Made by a program: the position numbers and the translations under genes. Under the pieces are notes generated by a model. It was not told the DNA's origin. It did not search any database and worked only from the letters and a program-made list of their open reading frames with translations. Source: Felixounavirus NRG857CP1. From it: a stretch of 64,000 bases of DNA. The stretch lies in sequence record OZ035806.1. The stretch is one strand, 5' to 3'. Of the stretch, positions 1 through 64,000 are shown piece by piece (position 1 is the stretch's first letter; each line of letters starts with the position of its first letter).

Positions 1-29
1 CTGAATAATTCTATTTGCGGAGGCGCTTA

Positions 30-1631
30 ATGGACTTAAATGCTGTTAAGCAGAAGCGAGTGGAAGATGTTAGGAAAGTCCTAGCTGGAGAGTTGGGGCT
101 TTCTGATGAAGTAAAAGAAATTATCAAATCATTCGGTAAAGACCCCTCTAAATTCCTTCCAACTCAAATTCTGACTTTATTAAGATACACACCAGACCAA
201 GTTAGACTTATCTTCAAATTGATGACTGATAAGAACTATGTAGCCCCTCAGCCGGGTTCTCAAGAGGTCTTTTTAAATACTAATGCTGACTTGGTTCTTT
301 ATGGTGGTGCTGCTGGTGCTGGTAAAACTGCTGCATTGTTAATGGACTCTCTAAGATTTATTGAAGACCCTAACTATAATGCTGTATATTTCCGTCGAAA
401 TACAACACAGCTACAAGGTGGTTTATGGCCTGCTGCAAAGAAACTATTTGGTAAGTTTGGTGGGATTCCTCACGAGCAGAAAATGACTATCACATTCCCT
501 TCTGGGGCAACTATCAAGTTTACCTACCTAGAACTTGAAAAGCACGCTGAAGGTCATCAGGGTATTGAATACTCAGCTATTTACTTTGACGAAGGTACAC
601 ACTTCTCTGCTTCACAGATTTCATACCTACAAACCCGTCTACGTTCTGGTGCTGAAGGCGATTCATACATGAAGATTTCCATGAACCCAGACAGAGACCA
701 CTTTATTTACGATTGGGTAGAGCCATTCTTAGATGAAGAAGGCTATCCAGACCCTGAAAAGTGTGGTCGTATTCGATGGTATGTAATGAATGATGGTGTG
801 ATGGTTTCTGATTGGGAAAGGGATAAGATTCTTGAAATGTTCCCTCTTGAGATTCCTCAAACATACACATTCATCTCTGGTACGATTGATGATAACCCAA
901 TCCTTGACTTCTTAGAACCTAAGTACCGTGGTAAGTTGGAAAACAACACCCCTGTAAACGTTGCAAGACTTCGTTTCGGTAACTGGAAGGCTCGTGCAGA
1001 AGGTTCAAACTATTGGCAAAGACAGTGGTGTGAGATTGTTGATTCACTCCCAGAAGATGTATTTGATGTTAGAGCATGGGACTTAGCAGCAACTTTACCA
1101 TCTGAGATTAACCCTAATCCAGACTGGACAGCAGGTGTTAAGATGGGTAAATCTAAAAAAGACGGTTGCTATTATATCATTGATGTAGTAAGATTTAGAG
1201 ATAGACCCTCTGGAGTCGAAACACAAATTAATTTGACTGCTGAAAGTGACGGTAAGCGAACTGGTATTTTTATCCCTCAAGACCCAGGCGCTGCTGGTAA
1301 ATCCTACGCAACATCCCTCATCAGGAAACTTGCCGAGAAAGGTTATCGTGCAAGAGCCAAACCAACAAATAAAGATAAAGTTACCCGATTTGCGGGGTTT
1401 TCTGCTGCTTCTGAAGCTGGACTTGTGAAAGTCTTGAGAGGTAGTTGGAACGAAGCTTACTTTCAAGAGCTTGAAGGCTTTTGTGGTGATGGCAAAACTA
1501 AAGATGACCAAGTGGATGCTACCAGTGATGCTTTCAACAGTCTTAACGAAGTTAAATTATTCAAGCCACCATCAATGGGTGCTCACACAGATTTAGTGAG
1601 AGGAAACCCATATGAGGGGCTTAGACGTTGA
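30..1631 (+). CDS. terL: terminase large subunit (ATPase + nuclease)
   Basis: P-loop-like motif in LYGGAAGAGKTAAL; about 530 aa; GGAGG 6 nt upstream of ATG at 30 (ORF track opens at TTG 15); immediately followed by portal-size gene. Confidence 0.85.
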   Translation: MDLNAVKQKRVEDVRKVLAGELGLSDEVKEIIKSFGKDPSKFLPTQILTLLRYTPDQVRLIFKLMTDKNYVAPQPGSQEVFLNTNADLVLYGGAAGAGKTAALLMDSLRFIEDPNYNAVYFRRNTTQLQGGLWPAAKKLFGKFGGIPHEQKMTITFPSGATIKFTYLELEKHAEGHQGIEYSAIYFDEGTHFSASQISYLQTRLRSGAEGDSYMKISMNPDRDHFIYDWVEPFLDEEGYPDPEKCGRIRWYVMNDGVMVSDWERDKILEMFPLEIPQTYTFISGTIDDNPILDFLEPKYRGKLENNTPVNVARLRFGNWKARAEGSNYWQRQWCEIVDSLPEDVFDVRAWDLAATLPSEINPNPDWTAGVKMGKSKKDGCYYIIDVVRFRDRPSGVETQINLTAESDGKRTGIFIPQDPGAAGKSYATSLIRKLAEKGYRARAKPTNKDKVTRFAGFSAASEAGLVKVLRGSWNEAYFQELEGFCGDGKTKDDQVDATSDAFNSLNEVKLFKPPSMGAHTDLVRGNPYEGLRR

Positions 1632-1638
1632 TAGCTAG

Positions 1639-3114
1639 GTGAGAAGAATGGCAGATATTACAGAAACACAAGAAAGCTTACCACCATTTAGAATGGGTGA
1701 AGTAGGTTCTTTGGGTCTGAAGGTTAAGAATGGAAGAATCTATGAAGAACCTCGTCAGGCACTAAGGTTCCCTGAAAGTATTAAAACTTTCCAATTAATG
1801 ATGCGTGACCCTGCTGTAGCAGCATCTGTAAATATTATTAAGATGTTTGTCAGAAAAGTCAACTGGAGATTCGTACCTCCAAAGGGAAAAGAGCAAGACC
1901 CTAAAATGCTTGAAAGAGCAGACTTCTTTAATTCTTTAATGGATGACATGGAGCATGATTGGGCAGATTTTATTAATTCTGTAATGTCATTCTGCACTTA
2001 TGGGTTCTGTGTTAACGAGAAAGTTTATAAGAAGCGTCAGGGTAAAAAAGGAAAGTATCAGTCTAAATTTGATGATGGTCTAATTGGATGGGCTAAATTA
2101 CCAATTAGAAACCAATCAACACTTGATAAGTGGTATTTTGACGAAGACTTTAGAAAAGTTACTGGTGTTAGGCAGAATCTGAGAAATGTTTCACATATTG
2201 CTGGAGCAATTAATCTCGGAGAAAGACCACTAACAAGAAAACTTCCACGAGCTAAATTCATGCTGTTTAAGTATGACGATGAATATGGAAACCCAGAAGG
2301 TCGCTCACCATTACTTAATGCTTATGTACCGTGGAAGTATAAAGTTCAGATTGAAGAGTACGAAGCTGTTGGTGTCTCAAGAGATTTAGTAGGTATGCCA
2401 AAGATTGGTTTACCACCAGATTATCTGGATGAAAATGCAGAACCTGAAAAGAAAGCTTTCGTACAATACTGCAAAACTGTTGTTAACGATATGATTGCTA
2501 ATGATAGAGCGGGTTTAATCTGGCCTAGATATATCGACCCAGAAACTAAAGAGGATATTTTCGAGTTCTCATTAGTTTCTAGACAGGGTGCTAAAGCATA
2601 CGATACAGGTTCTATTATTGACAGATATTCCAAGCAGATTATGATGGCATTTATGTCAGATGTTCTTGCTATGGGTCAGTCAAAATACGGTTCATTCTCT
2701 CTTGCAGATTCTAAGACAAGCTTACTAGCGATGTCAGTAGATATTCTGCTTAAGCAAATTAAGAACGTAATTAACCGTGACTTAGTTGCACAGACTTATG
2801 CTCTTAATATGTGGGATGATGAAGAACATGTACAAATCACATATGATGATATCGAAACTCCAGACCTTGAAGCAATTGGTTCTTATATTCAGAAGACTGT
2901 TGCAGTAGGTGCTTTGGAAGTTGACAAAGAGCTATCTAACAAGCTTAGAGAGCATATTGGTCTTCCTCCTGCTGATGAATCTCAGCCAGTATCTGAAAAG
3001 CTTTCTCCAAATAGTCAAAGCCGCTCAGGAGATGGTTATAAGACCGCTGGAGAAGGTACTGCAAAGACACCTTCAGCGAAAGACCCAAGCACAGCAAATA
3101 AGGCAAATAAATAA
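1639..3114 (+). CDS. portal protein (putative)
   Basis: 491 aa ORF directly downstream of terL, acidic/Ser-rich C-terminus; assignment by size and conserved gene order. Confidence 0.6.
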   Translation: MRRMADITETQESLPPFRMGEVGSLGLKVKNGRIYEEPRQALRFPESIKTFQLMMRDPAVAASVNIIKMFVRKVNWRFVPPKGKEQDPKMLERADFFNSLMDDMEHDWADFINSVMSFCTYGFCVNEKVYKKRQGKKGKYQSKFDDGLIGWAKLPIRNQSTLDKWYFDEDFRKVTGVRQNLRNVSHIAGAINLGERPLTRKLPRAKFMLFKYDDEYGNPEGRSPLLNAYVPWKYKVQIEEYEAVGVSRDLVGMPKIGLPPDYLDENAEPEKKAFVQYCKTVVNDMIANDRAGLIWPRYIDPETKEDIFEFSLVSRQGAKAYDTGSIIDRYSKQIMMAFMSDVLAMGQSKYGSFSLADSKTSLLAMSVDILLKQIKNVINRDLVAQTYALNMWDDEEHVQITYDDIETPDLEAIGSYIQKTVAVGALEVDKELSNKLREHIGLPPADESQPVSEKLSPNSQSRSGDGYKTAGEGTAKTPSAKDPSTANKANK

Positions 3115-3614
3115 TGGCTGAAGTTATCTCTATTTCAAATGCTACACGAGTGCATTCGTATAGAGGTGTTCTTATTATCACTGACAAATTATCTGTAGGG
3201 GCTGGCTCAAGGGTCAGCCTTTCAGGTTATGTAAGTGATGGTGGAACCTCTGACGTTTTCACTATTTGCAGGTTACTTGATGCACCAATGAGTGGAAAAC
3301 CGTTTATTTCAGGAAATTGTAGTGAAATTGTTAAAATTCCATTTGACAGTTCATGCCTTTTGGGTGTAAAGTTATATAACTGCGAGAATAAACGTATCAA
3401 TGTTAATAGCATTGAAGCCGCTTTCATTACCCTCGACACTGCATTTCAATCTCCAATGACAGTTAATAAAGAAACAAACAGACTTGAATACATTTTTTCA
3501 CAAAATGATTACAAAGTACTTGTCAAAGGCAAAGTATATGATATGATTGTAAATGTGGTAGATGAATCTGGTAACCATTCAACAGTCCTTAAACAAAAAG
3601 TAAGGTTTAATTAA
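3114..3614 (+). CDS. hypothetical protein (head module)
   Basis: 166 aa ORF, start overlaps portal stop (ATGA-type coupling). Confidence 0.35.
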   Translation: MAEVISISNATRVHSYRGVLIITDKLSVGAGSRVSLSGYVSDGGTSDVFTICRLLDAPMSGKPFISGNCSEIVKIPFDSSCLLGVKLYNCENKRINVNSIEAAFITLDTAFQSPMTVNKETNRLEYIFSQNDYKVLVKGKVYDMIVNVVDESGNHSTVLKQKVRFN

Positions 3615-3946
3615 TGGGAACATTAACTATTGATGGTAAGAATAAAATCCTCGCCACGCTAACCCCAACGACTATTATTTTACACAATGTAGACCCAACG
3701 GCAGACCCTACAGCAAATAAGGTTACTCAGCCAGTGGCTATTTATTTTTCTGAACCGGATAATGGCTTAATTGCCTCAGAAGACACAGTTAATATCACTG
3801 TTCCAGCTTCTGCAACGGTCTCACACTATAGCTTGTGGGATGCTAACGATAAATGCGTGGCAACTGGTGCTCTTAGCAAACCTCAATTCTTTGCTGAAGA
3901 AGGTATCTATGTTATCTCTTCAGTCTCTGTAGATTTAAACAAATAG
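3614..3946 (+). CDS. hypothetical protein (head module)
   Basis: 110 aa ORF translationally coupled to upstream ORF. Confidence 0.35.
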   Translation: MGTLTIDGKNKILATLTPTTIILHNVDPTADPTANKVTQPVAIYFSEPDNGLIASEDTVNITVPASATVSHYSLWDANDKCVATGALSKPQFFAEEGIYVISSVSVDLNK

Positions 3947-3957
3947 GGTGAGTAAAA

Positions 3958-5304
3958 ATGAGTTCGAATATCTTCAGACTTGCTGATAGATTATTCAACC
4001 AACCTTTACTAGCCACTGAATCATTAGCTCACTCAGCAGCAACTTATGTGAATAACAGATTGCTGGGTGATGTCCAAGCAGCAGTAAACTTTGATAAACC
4101 CAAAGGTGAAGCAAGAAGTCTTTTAAAAGTAAAAGATGACATTGCTATTATCCCTATTATGGGTGGTTTAACCCATCGTATGACATTCATTGATGCAATG
4201 TGTACAGGTGGATTAAGCTCTTATGAAGGTTTGCGCAGAGGCTTTGACGAAGCTTTAGCAGATGAGTCAATCAAGACTATTGTTCTGCACATCGATTCTG
4301 GTGGTGGTGAAGCTTCAGGTTGCTTTGAATTAGCACGTCACATTATGGCTTCAAGAGGCCAAAAGAAAATTATTGCTTATGTAGATGAGTTCGCTTGTTC
4401 CGCTGCATACGCTCTTGCATCTTCTGCTGAAGAAATTATTGCATCACCAGATGCAGATGTTGGTTCTATCGGTGTAATCATGGTTCATCAGGAATTAACT
4501 AAGGCATTTGAAAAGAATGGCGTAACAATTAACGTCATCAAAGCTGGTGAGTTTAAAGGTATGGGTTCACCATTCCAAGCACTCTCAGAAGAAAGCAAAG
4601 AAAGACTTCAAAAGAGAATTAATGATACCTACGCAACCTTTACAGGTTTTGTAGCTGAATCTCGTAATCTCTCTGAAGAAGCTGTAAAGAATACTGAGGC
4701 GAATGTTTATTCTGCTCAGGAAGCTCTTGAACTTGGTTTAATTAACTCAATCATGTCTCAAGATGATTTCTTAAATTACTTACAAGGTTCTGAAGAGGCT
4801 CCTGTAAGTTTAAACGTTAACAATTCAGGTGAAGAAATGACTGAACAAGAAAAGCAAGAACTAGAAGCTTTGCGTCTTCAGGTTGCTCAAATGAAAGCTA
4901 AAGAACAGGAAGCTGCTTTGTCAGATTTGACTAATAAGATTTCTGCTTCTGCTGAAGCTTTTGGATTTGATGCAAAAGAAGCTGCAACGACTATTTTAGG
5001 TGCTGGTCTTGATAACCCTCTGAGTGTTCTGTTTATGAATGCTATGGAAGGTGCTAACCAGAAACTTAATGAAACTATCGCGTCCCATGCTTCTGCAATG
5101 GAAGAAAAAGAATCAGAAATTACCAAGCTGAAAGAAACTGCTGGTGCTGTTCTTGAACATTCTAATGCTATGGAAGAAATGGGTAATGACGGCGAAGCTG
5201 ATTTGGTTGAAGAAGAAAAAGAACCAGCTAAGAATGCTTCCGAAGACACCGCTGAACAACGCAAACTGGCTCTCCAGAATGCTCTAAAATCTCTTATCAA
5301 ATAA
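3958..5304 (+). CDS. prohead protease, S49 (SppA/ClpP-like) family, with C-terminal coiled-coil scaffold-like domain
   Basis: N-terminal half resembles S49 peptidases (HIDSGGGEASG, FACSAAYALASSAEEI, GSIGVIMVHQEL); C-terminal half is Glu/Ala/Lys-rich and coiled-coil-like; lies between portal and capsid genes as lambda gpC/Nu3 does. Confidence 0.7.
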   Translation: MSSNIFRLADRLFNQPLLATESLAHSAATYVNNRLLGDVQAAVNFDKPKGEARSLLKVKDDIAIIPIMGGLTHRMTFIDAMCTGGLSSYEGLRRGFDEALADESIKTIVLHIDSGGGEASGCFELARHIMASRGQKKIIAYVDEFACSAAYALASSAEEIIASPDADVGSIGVIMVHQELTKAFEKNGVTINVIKAGEFKGMGSPFQALSEESKERLQKRINDTYATFTGFVAESRNLSEEAVKNTEANVYSAQEALELGLINSIMSQDDFLNYLQGSEEAPVSLNVNNSGEEMTEQEKQELEALRLQVAQMKAKEQEAALSDLTNKISASAEAFGFDAKEAATTILGAGLDNPLSVLFMNAMEGANQKLNETIASHASAMEEKESEITKLKETAGAVLEHSNAMEEMGNDGEADLVEEEKEPAKNASEDTAEQRKLALQNALKSLIK

Positions 5305-5315
5305 GGAACACAATA

Positions 5316-5693
5316 ATGGCATATCAAGGTTTTACTAAGTTAGGTAACAGAGAACCTCTGAATGATATCATTCTTTGGGAACAGATTACCCCAACAGGCC
5401 ACTCTCGTAAAGAGTACACTCCAGTTGCTTCAACAGAATACCGCGTAGGTGAAGTTCTGAAAGCAGATGGTACTAAGGTACAAGCTGGAGAAGAAGCCCA
5501 AGCAGACTCTGTATGTATCGTTAATTTCTACGCAGACCTACAACTGTCTTACCACGGTCAGTTGAAAGTTGTTGGTATTTACCGTGACGCAGAACTAAAA
5601 GACCTGCTTACTCTTGAATCAGATGTTGATGCTGATGCAGTCAAGACAGCTCTGGCTGCTAAAGGTATTGATTTCGTACCAACTGGCCTGTAA
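5316..5693 (+). CDS. head decoration-like protein (putative)
   Basis: 125 aa ORF immediately upstream of the major capsid gene, the position of lambda gpD; no motif proof. Confidence 0.4.
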   Translation: MAYQGFTKLGNREPLNDIILWEQITPTGHSRKEYTPVASTEYRVGEVLKADGTKVQAGEEAQADSVCIVNFYADLQLSYHGQLKVVGIYRDAELKDLLTLESDVDADAVKTALAAKGIDFVPTGL

Positions 5694-5726
5694 TAACAAT
5701 AATAAGACATTCTGGAGAATTTTACA

Positions 5727-6836
5727 ATGTTGACTAATTCTGAAAAAAGCAGATTTTTCCTTGCTGACCTGACTGGTGAAGTCCAGTCTATCCCAAATAC
5801 TTATGGGTATATTTCCAACTTAGGTCTATTCCGTTCAGCACCAATCACCCAAACTACTTTCCTTATGGACTTGACTGATTGGGATGTTAGCTTGCTTGAT
5901 GCGGTAGACCGTGATAGCCGTAAAGCAGAGACTAGCGCACCTGAGCGTGTTCGTCAAATCAGCTTCCCAATGATGTACTTCAAAGAAGTTGAAAGCATTA
6001 CTCCTGATGAGATTCAGGGTGTACGTCAGCCAGGCACTGCAAACGAACTGACTACTGAAGCTGTAGTACGTGCCAAGAAGCTGATGAAGATTCGTACCAA
6101 GTTCGATATTACTCGTGAGTTCCTGTTTATGCAAGCTCTGAAGGGTAAAGTTGTTGATGCTCGTGGTACTCTGTATGCTGACCTGTACAAGCAGTTCGAC
6201 GTTGAGAAGAAAACTGTTTACTTCGACCTTGACAACCCTAATGCTGACATCGACGCTTCTATTGAAGAACTGCGTATGCACATGGAAGACGAAGCTAAGA
6301 CTGGCACTGTAATCAACGGTGAAGAAATTCACGTAGTTGTTGACCGTGTATTCTTCAGCAAACTGGTTAAGCATCCTAAGATTCGTGACGCTTATCTTGC
6401 ACAGCAGACTCCGCTGGCTTGGCAACAGATTACTGGTTCTCTGAGAACTGGTGGTACTGATGGCGTTCAGGCTCACATGAACACTTTCTACTACGGTGGT
6501 GTTAAGTTTGTCCAGTACAACGGTAAGTTCAAAGACAAGCGTGGTAAAGTTCACACTCTGGTTAGCATTGATGGTGTTACTCAGGATGGAACTGTAGGTG
6601 TAGGACATGCTTTCCCTAACGTCTCTATGCTGGGTGAAGCAAACAACATCTTCGAAGTGGCATATGGCCCATGTCCTAAGATGGGTTATGCGAATACACT
6701 TGGTCAGGAACTATACGTATTTGAATACGAAAAAGACCGTGACGAAGGTATCGACTTTGAAGCTCACTCTTACATGCTGCCATACTGTACTCGTCCTCAG
6801 TTGCTGGTAGATGTTCGTTCTGACGCTAAAGACTAA
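5727..6836 (+). CDS. major capsid protein (putative)
   Basis: 369 aa ORF downstream of protease/decoration genes; high-expression-like codon usage; assignment by order and size. Confidence 0.6.
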   Translation: MLTNSEKSRFFLADLTGEVQSIPNTYGYISNLGLFRSAPITQTTFLMDLTDWDVSLLDAVDRDSRKAETSAPERVRQISFPMMYFKEVESITPDEIQGVRQPGTANELTTEAVVRAKKLMKIRTKFDITREFLFMQALKGKVVDARGTLYADLYKQFDVEKKTVYFDLDNPNADIDASIEELRMHMEDEAKTGTVINGEEIHVVVDRVFFSKLVKHPKIRDAYLAQQTPLAWQQITGSLRTGGTDGVQAHMNTFYYGGVKFVQYNGKFKDKRGKVHTLVSIDGVTQDGTVGVGHAFPNVSMLGEANNIFEVAYGPCPKMGYANTLGQELYVFEYEKDRDEGIDFEAHSYMLPYCTRPQLLVDVRSDAKD

Positions 6837-6857
6837 TATTCTTAAGGAGGGTTATGA

Positions 6858-7307
6858 ATGTGTTATACAGGCGACCCAGCCAATAACCCTCTTGATAGAG
6901 TAAGAATCCTCTGCACAGACACCAATAATGACGAAATTCTTATTGAACAGTCTGTGCTAGAGTGGTTCTACCTAGAATCTGGAAAGGATGAAAAGAAAGC
7001 AGCCATCAAAGCTCTTAAATATTTACTCTTTCAAGTAGCCAAGATGGGAGATGAGAAGGTTGGTGGTGTTTATTTACGTAACTCTTCCAGATTCAAGTCT
7101 CTGAAAGCTGTTTATGACGACCTTGTTAAAAGCTCTGTTTCAGGACTACCCTATGCAGGTGGTATTAATCAGTGTGATATTGACATGCGTCGTCAGAATC
7201 CTTGCTCTGTCAAGAAATACACAGAATATGGTGATGCTGCCAGATACGAAGGCAGAGATTACTGCAACCGTGTTAATGGCGTATTTATTATCGAGCGAGA
7301 TGAATAA
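6858..7307 (+). CDS. hypothetical protein (head-tail joining region)
   Basis: 149 aa ORF with GGAGG RBS. Confidence 0.35.
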   Translation: MCYTGDPANNPLDRVRILCTDTNNDEILIEQSVLEWFYLESGKDEKKAAIKALKYLLFQVAKMGDEKVGGVYLRNSSRFKSLKAVYDDLVKSSVSGLPYAGGINQCDIDMRRQNPCSVKKYTEYGDAARYEGRDYCNRVNGVFIIERDE

Positions 7308-7789
7308 TGGTTAAAAGGGTTATTCACCCCGCTAGAGCAAAATTAGTCGGGGCTATGAAGAACTTGCAAACGGCTAATGCTCAAGTTGGGTATTTTCAAG
7401 AACAAGGTCAACATAGCTCTGGTTTTTCTTATCCTGCTTTAATGTATTTACAAGAAGTTATTGGGGTTCCTTCAGCTTCTGGTAAAGTATATCGTAGGTT
7501 GTTTGAAATCACTATGATGCTAAACAAACAGACCTTGTTAGAGCAGACTAAGAAGAATCTATATAAGCAACTTAGCAGTCTCAACACAGACCCTTCAAAT
7601 ACCTTAGAAGCATTTGCAAAGAATGCTCAAAAGGCAATTAAAAGGGGTTTTGGTAATTCTGCTATCCTCCCTCCTAACGCACCTTCCACAGTCAAGAAAA
7701 AAGGCTTTAACGCACCTCTTGTTGAAACAGGTGACTTAAGAGATAACCTTGCTTATAAAATTTCTACTAAGAAGGGTATTAAGAAATGA
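7307..7789 (+). CDS. hypothetical protein (head-tail joining region)
   Basis: 160 aa ORF, start overlaps upstream stop. Confidence 0.35.
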   Translation: MVKRVIHPARAKLVGAMKNLQTANAQVGYFQEQGQHSSGFSYPALMYLQEVIGVPSASGKVYRRLFEITMMLNKQTLLEQTKKNLYKQLSSLNTDPSNTLEAFAKNAQKAIKRGFGNSAILPPNAPSTVKKKGFNAPLVETGDLRDNLAYKISTKKGIKK

Positions 7790-8187
7790 GACTCTTAAAC
7801 AGACACAGCTTTGTAGTAAAGCGTAAAGTCTCTGAAGACGGTTATTATAATGATGATGGTGATTGGGTAGCTTCACAAGATATTGTAGAGGTTAACTGCA
7901 AAGGTAATATCCAGCCATATATCAAAGGTTCTGTAAAGAATGGTACACAGATTGCTTTACCGGAAGGTATTAGACTTACCGATACAAGAATCCTGTATAC
8001 CACATATAAACTTAGAACTTCAGATGATGTAGAGTGGAATGAGTCTGATATTGTTATGATTGATGGTCATGAGTATGAAGTATTTATGACTATGGATTGG
8101 TCACAGCAATTAGCCCATACGTCCCATTATGAATATATCATTATTAGAAGGGATAAAATGAATGCAGTTAGAAACAGCAGAACTTGA
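7786..8187 (+). CDS. hypothetical protein (head-tail joining region)
   Basis: 133 aa ORF overlapping upstream stop (ATGA). Confidence 0.35.
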   Translation: MRLLNRHSFVVKRKVSEDGYYNDDGDWVASQDIVEVNCKGNIQPYIKGSVKNGTQIALPEGIRLTDTRILYTTYKLRTSDDVEWNESDIVMIDGHEYEVFMTMDWSQQLAHTSHYEYIIIRRDKMNAVRNSRT

Positions 8188-8761
8188 AAAAGGTCTAGTT
8201 AGAACCTTAGTGGATGTTATTGGTCACAGATTAGCTCGTGATAAAAATAATAGACCAAACGTAATTAGAGCTTACCCTTCTGATAACTCAAATGATAAAG
8301 GTTTAAAACCTGACCAGCCATTTATCACCGTATATTGTCAAGATGCTGCAACACCTTATGGTTGGGTTCTTGATAAGTTTGTTGAAGATGATGTAGTTTG
8401 TTACAGAATTGCTTTTCAGATTCCTGTATTAATTACGGTGAATGGTAAAGGTGCTCACAGCATTATGCTTGAGCTTAAACAACGATTAGAGATGAGTTCA
8501 GTCAGGGATTTAATTCTTGAAGAAACAGGAGCTACAGTACTGGACACTGGAGCAATCCCAAATGATTACACTTATCTCAATACAGATTTCGAAAATTCTG
8601 CACCTCTTGTTGTAACTCTTGTAAAGAACTCAGTCCTAAAAGATGAACGTGGAAGTATTATTGAGCGTGTCATTGTTGATGGTGAGTTGGTTTATGAAGA
8701 AGGACAAGAGCCACCAGAATATACTATCCATCTAGATGTAGACTCCAAAGGGGTAAAATAA
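8162..8761 (+). CDS. hypothetical protein (tail completion/neck candidate)
   Basis: 199 aa ORF immediately upstream of sheath-size gene. Confidence 0.35.
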   Translation: MQLETAELEKGLVRTLVDVIGHRLARDKNNRPNVIRAYPSDNSNDKGLKPDQPFITVYCQDAATPYGWVLDKFVEDDVVCYRIAFQIPVLITVNGKGAHSIMLELKQRLEMSSVRDLILEETGATVLDTGAIPNDYTYLNTDFENSAPLVVTLVKNSVLKDERGSIIERVIVDGELVYEEGQEPPEYTIHLDVDSKGVK

Positions 8762-10114
8762 ATGTGGAATCCAATTGTTAATGTAGATATTACATTGAAC
8801 ACCGCAGGAACTACAAGAGAAGGTTTTGGTTTGCCACTATTCTTAGCTTCAACAGATAACTTTGAAGAAAGAGTGCGTGGCTACACTTCCTTAACTGAAG
8901 TTGCTGAAGATTTCGATGAAAACTCTGCTGCATATAAGGCTGCTAAACAACTTTGGAGTCAGACTCCTAAAGTAACTCAGCTTTATATTGGTAGACGTGC
9001 TATGCAGTACACTGTATCAATTCCTGATGCCGTTACAGAAAGTACAGACTACTCAATTACTGTAGCTGCTGGCGGCGGAATCTCTCAACCATACCAGTAC
9101 ACAGCACAAGACTCAGACACTGCTGAGGTAGTGTTGCAACAGTTTAAAACACAGATTGAAGCTGACCCAACAATCAAAGATAAGGTTTCTGTGAATGTAA
9201 CTGGTAGCAATGGTTCTGCCACAATGGTTATTACCAAAGCGGGTGATAATGACTTTGTGAAAGTAACAACTACAGCACAGACTGTGTATATTGCAAGTAC
9301 AACTGCTGATACAGCATCAACTGCTCTGGCAGCTATTGAAGCTTATTCTACTGACTGGTATTTCATTGCAGCAGAAGACAGAACTCAACAGTTTGTCTTA
9401 GCAATGGCTTCTGAGATTCAGGCTCGTAAGAAAATCTTCTTCACTGCTAACTCTGATGTATCAGCACTACAAGGTACAGAATTAGCCAGTGCAAATGATG
9501 TTCCAGCACAGCTTGCTAAGAATATGTACACTCGTACAGTTTGCTTGTGGCATCACGCAGCAGCAGAAGACTATCCAGAGATGGCATACATTGCTTATGG
9601 TGCTCCATATGATGCAGGTTCAATTGCTTGGGGTAATGCTCAGCTAACTGGTGTAGCAGCTTCTCTACAACCTTCTAATCAGAGACCTCTGACAAGTATT
9701 CAGAAGTCAGCTTTAGATGCACGTCACTGTAACTTTATTGACCTTGATGGTGGTGTTCCAGTGGTTCGTAGAGGGATTACTTCTGGTGGGGAATGGATTG
9801 ATATCATCCGTGGTGTTGACTGGTTAGAATCAGACCTGAAAACTTCTCTGAGAGACTTGCTAATTAACCAGAAGGGTGGTAAGATTACTTATGATGATAC
9901 TGGTATTACCCGTATTCGTCAAGTCATTGAAACCTCTCTGCAAAGAGCAGTCAACAGAAACTTCCTGTCATCTTACACAGTTAATGTTCCTAAAGCCTCT
10001 CAAGTTGCTTTGGCAGACAAGAAAGCACGTATCCTGAAAGACGTTACCTTCGCAGGTATCTTAGCAGGGGCTATCTTGGATGTTGACTTGAAAGGTACAG
10101 TGGCTTACGAATAA
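8762..10114 (+). CDS. tail sheath protein (putative)
   Basis: 450 aa ORF followed by a 148 aa ORF, an intrinsic terminator, two small chaperone-like ORFs and the tape measure gene: the sheath-tube-chaperone-TMP order of contractile tails. Confidence 0.5.
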   Translation: MWNPIVNVDITLNTAGTTREGFGLPLFLASTDNFEERVRGYTSLTEVAEDFDENSAAYKAAKQLWSQTPKVTQLYIGRRAMQYTVSIPDAVTESTDYSITVAAGGGISQPYQYTAQDSDTAEVVLQQFKTQIEADPTIKDKVSVNVTGSNGSATMVITKAGDNDFVKVTTTAQTVYIASTTADTASTALAAIEAYSTDWYFIAAEDRTQQFVLAMASEIQARKKIFFTANSDVSALQGTELASANDVPAQLAKNMYTRTVCLWHHAAAEDYPEMAYIAYGAPYDAGSIAWGNAQLTGVAASLQPSNQRPLTSIQKSALDARHCNFIDLDGGVPVVRRGITSGGEWIDIIRGVDWLESDLKTSLRDLLINQKGGKITYDDTGITRIRQVIETSLQRAVNRNFLSSYTVNVPKASQVALADKKARILKDVTFAGILAGAILDVDLKGTVAYE

Positions 10115-10129
10115 TAGAGGTAAATTGGA

Positions 10130-10576
10130 ATGGCTATGTATCAGCAATATTCCCCTAAAGACGTTGTATGTAGCTGGAATGGTATTGCCATTGAAGGCTT
10201 TGCCCCAGACTCATTCTTACGTCTACAGAGAACATCACCACTTGTGACACCAGTTGTTGGTGCAGGTGGTCAGGTTGCTCTGACAAGAAATGCAGACAAG
10301 ACAGGTACTATTGAGATTGAGCTAATGCAGACTTCTCTCTCTAACCAGATGCTTTCTGCAATTCAAGCTAAACAAGACAATATGGAACTTGAAGAAGATA
10401 TCTCTTCTAACTTCGTAATCTACGACCCATCAGGCTCTGTTCTGGCAACCGGTATTAATGCTTGGTTGCAGGAATTACCACAGATTGAACTTGGTCGTGA
10501 CCAGAACTCTAAAACTTGGATTTTTGGTTGTGAGAAGCTAGACTACACTTCTACAATTCCAGCGTCAAGTGTTTAA
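10130..10576 (+). CDS. tail tube protein (putative)
   Basis: 148 aa ORF after sheath candidate, followed by a strong terminator. Confidence 0.45.
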   Translation: MAMYQQYSPKDVVCSWNGIAIEGFAPDSFLRLQRTSPLVTPVVGAGGQVALTRNADKTGTIEIELMQTSLSNQMLSAIQAKQDNMELEEDISSNFVIYDPSGSVLATGINAWLQELPQIELGRDQNSKTWIFGCEKLDYTSTIPASSV

Positions 10577-10588
10577 TAAATCCTATAA

Positions 10589-10621
10589 GGGGGAGACTTT
10601 AAAAGGTCTTCCCCTTTTTTG
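10589..10621 (+). terminator. intrinsic terminator after tube candidate
   Basis: stem ggggagac / gtcttcccc (one bulge) with loop ttttaaaag, then tttttt. Confidence 0.6.
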
Positions 10622-10649
10622 TTTCTTTTAAAAGTATTAAGGAATCACA

Positions 10650-11048
10650 ATGAAAACAGAATCTAGAGTAATTAATGGCAAGAAAGTAAATATCGTTCTG
10701 CTTGGGGCAAGAGATGGTATTAAGATGTCTATGAAGTTGGGTAAAATTGTTGTTCCAACTTTTGCACAGATGCTATCAAGTCTGACTGACAAGGGTAAGA
10801 AAGAAGCTCCAATGGTTCCATTTAAAGAACTTGTTGAAGCTTGTTTTGACAGAATTGAAGAAATTAACCTTGAAGAGATGGCTACCTTATTATTTCAAGG
10901 GGCAACTGTTGATGACTTCCCACTTAATATTGATACATACTTCCAAGCAAACTATGGTGAATTTATTGATTACTTAGCATTTGCGCTGGAGGCAAACTTC
11001 GGAAGTTTTTTCGAAGCAAGCATTTTCAAAAGCCTAACTTCTCAGTAA
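10650..11048 (+). CDS. tail assembly chaperone (G-like)
   Basis: 132 aa ORF directly upstream of tape measure; contains slippery heptamer T_TTT_TTC at 11006-11012 in the correct frame. Confidence 0.5.
   Translation: MKTESRVINGKKVNIVLLGARDGIKMSMKLGKIVVPTFAQMLSSLTDKGKKEAPMVPFKELVEACFDRIEEINLEEMATLLFQGATVDDFPLNIDTYFQANYGEFIDYLAFALEANFGSFFEASIFKSLTSQ
11006..11012 (+). other. candidate -1 programmed ribosomal frameshift site (T_TTT_TTC) linking the two chaperone ORFs
   Basis: Zero-frame codons TTT-TTC preceded by T; the -1 frame is open without stop from 11009 into the ORF at 11051-11290. Confidence 0.5.
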
Positions 11049-11050
11049 AC

Positions 11051-11289
11051 ATGGGTAACACTCTACAGACACCACTAACTGATGCTGCTGTAGAGGCAAC
11101 CTATGAAGAAGCAGACGAGATGAAATTTGTGCTTGCTATTTATGGTATGGAAGGGTGTAAAGAAACACTTGACCAACTCTTTGCTATGACATTCTCTGAT
11201 TTATTATCATTGAGACAATTTCTTGAAATTCAGAGGTCGTATAAAGAGGAAATTGCTTACAACGAACTTAGAAGAGCAGGAAAAATGTA

Positions 11290-11290
<1 letters not shown>
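11051..11290 (+). CDS. tail assembly chaperone, frameshift-extension (GT-like) ORF
   Basis: 79 aa ORF in the -1 frame relative to 10650-11048, open from the slippery site; stop overlaps tape measure start. Confidence 0.4.
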
Positions 11291-19309
<8,019 letters not shown>

Positions 19310-19311
19310 TA

Positions 19312-20499
19312 ATGGCGGTAGGTGAAATTCAAATTAGTGCCTTGCCTCAAGCAGCCTTACCAATTGACCTTAGTGATATCTTCCATCTTAAGCAGGGTAT
19401 TGAGGATAAGAGATGTACTCTTGAGCAATTACTTGCTCCACACTCAAGCCTAAGAAATAACCCTCATGGTGTTACTAAAACACAAATTGGTTTAGATAAC
19501 GTTATCAATGCTCTTCAGTTAGTTGCTGCAAATAACTTATCAGACGTTACTAATGTAGCTCAGGCAAGAGCAAATCTACAGATTATGTCTTCAGAAGAGG
19601 TTAATAATCTTGTTCAACAGCATATTCAGGACAAGAGCAACCCACATAATACAACTAAGGCACAGGTAGGATTGAGTAATGTTCAGAACTGGACAACATC
19701 TAACCTTTATAACGAAGATGCAGATAAGTATGCTACAGCAAGAGCAGTAAATAACTTGTACAAGGCTGTTCAGGCTTCCTATCCAGTAGGTACTATCCAT
19801 CTTTCCATGAACTCTGCAAACCCTTCTACATATTTAATTTGTGGAGGTACTTGGGAGTTAGTTTCAAAAGGTAGAGCATTGGTTGGTTATGACTCTGACA
19901 CAAGACCAGCAGGTTCTGTATTTGGTGCTTCAACTGTCACTTTGTCAGTTAATAACATGCCTCAACACTCTCACTCTGTGTCTCTTAGTGGTGGTGGTCA
20001 TACTCATAATGCAACTGTGTCAATTTCAGCTTTTGACTATGGAACTAAGACTACCAACTCTTTTGACTATGGAACTAAGACCACTAACACAACTGGTAAC
20101 CATAACCATGTTGGTAGTGGGTCAACAAGTTCTGCTGGTGCTCATAACCACAGATTGACCTATGAAGCAGGCGGTGGCCTATCGGAAAGACCTGCAATGG
20201 TTTGGTCTACAAGGAATGACCAATCATGGTACTCAGCAGATGCTGTCTGTGAAGTAGCTGGTGCACACACTCACTCTTTCAGTGTTACCACTAACACAAC
20301 TGGTAACCACAACCATACGGTCGGTATTGGTGCTCACAGCCACACAGTTGGTATTGGTTCACATACACACAATGGTACTGTAACAGTTTCTTCTTCTGAG
20401 CATACGCATAGCGGGAACACTAATAGTGTTGGTGGTGGACAAGCTTTCAACATTGAGCAGCCATCCTTTGTACTGTATGTATGGCAGAGAACAGCTTAA
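19312..20499 (+). CDS. tail fibre protein (short) with His-x-His repeat tip domain
   Basis: C-terminal HxH repeats (GNHNHTVGIGAHSHTVGIGSHTHNGT, EHTHSGN) typical of metal-binding fibre tips; duplicated FDYGTKTTN motif; C-terminus ...VWQRTA shared with the next gene. Confidence 0.65.
   Translation: MAVGEIQISALPQAALPIDLSDIFHLKQGIEDKRCTLEQLLAPHSSLRNNPHGVTKTQIGLDNVINALQLVAANNLSDVTNVAQARANLQIMSSEEVNNLVQQHIQDKSNPHNTTKAQVGLSNVQNWTTSNLYNEDADKYATARAVNNLYKAVQASYPVGTIHLSMNSANPSTYLICGGTWELVSKGRALVGYDSDTRPAGSVFGASTVTLSVNNMPQHSHSVSLSGGGHTHNATVSISAFDYGTKTTNSFDYGTKTTNTTGNHNHVGSGSTSSAGAHNHRLTYEAGGGLSERPAMVWSTRNDQSWYSADAVCEVAGAHTHSFSVTTNTTGNHNHTVGIGAHSHTVGIGSHTHNGTVTVSSSEHTHSGNTNSVGGGQAFNIEQPSFVLYVWQRTA
20031..20090 (+). 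repeat. 30-bp tandem duplication inside the short tail fibre gene
   Basis: ttttgactatggaactaagactaccaactc followed by ttttgactatggaactaagaccactaacac (26/30 identical), encoding FDYGTKTTNS/FDYGTKTTNT. Confidence 0.9.
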
Positions 20500-20508
20500 T
20501 TTCTTTAC

Positions 20509-20530
20509 AGGGGCTTTATAGCCCCTTTTA
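20509..20530 (+). terminator. intrinsic terminator candidate after short fibre gene
   Basis: stem aggggc / gcccct with loop tttata, followed by tttt. Confidence 0.5.
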
Positions 20531-20545
20531 AGAGGAAAATTTATA

Positions 20546-22927
20546 ATGGCAGATTACAAATTGAGTGAATTAAACTCAATCGATACAATCCGTTCAGACG
20601 ACCTTCTTCATGTCAGGGTTAAAAAGAGACCTGAAATGCTGGGTGATGAAGACCGTCGAATGACCTATCAAGACTTCTTAGCATCTTTTAAACTTGAAAG
20701 ATTTGTTCAGATTACTGGTAGCACTATGGCGGGTGACTTAGGGATTGTTAAGTTACTTTATGGTGGTAAGGTAGTCTTTGACCCAACAGGCTCTTCTGAG
20801 ATTACTATTGGGGATGTTTTAAAGTCTTTTAAAATCAATGCAAATGGCCTTAAACTAACTATTGCTGACGCTTCAAGGTCGGCAACTGTTTATCATACTC
20901 TGAATAAACCAAGCCCTAATGAACTTGGGATGAGAACTAATGAAGAGAATGATGCAAGATATGCAAGGCTTGCTGTGAATAATACCTTTAGAGGTACTCA
21001 AGCTATTCTCTCTGACAATGAAGCCCTTATTGTTAAGAATATTACACAAGGGATGCCACTCTATATTCGTGGTCAAGATGCAGATGGCACTAACAGATGG
21101 TATCTAGGCAATGATAATAAAGGCACAGACAACCTTGTTTTAAAAAACGTTAAATCTGGTGCATACGTAGCGATTTTAGCTAACCTAATCTCTGTGAATA
21201 AATCAATTCAAATCACTGGTCAAGTTCAACCTTCTGATTGGGCTAACTTAGATACTAGATACTTTACTCAGACAGCAGCTAATCAGAGATTTGCGCAGTT
21301 AGCTGGTAATAACACATTTAGTGGTTCTAATATTTTTACTAATTTTGTTGTTAAGAAGAATGCTAATGCTATTACTATTCAAAATGTAGATACAACTGCG
21401 GCTTTGTATATCCAAGCAAGAAAGTCAGATGGGACTAATAAGTGGTACATTGGTAATGACGGTGATGAGAACATTGTAAACATCTATAACTATTTAGCAA
21501 AAACACAAATCTCATTAGGTAACACCATTACCATGAGCAGAACAGTCCAAATTGGTGGTCAAGTTCAACCTTCTGATTGGACTAACATTGACTCTAGATA
21601 CATTCCAGCAGGAACTTTGAGTAATCTTGCTAAACTAAGTGATGTAAACACTTTCAGGTATGCACAGGTTATTAAGCAGAATGGTTCATTGTTACAGCTA
21701 AAGAACACTACACAAGACAGAGAGCTTTACTTTGCTGGTCATAATGCTGATGGTGTTAGAAGGTGGTACATCGGTAATGGGGAACCATCCAACCCAACAA
21801 GATTTACTATCCGCAACGACAGAACTGCAACTACGCTTTATATGCAAGACGATTTCTTGTTGGATAAAACTGTCAGAATTACTGGTCAAGTTCAACCTTC
21901 AGATTTCTCTAACTTAGATGCTAGATATTTCTTAAAAACAAAACTGTTAAACCAATCTTTAATGACAAGGACAGCTAATAGACTGGATGACCCATCATCA
22001 TTCAACAAAGATTGTTCAGGGTTTGTAAGAAACAACGCTATTGAGCAGGGTCTGAAAGATTTAGCCATCCATGTAGCACATTCTGCTGGTATTGCTCATG
22101 CCAGAGGTATTGCTTTTACATATGGGTCTAAAGGTCTTGATGTCTTCACATACGCTTATGGGTCAGATGGAGCATATGTTGGAGAGGCACAGTTGTATTC
22201 AACGGCATTTAAACCAGCCCCTTCAGATATTGGTGCATACACTAAAGCTGAAACTGACCAGAAGATTGCACAGGCAGTAAGTGACTCTACAGACCTTAAC
22301 AAAATCTATCCAGTAGGTATTGTAACATGGTTTAACAGTAATGTTGACCCTAATACGGCACTTCCTGGTCTAACTTGGACGTACCTGAACAATGGTGTTG
22401 GTAGAACTATCAGAATTGCAGCAGCAAATGGTTCAGATGTTGCTACAACTGGCGGTTCAGATTCTGTAACGTTAGCTGTTGGTAACTTACCATCACACAC
22501 CCACAGCTTCTCTGCTACCACTTCATCTTTTGATTATGGTACGAAGAGCACTAATAGCACTGGTGGTCATACTCACTCTGTAAGTGGTACAACAAGTGCT
22601 GCTGGTAACCACGCTCACCACTTAGGTCTGCTATTGGTTAATGGTGGTGATGCTCAGTACGGTTATACAACTGTTAGCAATAACAAGACGAGAACTCTTG
22701 ACTGGCTTGACAGAACTGATAACAAGTTCCCTAACACTAACACAACTGGTAACCATACACACACATGGTCTGGTACTACAAGTAACACTGGTGCTCACAC
22801 CCACTCTGTAGGTATTGGTGCTCACACCCATACAGTTAGTGGTAACACTGGTGGTACAGGTTCTGGTTCAGCATTTAGTGTCACTAACCAGTTCTACAAG
22901 TTAATGGCTTGGGTGAGAACTGCTTAA
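20546..22927 (+). CDS. tail fibre protein (long) with internal ~110-aa repeats and His-x-His tip
   Basis: 793 aa; three repeats of [16 protein letters not shown] and [11 protein letters not shown]-type motifs; C-terminal domain paralogous to 19312-20499 ([54 protein letters not shown], ...AWVRTA). Confidence 0.7.
21060..21930 (+). repeat. three in-frame ~330-bp imperfect tandem repeats within the long tail fibre gene
   Basis: ggtcaagttcaaccttctgat recurs at about 21218, 21557 and 21884, with conserved flanking codons. Confidence 0.8.
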
Positions 22928-22934
22928 TCCCTTG

Positions 22935-22963
22935 TTGACTGATTGTTAAGATGGTGTTAATAT
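22935..22963 (+). promoter_or_regulatory. sigma70-like promoter candidate (TTGACT-17-TAATAT)
   Basis: -35 ttgact at 22935-22940, 17-nt spacer, -10 taatat at 22958-22963, upstream of ORF 23007. Confidence 0.35.
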
Positions 22964-23006
22964 TCTTTATGGGTATTCTCACCATCTTGGCTGATGAGGT
23001 GATTAA

Positions 23007-23201
23007 ATGCCTACAATCCTAGCAATTCTTCTAAAAAATCTAGGTAGCTTCTTCTGGAAACTCATTTTATCCCTTCTAAGTGAATACATGATTGAGAAAG
23101 TGTTCTTTAAGCTTGCAAGATACCTTGCGAGTAAAACAGACACACCTATTGATGATGAGTTCGTAGATAACTTAGAAAAAGCTTTTAAGGGGGAGAAATA
23201 A
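23007..23201 (+). CDS. small hydrophobic protein (holin-like?)
   Basis: 64 aa; N-terminal hydrophobic stretch ILAILLKNLGSFFWKLILSLL; function not established. Confidence 0.3.
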   Translation: MPTILAILLKNLGSFFWKLILSLLSEYMIEKVFFKLARYLASKTDTPIDDEFVDNLEKAFKGEK

Positions 23202-23573
23202 ATGAAGTGGCTAGAGGAAGCTTTTAAAAATAATATTGGTGTAATTGTAGTTGGTATTTTTAGTGTTATTGGGATGTATACCACGATGCAAGTTTCAAGT
23301 GGTAAACAAGAAGTGTCTGTCACAACAAAGTTACAGCAGCTAGATAATTATTCCAAAAGTAACTATTCAGCTATTCGTGATTTACAGTCTGACATGAGAC
23401 TGATTCAGCTAGGGATGGAGAACCAGAAAGTTCAGTTAGAGAATGTTAAGGGTGAAAACGCAAAACTTACCAAAACTCTTGATAAATTCTCTGACAGTGT
23501 GAATAATCTGGCTCAATCAGTATCAGCCCTCCAAGCTATTACTGAGAAGAACACAAAGAATACTGAGAAATAA
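23202..23573 (+). CDS. membrane-anchored coiled-coil protein
   Basis: 123 aa; TM-like IGVIVVGIFSVIGMYTT followed by Gln/Leu-rich helical region; followed by terminator. Confidence 0.35.
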   Translation: MKWLEEAFKNNIGVIVVGIFSVIGMYTTMQVSSGKQEVSVTTKLQQLDNYSKSNYSAIRDLQSDMRLIQLGMENQKVQLENVKGENAKLTKTLDKFSDSVNNLAQSVSALQAITEKNTKNTEK

Positions 23574-23580
23574 AATTTTA

Positions 23581-23612
23581 AGGCTCCTTTTGACGGGAGC
23601 CTTTTTTGTTTT
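23581..23612. terminator. intrinsic terminator between convergent transcription units
   Basis: stem aggctcc / ggagcct with 8-nt loop, then tttttt; lies between plus-strand ORF ending 23573 and minus-strand thyA ending 23612. Confidence 0.6.
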
Positions 23613-24511
23613 TACTTACCTACTGACAAAGGTGCTTCAATCTTTCCTGCATGTTTGTAGTTGTTGATGCCACCAATAAAGTCACTTGCAGTAAGATGTT
23701 TTAAGTCACTTAAGGTGTTAAGTTGTACACCAATCTCAAAAGTAGGTGCATGGAACTCTTCATTGTTCATCAGTTCATAAACCTGCTTCATATGGTTCTG
23801 GTAAATCTGAGTGTCTCCAAAGACACCTATCAAGTATCGTGGAGTGTATCCAGTCATCTTACAAAGAACTTCTAAGATGAAGCCATAAGACGCAATATTA
23901 AACGGAAGTCCTAAAAATGTGTCTACAGAACGCTGATACCATTGCAAATCTACTTCACCTTCGTTGGTGATATAAATCTGAAACAGAACATGACAAGGTG
24001 CTAAAGCCATCGAGTTTGCTGCAATATCTGCTGCATTCCAAGCATTAACAAGCATGTAGCGGTCTGTGATATCACCTTTCATCTTTGTTACTAAGGTCTC
24101 TAACTGGTCTACAACACAACCATTATGACCTTCAAAGTTTCTCCACTGAACCCCGTAGATTCTCCCACCTGCATCTTCTAACCAATCTTGTTCAGAAGAA
24201 TAATTAGAGCTTAACCAGCGTTTAAAATCATCTGACCAGATAGTCCAACGCTCCCCATCATTTTCACCCCAAGTACGATAACGGAGTTCACCAAGTTTAT
24301 TCTCACCATTCAGGAACCATAAAGCTTCCCCAATAACTTGCCGTGTAAACACCTGTTTAGATGTTAAGAGTGGAAAACCAGTACGCATATCAAAACGAAA
24401 CTGTGGTGGAGCAAATGCAGAGATAACATCTCCAGTTCGTGTAGTACGCAGTTCACCAACGGATAAAACATGGTTCAGGATATTTTTGTAACTTGAATCT
24501 GCTTGTGACAT
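23612..24511 (-). CDS. thyA: thymidylate synthase
   Basis: ThyA hallmarks: FPLLTSK, catalytic-Cys region LAPCHVLFQIY, QRSVDTFLGLPFNIASYGF. Confidence 0.9.
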   Translation of the reverse strand: MSQADSSYKNILNHVLSVGELRTTRTGDVISAFAPPQFRFDMRTGFPLLTSKQVFTRQVIGEALWFLNGENKLGELRYRTWGENDGERWTIWSDDFKRWLSSNYSSEQDWLEDAGGRIYGVQWRNFEGHNGCVVDQLETLVTKMKGDITDRYMLVNAWNAADIAANSMALAPCHVLFQIYITNEGEVDLQWYQRSVDTFLGLPFNIASYGFILEVLCKMTGYTPRYLIGVFGDTQIYQNHMKQVYELMNNEEFHAPTFEIGVQLNTLSDLKHLTASDFIGGINNYKHAGKIEAPLSVGK

Positions 24512-24512
24512 A

Positions 24513-25058
24513 TCAAAAGTGTCCTTTTACTTGTGGAACATAAATTTCAAAAGTTGCTTTACCATCCTCTGATGGTTTTGACTGTACCTTTGTAAATACA
24601 CGGTTATCATACAGCTTCTCAAAGAAGTTTTCAAAAGGTAAATGTACAGTGACCTCTTCAGTAACTTTATGGAAAACAGTATGGAACACTACATCAGCAT
24701 ATGGTAAAGCATTGACAAGGACACCTGCACCACCAATTACAAAGACATCTTCATCAATAGAGCTATCAAGATACTTCAAAAATGCTCCAAATGACTCTTT
24801 ACTGGCTTTAGCATACATTACATCATCTTTGCCAAAGTCTATGCCTAAGTATGGTACAGAATTTGTTAAGACGAGGTTTGCACGTTCTGGTAATGGTTTA
24901 CTGCCCAGAGTCTTAAAAGTCTCGTTACCCATGACTACTAAGTTATTTTTAGTGAGTCTCTTAAACTCTTGCATATCCTGTTTATGTCGAGGCCACGGCA
25001 TACCAGTTGGAGTACCAAACTCCCCATTTTCACCACTTGCAAAGATTAATTTAATCAT
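24513..25058 (-). CDS. dihydrofolate reductase
   Basis: DHFR-like N-terminus MIKLIFASGENGEFGTPTGMPWP...VVMGNETFKTLG; stop adjacent to thyA start, the phage td-frd pairing. Confidence 0.8.
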   Translation of the reverse strand: MIKLIFASGENGEFGTPTGMPWPRHKQDMQEFKRLTKNNLVVMGNETFKTLGSKPLPERANLVLTNSVPYLGIDFGKDDVMYAKASKESFGAFLKYLDSSIDEDVFVIGGAGVLVNALPYADVVFHTVFHKVTEEVTVHLPFENFFEKLYDNRVFTKVQSKPSEDGKATFEIYVPQVKGHF

Positions 25059-25315
25059 TTTGTAAATCCTTTCTTAATGAACCAGTTGATAACATTCTTC
25101 ACAGCTTTATTGCTATGGTAGATTAAGTGTGGTGTAGGTTGGTATGAACCATAAGCCCAGAAAGCAATGATTTCATTACATCCTGTACACCTTGTACTCT
25201 CTTCAGCAATATGACCGTTGACTATTTCACTTACCTCACCTTGTAAGTCTGTACACCCACAATGTGGACATCGGATAGGTGTTCCATCAGACTCATAGCA
25301 GTGTTCAATTTTCAT
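25055..25315 (-). CDS. zinc-ribbon protein
   Basis: 86 aa with CPHCGC and CTGC pairs. Confidence 0.4.
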   Translation of the reverse strand: MKIEHCYESDGTPIRCPHCGCTDLQGEVSEIVNGHIAEESTRCTGCNEIIAFWAYGSYQPTPHLIYHSNKAVKNVINWFIKKGFTK

Positions 25316-25831
25316 TTATTTAACCTCAAAAACTGGCTCAAGAACCAATATAAAGTCTACACAGTCATCTTCTTCATCCAGAATACCATCAAAGTTCTTA
25401 GGAACGAAGTCGAAGAGGCTCATAACAAAACAGTCAGAAGTGACCTTGATAGTTCCTCCCATGTTCTCTACAGTCAACACTGTACGACTTTCTTTTACCT
25501 CCCTCAGAAGATTACCCACAAAGTCATCTAAGAAGTACTTCATCAGTGACTTAAAACCTTTAGGGTAATCTGTACCAGAGTATGTTTCAATCTGAGGAAC
25601 AAGCTTAACATTTATACTAGTCTTTGTTAAGAATGTATTAGAGAACATACTATCAGGTAACTTACAAACAGTCTTTCCAGTACCTTCATGTTCAATCTCA
25701 ACAAAACCAGCTTCATCGCCACATGTAACTATTTTAAAAGATGCTTCATTCTCATAATGTGAAGCCATAAACTTTTTAAGCATCTCTTTAAGGAAATCTG
25801 CATGAGCATCTTGTAAGTAGATATCAATCAT
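25316..25831 (-). CDS. hypothetical protein
   Basis: 171 aa ORF in tightly packed minus-strand operon. Confidence 0.4.
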   Translation of the reverse strand: MIDIYLQDAHADFLKEMLKKFMASHYENEASFKIVTCGDEAGFVEIEHEGTGKTVCKLPDSMFSNTFLTKTSINVKLVPQIETYSGTDYPKGFKSLMKYFLDDFVGNLLREVKESRTVLTVENMGGTIKVTSDCFVMSLFDFVPKNFDGILDEEDDCVDFILVLEPVFEVK

Positions 25832-25844
25832 AGTTAATCACCTA

Positions 25845-26204
25845 TTATGGGAACAGACACTTAATGTCGTCGTTTTTGAAAACAAAACTCGTGTAGTTAT
25901 GACCGTCAACATCCAGCCAAACAGCCTGAACATCTACACCATCAAGATTCTGGTAAAGCTCTTTGATGAAGTGGTCTTTCACAATCTGACTGCTAGTTGT
26001 TTCCAGCTTAATGTTCGAGATTGCTGAACCTACAGCCATATAGCCCATGACACGTTTCTTCTCAGTATGCTTAATCTTACCATCTTTGTAAGCCATAATG
26101 AGATTGGAGAGAATCTTCACACCATAATACTTTTCAAGGTGAGTGGGTACGCCATAAAAACCTAATGCGAAGTTTTCAGAGTGGATAATGTTTTCACGTT
26201 TCAT
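25845..26204 (-). CDS. hypothetical protein
   Basis: 119 aa ORF. Confidence 0.35.
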   Translation of the reverse strand: MKRENIIHSENFALGFYGVPTHLEKYYGVKILSNLIMAYKDGKIKHTEKKRVMGYMAVGSAISNIKLETTSSQIVKDHFIKELYQNLDGVDVQAVWLDVDGHNYTSFVFKNDDIKCLFP

Positions 26205-26205
26205 A

Positions 26206-26535
26206 TTAATCTGCCAACCTTAAATTAAAATTAACACCAAATTTTTCACATACTTCCAACATATACTCAAGGGAAACATTCCCAGTGAGGTGGATTATGT
26301 TGGATACACGAGCCTGAGAGATACCACAAATTTTAGCAACTTGCTCTTGAGAAAGACCTCTGGATTTAATCTCTCTCTTAAAACGATGTGCAACGAAGTC
26401 TCTCATTTCGTCTACATCCATTGGACAAATATAACTCTCCATTTCAGCCTCTCTATCAGCCTCCCAATCATCTTGTGGGGCATAAGGGTCAAAAACCTCA
26501 TTCATCTTTCTTCTTCCGTTTGCGTGAAGTGTCAA
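26206..26535 (-). CDS. helix-turn-helix DNA-binding protein (putative regulator)
   Basis: 109 aa; XRE-type HTH-like segment LSQEQVAKICGISQARVSNIIHLTGNVSLEYMLEVCEKFG. Confidence 0.4.
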   Translation of the reverse strand: MTLHANGRRKMNEVFDPYAPQDDWEADREAEMESYICPMDVDEMRDFVAHRFKREIKSRGLSQEQVAKICGISQARVSNIIHLTGNVSLEYMLEVCEKFGVNFNLRLAD

Positions 26536-26710
26536 TCAATGAATCTATGTTTGTAGCTCTAACCTTTTCACGTTCATCGTTAAGATAATCATCAAGAGCC
26601 TTTTCAATCTGTGAATCATCTTGACAGATAACTGTAAAGACTGTAAATCCGTCTTTATCGTCAATTATCTTACCATAACCGCTTCTGGGATGTAACTTTT
26701 TAAGAGCCAT
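26498..26710 (-). CDS. hypothetical protein
   Basis: 70 aa ORF overlapping neighbour start. Confidence 0.3.
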   Translation of the reverse strand: MALKKLHPRSGYGKIIDDKDGFTVFTVICQDDSQIEKALDDYLNDEREKVRATNIDSLIDTSRKRKKKDE

Positions 26711-26711
26711 A

Positions 26712-27095
26712 TCAAATACCTGTGCAGCTTCTGTTTTCTAAGAAATACTCCACACCATACATAGCTTTTTGCATCAAATCTTCTTTAAACTGGATACGAT
26801 GGTTGAGCATAGCCTGTACATCAATATCATCATGGTGCTTCTCTTTAATGTTTGCAGATTGCAGGAAATACTCTGCAAGAACACGATATTGGTAGTCAGT
26901 CACCTTATCAGTCATCTCTGTCAAAGACTCTTCAGAGATTGGTTTAAGTAGCTCACCTTTAGATAGAGCAACACCTTTTACAATATGGCAAGTGTCTTCT
27001 GGAACACCTGATAAGTCCACATTTGGAAGTTCTGTTGCATTGACTGGTAAATTTATTGCCATAACCATTGCAGCAGCTAATAAAATCTTTTTCAT
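26712..27095 (-). CDS. secreted/periplasmic protein with signal peptide
   Basis: N-terminus MKKILLAAAMVMAINLPVNATE looks like a Sec signal peptide. Confidence 0.45.
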   Translation of the reverse strand: MKKILLAAAMVMAINLPVNATELPNVDLSGVPEDTCHIVKGVALSKGELLKPISEESLTEMTDKVTDYQYRVLAEYFLQSANIKEKHHDDIDVQAMLNHRIQFKEDLMQKAMYGVEYFLENRSCTGI

Positions 27096-27189
27096 AATGA
27101 CCTCAAAGTTATATTAAATTTTGTATTACATTGAGTATAAAAATAAGCTATAACACCTGACTTGTCAACAGATTTTATAGCTTATTTGG

Positions 27190-27515
27190 CAGATTTTTTA
27201 TAAGGCTACTGCCATCCTTCCATACATTACCTAACCAAGCCGAACATCACACAACCAGACCGAGCCGCACCCCGCCTTATTAAAAGACCCTCTTTAAAGA
27301 CCTTTTAAAAAGGTGAGTCTCATTTTAATGTAGCTGAGACTAACTACCCATACCGAACCTCACCGCACCATACTACACCTGACACCACCTTACACCACCG
27401 CACCATACCTGACCGAGCTACACATCACTTAAAAACCCTTTTCAAAGACTCTTAAGTGATGCTGGTGAGTACCCGTTGGTTTATGCTGCTCAGTATACTC
27501 ACCAAATTTTCTATG
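27190..27515. repeat. non-coding region, C/A-rich on plus strand, with two imperfect direct repeat units and two stem-loops
   Basis: No ORF of 60 aa or more; units ccgaacatcacacaaccagaccgagccgcac... and ccgaacctcaccgcacc...gaccgagctacac..., each followed by a ttaaaa-ccc-t-ttt-aaagac-...-ggtgagt segment; hairpins gagtctca/tgagact (27313-27342) and ggtgagta/tactcacc (27466-27502). Confidence 0.6.
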
Positions 27516-27704
27516 TCAACAACTTTCTAATAAAGTTTTATGAAGATTTTGCTTAACAACCCGCCTCACATGCCTGTGCTCTTTCTTAATAAAGAGTGAC
27601 CTCTTCTTGATAGAGCGCCTATTCTTGTAAGTATTACTAGGATACTTATCATGAACCGGACAACAGCTACCCGGATTGGTAAACTTGATAATCTCTCTTT
27701 TCAC
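27516..27704 (-). CDS. small basic protein (uncertain)
   Basis: 62 aa Lys/Arg-rich ORF immediately downstream of ligase; could be spurious. Confidence 0.25.
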   Translation of the reverse strand: MKREIIKFTNPGSCCPVHDKYPSNTYKNRRSIKKRSLFIKKEHRHVRRVVKQNLHKTLLESC

Positions 27705-28804
27705 TATTCATAATCCCTAATAACTAACCCGACAGGGAACTGTAAAGAACCCTTACGAGTCATCTTCTGAAACTGAACCGTTAAAGGCTTCCCGATAAAC
27801 TCTTCAGGATGTTCAGCAAGATACTGTTTCTTCTCGTGTGTAGTCTTCCATGAGACATCTACAAAGACGTTAGGAAGAGTCTCTACAACGAACTTGCCAT
27901 GACCACGTTTATCGGTCTTTACACCAGTCACTTTAAACTCTTCAGTGTGCATCTTCTTATGCTTAATCAAGAAGTATGAACGGTGACAACACTCATAGAA
28001 GGAGTCTTCAGAGATTGAGCGGTACATTGCACCTTCAAACTTAGCTTCAACCCACTTATCATGAGCTTCATCAAACTCTTCCCAAGAATTTACACGGATA
28101 GTCTGTACAGGAACCACTCTACAGGTATCCCCAAGCTCAACAATAGGTGAGTTATCAATAACTTCACGACGCTCAGGCCAAGATTTTGAATTGTCACAGA
28201 TATCATACCAGTAGAATTTAAGAAGGTGACGGTCTGGATTGTCAGCATTCTTAATCATAGATACAATATCTTCTAAGTCCCAGCCATGAGCATAAATCTC
28301 TCCATCAAAGTCTTCAACTTGCGGATGTAATTTAAGCAACAAAAGTAAGTCTGGGATTAGTTCTGCTGGAACGTTGTAAACAGTATTCTCACGAGAATAA
28401 GCTGTGAAACTGACTGAATCAGCATCTCTTGAAATTCTACAACGTACACCATCCAGTTTTGGTTGAGCATCAGCAGGGAACTTCAGATACTTTGCATGAC
28501 TAACCTTTGCAGCATCATGAGCAAGCTGTACACCTACCTTCTCAGTATTCTGTGCAGACTCTTTTGTGTAAGCATAACCTTTACGGTCAACTTGCTTTTT
28601 ATACTTAGCAGCAACTTCAAAGAGAGCTTGCTGTTCAGCGTTACGCTCATTCTTTTTACCGATGTTTTTCGGTTCTGCTGTGTACTCTTCAAACATCATC
28701 TTGCCATTTTCTTTACCATAGGTTGTAATAACTTTGTCACCTACAGCAACGCATGACCAGACGTTGAAAGAGCCATCTTTATTTTGTTTGTATAGGATTG
28801 TCAT
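27704..28804 (-). CDS. ATP-dependent DNA ligase
   Basis: Adenylation motif KLDGVRC (K-x-D-G-x-R); about 366 aa; start chosen at ATG 28804, preceded by GAGGAATAAAA RBS (ORF open to 28837). Confidence 0.8.
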   Translation of the reverse strand: MTILYKQNKDGSFNVWSCVAVGDKVITTYGKENGKMMFEEYTAEPKNIGKKNERNAEQQALFEVAAKYKKQVDRKGYAYTKESAQNTEKVGVQLAHDAAKVSHAKYLKFPADAQPKLDGVRCRISRDADSVSFTAYSRENTVYNVPAELIPDLLLLLKLHPQVEDFDGEIYAHGWDLEDIVSMIKNADNPDRHLLKFYWYDICDNSKSWPERREVIDNSPIVELGDTCRVVPVQTIRVNSWEEFDEAHDKWVEAKFEGAMYRSISEDSFYECCHRSYFLIKHKKMHTEEFKVTGVKTDKRGHGKFVVETLPNVFVDVSWKTTHEKKQYLAEHPEEFIGKPLTVQFQKMTRKGSLQFPVGLVIRDYE

Positions 28805-28806
28805 TT

Positions 28807-28998
28807 TTATTCCTCTGAGTGATACCAAGTATTGCAAGCATTACATGCGTAAAGCTCTAAGTCATTTTTATCTGGTTTATGAAAACAGTTTGCTCCGCAG
28901 TGGCAACGAAATGGCTTTCCACCAACTGTCAGGACGAAGGACTGAATCTTTCCATCAGGAGTCCGTACAGCATTTTTATACTTATCTTCTTTGTTCAT
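28807..28998 (-). CDS. zinc-ribbon protein
   Basis: 63 aa with CHC...C and CNAC cysteine clusters. Confidence 0.4.
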   Translation of the reverse strand: MNKEDKYKNAVRTPDGKIQSFVLTVGGKPFRCHCGANCFHKPDKNDLELYACNACNTWYHSEE

Positions 28999-29300
28999 TT
29001 CCTCTTGCCACCAATTTCTACGTCAATAACTTGAACATCACCAGCAACATCAAACTTATGAATGATGCTTTCCACAGTGTAAGTCCAACCATCAATGCGA
29101 ACCAACTCACCTTCTCGTGGGACGATTGGGTTACGTTGAGCTACCGTTGTAGTAGAGTGAACAACATCATAACAATAGATATAGTTTACTAGGACTTCCA
29201 TCGTGAAACCCTCACTCAATAACCGTAGTGTGTGATTGACCATTTTTGCCATAGCTATAAGATGTTGTTGTTTGGGAGTTTGGACATCTGACAACAACAA
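28995..29300 (-). CDS. hypothetical protein
   Basis: 101 aa ORF; real start may be an internal Met because it overlaps the upstream gene. Confidence 0.3.
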   Translation of the reverse strand: MLLSDVQTPKQQHLIAMAKMVNHTLRLLSEGFTMEVLVNYIYCYDVVHSTTTVAQRNPIVPREGELVRIDGWTYTVESIIHKFDVAGDVQVIDVEIGGKRK

Positions 29301-29448
29301 TATCTCTGCTTATAGCATCACCATGTAACTTGTATACTCTGCAATCTTGCATCTCTGGTGGGAGGCTGTAAGAAGCATTTTTATCTTCATAAGAAGGGTT
29401 GCAGCCAGATAGAAAAATAACACCAAGCGCAATTACTGATTTCCACAT
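29212..29448 (-). CDS. lipoprotein (putative)
   Basis: Signal MWKSVIALGVIFLSGC with lipobox LSGC; start set to second Met (ORF open to 29472). Confidence 0.4.
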   Translation of the reverse strand: MWKSVIALGVIFLSGCNPSYEDKNASYSLPPEMQDCRVYKLHGDAISRDIVVVRCPNSQTTTSYSYGKNGQSHTTVIE

Positions 29449-29635
29449 AATACACCCCTGTTTACTGTTCACGATGCTCTACTTCTCTGTATGTACGTCG
29501 ATAATGAATGATAAGTGGTGCTAATTCATTGCTTTTAACATTTGAGCGTAACAGTTGCCAGTCAAAACCTTTACCAACTCTTCCATATAAATTAAAAAAC
29601 TTAACTTTGCGTTTCATTTTCGGTATCTCCAATAT

Positions 29636-29863
29636 TCAGAGGTTAATATTAATACGTTCGCCCTTAAGGACTCCAGTACGGTCCCTTGCAATCTTACCAT
29701 CAACAATAAGGATATGCGCAGACCTTAAAGAGTCATTATTAAAACCTTTTACGAACTTACTAGGCATCACTACAATAAGCATCTCCTGAATCAACTCTGG
29801 AGTATAGCAGTTATCATGAAGTTGTTGGATAACGTCTGCAAGTGTCATTTTTGATGTCTCCAA
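29636..29863 (-). CDS. hypothetical protein
   Basis: 75 aa ORF. Confidence 0.3.
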   Translation of the reverse strand: METSKMTLADVIQQLHDNCYTPELIQEMLIVVMPSKFVKGFNNDSLRSAHILIVDGKIARDRTGVLKGERININL

Positions 29864-30054
29864 TACTCAATGTCAATAAGTTCTTGTGCAATGCTTTTCA
29901 GATTACCTTTCAAGAAAACCTTCTCAGAACCTGAAAGAGATGAATTGTCAATTAACCTGTTCATTCTCTCAAACAACTTCTGCTTACGGTTCTTGATAGT
30001 TTCCTTTGAAGCGCCTTTCATCATCGCTGCATGGGTTCTTCCACGATGGCTCAT
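29845..30054 (-). CDS. hypothetical protein
   Basis: 69 aa basic ORF. Confidence 0.3.
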   Translation of the reverse strand: MSHRGRTHAAMMKGASKETIKNRKQKLFERMNRLIDNSSLSGSEKVFLKGNLKSIAQELIDIEYWRHQK

Positions 30055-30105
30055 AAGTCCTCCTATACAAGATATTGTATAAGGTACTCTTCCCTGAGCA
30101 CCTTG

Positions 30106-30657
30106 TCAACTTAGTTTTGCAAACTCTCCGTGGAGTTTAATAGCAGCTTCACAGTAAGCTTTATGGGCTTCTTCTGGTGTGTCAAACATACCAAGATGAT
30201 AGTTTTTACCTTGTAAACGTATCATTGCTCGAAACCTTTTACTTATCTTCTGTACACCTTTTGGCAACCCAGATGGGGACTCTCTTGACCGATTGCAAGA
30301 GTTTTGTGAAGCTGTACAAACCCTTAAATTCAAGTACCTATTGTCCCAACCGTCCCCATTCTTATGGTCAACCTGTAAGGTTTTATCAGGTAGATATCCA
30401 TCCATATACAAGATAACTAAACGATTTGCTTGGTAACCCCTTCCATCAATCAGCAACTGAACTGACTTGTGTCCATCAGTATTTGTTCTGTAGTTTCCAG
30501 CCCTCTTACCTCCAAATCTAGAGTTAAAGTTTGCATTACCTTCTCTAAACTTCCAAGTAAAGACCCCTGTTTCGGGGTCGTAGTCCAATAGCTCCTTAAG
30601 ACGAATTTCTGTAATCATTTCAACACCATCAATGCACTTCCAACCAGCTCTTACCAA
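30106..30657 (-). CDS. HNH homing endonuclease with AP2-like DNA-binding domain
   Basis: HNH motif QVDHKNGDGWDNRYLNLRV...QN; C-terminal AP2-like GVQKISKRFRAMIRLQGKNYHLGMFDTPEEA; paralogue of 40197-40721; alternative start at 30618 would remove the overlap with the polymerase. Confidence 0.7.
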   Translation of the reverse strand: MVRAGWKCIDGVEMITEIRLKELLDYDPETGVFTWKFREGNANFNSRFGGKRAGNYRTNTDGHKSVQLLIDGRGYQANRLVILYMDGYLPDKTLQVDHKNGDGWDNRYLNLRVCTASQNSCNRSRESPSGLPKGVQKISKRFRAMIRLQGKNYHLGMFDTPEEAHKAYCEAAIKLHGEFAKLS

Positions 30658-33328
30658 CCTTACCTGTGCCAGTTACAAGCGTCTCACTCTTCAAACCTAA
30701 ATTCTTAGATGCCTGACCATACATCCAGTCAGTTATGGCTTTAACTTCTTGAGTCATACTTTCTGGGCACTCCCAACTGTTTTCATCGTGGTATGCCAGC
30801 AAAAGCCTAGCACCAATTGCTGGTTTTCGTCCATTTAATTTTGTCAACCCTTCTTCACATGCTCTTCTACAAGCAAGGTTAATCGCCTCATTTTGAATCT
30901 GAGCCTCTGAACCCATGAGCAAATAATTCAATAACTTATGTGGAGATTTACACCACAACCAAGCTCCAGCAACCTTTACAAAACCCCCTTTAGAGATTGC
31001 AGCAGTCTTACCAAACACCTCTTCAAGTGCCTTTTTAGTTGCTTTGTAGTCAGCTTCCAAGTCATCTAGCAGCTTCTTAATTTTAGGCAAACGAATAAAG
31101 TAAGTCTGTTTAGTCAGTGCTCCTTCCTGAGTAGTTGCAGCTTTAATCGTCTTAGCAAACTTCTCATCACCTGCACCGAACAGCAGTGCATAGATACCAT
31201 TCTTAGCTTTCTTACGACCTTTGCTAATCTCATGAAGAAGATTCTCATCCTGAGTAGCTCGACAAGTCAAGATATCCTGCTCATCATTCAAGCTAAAGTA
31301 AATACTGTTCAGTGTATGTGCATCAGTCCCTGAATAGACAACGTACAGGTCATTCTCAGAGTCATAGCGAAGGTACTTATCAATTTCTGGGTTGAGATAC
31401 TCATCAAAATGTTTGCAGTAATAGCGTCCATCTTCTTGACGAATGAACTCAATCTCTTCTTTACCTTGCGTTACCGCTTTGGTGAAGTCTTTGTCACCCA
31501 TAAAGTTACAAAGAAGAACTAGCTGGGCTGAGTTCATGTCTACAGAGACAACGTTAGTCCCTTCCTCACAAATCCACACTGCCCTCATTGGTTCCCCATA
31601 GACAGCAGCACCAGACGGTACGTTTACAATACCATATTGTGTCATACGTCCAGTTGAAGTACCAAACACCATTGCACCAGCACTAAGGCGACCATCAGGA
31701 CGAATCTGGTTCAACCAACCTTTTTCATCATCCTTTGAGTTCTCAATAGTTCTGCGTCTGTGCATCAAAGTGTAGTATTTCGCAATCTTCTGTCCAAGCT
31801 CACCTTCAATCGTATCATAAGATGATTCAGTAAGTTTTGGTGAAGTACGGATTAAGCAAGGCTCAAGCAAATCTGTGTACTTCTTCACAGACCAGTTATG
31901 CTCAATATACTGTACACCTTCGTGCTCAACATAGCTCAAACCACACCGCTCAACCATTTCCTGCCACTTAGGATGTTTTGTAATCATCTTTTTATTGTCT
32001 TTGAAACGACAAACTTTGACAGGGCGACCATCTGAGTCTTTCTTGTAGTTCCAGTCATCTGGAATCCAACCAACTGATTTCAAGTAGTCTTTAACAACTG
32101 CTACCTGAGTCATACGAGAAACTTCAAACTCAATTGGTGTATACGGTGCATCAATCAAACCTGTGTAGCGACTTGACTCAAGTTCAAAGTGGTTAACAAC
32201 GTGACTGTTATAGTACTTCACAGTTTTGACTGTTTTTACTGGCTTCCAGTCTTTGCATTTCTTACCAATCTTTGCATTCAACTCATTGCAAATTTCACGA
32301 GCATCCTTCATTGCTACAAAACCCTCCTTGTACTCTTCACCAGTTACAGAGTTGGTTGGTGTATAGCAATTCCTTTTTTCAATGTTAAAAATCTTTGTAG
32401 TTGGCTTACCAAATGGTTTGATTTCATAAGTCTGCATCTCACCATTACGTACCTGCTGACGATACTTTGTCTTAGGGTACTTGGTAATTCTTTTCAGTCC
32501 ATCTGCATGACCAAATGCTTCAACATACTCATTCCAAGCTTTTGCAAACTCTTCTCCAGTGACTTTACCTTTGGTCTTAATAGTTGGAGGTAGATGTGGT
32601 TCAACCTCTGAAGCAAGCTCATTAGTCAACTTGTCAAGTTCCTTTACATGGAACTCCATAAGCTCCTTATCAGCTTTCCAACCATTGATAGCTTGTTGAC
32701 TCATCCAGAAAGATGTTTCTTTAGCTCGCATGTAAGTTTCATAAGTGTCTATACCACACTTCTTAAGCTTGAGATACTCGTTATCAAGTGCCCGTTTAGT
32801 TTTGGCGTTAATACGGATATCTTCTACAACACGAGTGAAGATTTCTGCATTCCACACACCCCAATGTTCAATCTCTGGTTTACGAACACCAACACGAGCA
32901 CCCCATGCAGCCAAACCATGAGCACCTTTATAGCCCTTTGGAGTTGGTCTATCCATCCACTGAACACGAGACTGGATAAGAGAATCCTGAAAGAAATTAC
33001 TCCACGGTTTACACTTTGGATTATCAAAGTTCCATAAATCAGGTGCAATGTGATTGAAAACCCACCAGTCATAACCGAGACCATTGTGGATGCAAAGACG
33101 TTTTGCCTTTAACGCAAACTCAATACCTTCACGTAAGCCACCCTTGATGTACTTAGTGTACTTGTGACCGAGGATAGGCTCATCTGTAAAGACCCATACA
33201 GGTGGCTCTTCATCGTCAGATTTATAGTCTGCGAAAGCCATTACGTGCACTTTAGTGAACTCAAGGAGTAAACCATCAGTTTCTGTATCACCAACTAAAT
33301 GTAAGTTTTTAAAATCTACGTTTTCCAT
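30629..33328 (-). CDS. DNA polymerase, family A (Pol I-like), with 3'-5' exonuclease domain
   Basis: Exo I-like DTETDGL near N-terminus; motif A-like VVSVDMNSAQLVLL; motif B-like RKKAKNGIYALLFGAG; motif C-like YHDE; start set at ATG 33328 after AGAGGGAG RBS (ORF open to 33358). Confidence 0.85.
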   Translation of the reverse strand: MENVDFKNLHLVGDTETDGLLLEFTKVHVMAFADYKSDDEEPPVWVFTDEPILGHKYTKYIKGGLREGIEFALKAKRLCIHNGLGYDWWVFNHIAPDLWNFDNPKCKPWSNFFQDSLIQSRVQWMDRPTPKGYKGAHGLAAWGARVGVRKPEIEHWGVWNAEIFTRVVEDIRINAKTKRALDNEYLKLKKCGIDTYETYMRAKETSFWMSQQAINGWKADKELMEFHVKELDKLTNELASEVEPHLPPTIKTKGKVTGEEFAKAWNEYVEAFGHADGLKRITKYPKTKYRQQVRNGEMQTYEIKPFGKPTTKIFNIEKRNCYTPTNSVTGEEYKEGFVAMKDAREICNELNAKIGKKCKDWKPVKTVKTVKYYNSHVVNHFELESSRYTGLIDAPYTPIEFEVSRMTQVAVVKDYLKSVGWIPDDWNYKKDSDGRPVKVCRFKDNKKMITKHPKWQEMVERCGLSYVEHEGVQYIEHNWSVKKYTDLLEPCLIRTSPKLTESSYDTIEGELGQKIAKYYTLMHRRRTIENSKDDEKGWLNQIRPDGRLSAGAMVFGTSTGRMTQYGIVNVPSGAAVYGEPMRAVWICEEGTNVVSVDMNSAQLVLLCNFMGDKDFTKAVTQGKEEIEFIRQEDGRYYCKHFDEYLNPEIDKYLRYDSENDLYVVYSGTDAHTLNSIYFSLNDEQDILTCRATQDENLLHEISKGRKKAKNGIYALLFGAGDEKFAKTIKAATTQEGALTKQTYFIRLPKIKKLLDDLEADYKATKKALEEVFGKTAAISKGGFVKVAGAWLWCKSPHKLLNYLLMGSEAQIQNEAINLACRRACEEGLTKLNGRKPAIGARLLLAYHDENSWECPESMTQEVKAITDWMYGQASKNLGLKSETLVTGTGKVGKSWLEVH

Positions 33329-33523
33329 TTTTACTCCCTCTAAAATCATTAACCTCATACATTACTGCAAAAAATTATAAAAAGCAAGTTGACAATGCAC
33401 TTGACAAGGTGTTAATCTTTGCGAAGTGGGTTTTTACTTAAAAGGTTACTTAACAGTTTAACTATACAGATACTTTAAAACTCTTAAAAGATTATTTAAT
33501 AGCTTTTAAAAAGCTTTAAAGTA

Positions 33524-33542
33524 TAACGTATAGAATACGTTA
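33524..33542. promoter_or_regulatory. perfect inverted repeat (operator-like) in divergent intergenic region
   Basis: taacgtat-aga-atacgtta, about 45 bp upstream of the plus-strand ORF at 33586; a second palindrome agctttt-a-aaaagct lies at 33501-33515. Confidence 0.5.
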
Positions 33543-33585
33543 AGATAAAAGATTAAAACTTAATAGTTACTTAAAAGAGGCTTAC

Positions 33586-34008
33586 ATGCAGAAAATGTTT
33601 GTTCACCCAGACATAGCTGACTTTGTGAGAGCTTTGCAGAAGTTGGAAGAACTTGACATTGCTGCTCAACGGGAATATGCTCACCATCACAGGAGAATGG
33701 TTGATATACAACATGAAATAGAGTTGTCTGAAAACTATGAAGATGACTTAAAATGCTCTGTATTTGAGCATATGAAAGATGTTGCTACAGCGAGGCGTAA
33801 AGCTAAAGACACAGTTGCTTTACTAGATTCTCTTAAAAAGAGGTTGCAAAGTGGCACAGACCTGTGTAATCTAGCGTCACTGATTAACGATGTTGAAACT
33901 TCTTGGGATAGGCACTATTATCCACGTTCTGAAAAGACACTTGACTTTTCTTCATCCGAAAACTTAAAATGTTCTAGAAAGAAACTTAACCAACTGAGAG
34001 AGAAATAA
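33586..34008 (+). CDS. hypothetical protein
   Basis: 140 aa ORF, first gene of the plus-strand block. Confidence 0.4.
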   Translation: MQKMFVHPDIADFVRALQKLEELDIAAQREYAHHHRRMVDIQHEIELSENYEDDLKCSVFEHMKDVATARRKAKDTVALLDSLKKRLQSGTDLCNLASLINDVETSWDRHYYPRSEKTLDFSSSENLKCSRKKLNQLREK

Positions 34009-34009
34009 T

Positions 34010-34810
34010 ATGAATATCGATGTAGAAAAGATGCTTGAAGAGAAAGGTGTTGATGAAGCATTCTTAATCAATGCCGTAGAAAGCATGGCTATGATTCTTC
34101 GTGGTAATAACTACACAGAACAGTTTATGCCTGCAAGCTATAACTTGCCTGAAGACAAGTCTGATAACAGTGCTTTTGCAGAACAGGTCAACATGATGCT
34201 TTGCGACAAAACACTTGCTTTAGCATCTATCGTTGTAGGTGTTGATGCTCTTGCAGAGTTCATTTTTTATGAGATGCAGAAAAATGACTATATTGCCATG
34301 ACCACTGAAGAAAAAGACTTGCTACTACTCGCAGGTAATGATGAACTAATTGACCTGTTAATTTCATCAACTAGTGCTGTTATGGCTGCTCTTGAGAAGC
34401 GCATGGAAGAGAAACTTTCACGATATGAAAAACTTGATTGGGGCGTAGAAGAATTAAACCCACGAATCAAAGAGATTATACAGCAAACTAAAGAGTCTTT
34501 GGAAGAAGCTGTTGAAAATGACTCTGTAGCTGATATAGAACCACTTCAGGTGAAAGTTGCGCTGATGATTCCAGCTATCTCCACGATGATGAATATCGTT
34601 GCACTAATCCAACTTTCACAGATGATGGGTGTGAGTATTGAGTTCATTGAAGAGATGACTGGTGGCGTCAGTATGCAAGCAATCAATGATGTTTTGGTGA
34701 ACATTGGTGCTTCCATCATTGAAGAGAAACTACGCATTAACTTCGGTGATGATTTTGTGAAGCAACTCTCAGCTATGGCTGAAAAAGAGTCTGCTGAGCA
34801 ACTGAACTAA
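34010..34810 (+). CDS. hypothetical acidic protein
   Basis: 266 aa ORF, followed by terminator-like hairpin. Confidence 0.4.
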   Translation: MNIDVEKMLEEKGVDEAFLINAVESMAMILRGNNYTEQFMPASYNLPEDKSDNSAFAEQVNMMLCDKTLALASIVVGVDALAEFIFYEMQKNDYIAMTTEEKDLLLLAGNDELIDLLISSTSAVMAALEKRMEEKLSRYEKLDWGVEELNPRIKEIIQQTKESLEEAVENDSVADIEPLQVKVALMIPAISTMMNIVALIQLSQMMGVSIEFIEEMTGGVSMQAINDVLVNIGASIIEEKLRINFGDDFVKQLSAMAEKESAEQLN

Positions 34811-34827
34811 GTCTTTATAAATCTTAC

Positions 34828-34853
34828 AAGCCTCCTTAGTTGGGGGCTTTTTA
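34828..34853 (+). terminator. intrinsic terminator candidate
   Basis: stem aagcctcc / gggggctt (one G-U pair), loop ttagtt, then tttt. Confidence 0.45.
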
Positions 34854-34871
34854 GTAATTAATGGAGATAAA

Positions 34872-35615
34872 ATGAGTAATATTATAGCATTTACTGGAAA
34901 GGCGCGTTCTGGAAAAGACACCTCATGTTCTATTGTGAAGAACATCTTAGAGGATGAGCACGGCTACAATGTTGCAGTAATGGCCTTTGCAGACAACCTT
35001 AAACTATCTGCATCAAAGATATTTGACTTGACTTGGAATGACCTGTACGGTGAAACTAAAGAGACTCCGCAGGTATTTGACTTATCATATCATGAACTGA
35101 TGTTTAAAGTTACGGAAGCTATGGAGTTCACCTTCAGGGATGAACGTTACCATATGGACTTCAAGCTTATGTCAGAGTTAACCGGACGATTAATCATGGA
35201 GCTTAAGAAGGTTGCTAAACCGACTCTATTGACACGTCTGGGGTTTAGTAAAAAGTATAAATTCTCATCAAGACAAATTCAACAGATTTGGGGTACTGAA
35301 GTTGTCCGTAAAGTAATGGGCGACAAGTTCTGGTCTAAAGACCTTGAAAAAAGAATGGTTAGATTCCATGAAATGTGCTCACTTAGAAATCAATATGGTT
35401 TTGTCTTAATCAGTGATTTAAGATTTGACTCTGAAGCTGAATGGCTGAGTAGATTTGCACACCAAACTATTGAAGTAAAAAGAGACAATGTGGACAAAGT
35501 TTCATCACATGTTTCAGAAAATGGAATTTCTACAAAATATGAGCGTGACATTATTCATAATAATGGTACTCTTGCAGACCTTGAGAACAAGCTAAGAGCC
35601 ATCATTAAAGTTTAA
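34872..35615 (+). CDS. P-loop kinase, deoxynucleoside monophosphate kinase-like
   Basis: N-terminal IAFTGKARSGKDT resembles the GxxRSGKDT P-loop of phage dNMP kinases. Confidence 0.5.
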   Translation: MSNIIAFTGKARSGKDTSCSIVKNILEDEHGYNVAVMAFADNLKLSASKIFDLTWNDLYGETKETPQVFDLSYHELMFKVTEAMEFTFRDERYHMDFKLMSELTGRLIMELKKVAKPTLLTRLGFSKKYKFSSRQIQQIWGTEVVRKVMGDKFWSKDLEKRMVRFHEMCSLRNQYGFVLISDLRFDSEAEWLSRFAHQTIEVKRDNVDKVSSHVSENGISTKYERDIIHNNGTLADLENKLRAIIKV

Positions 35616-35623
35616 AAGAGATA

Positions 35624-35824
35624 ATGAAGATGAGAGTAAAAGACAATTTTAAAGTTATTGACCACCGTTTAGTGGAACTCTCATCTCTTTCCAATGAGGT
35701 AATGATTGAACGTCTTAAGAGAGTTGAATCACGAAGGAAAGAGATTGCAGATGAAATTCATGAACTGGACAAGATTGAAAATGGATTGAAGGCAGAACTA
35801 CAACGAAGAGGTGCTAATGTCTAA
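35624..35824 (+). CDS. hypothetical coiled-coil protein
   Basis: 66 aa ORF. Confidence 0.3.
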   Translation: MKMRVKDNFKVIDHRLVELSSLSNEVMIERLKRVESRRKEIADEIHELDKIENGLKAELQRRGANV

Positions 35825-37802
35825 AGGTCGTAAATTGAAAGAGGCTGGTCAGTTTGTTGGTCATTGCGCATGTCCACGTTGTGGTTCATCAGATGCTGGT
35901 TCAATCTATCACCATGACGATGATTCTTATTCAATGACTTGCTTTAGTTGTAACAAAGGTTTCCCAGAGTGGGATTTTGATAAAGGACAAATCGTGAGCA
36001 CTTATTCTACTGGTTCAGACAATAAAAACCGTACTTTCCGTGGAATGGATTTAGACGATGTGAAAGAAAACCTTGAAGCAATGGACTTAAAGGACAGGAA
36101 GATTCCTGCAAAAGTTCTTGAGCGTTTGGGTATCAAGGTTGACATTGACAGTGACGGTGAAATTGACGCACATTTCTACCCAACTTACAAACGTAATGAA
36201 GATGGTAAGCTAGAACATGTTGGCTACCGTGTTCGTCACCGTTATCCCGAAGACCATCCAAAAGAACACCTACGTGGTAAGCTAAAAGATTTCTCAGGTG
36301 GTGTTGGAGACATTAAAGGTGAACTGGCAATGTTCGGTTCATGGATTGCTCCAGAAGGTGGTAACCGTCTATTCATCTGGGAAGGTGAGATGGAATGTGC
36401 GACAGCAATCTATATGACTTCTCTTGCGATTAAGGACAAGTCTCGTCGTAAGAATTACTGTCACGTATCTGTCCCATCAGGTGCAAACATTAAGTCTATC
36501 AAAGACAACTATCAGTACATCACATCATTTGATGAGATTTACTTGTGCTTTGATAACGATGAAGCAGGTGCTAAAGCTACCAAAGAGGCTGCTGGTATCC
36601 TACCTATTGAGAAGGTTCGTTTATTCCAGTATCCAGAGGGTGTAAAAGACCTTAACGAATGGTGGACAAAGTTCTATAAAGAGAAAGATACAGTTCTTGA
36701 AGGGTTTAAGCAGCGTATATACAATGCACCCCGTTACTGTCCTGCTGGTATCAAGAACTTCGCAGATGGTTTTGAGGCAATGAAGAATCGTGGTCAGATT
36801 CCATTGATTCCTTTCCCAGAATCATTCGGAGATTTGAACAGACTGACTTATGGTGGTTATGGACTAGGTGAGATTACAACTCTGGCAGCACCATCTTCAG
36901 TAGGTAAGTCAGCTTACACTCGTGAGATGATTTATTCAGCTTGGAAGGAAACCGATTACAATATTGGTGTAATTCCTGTAGAAGATACCTACGAAGAGTT
37001 GATGGAGATGCTCTGTGCAATCCACCTGAGTAAGCAGATTTCCGAGATTCCTTATGACGAACGTGATTGGGATGAATTAAAGGAAGCACACGCAGAACTA
37101 TCTAAAGGTCGTCGTATCCATATCGTTGACCATCAAGGGGCAATTGACCAAGATAACCTGCTGGAGTTTGTTGACTATCTTGTTAATAGTTTAGACTGTA
37201 AGATTATTATTCTTGACCCTATTACGTTGGCTCTGTCACGTTCTGATACGGATGAAGAGGAAGTATTGTCTGAACTATTGCGTCGTTGCAAACGCTACCA
37301 GTATGCACAGGTAAACGTCTGTCACGTTCGTAAGAGTGCAGGTGGTCAGAAGGCTAACTCTGAAGGTGGGGATATCTCTGAAGAGGATATTAAAGGCTCT
37401 GGTGCGTATTTCCAGATTTCTATGAACAACATTCTGTTAATGCGTAACAAGGTTGACCCAGACCCTGTTAAGAAAAACTTGACAAAAATCAAGCTAACTA
37501 AATGTCGCCGTCACGGTAAGTCAACGGGTATTGCTGGTCATACTTGGTACAATCCAGATACAGGACGCCTCATCAAAGCATCTGGTTGCGGAGTTGACAT
37601 TGATGGTGCAGCAGAAAATATTCGCCAACAGTTTGGTATTGGTGAAGCTGAAGACCATTACGATGACTCTTTACCACATTATGAGGATGAAGTGTTTGAC
37701 CGTGAGACTGGTGAAGTTTATACTGAAGAGCATCGTCAAAGCTCAACGATTCCACCTGTATTAAGTGAGGATGCAGATGACTGCCCATTCGAAACTGAGT
37801 GA
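35811..37802 (+). CDS. bifunctional DNA primase-helicase (T7 gp4-like)
   Basis: N-terminal zinc ribbon CPRCGSSD...CFSCNKGF; central TOPRIM-like region; C-terminal DnaB-type Walker A APSSVGKSAY and acidic tail. Confidence 0.8.
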   Translation: MLMSKGRKLKEAGQFVGHCACPRCGSSDAGSIYHHDDDSYSMTCFSCNKGFPEWDFDKGQIVSTYSTGSDNKNRTFRGMDLDDVKENLEAMDLKDRKIPAKVLERLGIKVDIDSDGEIDAHFYPTYKRNEDGKLEHVGYRVRHRYPEDHPKEHLRGKLKDFSGGVGDIKGELAMFGSWIAPEGGNRLFIWEGEMECATAIYMTSLAIKDKSRRKNYCHVSVPSGANIKSIKDNYQYITSFDEIYLCFDNDEAGAKATKEAAGILPIEKVRLFQYPEGVKDLNEWWTKFYKEKDTVLEGFKQRIYNAPRYCPAGIKNFADGFEAMKNRGQIPLIPFPESFGDLNRLTYGGYGLGEITTLAAPSSVGKSAYTREMIYSAWKETDYNIGVIPVEDTYEELMEMLCAIHLSKQISEIPYDERDWDELKEAHAELSKGRRIHIVDHQGAIDQDNLLEFVDYLVNSLDCKIIILDPITLALSRSDTDEEEVLSELLRRCKRYQYAQVNVCHVRKSAGGQKANSEGGDISEEDIKGSGAYFQISMNNILLMRNKVDPDPVKKNLTKIKLTKCRRHGKSTGIAGHTWYNPDTGRLIKASGCGVDIDGAAENIRQQFGIGEAEDHYDDSLPHYEDEVFDRETGEVYTEEHRQSSTIPPVLSEDADDCPFETE

Positions 37803-38058
37803 TAGTTATAAAAGAGAGGGGTTCACACCCTTCTTTGAAGAAAAAAGTTTAAATAAATTTCAGGAAGAGTGTTTGACAAAGATTGATAGGTTCTATAGAA
37901 TGCTCCTTATGAAATGCGATGGGGAAGTTGAGATAAAAGAAGATTTCCACCAAAGCATGATTACAGTCATCATTGCGCTACCTCAGCATAATATTAGCTG
38001 GCTGTTTATAATTAAAGAAAATGTGTTTGAATATCAAGTATATCGGAGAATATCATGA
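37765..38058 (+). CDS. hypothetical protein (uncertain)
   Basis: 97 aa ORF overlapping the primase-helicase 3' end. Confidence 0.25.
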   Translation: MRMQMTAHSKLSDSYKREGFTPFFEEKSLNKFQEECLTKIDRFYRMLLMKCDGEVEIKEDFHQSMITVIIALPQHNISWLFIIKENVFEYQVYRRIS

Positions 38059-38204
38059 AACACTCTAAAGCATTTGAAAAAGTTTTTGGGGATTCCTTAA
38101 AAGCCACTGCTGGAAAACCAGCAAAATACTATGAAGAGAAACGTGTAAGAACTGGAAAAACTGCACGTAAAGCAGCTTCTAAAGATAAGCACAACTTCCA
38201 GTAA
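38055..38204 (+). CDS. small basic protein (49 aa, below ORF-track cutoff)
   Basis: ATG at 38055 preceded by GGAGA; translates to MKHSKAFEKVFGDSLKATAGKPAKYYEEKRVRTGKTARKAASKDKHNFQ. Confidence 0.3.
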   Translation: MKHSKAFEKVFGDSLKATAGKPAKYYEEKRVRTGKTARKAASKDKHNFQ

Positions 38205-38211
38205 TTAGTAT

Positions 38212-38240
38212 TTGACAATAGAGTATCAACAAATTAGAAT
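38212..38240 (+). promoter_or_regulatory. sigma70-like promoter candidate (TTGACA-17-TAGAAT)
   Basis: -35 ttgaca 38212-38217, 17-nt spacer, -10 tagaat 38235-38240, upstream of ORF 38277. Confidence 0.45.
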
Positions 38241-38276
38241 TGGTACTCTTCATAAATTGAGATAGAGGTTTAAATA

Positions 38277-39134
38277 ATGTCTAAAGTTGTTAAAATGAAA
38301 GCTCCGGTAGAGAAGTACAACGGTACTGAACGTCAAACTCTGCGTTACCTGCTGAAAGATGTCTGGTTTTATTACCTGAACACTTCACCACGTCCGGGAA
38401 AAGGTAAGTCTATTGATAAGAAATTCCCAGGAAAAGATTGTAACTACAGTGTGTCAATTCTGGCAGAAGATGGTAACAAGCTGTTTAAAGAGTTTACTAA
38501 GTCTAAGAAAAACCCAGAAGGTTGGGATAAAGTTACTACTGAAGCAGTTGATGCAGATGACTTCGAAGAGAAGTTTGGTTGTAAACCACCTTTTGAAGCA
38601 GACACTTACTACATCTTGAAAGTAAGTCGTGCAGCAGCTTATAAAGATGGTGCTGTATGGACAGCTAAACAGTCATTCCCTGTAATGCTGATTGAAGAAG
38701 TAAATGGTAAGCGTGTAGCTGTTAAGCAGCCGATGAAGAAAATCAAAGCTCAAGCATCTGATAAACATGAAGATGACAAGAACTATGATGTAATCCATCC
38801 AGATATTGCAGTTGGTAACGGTTCTTTTGGTAGTGTGATTCTTTCTACTCACTTCTACACTTTTGAGAACAATGTTCTGACAAAACCTATTCAGGAACAG
38901 TTTATCATTGATACTCTTGTACCTTACACTGGTGGTAACGGTGCTAATGGCGAGCCTGAACTGGATGAAGATGAACTGGCTATGCTTGGTCTTGATGGTG
39001 TTGAAGATAACGGTGAAATCACTGAAGAAGACGCAACAGACCATAAACCTTCGAATGCTTCTGATGATGGTGATGATGAAGATTTACCAGACCCAGATGA
39101 CGAAGAAGATGAAGACTTCGATACAGAAGACTAA
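38277..39134 (+). CDS. single-stranded DNA-binding protein-like (acidic C-terminal tail)
   Basis: 285 aa; very acidic C-terminus DDGDDEDLPDPDDEEDEDFDTED as in phage SSBs; own promoter and terminator; assignment by features and context. Confidence 0.4.
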   Translation: MSKVVKMKAPVEKYNGTERQTLRYLLKDVWFYYLNTSPRPGKGKSIDKKFPGKDCNYSVSILAEDGNKLFKEFTKSKKNPEGWDKVTTEAVDADDFEEKFGCKPPFEADTYYILKVSRAAAYKDGAVWTAKQSFPVMLIEEVNGKRVAVKQPMKKIKAQASDKHEDDKNYDVIHPDIAVGNGSFGSVILSTHFYTFENNVLTKPIQEQFIIDTLVPYTGGNGANGEPELDEDELAMLGLDGVEDNGEITEEDATDHKPSNASDDGDDEDLPDPDDEEDEDFDTED

Positions 39135-39152
39135 TCTCTAAAAGTTACTTTA

Positions 39153-39181
39153 AAGCCCCATACTAAGTACAGGGCTTTTTC
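39153..39181 (+). terminator. intrinsic terminator candidate
   Basis: stem aagccc / gggctt with 13-nt loop, then ttttt. Confidence 0.45.
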
Positions 39182-39196
39182 ATATGGAGAGCCATA

Positions 39197-40243
39197 ATGG
39201 AGAAGTACACATTAACAAAACTTCCCGATTCAGTTACACATGTTTTTATTGACTCTGACAGTATTGCCTATAAAGGTGCTTGTGTAGTTGAGAAAGCAAA
39301 ATATAAATATGTCAATAAACTCACAGCAGAAGAATCTGAACCATTTGATAATGCGAAAGATGCTGCAAGATGGTTAGCAGACCAGAGAATCCTTGTGGAA
39401 GAACTTGGCCTGACATTTGATGAAGATGAATGGGAAAGACAGACTTGGAAAGAAGCTAAGAGTGAAAAAGAAGCTATCATGGCTACTCAACAGGTTCTTC
39501 AGGAATGGCTTAAGGTTGTTGGTAAAGAGAGAACTTGGGTAGGTTACTTAACAGAGAAAGGTGTGCATAAACATAAAGACATTAAAGGTCTTGAGCACCA
39601 ATATCAAGGTAACCGTAAAGATGCTGTCACACCAACACACTTAGTTGCTTGTCGTGAATATCTTCTGTCAAGACCAGAGTTCAAACTCTTAAGGGGAGGC
39701 TTCGAAGCCGATTCAATCGTAATTGCTAAAGCTGAAAAGATGGGTAAGAAAGCTGCTCTTATGAGTATTGACAAAGACCTTCGACAAGCTGAAGGGACTT
39801 ATTGTATTGATATGACTTATGAAAAATCACCACTAATTTTTATCGCTGATAATAATGTTGGTAATATCTGGGATTGCCCTATCAAATCAAAACCAAAAGC
39901 TGCAAAAACAGTTGGTGTAGGTTTTAAATTCTTGTGTTATCAGGCTGTTGCTGGAGATAATGCAGACAACTACTTCGGCCTAAAAGGTGCTGGTAAAGTA
40001 GCTGTGATGAATGCTTTAGAGGGTAAAGAGACCTACAAAGAGTGTCTTGACGCTATCTATGAACTTTATGCTAAAAAAGACTCTTATACCTATGTGTCAT
40101 GGGATGGACAGACCGTTACAAAGACGCCGTTAGAGTTAATGGAACAGCATTTCTTCCTAGCTTATCAAGAGCGAAATAAATCAGATATTTTTTCATTTGA
40201 AAAGTATGGTTGGACTCCAAATGTTGACTCAGCAGATACTTAA
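39197..40243 (+). CDS. 5'-3' exonuclease / flap endonuclease (FEN-like)
   Basis: N-terminal VFIDSDSIAYKGA (cf. IDG-S-A-R of 5' nucleases), YQGNRKD, helix-hairpin-helix-like FGLKGAGKVAVMNAL; complements a polymerase lacking a 5' nuclease domain. Confidence 0.55.
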   Translation: MEKYTLTKLPDSVTHVFIDSDSIAYKGACVVEKAKYKYVNKLTAEESEPFDNAKDAARWLADQRILVEELGLTFDEDEWERQTWKEAKSEKEAIMATQQVLQEWLKVVGKERTWVGYLTEKGVHKHKDIKGLEHQYQGNRKDAVTPTHLVACREYLLSRPEFKLLRGGFEADSIVIAKAEKMGKKAALMSIDKDLRQAEGTYCIDMTYEKSPLIFIADNNVGNIWDCPIKSKPKAAKTVGVGFKFLCYQAVAGDNADNYFGLKGAGKVAVMNALEGKETYKECLDAIYELYAKKDSYTYVSWDGQTVTKTPLELMEQHFFLAYQERNKSDIFSFEKYGWTPNVDSADT

Positions 40244-40721
40244 AGAATATCTACACTATGACCCCGAAACAGGGGTCTTTACGTGGATAAAGAAATCAGC
40301 TAAAAGAACAGTTATAGGTTCCATTGCAGGTACACCACATAAGCGAGGTTATATTAGGATAAAAATTAAAAGAAAACCCTATATGGCTCATGATTTAGCA
40401 ATCCTGTACACAGACGGTTTCCTACCTAACAGAGTAGACCATCGAAATGGTATTACTAATGATAATCGGAGATTAAATCTAAGGGTTTGCACACAAGCTG
40501 AAAACTCTTGGAATAGAAGAACACACTCCAACAACACATCTGGAGTTAAGGGTGTATCTTTCTATAAGGCTAACCAAAAATGGAAGGCCAGAGTTATGAC
40601 ACACGGAGTATCTCACTTTCTGGGGTATTTTGACAGTATTGAAGATGCCAAAGATGCAGTCACAAAGAAAAGAGAAGAACTACATAAAGAGTTTTCAAAT
40701 CACGGAGAAGCTTATGAATGA
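40197..40721 (+). CDS. HNH homing endonuclease with AP2-like domain
   Basis: VDHRNGITNDNRRLNLRVCTQAEN HNH core; C-terminal GVKGVSFYKANQKWKARVMTHGVSHFLGYFDSIEDA; N-terminal YDPETGVFTW shared with 30106-30657. Confidence 0.7.
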   Translation: MKSMVGLQMLTQQILKEYLHYDPETGVFTWIKKSAKRTVIGSIAGTPHKRGYIRIKIKRKPYMAHDLAILYTDGFLPNRVDHRNGITNDNRRLNLRVCTQAENSWNRRTHSNNTSGVKGVSFYKANQKWKARVMTHGVSHFLGYFDSIEDAKDAVTKKREELHKEFSNHGEAYE

Positions 40722-41215
40722 AGATTAAAGGATTTGGCAATTGCCCTACCTACGGTCATTGGGTATCTTTATGTGGGGAAGTTGACCCCACTAAACATTT
40801 TGGCTTTGTCTATTTAGTGCACTGTAAGAAGACTGGACAATATTATATCGGAAAGAAACAGTTTAACAGTGTGACCAAAAGAAAAGTTGCTGGGAAGACT
40901 CGGAAGAAGATAGTCACTAAGGAAAGTGATTGGATGACTTATGAGACTTCTTCTGAGTATATTAAAAAAGATATTGAGAGTTTTGGAAAAGAATTTTTTG
41001 ACTTTTACATTATTCAGACCTACTACACAAAAGGTGGCCTAGTCTATGGTGAAGCAAACCTTCAACATAAATTCGATGTAATGACAAAAAGGATTGACTC
41101 TAAGCTCAGACTCTTCTACAATGCCAATATTGCAGCAATTAAGTTTATCACTAAAGAAACTTATGAAGATGCTGAAAAAAGAATCCATAAGGTAATGAAA
41201 GCAAATTGTGCTTGA
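40718..41215 (+). CDS. GIY-YIG-like endonuclease (putative)
   Basis: N-terminal FGFVYLVHCKKTGQYYIGKK resembles the GIY...YIG motif; basic; immediately follows the HNH gene. Confidence 0.4.
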   Translation: MKIKGFGNCPTYGHWVSLCGEVDPTKHFGFVYLVHCKKTGQYYIGKKQFNSVTKRKVAGKTRKKIVTKESDWMTYETSSEYIKKDIESFGKEFFDFYIIQTYYTKGGLVYGEANLQHKFDVMTKRIDSKLRLFYNANIAAIKFITKETYEDAEKRIHKVMKANCA

Positions 41216-41221
41216 TAACTA

Positions 41222-41485
41222 TTGAGAGAGAATAAAATGTTTAACAAAAGTAAAGCTGTGAGTCATGTAGCAAAAGTTGACAGCAAGATTGAAGAACTTG
41301 AGCGCATCCTTGCAAATGCTAGAGAGTCAATAATTAAAGAAGTTGAAGCTGTTGAGTCTCAAATGCAGCACCTAATGCTTAAACGTCAAGAGCTACGTGA
41401 ACATCTAGAATATATTGAAACACGAGAGCTAAAGGTTAACAAATATTTTAAGGAGTCCGAATGTTTAACTCAAGAGAATCAGTAA
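41222..41485 (+). CDS. hypothetical coiled-coil protein
   Basis: 87 aa ORF; likely start at ATG 41237. Confidence 0.3.
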   Translation: MRENKMFNKSKAVSHVAKVDSKIEELERILANARESIIKEVEAVESQMQHLMLKRQELREHLEYIETRELKVNKYFKESECLTQENQ

Positions 41486-42216
41486 AAAACTGGAACCTTC
41501 GTTGTGGAAACACTCAAAAGCAACCTTACAGTGATGAGTATTGGGAATCTTTAAAATCTCAATCTCTGTGTATGCTTGAAGAAGCAAAAGAGCTTGTAAA
41601 AGCAATTGAAGAGAAAGACCCCATTGAGACACTGGATGCTCAGGCAGATTTGCAATATGTTCTTGACGGTTTGATTTATCTGTCACAACATGACCATAAC
41701 GGTGCTATGAAAGCTGTTTGCCATAATAATGACCTGAAGTACACAGATAACTATGAAGAAGCTTTAAAACGTCTTGCAGACATTGAAAAGCGTACTGGTC
41801 AAGAGTGTATTATCAGAATGTCAGTAGTTGATGGTAAAGAGTGGTATGCTATTGTTCGTGCAGCCGATGGGAAGATTATGAAGCAATCAAATCTCCCTAA
41901 AGTACAGCTTGGTGAATACATTGTAGAACTTGAAAGCCAAGAACTTTTTGTGGTAGTATCTGAGACATGCGTTATTTGCAAAGGTATTGTAGGTAGCTTA
42001 AAGGATTTGGGTGTAGATGGTTTTGTAGAAGTTAATCCAATTACCTCTAAAGCAGATAAAGACTTCTGTAAAGAGAACGGACTATGGATTGCAGATATTG
42101 TCTACTATGATGGTGAGCAGTTCCATGTAACCTCATACCCGAAACTGAATTATGATGCTAATAACCTGAAGTGCTGGTTAAAAGGGGTTGGTTATAATGG
42201 ATTCACAGAACATTAA
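41461..42216 (+). CDS. MazG-like nucleotide pyrophosphohydrolase domain protein (putative)
   Basis: LEEAKELVKAIEEKDPIETLDAQADLQYVLDGLIYL fits the E-E-x-x-E...D-x-x-D MazG/all-alpha NTP-PPase pattern. Confidence 0.4.
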   Translation: MFNSRESVKNWNLRCGNTQKQPYSDEYWESLKSQSLCMLEEAKELVKAIEEKDPIETLDAQADLQYVLDGLIYLSQHDHNGAMKAVCHNNDLKYTDNYEEALKRLADIEKRTGQECIIRMSVVDGKEWYAIVRAADGKIMKQSNLPKVQLGEYIVELESQELFVVVSETCVICKGIVGSLKDLGVDGFVEVNPITSKADKDFCKENGLWIADIVYYDGEQFHVTSYPKLNYDANNLKCWLKGVGYNGFTEH

Positions 42217-42520
42217 TAAAGAGGGTGTGGCTCAGAAGAGCCACTTCTCAAACTACAATATTTCTATGACGGTGTTTATGAATGACCCGTTACTAGAAAA
42301 ATATGGTGAGACTCCAGATACACTTCTGGACAATGAACAAGTTTTAAAAGCAGTCCTGTACAAATACGGTATTGATATTGAGAAAGAGTATTCTTTTGAA
42401 ATCTGCCAACACAGAAACACTTTTGGTAAAGTTGTGATGGCTCCACTCTTTATGGGCGTAGAAAGGACTGACTATGGCTGGTTGTATCTGAAAAGAAACT
42501 TGGAGAAATACCGTGTCTAA
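42188..42520 (+). CDS. hypothetical protein
   Basis: 110 aa ORF. Confidence 0.3.
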   Translation: MVIMDSQNINKEGVAQKSHFSNYNISMTVFMNDPLLEKYGETPDTLLDNEQVLKAVLYKYGIDIEKEYSFEICQHRNTFGKVVMAPLFMGVERTDYGWLYLKRNLEKYRV

Positions 42521-42848
42521 AGCAAAAAAGCTATCTTATGATGACATTATCTCAGGTGCTAAGTTAGGTGTTGATAGTATCGGACAAGATGTTAAGCACG
42601 GAGACACAGTCATGTACTGTGATGACCGAAGAGGTAGAAGTGCAATCTTGTTTGGAAGAATTGTTTGCAAGATGAGAGGTAATTACGTTGTTGCAGACAT
42701 GGATGTGAACGTTACACAAAAACTTGAAACAATTATGGATGCTAGCGCACCATCATGGTTCCTAAATTGTATGCACACCTCGTCAGTCACAAAAGTAAGT
42801 GATAAGTTTTACGATATGTGGCAGAATGAGCAAATTTTCAAGATTTAA
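42513..42848 (+). CDS. hypothetical protein
   Basis: 111 aa ORF followed by strong terminator. Confidence 0.35.
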   Translation: MSKAKKLSYDDIISGAKLGVDSIGQDVKHGDTVMYCDDRRGRSAILFGRIVCKMRGNYVVADMDVNVTQKLETIMDASAPSWFLNCMHTSSVTKVSDKFYDMWQNEQIFKI

Positions 42849-42854
42849 ACTATG

Positions 42855-42877
42855 GAGCCTCTTCGGAGGCTCTTTTC
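42855..42877 (+). terminator. intrinsic terminator
   Basis: perfect stem gagcctc / gaggctc with ttcg loop, then tttt. Confidence 0.65.
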
Positions 42878-42894
42878 ATCTGTAGGATTCAAAA

Positions 42895-45129
42895 ATGATT
42901 AAGACAATTAAAAAATCAAACGGTACAGTAGTAAGCTTTGACCCAGAAAGACTGAATAAGTGGGCATCATGGGCAGATAAACGTGGGATTATCTGGTCAG
43001 AAGTCACTATGGAAGCCATGAAACGTGTCTATGAGGGTTGCACTACAAAAGAGATGCACCAAGCCATGATTGATGTTTGTGTTGATAAACAAACTCAAGA
43101 GTACTCAGATATGGCTGGACGACTGCTTTTGGGTATTATCTACAAAGAAGCCTTTGGAGGCTTTACTAAGGTTCCTACGCTGGTTACCTTCGTTAAAAAT
43201 ATGGAGAGAGCAGGACTTTGGGAGAAGATGGATTATTCACAGGAAGAGCTTGAATACCTGCAAGGTTACATCGTACACTCAAAAGATATCTCTTACGGTT
43301 ATGCAGTCTTGAAACAGTTCAGAGACAAGTATGGTATCCGTGATATTAAAACAGGAAGACTTTTTGAGTCACCACAATTTATGTTTATGGGTATGGCTAT
43401 GAAAGCCTTTGAGAAGCAACCAAAGCACCGTAGACTGCAAGATGTTATCAAGCTGTACACTTACCTATCTGACCTGAAGATTAATGCTCCTACGCCTTAT
43501 TTAAATGGTTTAAGAGCTACTAAATCAGGTTATGCGTCATGCTGTTTGATTAAGGCGAATGATACTGCTGAATCTCTAGGTATTGCTGCAAAGGTTGCCT
43601 ATGACATGACCACAAAGCAAGCTGGTATTGGGATGCTGATGGAGACTCGCACTATTGGTGATGGCATCCGTCAAAATACTATTGAACACATGGGTAAGCT
43701 GCCTTATTATAAGCTTGTACGTTCATCTGTAGAGGCAAACAAACAGAAGAGTCGTGGTGGTTCAGCTAATAACTTCTACACTGCTCTAGACCCGCAGATT
43801 GAAGATTTACTGCGTTTGAAGCACCCTACAACGGTTCCTTCTAAACGTATTAATGAGATGGACTACTCATTCGGCACAAACGATTATTTCTGGCAGTGTG
43901 TTCAGTATGATACAGATTGGTTGCTATTCTCTTACAAAGATGCACCAAAACTCTATGACATGTTCTACACAGCATCTGCTGATGAGTTTGCTATGGCAGT
44001 TGGTCACGCAGTACATTCAGGAGTTAAGCACAGACGAGTAAAGGCTCGTGAAATTGCTAAGCTGTTTATTCAACAGCGTTATGCTACAGGTCGTGTGTAT
44101 CCATTCTTCACTAACAATGCAAACACGCATACACCATTTAAAGAGTCATTGAAGATGTCAAATCTTTGTATGGAAATTGTGTTGCCAGTGTATGGTTTTG
44201 AGAAAGAGACAGACCTTTACAGAGATGATGCTGTGAAAGAGGATGGTGAGGTGGCTCTTTGCTTCCTAGCTAGTTTGGTTGCAGGGAGAATTTCAGAAGA
44301 TGAATACGCTGACGTTGCTTATTATGCTCTTGCAATGGTTGACTCCGTTATTGACCTTATGGATTATCCGTATCCGTCGATGCGTAACCATGTTCAGAAG
44401 CGTCGTTCTGTTGGGATTGGCCTTACAAATGTGGCTCATTACCTTGCGAAGAACTACGTGAACTACTCTTCACGAGCAGGTAAAACGAAGCTTCATGAGC
44501 TTGCTGAAATGCACTCTTACTATCTGCATGAAGCCTCTCTGAGACTTGCTAAAGAGCGTGGTGTTCCAGAGTACATGAAGTTCACTAAGTATCCTGAAGG
44601 CTGGGTTCCTCCAAAGACAGCTAACAAGAAGATTGATGAAAAGCATGATGCAAAACTAAGATATGATTGGGATGACTTAGCACAACGTATCAAAGAGAAT
44701 GGTGGAATCCGAAACTCTGTATTAGAAGCTTACATGCCTAATGAGAGTTCTTCACTAGCAACTAATACGACAAATGGCTTGTACCCAATTCGTGACTTTA
44801 TTTTAACTAAAAAATCTGCAACTGGTAACGTACTGTTTATTGTTCCAGATTATGAAGAGTTGAAGTATGTTTATGAAATTGCTTGGGATATTGACACCTT
44901 TGATATGATTGATTGTTATGCAATTGTTCAAAAGTTCACTGGTCAAGCTATTTCTTCAGACTTCTATGTTGACTATGCAAAGTCTAAGAAGGTATCATTG
45001 GCTCAAGCTTTGAAGTACATGATTTATGCCAACTCAGTTGGTATGAAAACCATGTACTACCTTAACAGTCGCATTGGTGTAGGTAAATCTGCACTGCAAG
45101 ATGCTTATTGCGAGGGTTGTGGTGTTTAG
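42895..45129 (+). CDS. nrdA: ribonucleoside-diphosphate reductase, class Ia, alpha subunit
   Basis: 744 aa; N-terminal ATP-cone-like region; C-terminal CEGCGV redox cysteines; directly upstream of nrdB. Confidence 0.9.
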   Translation: MIKTIKKSNGTVVSFDPERLNKWASWADKRGIIWSEVTMEAMKRVYEGCTTKEMHQAMIDVCVDKQTQEYSDMAGRLLLGIIYKEAFGGFTKVPTLVTFVKNMERAGLWEKMDYSQEELEYLQGYIVHSKDISYGYAVLKQFRDKYGIRDIKTGRLFESPQFMFMGMAMKAFEKQPKHRRLQDVIKLYTYLSDLKINAPTPYLNGLRATKSGYASCCLIKANDTAESLGIAAKVAYDMTTKQAGIGMLMETRTIGDGIRQNTIEHMGKLPYYKLVRSSVEANKQKSRGGSANNFYTALDPQIEDLLRLKHPTTVPSKRINEMDYSFGTNDYFWQCVQYDTDWLLFSYKDAPKLYDMFYTASADEFAMAVGHAVHSGVKHRRVKAREIAKLFIQQRYATGRVYPFFTNNANTHTPFKESLKMSNLCMEIVLPVYGFEKETDLYRDDAVKEDGEVALCFLASLVAGRISEDEYADVAYYALAMVDSVIDLMDYPYPSMRNHVQKRRSVGIGLTNVAHYLAKNYVNYSSRAGKTKLHELAEMHSYYLHEASLRLAKERGVPEYMKFTKYPEGWVPPKTANKKIDEKHDAKLRYDWDDLAQRIKENGGIRNSVLEAYMPNESSSLATNTTNGLYPIRDFILTKKSATGNVLFIVPDYEELKYVYEIAWDIDTFDMIDCYAIVQKFTGQAISSDFYVDYAKSKKVSLAQALKYMIYANSVGMKTMYYLNSRIGVGKSALQDAYCEGCGV

Positions 45130-45184
45130 TTTTAATAACTATGAGGGTCGTAAAAGACCCTCTAAAAATAACTTTGGAGAGACC

Positions 45185-45442
45185 ATGAAAGATTTAATAG
45201 AAAAACATGAGCGACCTATATACTTGCTCCACAAGCCTCGGAAAACGATGTACTATGTGAGTAGTACAGATATGATGATAAAACAAAAGGATGACTCATG
45301 GGTTGCTGGTATCTCTTACATCTCCACAGTAGATGGTAAAATCTATGCAAGACCTTATGAGATGTTTAACAAAGAAAATTGGGAAGTTTTAGACAGAAAA
45401 CAAGCCTCAGAAATGATAAAGAAAGGAGAAATCACACTATGA
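45185..45442 (+). CDS. hypothetical protein
   Basis: ORF between nrdA and nrdB; start set at internal ATG 45185 to avoid overlap with nrdA (ORF open to 45101). Confidence 0.3.
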   Translation: MKDLIEKHERPIYLLHKPRKTMYYVSSTDMMIKQKDDSWVAGISYISTVDGKIYARPYEMFNKENWEVLDRKQASEMIKKGEITL

Positions 45443-46512
45443 TTAACCAGCACCCAATCTTTTTAGGTGGTGAGAGAAAAACTTTTGACTCACTCAATAA
45501 GCACTACCCAAAAATCTTTGAACTTTATAAACAACAAAAAGCACAAGATTGGTCAGAAGATGAGTTCCCTTTTGAACAATCACGTCTTGATTTTGAGAGT
45601 GTCCCAGCATCAATGTCAGGTGTAATGCTTGAGATTCTTAAGTGGCAATGGGAAGCAGACACTCAAGTTGCTAAGAGCTTGGCATTTGCCTTTGCACCCT
45701 TTATCTCTGACGACATCTATGCAACTGCAATTATGAAGCAGTCTGAGATTGAAAACCTACATGCTCTTACTTACTCAGAGATTGTAAGACAATGTATTAA
45801 AAACCCTGAAACAATCTTAGATGAGATTAACCAGAATGTTGCTGTGCAAGACCGATTAAAAACTGTGAATCGTGTTCTCGAAGAATTGCTGGATGAGGGT
45901 ATAAACTATCGACTGAGTTATGTCCGTGACTCACTTCTGGACAAAGACCCTTTACACTTCCATAAAGTGATTCTAAAAGGTCTATTTGCAGTGACTGCAC
46001 TGGAAGGTATTTCTTTTATGGCATCCTTTGCATGTACTTTTGCACTTGATGCTCAAGATAAATTTCAGGGTATTGCTCAAGCTGTCCAGAAAATTATGCT
46101 TGATGAAATCCTTCACACTAAAATTGATATTGAAGTTTTAAAAGAAACTTTAAGAGATGATGAGTGGCAGAAAGCTTTTCAACAGATTCTTCCAGAGATT
46201 AAAGTAATCTTAGATGAAGTAGTTGAAAGTGAAGAGAAATGGTCGTATTATATCTTCTCCGAAGGACGTGCTGTAGTTGGCTTAAATACAAAGCTTCTTC
46301 ATGAGTGGGTTTACTATAATGCTGCACCACTGTATGATATGTTTGGCATTCCCAGAGATTTTGTAGCTCCTAAAGAACCACCTTTGAAGTACATGATTAA
46401 GAAGATGGAAATTGATAAAGAGCAGAATGCTAATCAGGAGCAACAGAACGGTGCGTACCTATTGAATACTGTTGTAGATGATTTGAATAGTGGATTTTTA
46501 GAGGTTCCTTAA
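45440..46512 (+). CDS. nrdB: ribonucleoside-diphosphate reductase, class Ia, beta subunit
   Basis: about 357 aa, ferritin-like di-iron protein context; start at ATG 45440 preceded by AAGGAG (ORF open to 45379). Confidence 0.85.
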
Positions 46513-46754
46513 TGACTTATGTAATTTACTCCAAAACTGGATGCCCTCAGTGTGAGACTGCAAAGAATTTTGCAAAAGCTCGTGGTATTGACCATGTTGT
46601 GAGAATGTTAGGGCAGGATTATGAACTGTCAGACCTGATGGATATTGCACAGATGCCAGTTCGTCAGATGCCATTCATCATGAAGACTGATGGTCAAAAT
46701 CTAAAACCTGTTGGGATGCTACAGAATTTTATGGCAGAGGTGAATAATGCTTAA
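46512..46754 (+). CDS. glutaredoxin/NrdH-like redoxin
   Basis: 80 aa; redox motif CPQC near N-terminus (YSKTGCPQCETAK); coupled to nrdB stop. Confidence 0.7.
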   Translation: MTYVIYSKTGCPQCETAKNFAKARGIDHVVRMLGQDYELSDLMDIAQMPVRQMPFIMKTDGQNLKPVGMLQNFMAEVNNA

Positions 46755-46953
46755 ACGCCTTTGGGAAGGTTTGGTTGTTGATGCACCAGCCATTGTGATT
46801 GGTATGCTTGTTGTTAACCTATTTACTGATTTTGAACAAGGTTCATTGTTTGGAGCCATGCTATTATGGGTTATCTTTGAAATATTAGAGATACAGCTAG
46901 GCATCACTGAAAAACTAAGAGAAATCTTTGCGAAGTTTTCTAAAAAGATTTAA
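46747..46953 (+). CDS. small membrane protein
   Basis: 68 aa, hydrophobic (VVDAPAIVIGMLVVNLF, GAMLLWVIFEIL). Confidence 0.3.
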   Translation: MLKRLWEGLVVDAPAIVIGMLVVNLFTDFEQGSLFGAMLLWVIFEILEIQLGITEKLREIFAKFSKKI

Positions 46954-46959
46954 AATGAA

Positions 46960-46983
46960 AGGGTCTCTTCGGAGACCTTTTTA
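46960..46983 (+). terminator. intrinsic terminator
   Basis: stem ggtctc / gagacc with ttcg loop, then ttttt. Confidence 0.6.
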
Positions 46984-47001
46984 GCATGTAAAGGGGCAAT
47001 A

Positions 47002-49146
47002 ATGAACAAAGTACAGATTATTAAAAAGAATGGCTCACTTGAAGAACCTGATATCAAAAAAGTTTTAGCAGCAGTCACAAAATCAGCTAACAGAGTTGGT
47101 TATAAAGAGCTTCCACCAGATGTTACTCAAGCTCTTGAGTCAGCATTTATGAGGATTCTGGTAAAGTCCACTAAGCAGAATAATTTGCTAATTTCGGTAA
47201 ATGATATTCACAGTATTGTTGAGGGTGCTTTGGCAGAAGTCAATCACGAGATTTATGAGTCTTACTCAACATATAGAAATTACCGTAAAGAAGTTGCTCA
47301 AAATTGGGATGAACTCTACCAGAAGACTAAAGATACACTCTTCTTAGGTGACCGTGAAAATGCTAACTTTGACAGTAGTTTAATTTCTACAAAAGGTTCA
47401 ATTATTCGTGGTTATCTGACTAAAGAAATCTTTAAACAGTACCATTTAACACCAGAGGAACTGGAAGCCATTGAAAAAGGATTTATCTATATCCATGATT
47501 TAAGAGACCTGATTTTTGGTGGTATCAACTGTTGCCTGTTTGACATTGGTAAAGTCCTGAAAGGTGGCTTTGAAATGTCTGGCATCGAATATTGTGAACC
47601 AAAGTCTGTGCTGTCGGCCTTACAGGTTATTGGTGACGTAGTTCTTTCAGCAACTGCACAACAATTTGGTGGCTTTACTTTAGCAGAGATTGATAAGGTA
47701 CTTGTACCGTATGCTAAGAAGTCTCTACGCTATCATGCTGAGAAAGCAGCATCTTATGGTATTCCTAAAGAACATTACCACAATTATGTCATGGAGCAGC
47801 TACAGATTGAACTGACTCAAGGTTTCCAGTCACTTGAAATGAAACTAAACACTGTACCTTGTAGCCGTGGGGATTTTGCATTCACAACTTTGACATTCGG
47901 GTTACTTGACTCAGATATGTCCAATGAAGATAACCGACTGCAATATATGATTGCAAGTACCCTCCTAGATGTTCGTATGAATGGTCAAGGTAAGAGCAAG
48001 AAACCTGTTGTATTCCCTAAACTGGTTTATATTTATGACCAGAAGAGACATGATGAAAATATCTGTCAAAGTCACCTGTACAGTAAAGCTATTGAGTGTT
48101 GCTCTAAAGCAATGTATCCAGACTTCTTAAGTGTATCTGGTCATGGTGCTGTAGCAGAGGCTTTTGAGCGTTCTGGCAAGGTTATTTCGCCGATGGGTTG
48201 CCGAGCGTTCTTATCTCCGTATCTTAACGAGAATGGGGAAGAGTTCTACGTTGGTCGTGCTAACATTGGTGCTGTATCTTTGAACTTACCAATGATTTAC
48301 CAGTATTCTAAAGAGAATGGTTTAGATTTCTGGAAAGAGCTTGATAAGTACCTAGAGATGATTCGTAGTTTCCACAAGAAACGTTACGAAATGATTGCTA
48401 ATATGCCAGCAAGTTCTAACCCTCTTGCATTTACACAAGGTGGTCTGTACAAAGGAACTAAGAAGCCTACTGACAAGGTTGGTTGGGATATTGTGAAGTC
48501 CTTCACAGCTTCTTTTGGTGTTACTGCGCTTGATGAGCTATCTGTTCTTGCTGAAGGTAAACGACTTCATGAAGTTGGAAGCTGTAGTTTTGCATACGAT
48601 GTTCTGGCATACATCAACATGAAAACTGAAGAGTTTAAAAATGAAGATGGCTTCTTATATGCCGTCTATGGTACTCCAGCAGAATCACTTTGCGGAACTC
48701 AGTTAAAACAGTTCAGAGATATGTTTGGCGTTATCAAAGGTGTTTCTGATAAGGAATACTTTACAAACAGTTTCCATATGAATGTTGCAGCAGACATCTC
48801 ACCATTTAAGAAGCAGGACTTAGAAGAGCCATTCTTCCATATCTGTAGAGGTGGTAGAATCCAGTATGTCAGGGTAGCTAATCCAGAAAACTTAACAGCA
48901 CTTAAAAGTTGTATTACCAGAGGGATGTTGAAAGGTTTCTATCAGGGGCTTAACTTTGACTTAGCAATCTGTGAACATTGTGGTAACAGACCAAAGGCTG
49001 ATGTTGAAGAATGTGAGGTTTGTCATTCACACGATATCTCTGTGATTAACAGGGTGTGCGGGTACTTGTCATTCACAAAAATTAAAGGTCAGTCTCGAAT
49101 GAATGACGCTAAGATGGCAGAAATTAAGGATAGGGTTTCTATGTAG
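47002..49146 (+). CDS. nrdD: anaerobic ribonucleoside-triphosphate reductase, class III
   Basis: 714 aa; C-terminal zinc ribbon CEHCGN...CEVC and glycyl-radical motif RVCGYL. Confidence 0.9.
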   Translation: MNKVQIIKKNGSLEEPDIKKVLAAVTKSANRVGYKELPPDVTQALESAFMRILVKSTKQNNLLISVNDIHSIVEGALAEVNHEIYESYSTYRNYRKEVAQNWDELYQKTKDTLFLGDRENANFDSSLISTKGSIIRGYLTKEIFKQYHLTPEELEAIEKGFIYIHDLRDLIFGGINCCLFDIGKVLKGGFEMSGIEYCEPKSVLSALQVIGDVVLSATAQQFGGFTLAEIDKVLVPYAKKSLRYHAEKAASYGIPKEHYHNYVMEQLQIELTQGFQSLEMKLNTVPCSRGDFAFTTLTFGLLDSDMSNEDNRLQYMIASTLLDVRMNGQGKSKKPVVFPKLVYIYDQKRHDENICQSHLYSKAIECCSKAMYPDFLSVSGHGAVAEAFERSGKVISPMGCRAFLSPYLNENGEEFYVGRANIGAVSLNLPMIYQYSKENGLDFWKELDKYLEMIRSFHKKRYEMIANMPASSNPLAFTQGGLYKGTKKPTDKVGWDIVKSFTASFGVTALDELSVLAEGKRLHEVGSCSFAYDVLAYINMKTEEFKNEDGFLYAVYGTPAESLCGTQLKQFRDMFGVIKGVSDKEYFTNSFHMNVAADISPFKKQDLEEPFFHICRGGRIQYVRVANPENLTALKSCITRGMLKGFYQGLNFDLAICEHCGNRPKADVEECEVCHSHDISVINRVCGYLSFTKIKGQSRMNDAKMAEIKDRVSM

Positions 49147-49153
49147 AATACAA

Positions 49154-49717
49154 ATGAATTACGAACTAATATATAATGCAATTATTAAAAAGGCACATTC
49201 TGAAAGGGGTGTGCCTCTCACATACTACAAATGTCAAGGTAAGGGTTATGAAAGACACCATATCATACCAGTATGTCTAGGTGGCGATAAAATTAGTGGA
49301 GATAACATTGCTTTACTTACACCTAGAGAGCATTATATAGCTCATAAATTACTGGTTAAGATGTATCCAAACAATCATAAGTTATGGTTTGCATGGAGCA
49401 GGTTAGCTCATGATGGCCTAGATAGGAAAATATCATCCAGAGACTATGAAAAGGTAAGGGCTTTAAACTCGAAAGCTCTATCGATTGTGAATAAAGGTAG
49501 GGTTTTCACTGAAGAGCATCGAAGACGATTAGGAGAAGCTCAAATAGGTAATACAAAGTCAAAAGGTTGTAAAAGGTCTATGGAAACAAGGAAGAAGATG
49601 TCAGAAGCCGGAAAAAAGCCAAAGAAAAAGAAAACTTGCCCGCATTGTGGCATGACTGGTGGTGCTGGTAACATGACTCGATATCATTTTGACAATTGTA
49701 AGAAAAAAAAAAAATAA
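49154..49717 (+). CDS. HNH homing endonuclease with NUMOD-like repeats
   Basis: ERHHIIPVCLGGDKISGDNIALLTPREHYIAH HNH core; two NUMOD-like units (FTEEHRRRLGEAQIG, SMETRKKMSEAG); Lys-rich C-terminus; start at ATG 49154 just after nrdD stop. Confidence 0.7.
   Translation: MNYELIYNAIIKKAHSERGVPLTYYKCQGKGYERHHIIPVCLGGDKISGDNIALLTPREHYIAHKLLVKMYPNNHKLWFAWSRLAHDGLDRKISSRDYEKVRALNSKALSIVNKGRVFTEEHRRRLGEAQIGNTKSKGCKRSMETRKKMSEAGKKPKKKKTCPHCGMTGGAGNMTRYHFDNCKKKKK
49703..49716 (+). repeat. homopolymeric A tract at 3' end of HNH gene
   Basis: About 13 consecutive A encoding the terminal lysines. Confidence 0.8.
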
Positions 49718-49789
49718 CCTTATGTAAAACTTGACAAGGTGGTGTGGGTCTTGATAGGCTTACATCACCTTTTTATTTGGAGTTACATT

Positions 49790-50125
49790 ATGGACTTGTG
49801 GCTTTATGTAGCAGTTTGTGGGATTGTATGTCTGATAATCTTATTTATTCTTGGAATAATGCGATTTAGAGACATCATACAGTCAGATTTTTTGCCTGAG
49901 TTTGCCATGATGGTTGGAGTTATTGCACTTTGTGTCTTGGCGGTGTTCTATTCATACAAAACTGTGATATGGATGAAGTCAAACAATTGTGTAAAAACTC
50001 ATCAACATCGTGAGGTTACTTATTTTGTGAGTGTACTTAGTGGGAACACCACTGTACTTGTCCCACAAACTTCTGTAGAGTATCTTTACACATGTGATAA
50101 TGGTAAAACTATATGGTGGAATTAA
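49790..50125 (+). CDS. membrane protein (two predicted TM segments)
   Basis: hydrophobic segments VAVCGIVCLIILFILGI and MMVGVIALCVLAVFY; start at ATG 49790 after GGAG (ORF open to 49739). Confidence 0.35.
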   Translation: MDLWLYVAVCGIVCLIILFILGIMRFRDIIQSDFLPEFAMMVGVIALCVLAVFYSYKTVIWMKSNNCVKTHQHREVTYFVSVLSGNTTVLVPQTSVEYLYTCDNGKTIWWN

Positions 50126-50328
50126 CAATGGCAACACTCTTAAAGGTATTGACACCCACACTACACATAGTAATCTTCTTCTTTGGGGTTAGTGTTATGG
50201 TATGGGGTTTTTCAGACCCACAATGGAGTTTCTCATATCATGGTCAGATGGATTTATGGTCATGCTTCAAACCATTTTTAGGGTTAGTCATAGCATTCAG
50301 TGCATTACCAACTAAGGTGAAATTATGA
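50113..50328 (+). CDS. small membrane protein
   Basis: 71 aa, hydrophobic segments HIVIFFFGVSVMVWGF and FLGLVIAFSAL. Confidence 0.3.
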   Translation: MVELTMATLLKVLTPTLHIVIFFFGVSVMVWGFSDPQWSFSYHGQMDLWSCFKPFLGLVIAFSALPTKVKL

Positions 50329-50720
50329 TTAAGTTGAGTCAAAAACAGTTAGAGTGGATTAAAGATTATGCCTCAGAGTGTGGCTCTTGTGAAAAGAATC
50401 ACGTAAGATACTCAACATTCCACACGGTCTTCACATTGTATATCGGCGACAATGTTCTAAGTGATTCTGTAGAAGATGGTGTAGCATTGCCTAATGAATT
50501 GCTTGACAAATTAGCTGTAGTCACTGGAACTTGGTCTGAAGAAGATGGTCACGAACTATCTGATGATGTTGTCTTCTACAGTCTTGAAAACATCATGAAT
50601 CCAGAGTACATTATGCTAATGACTTGCGCACAAGATTGTGTACCATTACAAAACTTCATTAAAGAGCACTGTGAAGAATTTATTACTAAACAGGTTCCTT
50701 GTCAGGTGGTGTTTGAATGA
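50325..50720 (+). CDS. hypothetical protein
   Basis: 131 aa acidic ORF. Confidence 0.35.
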   Translation: MIKLSQKQLEWIKDYASECGSCEKNHVRYSTFHTVFTLYIGDNVLSDSVEDGVALPNELLDKLAVVTGTWSEEDGHELSDDVVFYSLENIMNPEYIMLMTCAQDCVPLQNFIKEHCEEFITKQVPCQVVFE

Positions 50721-50779
50721 GTAAAACAATTCGAAGAAAAGGTTTAAAGAACGTTTATATTTATTGGTGAGGTAACTAG

Positions 50780-51265
50780 ATGAATTACATGGAGATTAGG
50801 CCATTTGACACAGCTAATGGTGAAGGGGTTCGTGTAAGCCTCTTCGTAGCTGGTTGTAAGCATCACTGCGAAGGCTGCTTTAACAGGGAGTCTTGGAAGT
50901 TTAATGCTGGTAAAGAGTTTACTTATGCAAACCTCTACGGTATCATTAAGTTAATGGATGATGAGGCCATCAGTGGGTTGTCAATACTCGGTGGAGAGCC
51001 TCTGGATGATAGAAATATTCAAGAGGTTACCAACATATGCAAGCGTATTAAAACTGTTTATCCAGAAAAGTCTATATGGCTTTGGACAGGTTTTCAGTTA
51101 CATGAAAAAATTCACCTTGATGTGATGAAATATGTTGACGTGGTGATTGATGGTAAGTATGATTCATCTAAACCAACAGTTAAACCGTATCGTGGTTCAG
51201 ATAACCAAAACCTCTGGAGAAAAGAGTACGGATGGCAAGGTGATTGTCAGTGGAGAGCAGAGTGA
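50780..51265 (+). CDS. nrdG: anaerobic RNR activating protein (radical SAM)
   Basis: CxxxCxxC radical-SAM cluster motif CKHHCEGCFN; 161 aa. Confidence 0.8.
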   Translation: MNYMEIRPFDTANGEGVRVSLFVAGCKHHCEGCFNRESWKFNAGKEFTYANLYGIIKLMDDEAISGLSILGGEPLDDRNIQEVTNICKRIKTVYPEKSIWLWTGFQLHEKIHLDVMKYVDVVIDGKYDSSKPTVKPYRGSDNQNLWRKEYGWQGDCQWRAE

Positions 51266-51345
51266 TTATTCTGGCAAATGGACTAAGGTATAACTCCAAT
51301 TGGTATCACTGAAGAAGAACTTCATAAGTTCTGTATTAAACTTTA

Positions 51346-51627
51346 ATGAGAGAGGCTAAAATGGGAATTTTAGGTAATATGAAAGCTGGCTTCTTGAAGG
51401 CACTGGCAAAAGCAGCAGCAATCATTTCTATGACTGGAAAGCAGGTTGGTGTAGATGCTTCAGCAGTTGCACAAGTTCTTACAAGCCAAATTGAACAGCA
51501 ACCTTACATCTATGTAGGCCGTGGCAAAGGTGGTAAGAAACAAGCCCACCGTCCGTCTGGTGCAGCAGCTATTAAACGAGCAGCCAAGAAAGCTCGTAAC
51601 CGTAAACGTAATAAGAAGGCTAAATAA
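51346..51627 (+). CDS. small protein with highly basic C-terminus
   Basis: C-terminus KKQAHRPSGAAAIKRAAKKARNRKRNKKAK. Confidence 0.35.
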   Translation: MREAKMGILGNMKAGFLKALAKAAAIISMTGKQVGVDASAVAQVLTSQIEQQPYIYVGRGKGGKKQAHRPSGAAAIKRAAKKARNRKRNKKAK

Positions 51628-51629
51628 TC

Positions 51630-51950
51630 ATGAGCAAAGTTTATAACACTCGCAAATTACAGATTTTCGTACTGTGCCAGTTTATGGCTAAAGAATACAA
51701 CTTCTACTATTGCGGCACAGGTTTTATTAGTGATGATGATGGCTCATACCTTCCATTCAAAGAAGCTGTGAAGCTCTTTAATGAAGAGGAAAGCTCTAAG
51801 AAAGATATTGAAAAGGTGAAACTGACCTACAGCAAGAAAGATAAGAAGATTATCTGCCTAGATAACTTTGTAAAAGTTACTGGAAAAGCAAAAGAGCTTA
51901 TGGATGAGAGTGAGATTCCATTCACAAGCCTCTTGAAAGTAGCTCAGTAA
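51630..51950 (+). CDS. hypothetical protein
   Basis: 106 aa ORF followed by terminator. Confidence 0.35.
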   Translation: MSKVYNTRKLQIFVLCQFMAKEYNFYYCGTGFISDDDGSYLPFKEAVKLFNEEESSKKDIEKVKLTYSKKDKKIICLDNFVKVTGKAKELMDESEIPFTSLLKVAQ

Positions 51951-51963
51951 ACAGATACTATAG

Positions 51964-51990
51964 GGGAACTGTAAAGGTTCCCTTTTTATT
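51964..51990 (+). terminator. intrinsic terminator
   Basis: stem gggaac / gttccc with 7-nt loop, then tttttatttt. Confidence 0.6.
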
Positions 51991-52001
51991 TTGGAGGTAA
52001 A

Positions 52002-52517
52002 ATGTATCTGTCAAACCTGAAACGTTCGGTTGCAATGTCAGTTCTAAGACTCAGCTTTGATGAGCGTCAAGAATTTATAGACTCCCACAAATATGACCCT
52101 TCAAATTCTAATCACATGGTTCTTTGGAATCGTGATAACTTCCGTGAAAGAGCACTTGTCCGTTATTACCCACACTACACAATAGATAACCTGTATGAAT
52201 GGTGTGTTGTGAAGAACACCATTGCAACACTGAACAATCTTTGCAGGTATACGGGTAAGCAAACATTTACACTAGGCCACCACAAACCTGTTACAAAGGG
52301 TGGTGAGCATCACTGTGCAAACTGGTTTATCCAGACTAAACTTGATAACCAGAAGCAAGGAGATAACCTTCTAAGCACACCTAAGATGACCTATGAAGAG
52401 CAAGAGAAATATATCAAAAACAATATGCCAGATGTGCTTGACAACAACTATACAGATTTGGCAATATCTCTCCTGTTGAAGTTCGAGACAGTTTATAGGG
52501 CAACTTACAATGGCTAA
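52002..52517 (+). CDS. HNH-motif protein (putative small nuclease)
   Basis: LGHHKPVTKGGEHHCANWFIQTKLDNQKQG resembles an HNH core (HH...N...N). Confidence 0.35.
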   Translation: MYLSNLKRSVAMSVLRLSFDERQEFIDSHKYDPSNSNHMVLWNRDNFRERALVRYYPHYTIDNLYEWCVVKNTIATLNNLCRYTGKQTFTLGHHKPVTKGGEHHCANWFIQTKLDNQKQGDNLLSTPKMTYEEQEKYIKNNMPDVLDNNYTDLAISLLLKFETVYRATYNG

Positions 52518-52788
52518 AGAAAAGTGGGAGATTTTACCATTAGTCAGTGAAGGTGGTAATGGTTGTGAGATGTACATGATACGTGGTCATGTCCCAGAGC
52601 CAATTGCACTTGAGATGGTAAACAACTTTACAGATGGTTCTTACAAAGACTTAGGCGAACCAACTGTCAAGCAACAATGGGTTAAACCTGTACCAGACAG
52701 CACAGGTAACTGTAGTGTACTTTATCACGTTGTAGACCCTGCAAAATGCAAATCTGCAATGGCAGTAACAAACGTAACTTTTGATTGA
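52510..52788 (+). CDS. hypothetical protein
   Basis: 92 aa ORF. Confidence 0.3.
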   Translation: MAKEKWEILPLVSEGGNGCEMYMIRGHVPEPIALEMVNNFTDGSYKDLGEPTVKQQWVKPVPDSTGNCSVLYHVVDPAKCKSAMAVTNVTFD

Positions 52789-52799
52789 GAGAGAAAACT

Positions 52800-53681
52800 A
52801 TGAAAACATCTATCCGTGTTACAGTTCATTCACCAACTAAAGGGACTCATGAAGAAGAGTTTAACATCATCCAATTTCCTTCTGGTGAGATTGGTGGACA
52901 CTTTTCGCCAGAGTTTGTTGATTTCACTGCTTATGCAGCATCATCCATCAACAATGTGATTATGATTGTAAAAGGTTATGATAAGGACACATTGTTTGCT
53001 GTGGCACTTGCTAAAGAAGCAATTGATGATTTAATTCCTCATGATTATGCTTTAAAGACTGTCATCTTTTACTACTTACCAAATGCACGATATGACCGTC
53101 ACATGTTTAAAGGCGACGCAGCAGCTTTAAAGGTTTTTGCTAAACAGGTAAATGCAATGGGATTTGGTGCAGTCTGTGCAGTTGACCCTCACAGTTACGT
53201 TCCAGATAACCTGTTTAACTGCTTCCAGAGTATTCCTCAAAAGGAGATTGCAGTCCACTATGCAAATGACCCACTGGTTGATTACTTAGTAGCCCCAGAT
53301 GCAGGTGCTGCTAAGAAGGTTGCAGAGACAGCTAAAGAGGTGGATAAACCATATATCACAATGTCTAAGGTGCGTAACCTTAAGACTGGTGAAATTACTG
53401 GTATGCGAATCCTTGATGATGTTGATTTGACAGATAAAACCGTCATGATTCTGGATGATATCTGTGATGGTGGTCGAACCTTCATAGAAGCAGCTAGACA
53501 TCTTCGTGAAGCAGGTGCAAAACGTGTGGAACTCTATGTAACACATGGTATCTTCTCTAAAGATGTTGAAAACCTTCTTGACAATGGCATTGACCACATC
53601 TACACTACAAACTCTTTAGGGGAAGCTAAAGACCGTGGCTTAACACATTATGGTCAAGTTACTGTAGCAAACCTTGATTAA
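52800..53681 (+). CDS. PRPP synthetase (ribose-phosphate pyrophosphokinase) family protein; candidate ADP-ribose pyrophosphokinase of a phage NAD+ reconstitution pathway
   Basis: Aligns by eye with Prs: YLPNARYDR (cf. YFGYARQDR), LVAPDAGAAKKV, PRPP-loop VMILDDICDGGRTF, THGIFS; start at ATG 52800 (ORF open to 52785). Confidence 0.75.
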   Translation: MKTSIRVTVHSPTKGTHEEEFNIIQFPSGEIGGHFSPEFVDFTAYAASSINNVIMIVKGYDKDTLFAVALAKEAIDDLIPHDYALKTVIFYYLPNARYDRHMFKGDAAALKVFAKQVNAMGFGAVCAVDPHSYVPDNLFNCFQSIPQKEIAVHYANDPLVDYLVAPDAGAAKKVAETAKEVDKPYITMSKVRNLKTGEITGMRILDDVDLTDKTVMILDDICDGGRTFIEAARHLREAGAKRVELYVTHGIFSKDVENLLDNGIDHIYTTNSLGEAKDRGLTHYGQVTVANLD

Positions 53682-53690
53682 AACTTTATA

Positions 53691-53711
53691 GGGGCTTAAA
53701 AGCCCCATTTT
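53691..53711 (+). promoter_or_regulatory. stem-loop between the Prs-like and Nampt-like genes
   Basis: ggggct-taaa-agcccc followed by atttt; weak terminator or RNA processing/attenuation signal. Confidence 0.35.
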
Positions 53712-53726
53712 GAGAGAGATTAAAAG

Positions 53727-55508
53727 ATGACTAAATCACTTTATGCAGTACCAGCAGGTTTAAACGCAGATGCTTACAAATCTGGTCACATTTACCAGTA
53801 TCCTAGTGCAACAGAATACTTGATGTTCAACCTGACACCACGTAGTGATAAATGGTTTAACAGCCCTTTAGCAATTGACGGTGTAGTGGCTTTTGGTATT
53901 CAACGTTTTGTTAAAGATTACTTGATAGACCACTGGAATGCCACTTTCTTTGAACGTGATAAAAAAGAAGCCATTGATGAAATCTTAGAAGTCATGAATG
54001 GTGTTCTGGGTAAAGATGCTATCGGTCGAGAGCATTGGGAAGCACTTCACGACTTAGGTTATCTACCAGTTGAAGTATACGCTGTAGAAGAAGGCACAGT
54101 TGTTCCAATGCGTGTCCCGATGATTGTCTTTCAGAACACTGTTTCAGGTTTTCATTGGGTAGCAGGTTATCTGGAAGATGCTTTCTCTGCTGAAATTTGG
54201 AAGGCTTGCACCATTGCAACTATTGCATTGCATTACAAACGCATCTGTAAGAAGTGGGCTGAACTTACTTGTGACAATGACTTACATTTACCTTATCAGT
54301 GCCATGATTTTGCTATGCGTGGTATGTCCGGCTTTACTGATGACGCATTTAACGCTGTAGGCCACTTAACCAGCTTTAAAGGAACTGATAGCTTCCCTGC
54401 TGTGTATACGGCTAAACGAATCTATGGACAGCCTTACCCAATCTCTGATATTGGTAGCTCTGTACCAGCCACTGAGCACTCTGTAATGTGTGCAAACATT
54501 GCTTGGGAAGGTGGTAATGAGTTGATTGAAGAAGAAAGACGCTTTAAAGGTGAGTTACAAACCTTCCGTCGCTTCTTAACAGAAACTTACCCAACTGGTA
54601 TTGCAAGTGTTGTTTCAGACACTTATAACTTCTGGAGAACTGTGTCAGAAATTTTACCAGCACTTCGTAAAGAAATTATGGAACGTGATGGCAAACTGGT
54701 AATTCGTCCTGACTCTGGAGACCCTGTACATATTGTCACAGGTTATAAAGCAATCCACTTAGAATGTGCTAAGAAGGCTTATTATGAACATCTTAGCAAG
54801 CTGGAAGCTAGTGATACAATGCTAAGCTCTGTCCTGAACATGAAGCTTGAAAACATCAACTATGGTATTGCTGGATGGCTACTGTCAGAAGGCTACGAAA
54901 TGGTTGTTGACAGAGAAGACTTTGAAGTTGCTGATACAGTGATGTTGAAAAATGCTTATATGGTTGGTTCTGCAAACGTTGTAACACGTCCTATAGCTGA
55001 GATTGATGGAGCTATTAAGACTCTGTATAACATCTTTGGAGGAACTATTAACTCTAAAGGTTTTAAGGTACTTGATGAGCACATTGGCCTTATCTATGGC
55101 GACTCTATCACGTTGGAACGTGCAAACGAAATCCTGAAGCGTCTGTATGAAATGGGTTTTGCAAGCTCTAACGTAGTTTTTGGTGTAGGTTCTTACACTT
55201 ATCAGTACATGACTCGTGACACCTTTGCATTTGCTGTTAAAGCAACTCTTGCAAGCATCGGTGGTAAAGAGATTATGCTTGCAAAAGACCCTAAAACAGA
55301 TAGTGGTGTTAAGAAATCTGCCTTTGGTGGTGTAGCACCTATGTGGGATGGTGATAAGCTGAAAGCTGTAGATGGCTACGGATTCCAGAGTTTTGCAGAT
55401 GTACTTGACCACCCAGCTTGTGCTTTACGTTTAGTCTTTAGTGACTCTGAGCAGTTTGGTTACACAACTCTTGGTGATATTCGAAATAATATTGACAAGC
55501 AGCTTTAA
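53727..55508 (+). CDS. nicotinamide phosphoribosyltransferase (Nampt) family protein; candidate nicotinamide ADP-ribose transferase
   Basis: Nampt-family blocks: DAYKSGHIYQYP, CHDFAMRGMSGF...FKGTDSFPAV, SVPATEHSVM, SVVSDTYNFW, VIRPDSGDPVHIV, GLIYGDSI; 593 aa, longer than typical Nampt. Confidence 0.8.
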   Translation: MTKSLYAVPAGLNADAYKSGHIYQYPSATEYLMFNLTPRSDKWFNSPLAIDGVVAFGIQRFVKDYLIDHWNATFFERDKKEAIDEILEVMNGVLGKDAIGREHWEALHDLGYLPVEVYAVEEGTVVPMRVPMIVFQNTVSGFHWVAGYLEDAFSAEIWKACTIATIALHYKRICKKWAELTCDNDLHLPYQCHDFAMRGMSGFTDDAFNAVGHLTSFKGTDSFPAVYTAKRIYGQPYPISDIGSSVPATEHSVMCANIAWEGGNELIEEERRFKGELQTFRRFLTETYPTGIASVVSDTYNFWRTVSEILPALRKEIMERDGKLVIRPDSGDPVHIVTGYKAIHLECAKKAYYEHLSKLEASDTMLSSVLNMKLENINYGIAGWLLSEGYEMVVDREDFEVADTVMLKNAYMVGSANVVTRPIAEIDGAIKTLYNIFGGTINSKGFKVLDEHIGLIYGDSITLERANEILKRLYEMGFASSNVVFGVGSYTYQYMTRDTFAFAVKATLASIGGKEIMLAKDPKTDSGVKKSAFGGVAPMWDGDKLKAVDGYGFQSFADVLDHPACALRLVFSDSEQFGYTTLGDIRNNIDKQL

Positions 55509-55522
55509 AAGTATATGATAAG

Positions 55523-55545
55523 AGGCTCCTACGGGAGCCTTTTTA
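55523..55545 (+). terminator. intrinsic terminator
   Basis: stem aggctcc / ggagcct with tacg loop, then tttt. Confidence 0.6.
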
Positions 55546-55561
55546 ATTTCTGGAGAAAACT

Positions 55562-55897
55562 ATGAAAATCAAAGAGATGAACATCAACATTGTCTTAGAA
55601 GAACGTTGGGAGAACATCAAGAAGCCTGAAGATGGTCATAAGTTCCTTAACAAAATCTTGGTAGCAGCTAAAGAAGAACTGACTGGCAAGGTCGCAGCAG
55701 CAATCACAATAAAGGTCTGCGTAAAAGGTCTTCCGCAACATCACCAATTTGCACTTGACGAGTTTAAAGAGAGCTTCTACAATCCAAACAAACAGATGCT
55801 TGAAAGTAACTTTGCAGTGTCTACAAGTATTGTCCATGACAGAAGCTTTATCCTTTACAAGAATATGAGAGGTGAGTCATGCAAGCATATTGGATAG
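55562..55897 (+). CDS. hypothetical protein
   Basis: 111 aa ORF. Confidence 0.35.
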   Translation: MKIKEMNINIVLEERWENIKKPEDGHKFLNKILVAAKEELTGKVAAAITIKVCVKGLPQHHQFALDEFKESFYNPNKQMLESNFAVSTSIVHDRSFILYKNMRGESCKHIG

Positions 55898-56055
55898 AAA
55901 TTTTACTGTCACTTGGTAGTGTAGCAGTATTTGTTTACCTCCTTTGTAAGTACTTTGCAGAGCACAAAAAATGTGACTACTGTAATGGAGAGGGGTACAT
56001 AAGGGCAGGATGTTGCCCTATGTGTGGTGGTTCTGGTAAAATGTTTAATAAGTAA
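55879..56055 (+). CDS. small membrane-anchored zinc-finger protein (58 aa, below ORF-track cutoff)
   Basis: Translates to MQAYWIEILLSLGSVAVFVYLLCKYFAEHKKCDYCNGEGYIRAGCCPMCGGSGKMFNK: one TM helix plus CxxCxGxG...CxxCxGxG DnaJ-type zinc motif. Confidence 0.3.
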   Translation: MQAYWIEILLSLGSVAVFVYLLCKYFAEHKKCDYCNGEGYIRAGCCPMCGGSGKMFNK

Positions 56056-56083
56056 TTTAACAGTAAACTGAGAGGAAAGTATT

Positions 56084-58450
56084 ATGCGCATGGTAAACGA
56101 CCACGCAGAAGTGATTAAGAGTTCAACTTCTTTAGAGACGTCTCAAGCACAGATTACAATGACACCTGAAATGTTCAGCCTTTTGAGTTCTGGTGTATAT
56201 ACCTTTAAAGAAAGGGCAGTGATTCGTGAACTGTCATGTAACGCAGTAGATGCTCAGAAAGAAGCTGGAAAAGAGAATATCCCGTTCCATGTGCATTTAC
56301 CTACTCGTTTTGAGCCTTACTTTGAAGTCCGTGATTTTGGAACTGGATTGACTCATGATAAAGTTATGAGTTTGTACCTAAACTACGGGGCTTCTACGAA
56401 GAATGACTCTAATGATTACATTGGTGCAATGGGTATCGGCTCAAAATCTCCATTTGCAATTGCTCAGTCATTCACAGTATCTAGCTATGTTGACGGTGTT
56501 GTTAATAAGTACTCAGTTTACCTTGAGAATGGTATCCCTCAAGTAACTAAGCTTACTACCAACCCAACAAAGGAACCTAATGGCTTAGCTGTACGTGTAG
56601 CAGTTGCTGACCATCGTATCTCAAAATTCTTTGAAGAAGCTGGTCACGTATACTCATACTTTGCTGTAAAACCAGAAAGCAATATCGAGTATGACGATGT
56701 ATTAGCAGATATGAACGTCATTGCCCGTGAAGAAGGTGTTTATGATGCCATGATTCATAAGCAAAGCTGGCGTTCTAGTAGTAACAGGACAGAGTTTAAT
56801 GTGGTGATGGGTAACATTGCATACCCTGTTAACATGGAAGCATTACTTGGTGATGATTTCTTCAAAGTCTTGCCAGAATTTTTCCGTAGGAGCGTAGACC
56901 TTGTAAACATCTACATGCCTATTGGTTCAGTTGCTATTGCAGCTTCTCGTGAAGCATTGCAGATGAATGACACGACAAAAAATGTTATCATTGAGGCTAC
57001 TAAAAAGATAACTGAAGCAATTACAAAGGATGTTATCAAGAAAGTTAATAGCCAACCTACACTCATGGATGCTGCACAGGCTTATGCTGAGTTACGTTTG
57101 AACTCACGAGAGATGTTTAATGCTGTGTGTACAAAGCTAGAGTGGGGAGGTGTTAAGCTTGATTCTCTGGAAGAAGAATTACTAAACATTCGTCGTGGAA
57201 TTATCTACGCAGAGGACGGCTCAGTCATCTATGAACGTGACGGCAAAGGTAATATTAAGGTTGACAGTAAAGGAAACAACATTCCTAAAGTGGACTACCT
57301 ATACAATCCAGTTGCTTATGTTAAGTTCAACTCTTTAGAGAGTAAGATTCGTGCAACAGCACTTTCCTACACTCAAGAGGCGAGCATGTTCAATATCTTT
57401 GGTGCAATGCGTAAAAGTCAAATTGAACAGTTTTTGTTCGTGATTAATGACCGTCGCAATAAAAACGGTACTGAGAAGACTGTAGGACGCAATCAAATCT
57501 TGCGTGGTGCATGTCGAGATTATGCCAGTGAGTCGAATCTGTTTCACAGATACAATGGTATTGTGTTTGTATTCTCGACTGAAAAAGAGTTAGATGATTT
57601 AATCAATCTACATAAACTTGATAAAAGCTTGTTAAAGATTGTGAAAATGTCTGATAAGGAGCACCATTACCAGCGCAAAGAAGCTGTAAGGGGTGTTGTA
57701 AAACTCTGGAAAGCTGTTCCAGCAGAAGGTGTAGCTTCCTATAAAGAGGTTTCAGAGGACTTTGATACAATTGAAGAACCTCAGCTTTACATTAAGGCAG
57801 TTGGTGACACAGTTGATGGCGAATGTTTTTGCTCATCTCCAGAAGATGTAGCCAAGTCAGTTGCTAATGTTACAGGGAAGACAGTCTATGTTTTCCGAAA
57901 AGCAAATTGGAAAAAGATACCAGAAGACTGGATTGAAGTAGATGAGAAACTCTTGAACGACAGCTTAACTGATGTTCATTGGATTAATCATAACAGGTAT
58001 ATGACACGTATCTATATGAATGGTGTCCTTGACCTTACAAGCAGTTGGATTATTGCCAGAAACTTTACGTTCAATAACAGGAAGATTTCTCGTGGCTATT
58101 GCTATTCACGGGATACAAACAAAACTATCTTCCTAGAAGGAAATGAAGATGCTGTAGAGGCAATGTTCGGTAAAATCCAATACGTTGCTGCACCATTTGC
58201 ATACACTTATACTATTAGTGTATTGAAAACTTTGAAAGACTGTCTTGACAATGATACAAAGCTTTACAAGAAAATTAAGAAAGCTGGTGACCGTATGGTC
58301 ATTAAGGTGACAAACTACCTTTCAAAAAGAAAACAAGAAAACTTCTTGCTTTCTCATTTAGATTGGAATAAAGTGTCACCCATCGAAGTGAGTAAGTTCT
58401 TAGGCTTTGATGTAAAATGTGTTCCAGAAGGGACTACAATTTATGATTAA
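56084..58450 (+). CDS. rIIA: rIIA-like protein with N-terminal GHKL-type ATPase domain
   Basis: GHKL boxes: ELSCNAVDA (N box), VRDFGTGL (G1), GAMGIGSKS (G2); 788 aa, size and architecture as T4 rIIA. Confidence 0.5.
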   Translation: MRMVNDHAEVIKSSTSLETSQAQITMTPEMFSLLSSGVYTFKERAVIRELSCNAVDAQKEAGKENIPFHVHLPTRFEPYFEVRDFGTGLTHDKVMSLYLNYGASTKNDSNDYIGAMGIGSKSPFAIAQSFTVSSYVDGVVNKYSVYLENGIPQVTKLTTNPTKEPNGLAVRVAVADHRISKFFEEAGHVYSYFAVKPESNIEYDDVLADMNVIAREEGVYDAMIHKQSWRSSSNRTEFNVVMGNIAYPVNMEALLGDDFFKVLPEFFRRSVDLVNIYMPIGSVAIAASREALQMNDTTKNVIIEATKKITEAITKDVIKKVNSQPTLMDAAQAYAELRLNSREMFNAVCTKLEWGGVKLDSLEEELLNIRRGIIYAEDGSVIYERDGKGNIKVDSKGNNIPKVDYLYNPVAYVKFNSLESKIRATALSYTQEASMFNIFGAMRKSQIEQFLFVINDRRNKNGTEKTVGRNQILRGACRDYASESNLFHRYNGIVFVFSTEKELDDLINLHKLDKSLLKIVKMSDKEHHYQRKEAVRGVVKLWKAVPAEGVASYKEVSEDFDTIEEPQLYIKAVGDTVDGECFCSSPEDVAKSVANVTGKTVYVFRKANWKKIPEDWIEVDEKLLNDSLTDVHWINHNRYMTRIYMNGVLDLTSSWIIARNFTFNNRKISRGYCYSRDTNKTIFLEGNEDAVEAMFGKIQYVAAPFAYTYTISVLKTLKDCLDNDTKLYKKIKKAGDRMVIKVTNYLSKRKQENFLLSHLDWNKVSPIEVSKFLGFDVKCVPEGTTIYD

Positions 58451-58455
58451 AGTGT

Positions 58456-58485
58456 TTGACAAGGGGCTTTGAAGCCCCTTAAAAT
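58456..58485 (+). promoter_or_regulatory. sigma70-like promoter candidate with hairpin in spacer (TTGACA-18-TAAAAT)
   Basis: ttgaca at 58456-58461, -10 taaaat at 58480-58485; spacer contains the palindrome aggggcttt/gaagcccct. Confidence 0.35.
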
Positions 58486-58529
58486 AGCATCACAAAATGA
58501 TTTATTAACTAACAAGAGAGAGTAATAAG

Positions 58530-59639
58530 ATGACTACTAAAACTAAAGCACAGATTGACGCAGAAATTTACAAACTGGTTAAAGAGGGCAAGCTGACTAA
58601 AACCGCTATTGCACAGAAATTTAACACCTCAACCCGTTCAGTCGGTCGTGCTGTAGAGCGTCATGAAGCAACCTTAAAAGGGAATAAGAAGGTGACTTCT
58701 ACACCAGCTACGAAGACTTTGAAGCAAGTTGCCAAGACCTTTAAAAAGAAAGCTGGCAAACCAGTTGAAAAGGTCGTTAAAGATGCTGTACAGAAAGCTC
58801 CAGTAAATAAACTACATGAAGCTATGCAGAAAGATGACAAGATTGAGTACATGATTACTGGTGACTCTGTAATTATGACTTACGGTTCAGAATCTGAAAT
58901 TGTTGAGTCTACTCATCCGAACTATCAAGAGATTGTAGTTCATGTTGTGAAAGGTGAGTTCAAGAAAGCTTTCGAACTGATGAACATTCGTAAGTCTATC
59001 GAAAACTTCACTCAGGGTGCTATCACAATCAAAGGTGACAAGTTATTCTACGGTGCTGTTGAGATGCGTTCTACTCTGGTTGACCGTATTCTTCACATGA
59101 TGAAGACTGGAGATAAAGGTTTTGAACGCCTTGTAATGTTCTTTGAAAAACTGATGGAAAACCCATCTAAAGATTCCGTAGAACAACTTTGGGGCTTCGT
59201 ATCTCACCTTGATGTTGAAATTGATGAAGAAGGCTACATCATTGGTTGGAAGAAAGTCTCTACTCGTGAAGGCAAGCTGGTTGACTCCCACACCTACAGA
59301 GTACCTAATGATTTGGGTAACATTGTAGAAATGCCACGTTGGATGGTTGATAATAACCGTAACGTGACTTGCTCTCAAGGTCTTCACGTTGGTGCTTGGG
59401 ATTATGTTCGCTGCTTCTCAGGTGATACAATTCTTAAGGTTCGTGTTCATCCACGAGACGTTGTATCCGTACCAACTGATTACAACGATATGAAGATGCG
59501 TTCATCACGTTATGAAGTTGCAGCAATCGTTGATAATCAACGTAAAGTACTGAAAGCATGGGATGGTAAGACTGAAGCTTTACATGTCATCGTTGGTACT
59601 GCTGGTGAACTTATCTCTCAGCGTAAACGTGAAAGCTAA
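58530..59639 (+). CDS. hypothetical protein, possible rIIB-like by position
   Basis: 369 aa ORF immediately after the rIIA-like gene, own promoter-like element and terminator; no motif support. Confidence 0.3.
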   Translation: MTTKTKAQIDAEIYKLVKEGKLTKTAIAQKFNTSTRSVGRAVERHEATLKGNKKVTSTPATKTLKQVAKTFKKKAGKPVEKVVKDAVQKAPVNKLHEAMQKDDKIEYMITGDSVIMTYGSESEIVESTHPNYQEIVVHVVKGEFKKAFELMNIRKSIENFTQGAITIKGDKLFYGAVEMRSTLVDRILHMMKTGDKGFERLVMFFEKLMENPSKDSVEQLWGFVSHLDVEIDEEGYIIGWKKVSTREGKLVDSHTYRVPNDLGNIVEMPRWMVDNNRNVTCSQGLHVGAWDYVRCFSGDTILKVRVHPRDVVSVPTDYNDMKMRSSRYEVAAIVDNQRKVLKAWDGKTEALHVIVGTAGELISQRKRES

Positions 59640-59654
59640 TAAGTAATTTCTTAA

Positions 59655-59678
59655 AAGGCTGCTTCGGCGGCCTTTTTT
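59655..59678 (+). terminator. intrinsic terminator
   Basis: stem aaggctgc / gcggcctt (one G-U), loop ttcg, then tttttt. Confidence 0.55.
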
Positions 59679-59739
59679 ATTTGTGTTTTGTGCAGAGTGC
59701 TGTATAATTGTTGTCACGATAAACTAAACAGGAGAACCA

Positions 59740-60288
59740 ATGAAGAAATTGATTCTAGGTTTGTGCTTAATGTTTACAGCACACTTATCTTATGCAGTTG
59801 ACTGCCCAGAGCTATCAATTAGCCAAAAAGTAAACATGTTAAAAGCTTACCAGTATGGTGAGAATAACATGGGTAAAGGTTGGGGTATAACTCTAGCTGC
59901 TATAGCCTTACAAGAGTCAGAGTTAGGTCTGAAGGTAGAGAATAAAAAGACACATGATTATGGTATTTTCCAGAATCACTTGAAGACTGTTGTAAAGCGT
60001 AACAAAATTAGCCCTAATGTGGCTAAAAAGAAACTCTTAAAAGATTTTGACTATGCTGCGAAGGAAACGCACAAAGAACTTGAGTTTTGGACAAAGGTGC
60101 ATGGTCAGCCAAAGTCAAAGAGGACTTTACAAAAAGTTTTAGCATCATATAATGCTGGGTATTCGTACAGAATCCCTAAAGCTAAGAAGTATTCTCAAGA
60201 TGTCTATAACAACATGAAAGTTATTGCTCAATGTGAATTTGCAACAAACATTTCTAAGGTAAATCATGAAAAAATTAAGAAAGTCTGA
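59740..60288 (+). CDS. secreted lytic transglycosylase-like protein (endolysin candidate)
   Basis: Signal peptide MKKLILGLCLMFTAHLSYA; SLT-like catalytic region AIALQESELG...DYGIFQN. Confidence 0.4.
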   Translation: MKKLILGLCLMFTAHLSYAVDCPELSISQKVNMLKAYQYGENNMGKGWGITLAAIALQESELGLKVENKKTHDYGIFQNHLKTVVKRNKISPNVAKKKLLKDFDYAAKETHKELEFWTKVHGQPKSKRTLQKVLASYNAGYSYRIPKAKKYSQDVYNNMKVIAQCEFATNISKVNHEKIKKV

Positions 60289-60961
60289 TGAAGTACTGTG
60301 TCATGCTTATGACTTACATCCTCATGAGTTAGGTCTTGATTCCTGTGTATGGACTCCAGAACAGTGTAGGGATTTTGAAGACACCGCAAGAGAGGTTGTA
60401 TGTTCACTCGAAGAGTTCCACACATCAGAGCCAATTGTTAATGTTGTAGATAAAGAGACTGGACAAGCTATAGGTGTAAGTCGTGATAGCTTAGTCATAG
60501 TCAATAAAGACCTTGTAGAAAAAGGGAATCTCATCTTAGCAGATATTGATGGTGTTCTTACAAATTTTAATCACGAAGATTGTTCAACGGAATTGACTGA
60601 CGGTTCATTCTCGCAGTATACCAATCTTCTTGATTCTGTAAGAGCAAAGCCGACGTATGTTTTCAATATCATTGATGCAATTGCTAATCATGCTGCTGTT
60701 GGACTCTTGACAGCGAGAGGTGAATCTCAGAGAATACCTACTGAGATGTTTTTAAGGCACAACATAGAGCATGACTACATGCTTTTTATGCGTGGTTTTG
60801 GAACTAACTCTATAAGTGCAGAAAGTTTGAAAGTGAGGATGATTCAGTCTTGCATCCTGCCTTACTTTAATATAGTATGTTTTATAGAAGACACAGAGAA
60901 GAATGTGCAGAAGGTGAACAGAATCCTTCCACACATTAAAACCATGTTAGTTAAACATTGA
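60266..60961 (+). CDS. HAD-superfamily hydrolase-like protein (putative phosphatase/nucleotidase)
   Basis: HAD motif I-like LILADIDGVLTNF (DxDG[TV]) and C-terminal acidic motif IEDTEKNV. Confidence 0.4.
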   Translation: MKKLRKSDEVLCHAYDLHPHELGLDSCVWTPEQCRDFEDTAREVVCSLEEFHTSEPIVNVVDKETGQAIGVSRDSLVIVNKDLVEKGNLILADIDGVLTNFNHEDCSTELTDGSFSQYTNLLDSVRAKPTYVFNIIDAIANHAAVGLLTARGESQRIPTEMFLRHNIEHDYMLFMRGFGTNSISAESLKVRMIQSCILPYFNIVCFIEDTEKNVQKVNRILPHIKTMLVKH

Positions 60962-60971
60962 GAGAAAACTT

Positions 60972-61436
60972 ATGAACAATATCATTACGGTAGCACTGGA
61001 CGATACGGTAAACAAATCTGCAATAGTTCGTAAAATGATTCAAGGTAACTTTGAAGGTAAAATTTTTCGTGCTGTTAATGTAAAAGCTGATGGCAGCATT
61101 CGTGAATATCGTGCATTATTGAATGTTAAAAAACACGTAAAAGGTGCTGGTTCAACTACTGCACACAAAGAAAACCTGATGACTATCTATGATATGGGCA
61201 AGGCTTCAGAGTTAGGTGCTGAAGGTATCGTTAAAGAAGGTGCTCCGTATCGCTCTTTCAATCTGGAAACTACTCTTATGCTTTCCTTTACAAGTGGTTC
61301 TAAAACAATCACTTATCTCTTTACTGATGCTGCAACGGTATCTGCTATTAAGGATAGCACTGTCAAAGCTGGCGTAGTTGCTGCTGCAAAAGCTTCTTCG
61401 ATGGCTGCGAATATCCTTGCTAAAGTCCTCGGTTAA
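60972..61436 (+). CDS. hypothetical protein
   Basis: 154 aa ORF followed by terminator. Confidence 0.4.
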   Translation: MNNIITVALDDTVNKSAIVRKMIQGNFEGKIFRAVNVKADGSIREYRALLNVKKHVKGAGSTTAHKENLMTIYDMGKASELGAEGIVKEGAPYRSFNLETTLMLSFTSGSKTITYLFTDAATVSAIKDSTVKAGVVAAAKASSMAANILAKVLG

Positions 61437-61447
61437 GGTTAAGATAC

Positions 61448-61470
61448 AGGCTCCTTCGGGAGCCTTTTTC
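61448..61470 (+). terminator. intrinsic terminator
   Basis: stem aggctcc / ggagcct with ttcg loop, then ttttt. Confidence 0.6.
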
Positions 61471-61488
61471 ATTTTAGGAGATTGTTAA

Positions 61489-61836
61489 ATGACATTTAAA
61501 GAGTTCTGTCAAGCTACTTTCATAATTGTTTTCTTAGTTGGTGCAGGTGTCTGGGGAGGATACTCTTACAGAGACTATCAAGTTGCTGAAACTGAGCTAA
61601 ATAATGAGAAACTAATAAGTGTTGCTAAAGATGCTTATCAGGAAGGTTTAGCCACACTCAGCACCAATTACAAAAATGATTTGAAAGATGTGCTTGCTAA
61701 GAATAAGCATACAAAAGAGGTACTAACATATGAAAAAACTAAGCCAGAGTTTTATAATGTTTGTGTTACTGATAACTATGTCAGGGTGTTCAACGAACAA
61801 AGTGAGCAGTACATTCAAAAACTCCCAAGTAAGTGA
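61489..61836 (+). CDS. i-spanin-like protein (Rz-like, N-terminal TM anchor)
   Basis: N-terminal TM FIIVFLVGAGVWGG then helical periplasmic-like domain; 3' end overlapped out of frame by a lipoprotein ORF. Confidence 0.4.
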   Translation: MTFKEFCQATFIIVFLVGAGVWGGYSYRDYQVAETELNNEKLISVAKDAYQEGLATLSTNYKNDLKDVLAKNKHTKEVLTYEKTKPEFYNVCVTDNYVRVFNEQSEQYIQKLPSK

Positions 61837-61999
61837 GGGTGATAAGTACACCCAAGAAGAATCACGGTATATCATCAAAGGCAACACAGGCAGCGATGTA
61901 GCAGCAGCCCTTGAGTTCTATCGTGACGGCTTTTACCAGTGCACAATCAAAGCTAACAACCTTATTGACATGATTTTATTAGGGAATAAGCAGCAATGA
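61730..61999 (+). CDS. o-spanin-like outer-membrane lipoprotein (Rz1-like)
   Basis: Signal MKKLSQSFIMFVLLITMSGC with lipobox ITMSGC; starts inside the i-spanin-like gene in another frame. Confidence 0.4.
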   Translation: MKKLSQSFIMFVLLITMSGCSTNKVSSTFKNSQVSEGDKYTQEESRYIIKGNTGSDVAAALEFYRDGFYQCTIKANNLIDMILLGNKQQ

Positions 62000-62265
62000 C
62001 AGAGAATCAAGATACTTTTTACGTAGAAGGGTACTTACTGTTACCACGACCAAAAGAGACTTATATGCGAATTGATTTCTCACCAACCATTATGGATAAT
62101 GTGATGTGCCATATCTTTATGCAAGGTGTCACAGCACAGCTTAAACATGTTGGTAAAGAGTGCAAAATAAAGGTTGACACTCATCCAGAAATCAAAGAGA
62201 ATCACTACACATGGTTCTTACCAGATTCTAAAGAAATCTTAGCAGTTCTTAAAACGAGGAAGTAA
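61996..62265 (+). CDS. hypothetical protein
   Basis: 89 aa ORF, translationally coupled. Confidence 0.3.
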   Translation: MTENQDTFYVEGYLLLPRPKETYMRIDFSPTIMDNVMCHIFMQGVTAQLKHVGKECKIKVDTHPEIKENHYTWFLPDSKEILAVLKTRK

Positions 62266-62267
62266 CT

Positions 62268-62594
62268 ATGCAGATTAATGGAAGAGACTTTGTAGCCGTT
62301 TACTATGAGAAAGGTAAAGAAGTTGGCGTAGCACAAGTATCTTATGGCAATGGTAAGTGGCTATATGGAACAATCGCAGTAGTAGGAACAAGAAGTGATA
62401 CAAAAACCTTTAAAGATTGTGTTGACCTTCTTGAAGAATCCATCCAGAATCATTGGTGTCTGATATGGATGACTGATAACGAAGTGATGGAGCGTTTCAA
62501 AAAGATTGATATCAACATTGACAGTATTGAGCATGTTGATTTATATGAACTAACTGAGAAGGTAAACTATGAAAGTAATACTAGCCAGAGATAA
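62268..62594 (+). CDS. hypothetical protein
   Basis: 108 aa ORF. Confidence 0.3.
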   Translation: MQINGRDFVAVYYEKGKEVGVAQVSYGNGKWLYGTIAVVGTRSDTKTFKDCVDLLEESIQNHWCLIWMTDNEVMERFKKIDINIDSIEHVDLYELTEKVNYESNTSQR

Positions 62595-62796
62595 AAAGAC
62601 ACGAAAACTTATAAGGTCAGCAGTATTCATTGGACGAAATGAGGTCATCCCATTTACAGCAAATGATGTGATAGCTTACAGGAAGAACTTAGTATTCACT
62701 GACTGCTTACGTGGCTTCATCTCTGAACCATTGGAAGACTTTAAAAGTCGTTGTGGTAAAGGTATCATCATTCAAGAGGCAATTATTCATGGCTGA
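62569..62796 (+). CDS. hypothetical protein
   Basis: 75 aa ORF. Confidence 0.25.
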   Translation: MKVILARDKKTRKLIRSAVFIGRNEVIPFTANDVIAYRKNLVFTDCLRGFISEPLEDFKSRCGKGIIIQEAIIHG

Positions 62797-62989
62797 CTTC
62801 TGTAAAGACTGTTCTATCGAAATGTTCGGACGTGATACAGGTGACTTAAAAGGTCTTATCACTGAAGATGATTTTAAAGCTGGTTATGCAATGCCAGTAA
62901 TCTGTGAAGGTTGTGGGTGCATCTGGGTAGACCATGAGGGGCAACGTGTAAAACCTTCAGAAGATAAAGAATCTTGGGAGAGATGCTAA
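62789..62989 (+). CDS. zinc-ribbon protein
   Basis: CKDC...CEGCGC cysteine pairs; start at ATG 62789 (ORF open to 62711). Confidence 0.35.
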   Translation: MADFCKDCSIEMFGRDTGDLKGLITEDDFKAGYAMPVICEGCGCIWVDHEGQRVKPSEDKESWERC

Positions 62990-63775
62990 ATGGGTATTGT
63001 AAAAATCATCAATGGTGATATCTTTGCTGCATTTGATAAAGGTAAGTTTGACATCATTGGTCATGGTTGTAACTGCATGAACCTAATGGGCGCAGGTATC
63101 GCTGACAAGATTTCTAAACTTTACCCAAAAGCATATGAGACCGATACAGAAGTTTATCTCTATGCAGGTGGTATAGGTCACAAACCCTGTGAGAATTTAC
63201 TAGGTAATTTCTCTGTAGCACGCTTAAAACAAGGTCGTATAGCTAACCTTTACACTCAGCTTAAGACTGGTAAAGATGCCCGATACAGTGCTTTAGAGTC
63301 ATCTTTGAAACAGCTTAACAGATACTGTGAAGTCAATCAGTTGAAGAAAGTTGGTTTACCTATGATTGGTGTAGGTATCGGTGGACTTGACCCTCAAGCC
63401 GTCACAGTTATCATCAATCAGGTGATGAAGAGTGTAGATGTTTATCTATATGTCTATGAAGGAGAGATGTACCACAAGTTACTCTCAGGTTGGAAGAACT
63501 ACTGTGAACCAGAATACTTTGCAGGTGTAGCAGTGTTCACAGATAACGCAGTTACCCTCTTCAGACGAAGAAAAGGTAAGATACATCAAAGTAACCCTCC
63601 GGTTGAAAAGATGTCTCTAAGTAACGCTCTAGTTACCCACCTGTCAAAGAGCAATCACAGAATTGCTGTAACATTTGGTAGTGATGCAGAAGCTTATATC
63701 TATGCAAGAACTGATGAGGATATTGAGGCAATCTTCTCTTCACCAGAAGTTACCTTCTTAGACGCAAAGAACTAA
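62990..63775 (+). CDS. macrodomain-like (ADP-ribose binding/processing) protein
   Basis: N-terminus IINGDIFAAFDKGKFDIIGHGCNCMNLMGAGIADKI matches the macrodomain pattern GDIT...D-x-IVNAAN...GGGV by eye. Confidence 0.45.
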   Translation: MGIVKIINGDIFAAFDKGKFDIIGHGCNCMNLMGAGIADKISKLYPKAYETDTEVYLYAGGIGHKPCENLLGNFSVARLKQGRIANLYTQLKTGKDARYSALESSLKQLNRYCEVNQLKKVGLPMIGVGIGGLDPQAVTVIINQVMKSVDVYLYVYEGEMYHKLLSGWKNYCEPEYFAGVAVFTDNAVTLFRRRKGKIHQSNPPVEKMSLSNALVTHLSKSNHRIAVTFGSDAEAYIYARTDEDIEAIFSSPEVTFLDAKN

Positions 63776-63839
63776 GAAACTCTGTAGGATATCCACAATA
63801 GCCTAAGCCTTTCTTATCTGGTAAATTTTTCAGGTAAGG

Positions 63840-63985
63840 AGGGCTTTTTCATTTCAGATTTGTGCAGGTAGATTTCTCTACAGAACTCTATAGAGAAAAT
63901 TTTGAACTCCAAAGAGAAAATTCATTTTCAAACTGTGCAGGTAATCTCCAAAGAGCTTTTTCATTTTCAAAACGTGCAGACCCCG
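63840..63985 (+). repeat. three copies of a ~23-bp motif (ttcattt-caaa-tgtgcagg) in terminal non-coding region
   Basis: ttcatttcagatttgtgcaggta (about 63848), ttcattttcaaactgtgcaggta (63921), ttcattttcaaaacgtgcagacc (63957); related tttgtgcag element at about 59690 upstream of a TATAAT. Confidence 0.6.
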
Positions 63986-64000
63986 CTCAGGTCGGGCAAG

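What the first reader, a model, noticed from the sequence alone, without database searches (positions are those of the whole stretch)
62990..63775. Macrodomain-like protein near the NAD+ module
The N-terminus (GDIF...FDIIGHGCNC...MGAGIA) fits the ADP-ribose-binding macrodomain signature by eye. Macrodomains bind or hydrolyse ADP-ribose derivatives and reverse ADP-ribosylation (established). In a phage that may also rebuild NAD+ from ADP-ribose, it could counter ADP-ribosylating defence toxins or process ADPR-derived signals. The C-terminal half (~130 aa) has no recognisable motif.
Basis: partly seen in the sequence, partly recalled or inferred. Interest (0 to 1): 0.55.

Follow-up and report, generated by a model that had tools for sequence, protein, structure and literature searches.

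The report
Phage macrodomain with orphan C-terminal domain
This Felix O1-type phage gene encodes a genuine ADP-ribose-removing macrodomain, a relative of the phage T4 protein that defeats the bacterial DarTG2 DNA-ADP-ribosylating defence, fused to a fast-evolving 100-residue domain found only in this phage group and of unknown function.

Summary
The window is Felixounavirus NRG857CP1, and the gene is the orthologue of FelixO1 ORF13. Residues 1-159 are a bona fide macrodomain: Pfam Macro is above its cut-off, and an AF2 model matches TARG1 and DarG. It belongs to PHROG 335, the same family as T4 Tk.4 (34% identity, E 1e-23). Tk.4 was named AdfM in 2025, when its knock-out made T4 sensitive to DarTG2. 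The catalytic lysine of DarG, TARG1 and PhiKZ AdfM is replaced by an invariant Gln90. The same replacement occurs in Streptomyces SCO6735, a proven hydrolase of thymidine-linked ADP-ribose on DNA whose Gln85 is essential. Residues 160-261 form a separate beta-rich domain with no sequence or fold relative outside about 255 Ounavirinae genomes. Its dN/dS is about ten times that of the macrodomain, and Kolesnikvirus carries a non-homologous tail in its place. Best reading: an anti-DarT2-type DNA de-ADP-ribosylase carrying an accessory module of unknown role. The gene is already annotated in GenBank ("phosphatase", "macro domain protein"). What is new is the Gln-type assignment and the orphan C-terminal domain. 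Interest is moderate.

The parts
62990..63775 (+). Complete ORF, 261 aa plus stop. It is the orthologue of FelixO1 ORF13 (NP_944801, annotated 'phosphatase; 17.5 kD protein in tk-vs intergenic region').
   Evidence: The window is 100% identical to Felixounavirus NRG857CP1 (OZ035796.1), and the ORF is 95-99% identical to FelixO1.
62976..62982 (+). Shine-Dalgarno-like GGGAGAG, 7 nt before the ATG. The upstream ORF's TAA (62987-62989) directly abuts the ATG, which suggests translational coupling.
   Evidence: Read directly from the sequence.
62990..63466 (+). Macrodomain (aa 1-159) of the ALC1-like class (TARG1, DarG, SCO6735, Poa1p, BT1257). It belongs to PHROG 335, the same family as T4 Tk.4/AdfM.
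   Evidence: dN/dS is 0.01-0.04 among close relatives.
63062..63076 (+). HGCNC motif (aa 25-29). Asn28 aligns with DarG N22, PhiKZ AdfM N23 and SCO6735 N27. His25 aligns with SCO6735 H24.
   Evidence: Alignments. The mutational importance of the equivalent residues is reported.
63086..63103 (+). MGAGIA glycine-rich loop (aa 33-38), the phosphate-binding loop 1 of macrodomains.
   Evidence: M33, G34 and G36 are invariant across the family and the reference enzymes.
63245..63259 (+). NLYTQ motif (aa 86-90). The invariant Gln90 occupies the position of the catalytic Lys of TARG1 (K84), DarG (K80) and PhiKZ AdfM (K78), and of the essential Gln85 of SCO6735.
63359..63385 (+). PMIGVGIGG (aa 124-132), the second glycine-rich diphosphate-binding loop. 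Gly131 sits where TARG1 has its catalytic Asp125.
63467..63772 (+). C-terminal domain (aa 160-261). It is predicted as a short helix, about six beta-strands and a C-terminal helix. It is an orphan in both sequence and fold and is restricted to Felixounavirus, Suspvirus and Mooglevirus.
63805..63856 (+). Terminator-like hairpin plus T-run, 30 nt after the stop codon. The gene is the last in a co-oriented block that begins after the terminator-like hairpin at 61448-61465.
   Evidence: This is a consensus scan only.
62789..62989 (+). Upstream 66-aa ORF with CxxC...CxxC, abutting the macro gene. It is conserved next to it in FelixO1, CL1 and finno. It is context only, and its function is unknown.
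   Evidence: It has no Pfam hit.

Best explanation
The gene encodes a two-domain phage protein made early in infection. Its N-terminal macrodomain binds the ADP-ribose moiety and hydrolyses ADP-ribose from a nucleic-acid base. The most likely substrate is the thymidine-linked ADP-ribose that DarT2-type toxins place on single-stranded phage DNA. Removing it would restore replication and release free ADP-ribose, making this the Felix O1-group counterpart of T4 Tk.4/AdfM. Catalysis is probably of the SCO6735 type: Gln90, held in place by Asn28, positions the distal ribose, and a backbone-held water does the chemistry. There is no lysine nucleophile as in DarG or TARG1. The C-terminal domain (aa 160-261) is a separate folded module under weaker constraint. 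I infer that it adds targeting or partner binding, for example to DNA, the replisome or the toxin itself. That would be functionally analogous to the DarT-binding domain of DarG2, although the two are not homologous. Shown here: the ORF, the macro fold, the class, the family relationship to T4 Tk.4, the Gln-for-Lys active site, and the distribution and selection pattern of the two domains. Inferred: the enzymatic activity, the substrate, the anti-DarTG2 role, and any role of the C-terminal domain.
For: Macro fold and class. Same PHROG (335) as T4-type Tk.4, at E 1e-112 for this protein and 2e-71 for Tk.4. Direct BLASTP to T4 Tk.4 gives 34% identity over aa 3-157, E 1e-23, with shared HGCNC, MGxG, NLYTQ and PxIGxG motifs. 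The original FelixO1 annotation already names the T4 tk-vs protein. T4 tk.4 was the single significant hit of a transposon screen on a DarTG2 host, and a clean knock-out sensitised T4 to DarTG2 (bioRxiv 10.1101/2025.11.20.689424). PADLOC DarG at E 1e-12 and NCBIfam DarG at E 6e-12 match the macro part. Gln90 aligns with SCO6735 Gln85 and Asn28 with Asn27. In SCO6735, Q85A abolishes and N27S almost abolishes hydrolysis of DarT-made dT-ADPr DNA, and the enzyme protects against DarT toxicity (PMC9411070). The macrodomain is under very strong purifying selection (omega 0.01-0.04) and is conserved in about 255 Ounavirinae genomes. tblastn at E <= 1e-5 found a similar macrodomain in 2,779 phage records in all. 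The C-terminal domain is coding and folded (omega < 1; pLDDT 76).
Against: No experiment exists on this protein or on any Ounavirinae homologue. The T4 evidence is genetic only, from a preprint, and T4 Tk.4 has no C-terminal domain. Identity to T4 Tk.4 is only 34%, and ALC1-like macrodomains vary in substrate: TARG1 and SCO6735 also act on proteins, and Poa1p on Appr1p. The biochemically proven phage AdfM (PhiKZ gp104) is a Lys-type enzyme only 23% identical to this protein. The protein scores far below the DarG equivalog cut-off (45 against 250 bits). The C-terminal domain shows no similarity to the DarG C-terminal domain or to anything else. Its higher omega could simply mean relaxed constraint.
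Confidence: 0.5

Rival explanations
1. The protein is a broader or different de-ADP-ribosylase. It would remove ADP-ribose from proteins or RNA modified by other host ADP-ribosyltransferase toxins or defence systems, or by phage-encoded enzymes, rather than from DarT2-modified DNA.
For: The best single-sequence PDB hit is TARG1, a protein Glu/Asp-ADPr hydrolase (E 1.3e-5; Foldseek rank 1). SCO6735 also removes ADPr from auto-modified PARP1. Macrodomains that reverse RNA ADP-ribosylation are being described (titles).
Against: The TARG1 catalytic dyad is absent: K84 is replaced by Gln90 and D125 by Gly131. The only phenotype known for a family member is DarTG2-specific. From my own knowledge, T4 carries Tk.4 yet is restricted by the mRNA-ADP-ribosylating CmdTAC system. 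No ART gene was seen near this gene in the window, but I did not search the whole genome.
Confidence: 0.2
2. The protein is a small-molecule enzyme, as the database names suggest: an ADP-ribose-1''-phosphate phosphatase (Poa1p-like) or an O-acetyl-ADP-ribose deacetylase (YmdB/MacroD-like) acting in nucleotide metabolism.
For: GenBank and PHROG names include 'phosphatase', 'A1pp phosphatase motif', 'O-acetyl-ADP-ribose deacetylase' and 'ymdB'. The family profile hits yeast Poa1p at E 5e-15, and the HxCNC motif is shared with Poa1p.
Against: These names are transferred by homology and were never tested. The protein is not MacroD/YmdB-type: the PDB profile hits at E <= 0.001 were ALC1-like members (DarG, TARG1, Poa1p, BT1257, SCO6735) plus two unclassified macro entries (7omu, 2dx6), with no YmdB or MacroD structure among them. 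No tRNA-splicing or Tpt1 source of Appr1p is evident in this phage. The T4 homologue has a defence-specific phenotype.
Confidence: 0.1
3. The protein binds or degrades ADPR-derived immune signals (gcADPR or His-ADPR of Thoeris), or scavenges ADP-ribose to feed the phage's NARP1 NAD+ reconstitution enzymes. The C-terminal domain would assist in this.
For: Macrodomains bind His-ADPR in type II Thoeris ThsA. The phage genus carries NARP1, which uses free ADPR. The roughly 255 genomes with the full-length gene and the 258 with the Prs-like/Nampt-like pair are drawn from the same phage groups.
Against: There is no operon link: the two loci are 7.5 kb apart with other genes and a terminator-like hairpin between them. 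T4-like phages have Tk.4 at a different locus with no NAD+ genes beside it; I did not check whether they carry NARP1 elsewhere. No known Thoeris counter-measure is a macrodomain of this class in the papers I searched. Co-occurrence follows from shared ancestry within one subfamily.
Confidence: 0.08

Closest known systems
T4 Tk.4 = AdfM (anti-DarT factor macrodomain), T-even phages (HIDEN-SEQ preprint, 10.1101/2025.11.20.689424)
   Same: Both belong to PHROG 335. Identity is 34% over the whole macrodomain (E 1e-23). They share the invariant motifs HGCNC, MGxG, NLYTQ (Gln at the catalytic position) and PxIGxG. Both are genes of virulent myoviruses of enterobacteria.
   Different: T4 Tk.4 is a single-domain protein of 155 aa. 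This protein carries an extra domain of about 102 aa. It sits in a different genomic context: after the spanin genes in Ounavirinae, against between vs and tk in T4. Anti-DarTG2 activity is shown (genetically) only for T4.
Streptomyces coelicolor SCO6735 (PDB 5E3B) and Bacteroides BT1257 (2AFC): Gln-type ALC1-like macrodomains
   Same: All have Gln at the position of the catalytic Lys (Q90 = Gln85), a conserved Asn (N28 = N27) and His (H25 = H24), and the motif pattern HxCN...AN(L/M)xxQ...PxIGxG. SCO6735 cleaves DarT-made thymidine-ADPr on DNA.
   Different: Pairwise identity is only 24-25%. These are bacterial, single-domain proteins. SCO6735 has a longer 'mobile loop' with Lys89 that is absent here.
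Chimallivirus AdfM (PhiKZ gp104; Cell Rep 2026, PMC13309987) and the bacterial DarG2 antitoxin macrodomain (PDB 5M3E, 5M3I)
   Same: They share the macro class, the conserved Asn (N23/N22 = N28) and the glycine loops. They have a proven or inferred role in removing DarT2 ADP-ribose from DNA.
   Different: Those proteins use the FPTK catalytic lysine (K78/K80), whereas this one has Gln. Identity to gp104 is 23% (E 4e-4). DarG2 also has a DarT-binding C-terminal domain and an adjacent darT gene. The C-terminal domain here is unrelated to it.
Human TARG1/OARD1 (PDB 4J5R/4J5S)
   Same: It is the best single-sequence and Foldseek match. From the literature, TARG1 can also remove DarT-type thymidine ADPr from DNA (PMC8501950, title and abstract).
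   Different: The TARG1 Lys84/Asp125 dyad is replaced here by Gln90/Gly131.

Membership tests
Macro domain (Pfam PF01661) | The score is above the Pfam gathering threshold. | tested here: met
   30.5 bits against a cut-off of 22, covering aa 25-141 and profile positions 2-117 of 118.
Macro domain (Pfam PF01661) | A three-layer alpha/beta/alpha macro fold. | tested here: met
   The AF2 model (pLDDT 72) matches TARG1, DarG and viral macrodomains by Foldseek at E 6e-9 to 3e-7, with TM 0.65-0.80 normalised to the target.
Macro domain (Pfam PF01661) | Binding of ADP-ribose. | not testable with these tools
   Only the ligand-site motifs are seen: Asn28 and the glycine loops at aa 33-38 and 127-132.
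ALC1-like macrodomain class (TARG1, DarG, SCO6735, Poa1p, BT1257) | The closest solved relatives belong to this class rather than to the MacroD, PARG or macroH2A types. | tested here: met
   A family profile hits MtbDarG, TARG1, Poa1p, BT1257, SCO6735 and TaqDarG at E 1e-16 to 3e-14. The next hits are at 3e-6 or weaker.
Phage AdfM of the T4 Tk.4 type (PHROG 335) | Sequence homology to T4 Tk.4 over the full macrodomain, with the shared family motifs. | tested here: met
   BLASTP gives 34% identity and E 1e-23. Both proteins fall in PHROG 335. The invariant NLYTQ, HGCNC and PxIGxG motifs are shared.
Phage AdfM of the T4 Tk.4 type (PHROG 335) | Protects the phage from DarTG2. | not testable with these tools
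   This has been shown only for T4 tk.4. I found no paper on Ounavirinae.
Phage AdfM of the T4 Tk.4 type (PHROG 335) | A single-domain architecture of about 155-160 aa. | tested here: not met
   The protein is 261 aa with an additional folded domain at aa 160-261.
SCO6735-type (Gln-type) dT-ADPr DNA hydrolases | Gln at the position of the TARG1/DarG catalytic Lys, supported by a conserved Asn. | tested here: met
   Q90 aligns with Gln85 and N28 with Asn27 in MAFFT and in HMM alignments. The roles of these residues are described in PMC9411070.
SCO6735-type (Gln-type) dT-ADPr DNA hydrolases | Hydrolysis of thymidine-linked ADP-ribose on ssDNA. | not testable with these tools
   This needs a biochemical assay.
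DarG2 antitoxin (NCBIfam NF048014 equivalog; PADLOC DarG) | The score is above the equivalog cut-off over the full length. | tested here: not met
   45.4 bits against a cut-off of 250. Only profile positions 4-150 of 338 are matched. PADLOC DarG matches positions 18-145 of 329.
DarG2 antitoxin (NCBIfam NF048014 equivalog; PADLOC DarG) | A catalytic lysine in an FPTK motif (TaqDarG K80). | tested here: not met
   That position holds Gln90 in an NLYTQ motif.
DarG2 antitoxin (NCBIfam NF048014 equivalog; PADLOC DarG) | A C-terminal DarT-binding domain and an adjacent darT toxin gene. | tested here: not met
MacroD/YmdB O-acetyl-ADP-ribose deacetylase (as annotated in some GenBank records) | The closest relatives are of MacroD type. 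| tested here: not met
   No YmdB or MacroD structure appears among the significant PDB hits. The annotation is seen.

The most novel reading that the evidence does not exclude
The Ounavirinae protein is a two-in-one counter-defence factor. Its Gln-type macrodomain erases DarT2 (or related) nucleic-acid ADP-ribosylation. Its fast-evolving orphan C-terminal domain is a new fold that independently binds and blocks the toxin or another host immune protein, or docks the eraser onto replicating phage DNA. This would be a convergent re-invention of the DarG2 'eraser plus toxin-binder' architecture. The C-terminal module would be exchanged between phage lineages (Felix type, the divergent finno type, and the non-homologous Kolesnikvirus type) to track host variation.
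Probability: 0.15. Interest if true: 0.7.

Novelty: new variant of a known kind. Interest (0 to 1): 0.4.

Why it matters
Felix O1-like phages are widely used in Salmonella and E. coli typing, biocontrol and therapy. Knowing that they carry a likely anti-DarTG2 eraser helps to predict host range on strains that carry DarTG.

The analysis also shows that the name 'AdfM' covers two mechanistically different macrodomain types. The Lys type includes PhiKZ gp104 and DarG. The Gln type includes T4 Tk.4, this protein and SCO6735. tblastn at E <= 1e-5 found a macrodomain like this one in 2,779 phage records; I confirmed the Gln motif only in the sampled members.

The orphan C-terminal domain is a compact, testable candidate for a new targeting or inhibitor module. 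It is lineage-restricted, it evolves about ten times faster in dN/dS than the enzyme it is fused to, and Kolesnikvirus carries a non-homologous tail in its place.

Tried and rejected

3. Occurrence of the C-terminal domain elsewhere or as a stand-alone protein. An exhaustive phmmer search of 1.84e9 representatives and a profile search of 5.8e9 proteins found only this family and truncated fragments of it.

4. Homology between the Felix-type C-terminus and the Kolesnikvirus M7 or Agtrevirus tails. hhalign probability was 0.3%, and no tail has a Pfam hit.

5. Internal translation start at the conserved Met160, which would make a separate C-terminal protein. The GGAGAG that precedes it in this phage is not conserved in CL1, SUSP2 or finno, and its spacing is too short. 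Not supported.

6. An operon link with the NAD+ genes. Rejected on gene order and the intervening terminator-like hairpin.

7. Presence of an NMN adenylyltransferase (NARP2) in the region 45-56 kb. None was found.

8. Literature on the Ounavirinae macro protein. None was found.

Full report
**Observation**

The window is 100% identical to Felixounavirus NRG857CP1 (OZ035796.1). An ATG-initiated ORF of 261 aa occupies exactly 62990-63775 on the + strand. A GGGAGAG ribosome-binding-like site lies 7 nt upstream. The ATG directly abuts the TAA stop of a 66-aa CxxC...CxxC ORF. A terminator-like hairpin follows 30 nt downstream, at 63805-63846.

**The N-terminal part is a macrodomain**

- Pfam Macro (PF01661) is matched above its gathering score: 30.5 against 22 bits, aa 25-141.
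- phmmer against PDB sequences gives TARG1/OARD1 at E 1e-5 and DarG at about 1e-3.
- A profile of eight family members hits MtbDarG, TARG1, Poa1p, BT1257, SCO6735 and TaqDarG at E 1e-16 to 3e-14. All of these belong to the ALC1-like macrodomain class.
- An AlphaFold2 model (pLDDT 72) matches TARG1 and T. aquaticus DarG first in Foldseek, at E 6e-9 and 1e-8 with TM 0.73-0.80.
- The domain extends to about aa 159. The unassigned tail is therefore about 102 aa, not about 130.

**Family placement**

The protein falls in PHROG 335 ('phosphatase') at E 3.6e-112. The same PHROG holds the T4-type Tk.4 protein, an Agtrevirus 'Tk.4 protein' and a Kolesnikvirus protein.

The T4 record shows tk.4 (NP_049723, 'phosphatase; A1pp motif') between vs and tk. 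BLASTP of our protein against it gives 34% identity over aa 3-157, E 1e-23. The original FelixO1 annotation of the orthologue (ORF13) already reads 'hypothetical 17.5 kD protein in tk-vs intergenic region'.

By tblastn at E <= 1e-5, 2,779 phage records contain a similar macrodomain. Only 256 of them cover at least 80% of the full-length protein.

**What is known about relatives**

- A 2025 preprint (HIDEN-SEQ, 10.1101/2025.11.20.689424) found tk.4 as the single T4 gene depleted on a DarTG2 host. A clean knock-out sensitised T4 to DarTG2, and the authors named the gene adfM. Enzymatic removal of ADP-ribose from DNA was inferred, not shown.
- Independently, chimallivirus PhiKZ gp104, also called AdfM, was shown in vitro to remove DarT2-made ADP-ribose from DNA, and this activity depends on N23 (PMC13309987).
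- I found no paper on the Ounavirinae protein.

**Active site**

MAFFT and HMM alignments consistently place the family's invariant NLYTQ motif on FPTK of DarG and PhiKZ gp104 and on LITK of TARG1. Gln90 therefore replaces the catalytic lysine (DarG K80, TARG1 K84, gp104 K78), and Gly131 replaces TARG1 Asp125.

The same Gln occurs in BT1257 and in Streptomyces SCO6735 (sequence recovered, aligned). For SCO6735, PMC9411070 reports four relevant results:
- Gln85 is equivalent to those lysines.
- Q85A and Q85E abolish activity, and N27S almost abolishes it.
- The enzyme efficiently cleaves DarT-made thymidine-ADP-ribose on DNA.
- It protects against DarT toxicity.

Our Asn28 and His25 align with SCO6735 Asn27 and His24. 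All sampled PHROG 335 members, T4 Tk.4 included, are thus Gln-type enzymes. This group is distinct from the Lys-type PhiKZ AdfM, which is only 23% identical to our protein (E 4e-4). The protein is not a DarG orthologue: it scores 45 bits against the 250-bit equivalog cut-off, and only the macro part matches.

**C-terminal domain (aa 160-261)**

- Modelled alone, it reaches pLDDT 76 and pTM 0.71. The prediction is about six beta-strands followed by a helix.
- Foldseek against BFVD finds only the SUSP2 family member.
- There are no Pfam, PADLOC or NCBIfam hits.
- phmmer against 1.84 billion representatives finds two proteins, both from this family.
- A profile search of 5.8 billion proteins adds only a truncated fragment.
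- tblastn finds it in 255 phage records, which the rows I inspected place in Felixounavirus, Suspvirus and Mooglevirus.

The domain diverges faster than the macrodomain. Percent identity to our protein, by domain:

| Relative | Macrodomain | C-terminal domain |
|---|---|---|
| FelixO1 | 98.7 | 95.1 |
| SUSP-type (P0002) | 81 | 57 |
| Moogle-type (P0003) | 78 | 50 |
| finno allele (a Felixounavirus) | 52 | 28 |

Pairwise Nei-Gojobori dN/dS among close Felixounaviruses is 0.01-0.04 for the macrodomain and 0.17-0.45 for the tail. The tail is therefore translated and constrained, but roughly ten times less so than the enzyme.

Kolesnikvirus M7 has the macrodomain at the syntenic position after the spanins, with a tail of about 108 aa. 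That tail shows no detectable homology to ours (hhalign probability 0.3%). The same holds for the shorter Agtrevirus tail. The tail therefore behaves as an exchangeable accessory module.

A conserved Met160 at the domain boundary raised the idea of an internal start. The preceding SD-like sequence is not conserved, so I do not support this idea.

**Context**

The gene closes a co-oriented block: spanins, four small ORFs, then the macro gene. The block is bounded by terminator-like hairpins at 61448-61465 and 63805-63846.

The 'NAD+ module' is a Prs-like gene (52785-53681) plus a Nampt-like gene (53727-55508), 7.5-10 kb upstream beyond rIIA and rIIB. This two-gene architecture is the one in which the NARP1 pathway was discovered. 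NARP1 uses Adps and Namat to rebuild NAD+ from ADPR and nicotinamide, and it was found in the Felixounavirus Bas63. The pair is conserved in 258 phage records.

I found no evidence of a functional or transcriptional link to the macro gene. T4-like phages have Tk.4 at a different locus with no NAD+ genes beside it. A conceptual link does exist: DarT consumes NAD+, and the eraser releases ADPR, which is a NARP1 substrate. This remains speculation.

**Conclusion**

The most likely function (confidence about 0.5) is reversal of DarT2-type ADP-ribosylation of phage DNA by a Gln-type, SCO6735-like macrodomain. That would make the protein the Ounavirinae counterpart of T4 Tk.4/AdfM. Its lineage-specific C-terminal domain is of unknown role and may supply targeting or partner binding.

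The rivals cannot be excluded without experiments:
- other ADP-ribosylated substrates (0.2);
- small-molecule Appr1p or OAADPr chemistry, as the database names suggest (0.1);
- handling of ADPR signals or salvage of ADPR (0.08).

The gene has long been annotated, and its family now has a characterised member. It is therefore a new variant of a known kind, of moderate interest. The orphan C-terminal module is the part most worth an experiment.

Noticed in passing
window 52785-53681 and 53727-55508 (+): An adjacent Prs-like gene (Pribosyltran/Pribosyl_synth) and Nampt-like gene (NAPRTase/NAMPT_N). This is the architecture of the NARP1 NAD+ reconstitution operon (Adps + Namat) discovered in the Felixounavirus Bas63. 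GenBank relatives still annotate the pair as ribose-phosphate pyrophosphokinase and nicotinamide phosphoribosyltransferase. In some relatives an HNH homing endonuclease is inserted within or beside the pair.
   Followed up: partly
window 63840-63979 (+), downstream of the macro gene: Three direct copies of a 28-34-nt unit (…TTTTCATTT(T)CA-N-TGTGCAG(G)…), plus a 12-nt inverted repeat at 63873-63898. They lie in the gap of about 500 bp that precedes a run of small early genes, each separated by about 90 bp in relatives. They may be repeated promoter or regulatory elements.
   Followed up: no
window 62789-62989 (+): A 66-aa ORF with CxxC...CxxC (zinc-ribbon-like) whose stop codon abuts the macro gene's ATG. 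It keeps this position in FelixO1, CL1 and finno. It has no Pfam hit.
   Followed up: partly
L005 (Escherichia phage finno) 1985-2764; also VpaE1_ev035: Within the genus Felixounavirus, a second and very divergent allele of the whole gene occupies the same locus. It is 41% identical overall, 52% in the macrodomain and 28% in the tail. This suggests allelic replacement at an accessory-gene hot spot.
   Followed up: partly
L004 (Erwinia phage vEam_W_25, Kolesnikvirus) 2998-3780; L003 (Agtrevirus) 1489-2088: The same PHROG 335 macrodomain carries different, mutually non-homologous C-terminal extensions in other phage genera: about 108 aa in Kolesnikvirus and about 45 acidic aa in Agtrevirus. The T4-type protein has none.
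   Followed up: partly
window 63467-63469 (Met160): A methionine at the domain boundary is conserved in all Felix, Susp, Moogle and finno alleles. In this phage it is preceded by GAAGGAGAG. The SD-like sequence is not conserved in other alleles and its spacing is very short, so an internal start is unlikely.
   Followed up: yes
window 49103-49717 (+): A 204-aa ORF with a NUMOD3 motif and weak similarity to the colicin/pyocin DNase domain. It is probably an HNH-type homing endonuclease. It sits between the anaerobic ribonucleotide reductase gene (47002-49146) and its radical-SAM activase gene (50780-51265).
   Followed up: no
phage database hits MG065664.1 (Campylobacter phage A132) and one Staphylococcus-labelled record: Records labelled as Campylobacter or Staphylococcus phages carry Felixounavirus sequence about 91% identical to this gene. 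They are probably mislabelled or contaminated entries.
   Followed up: no
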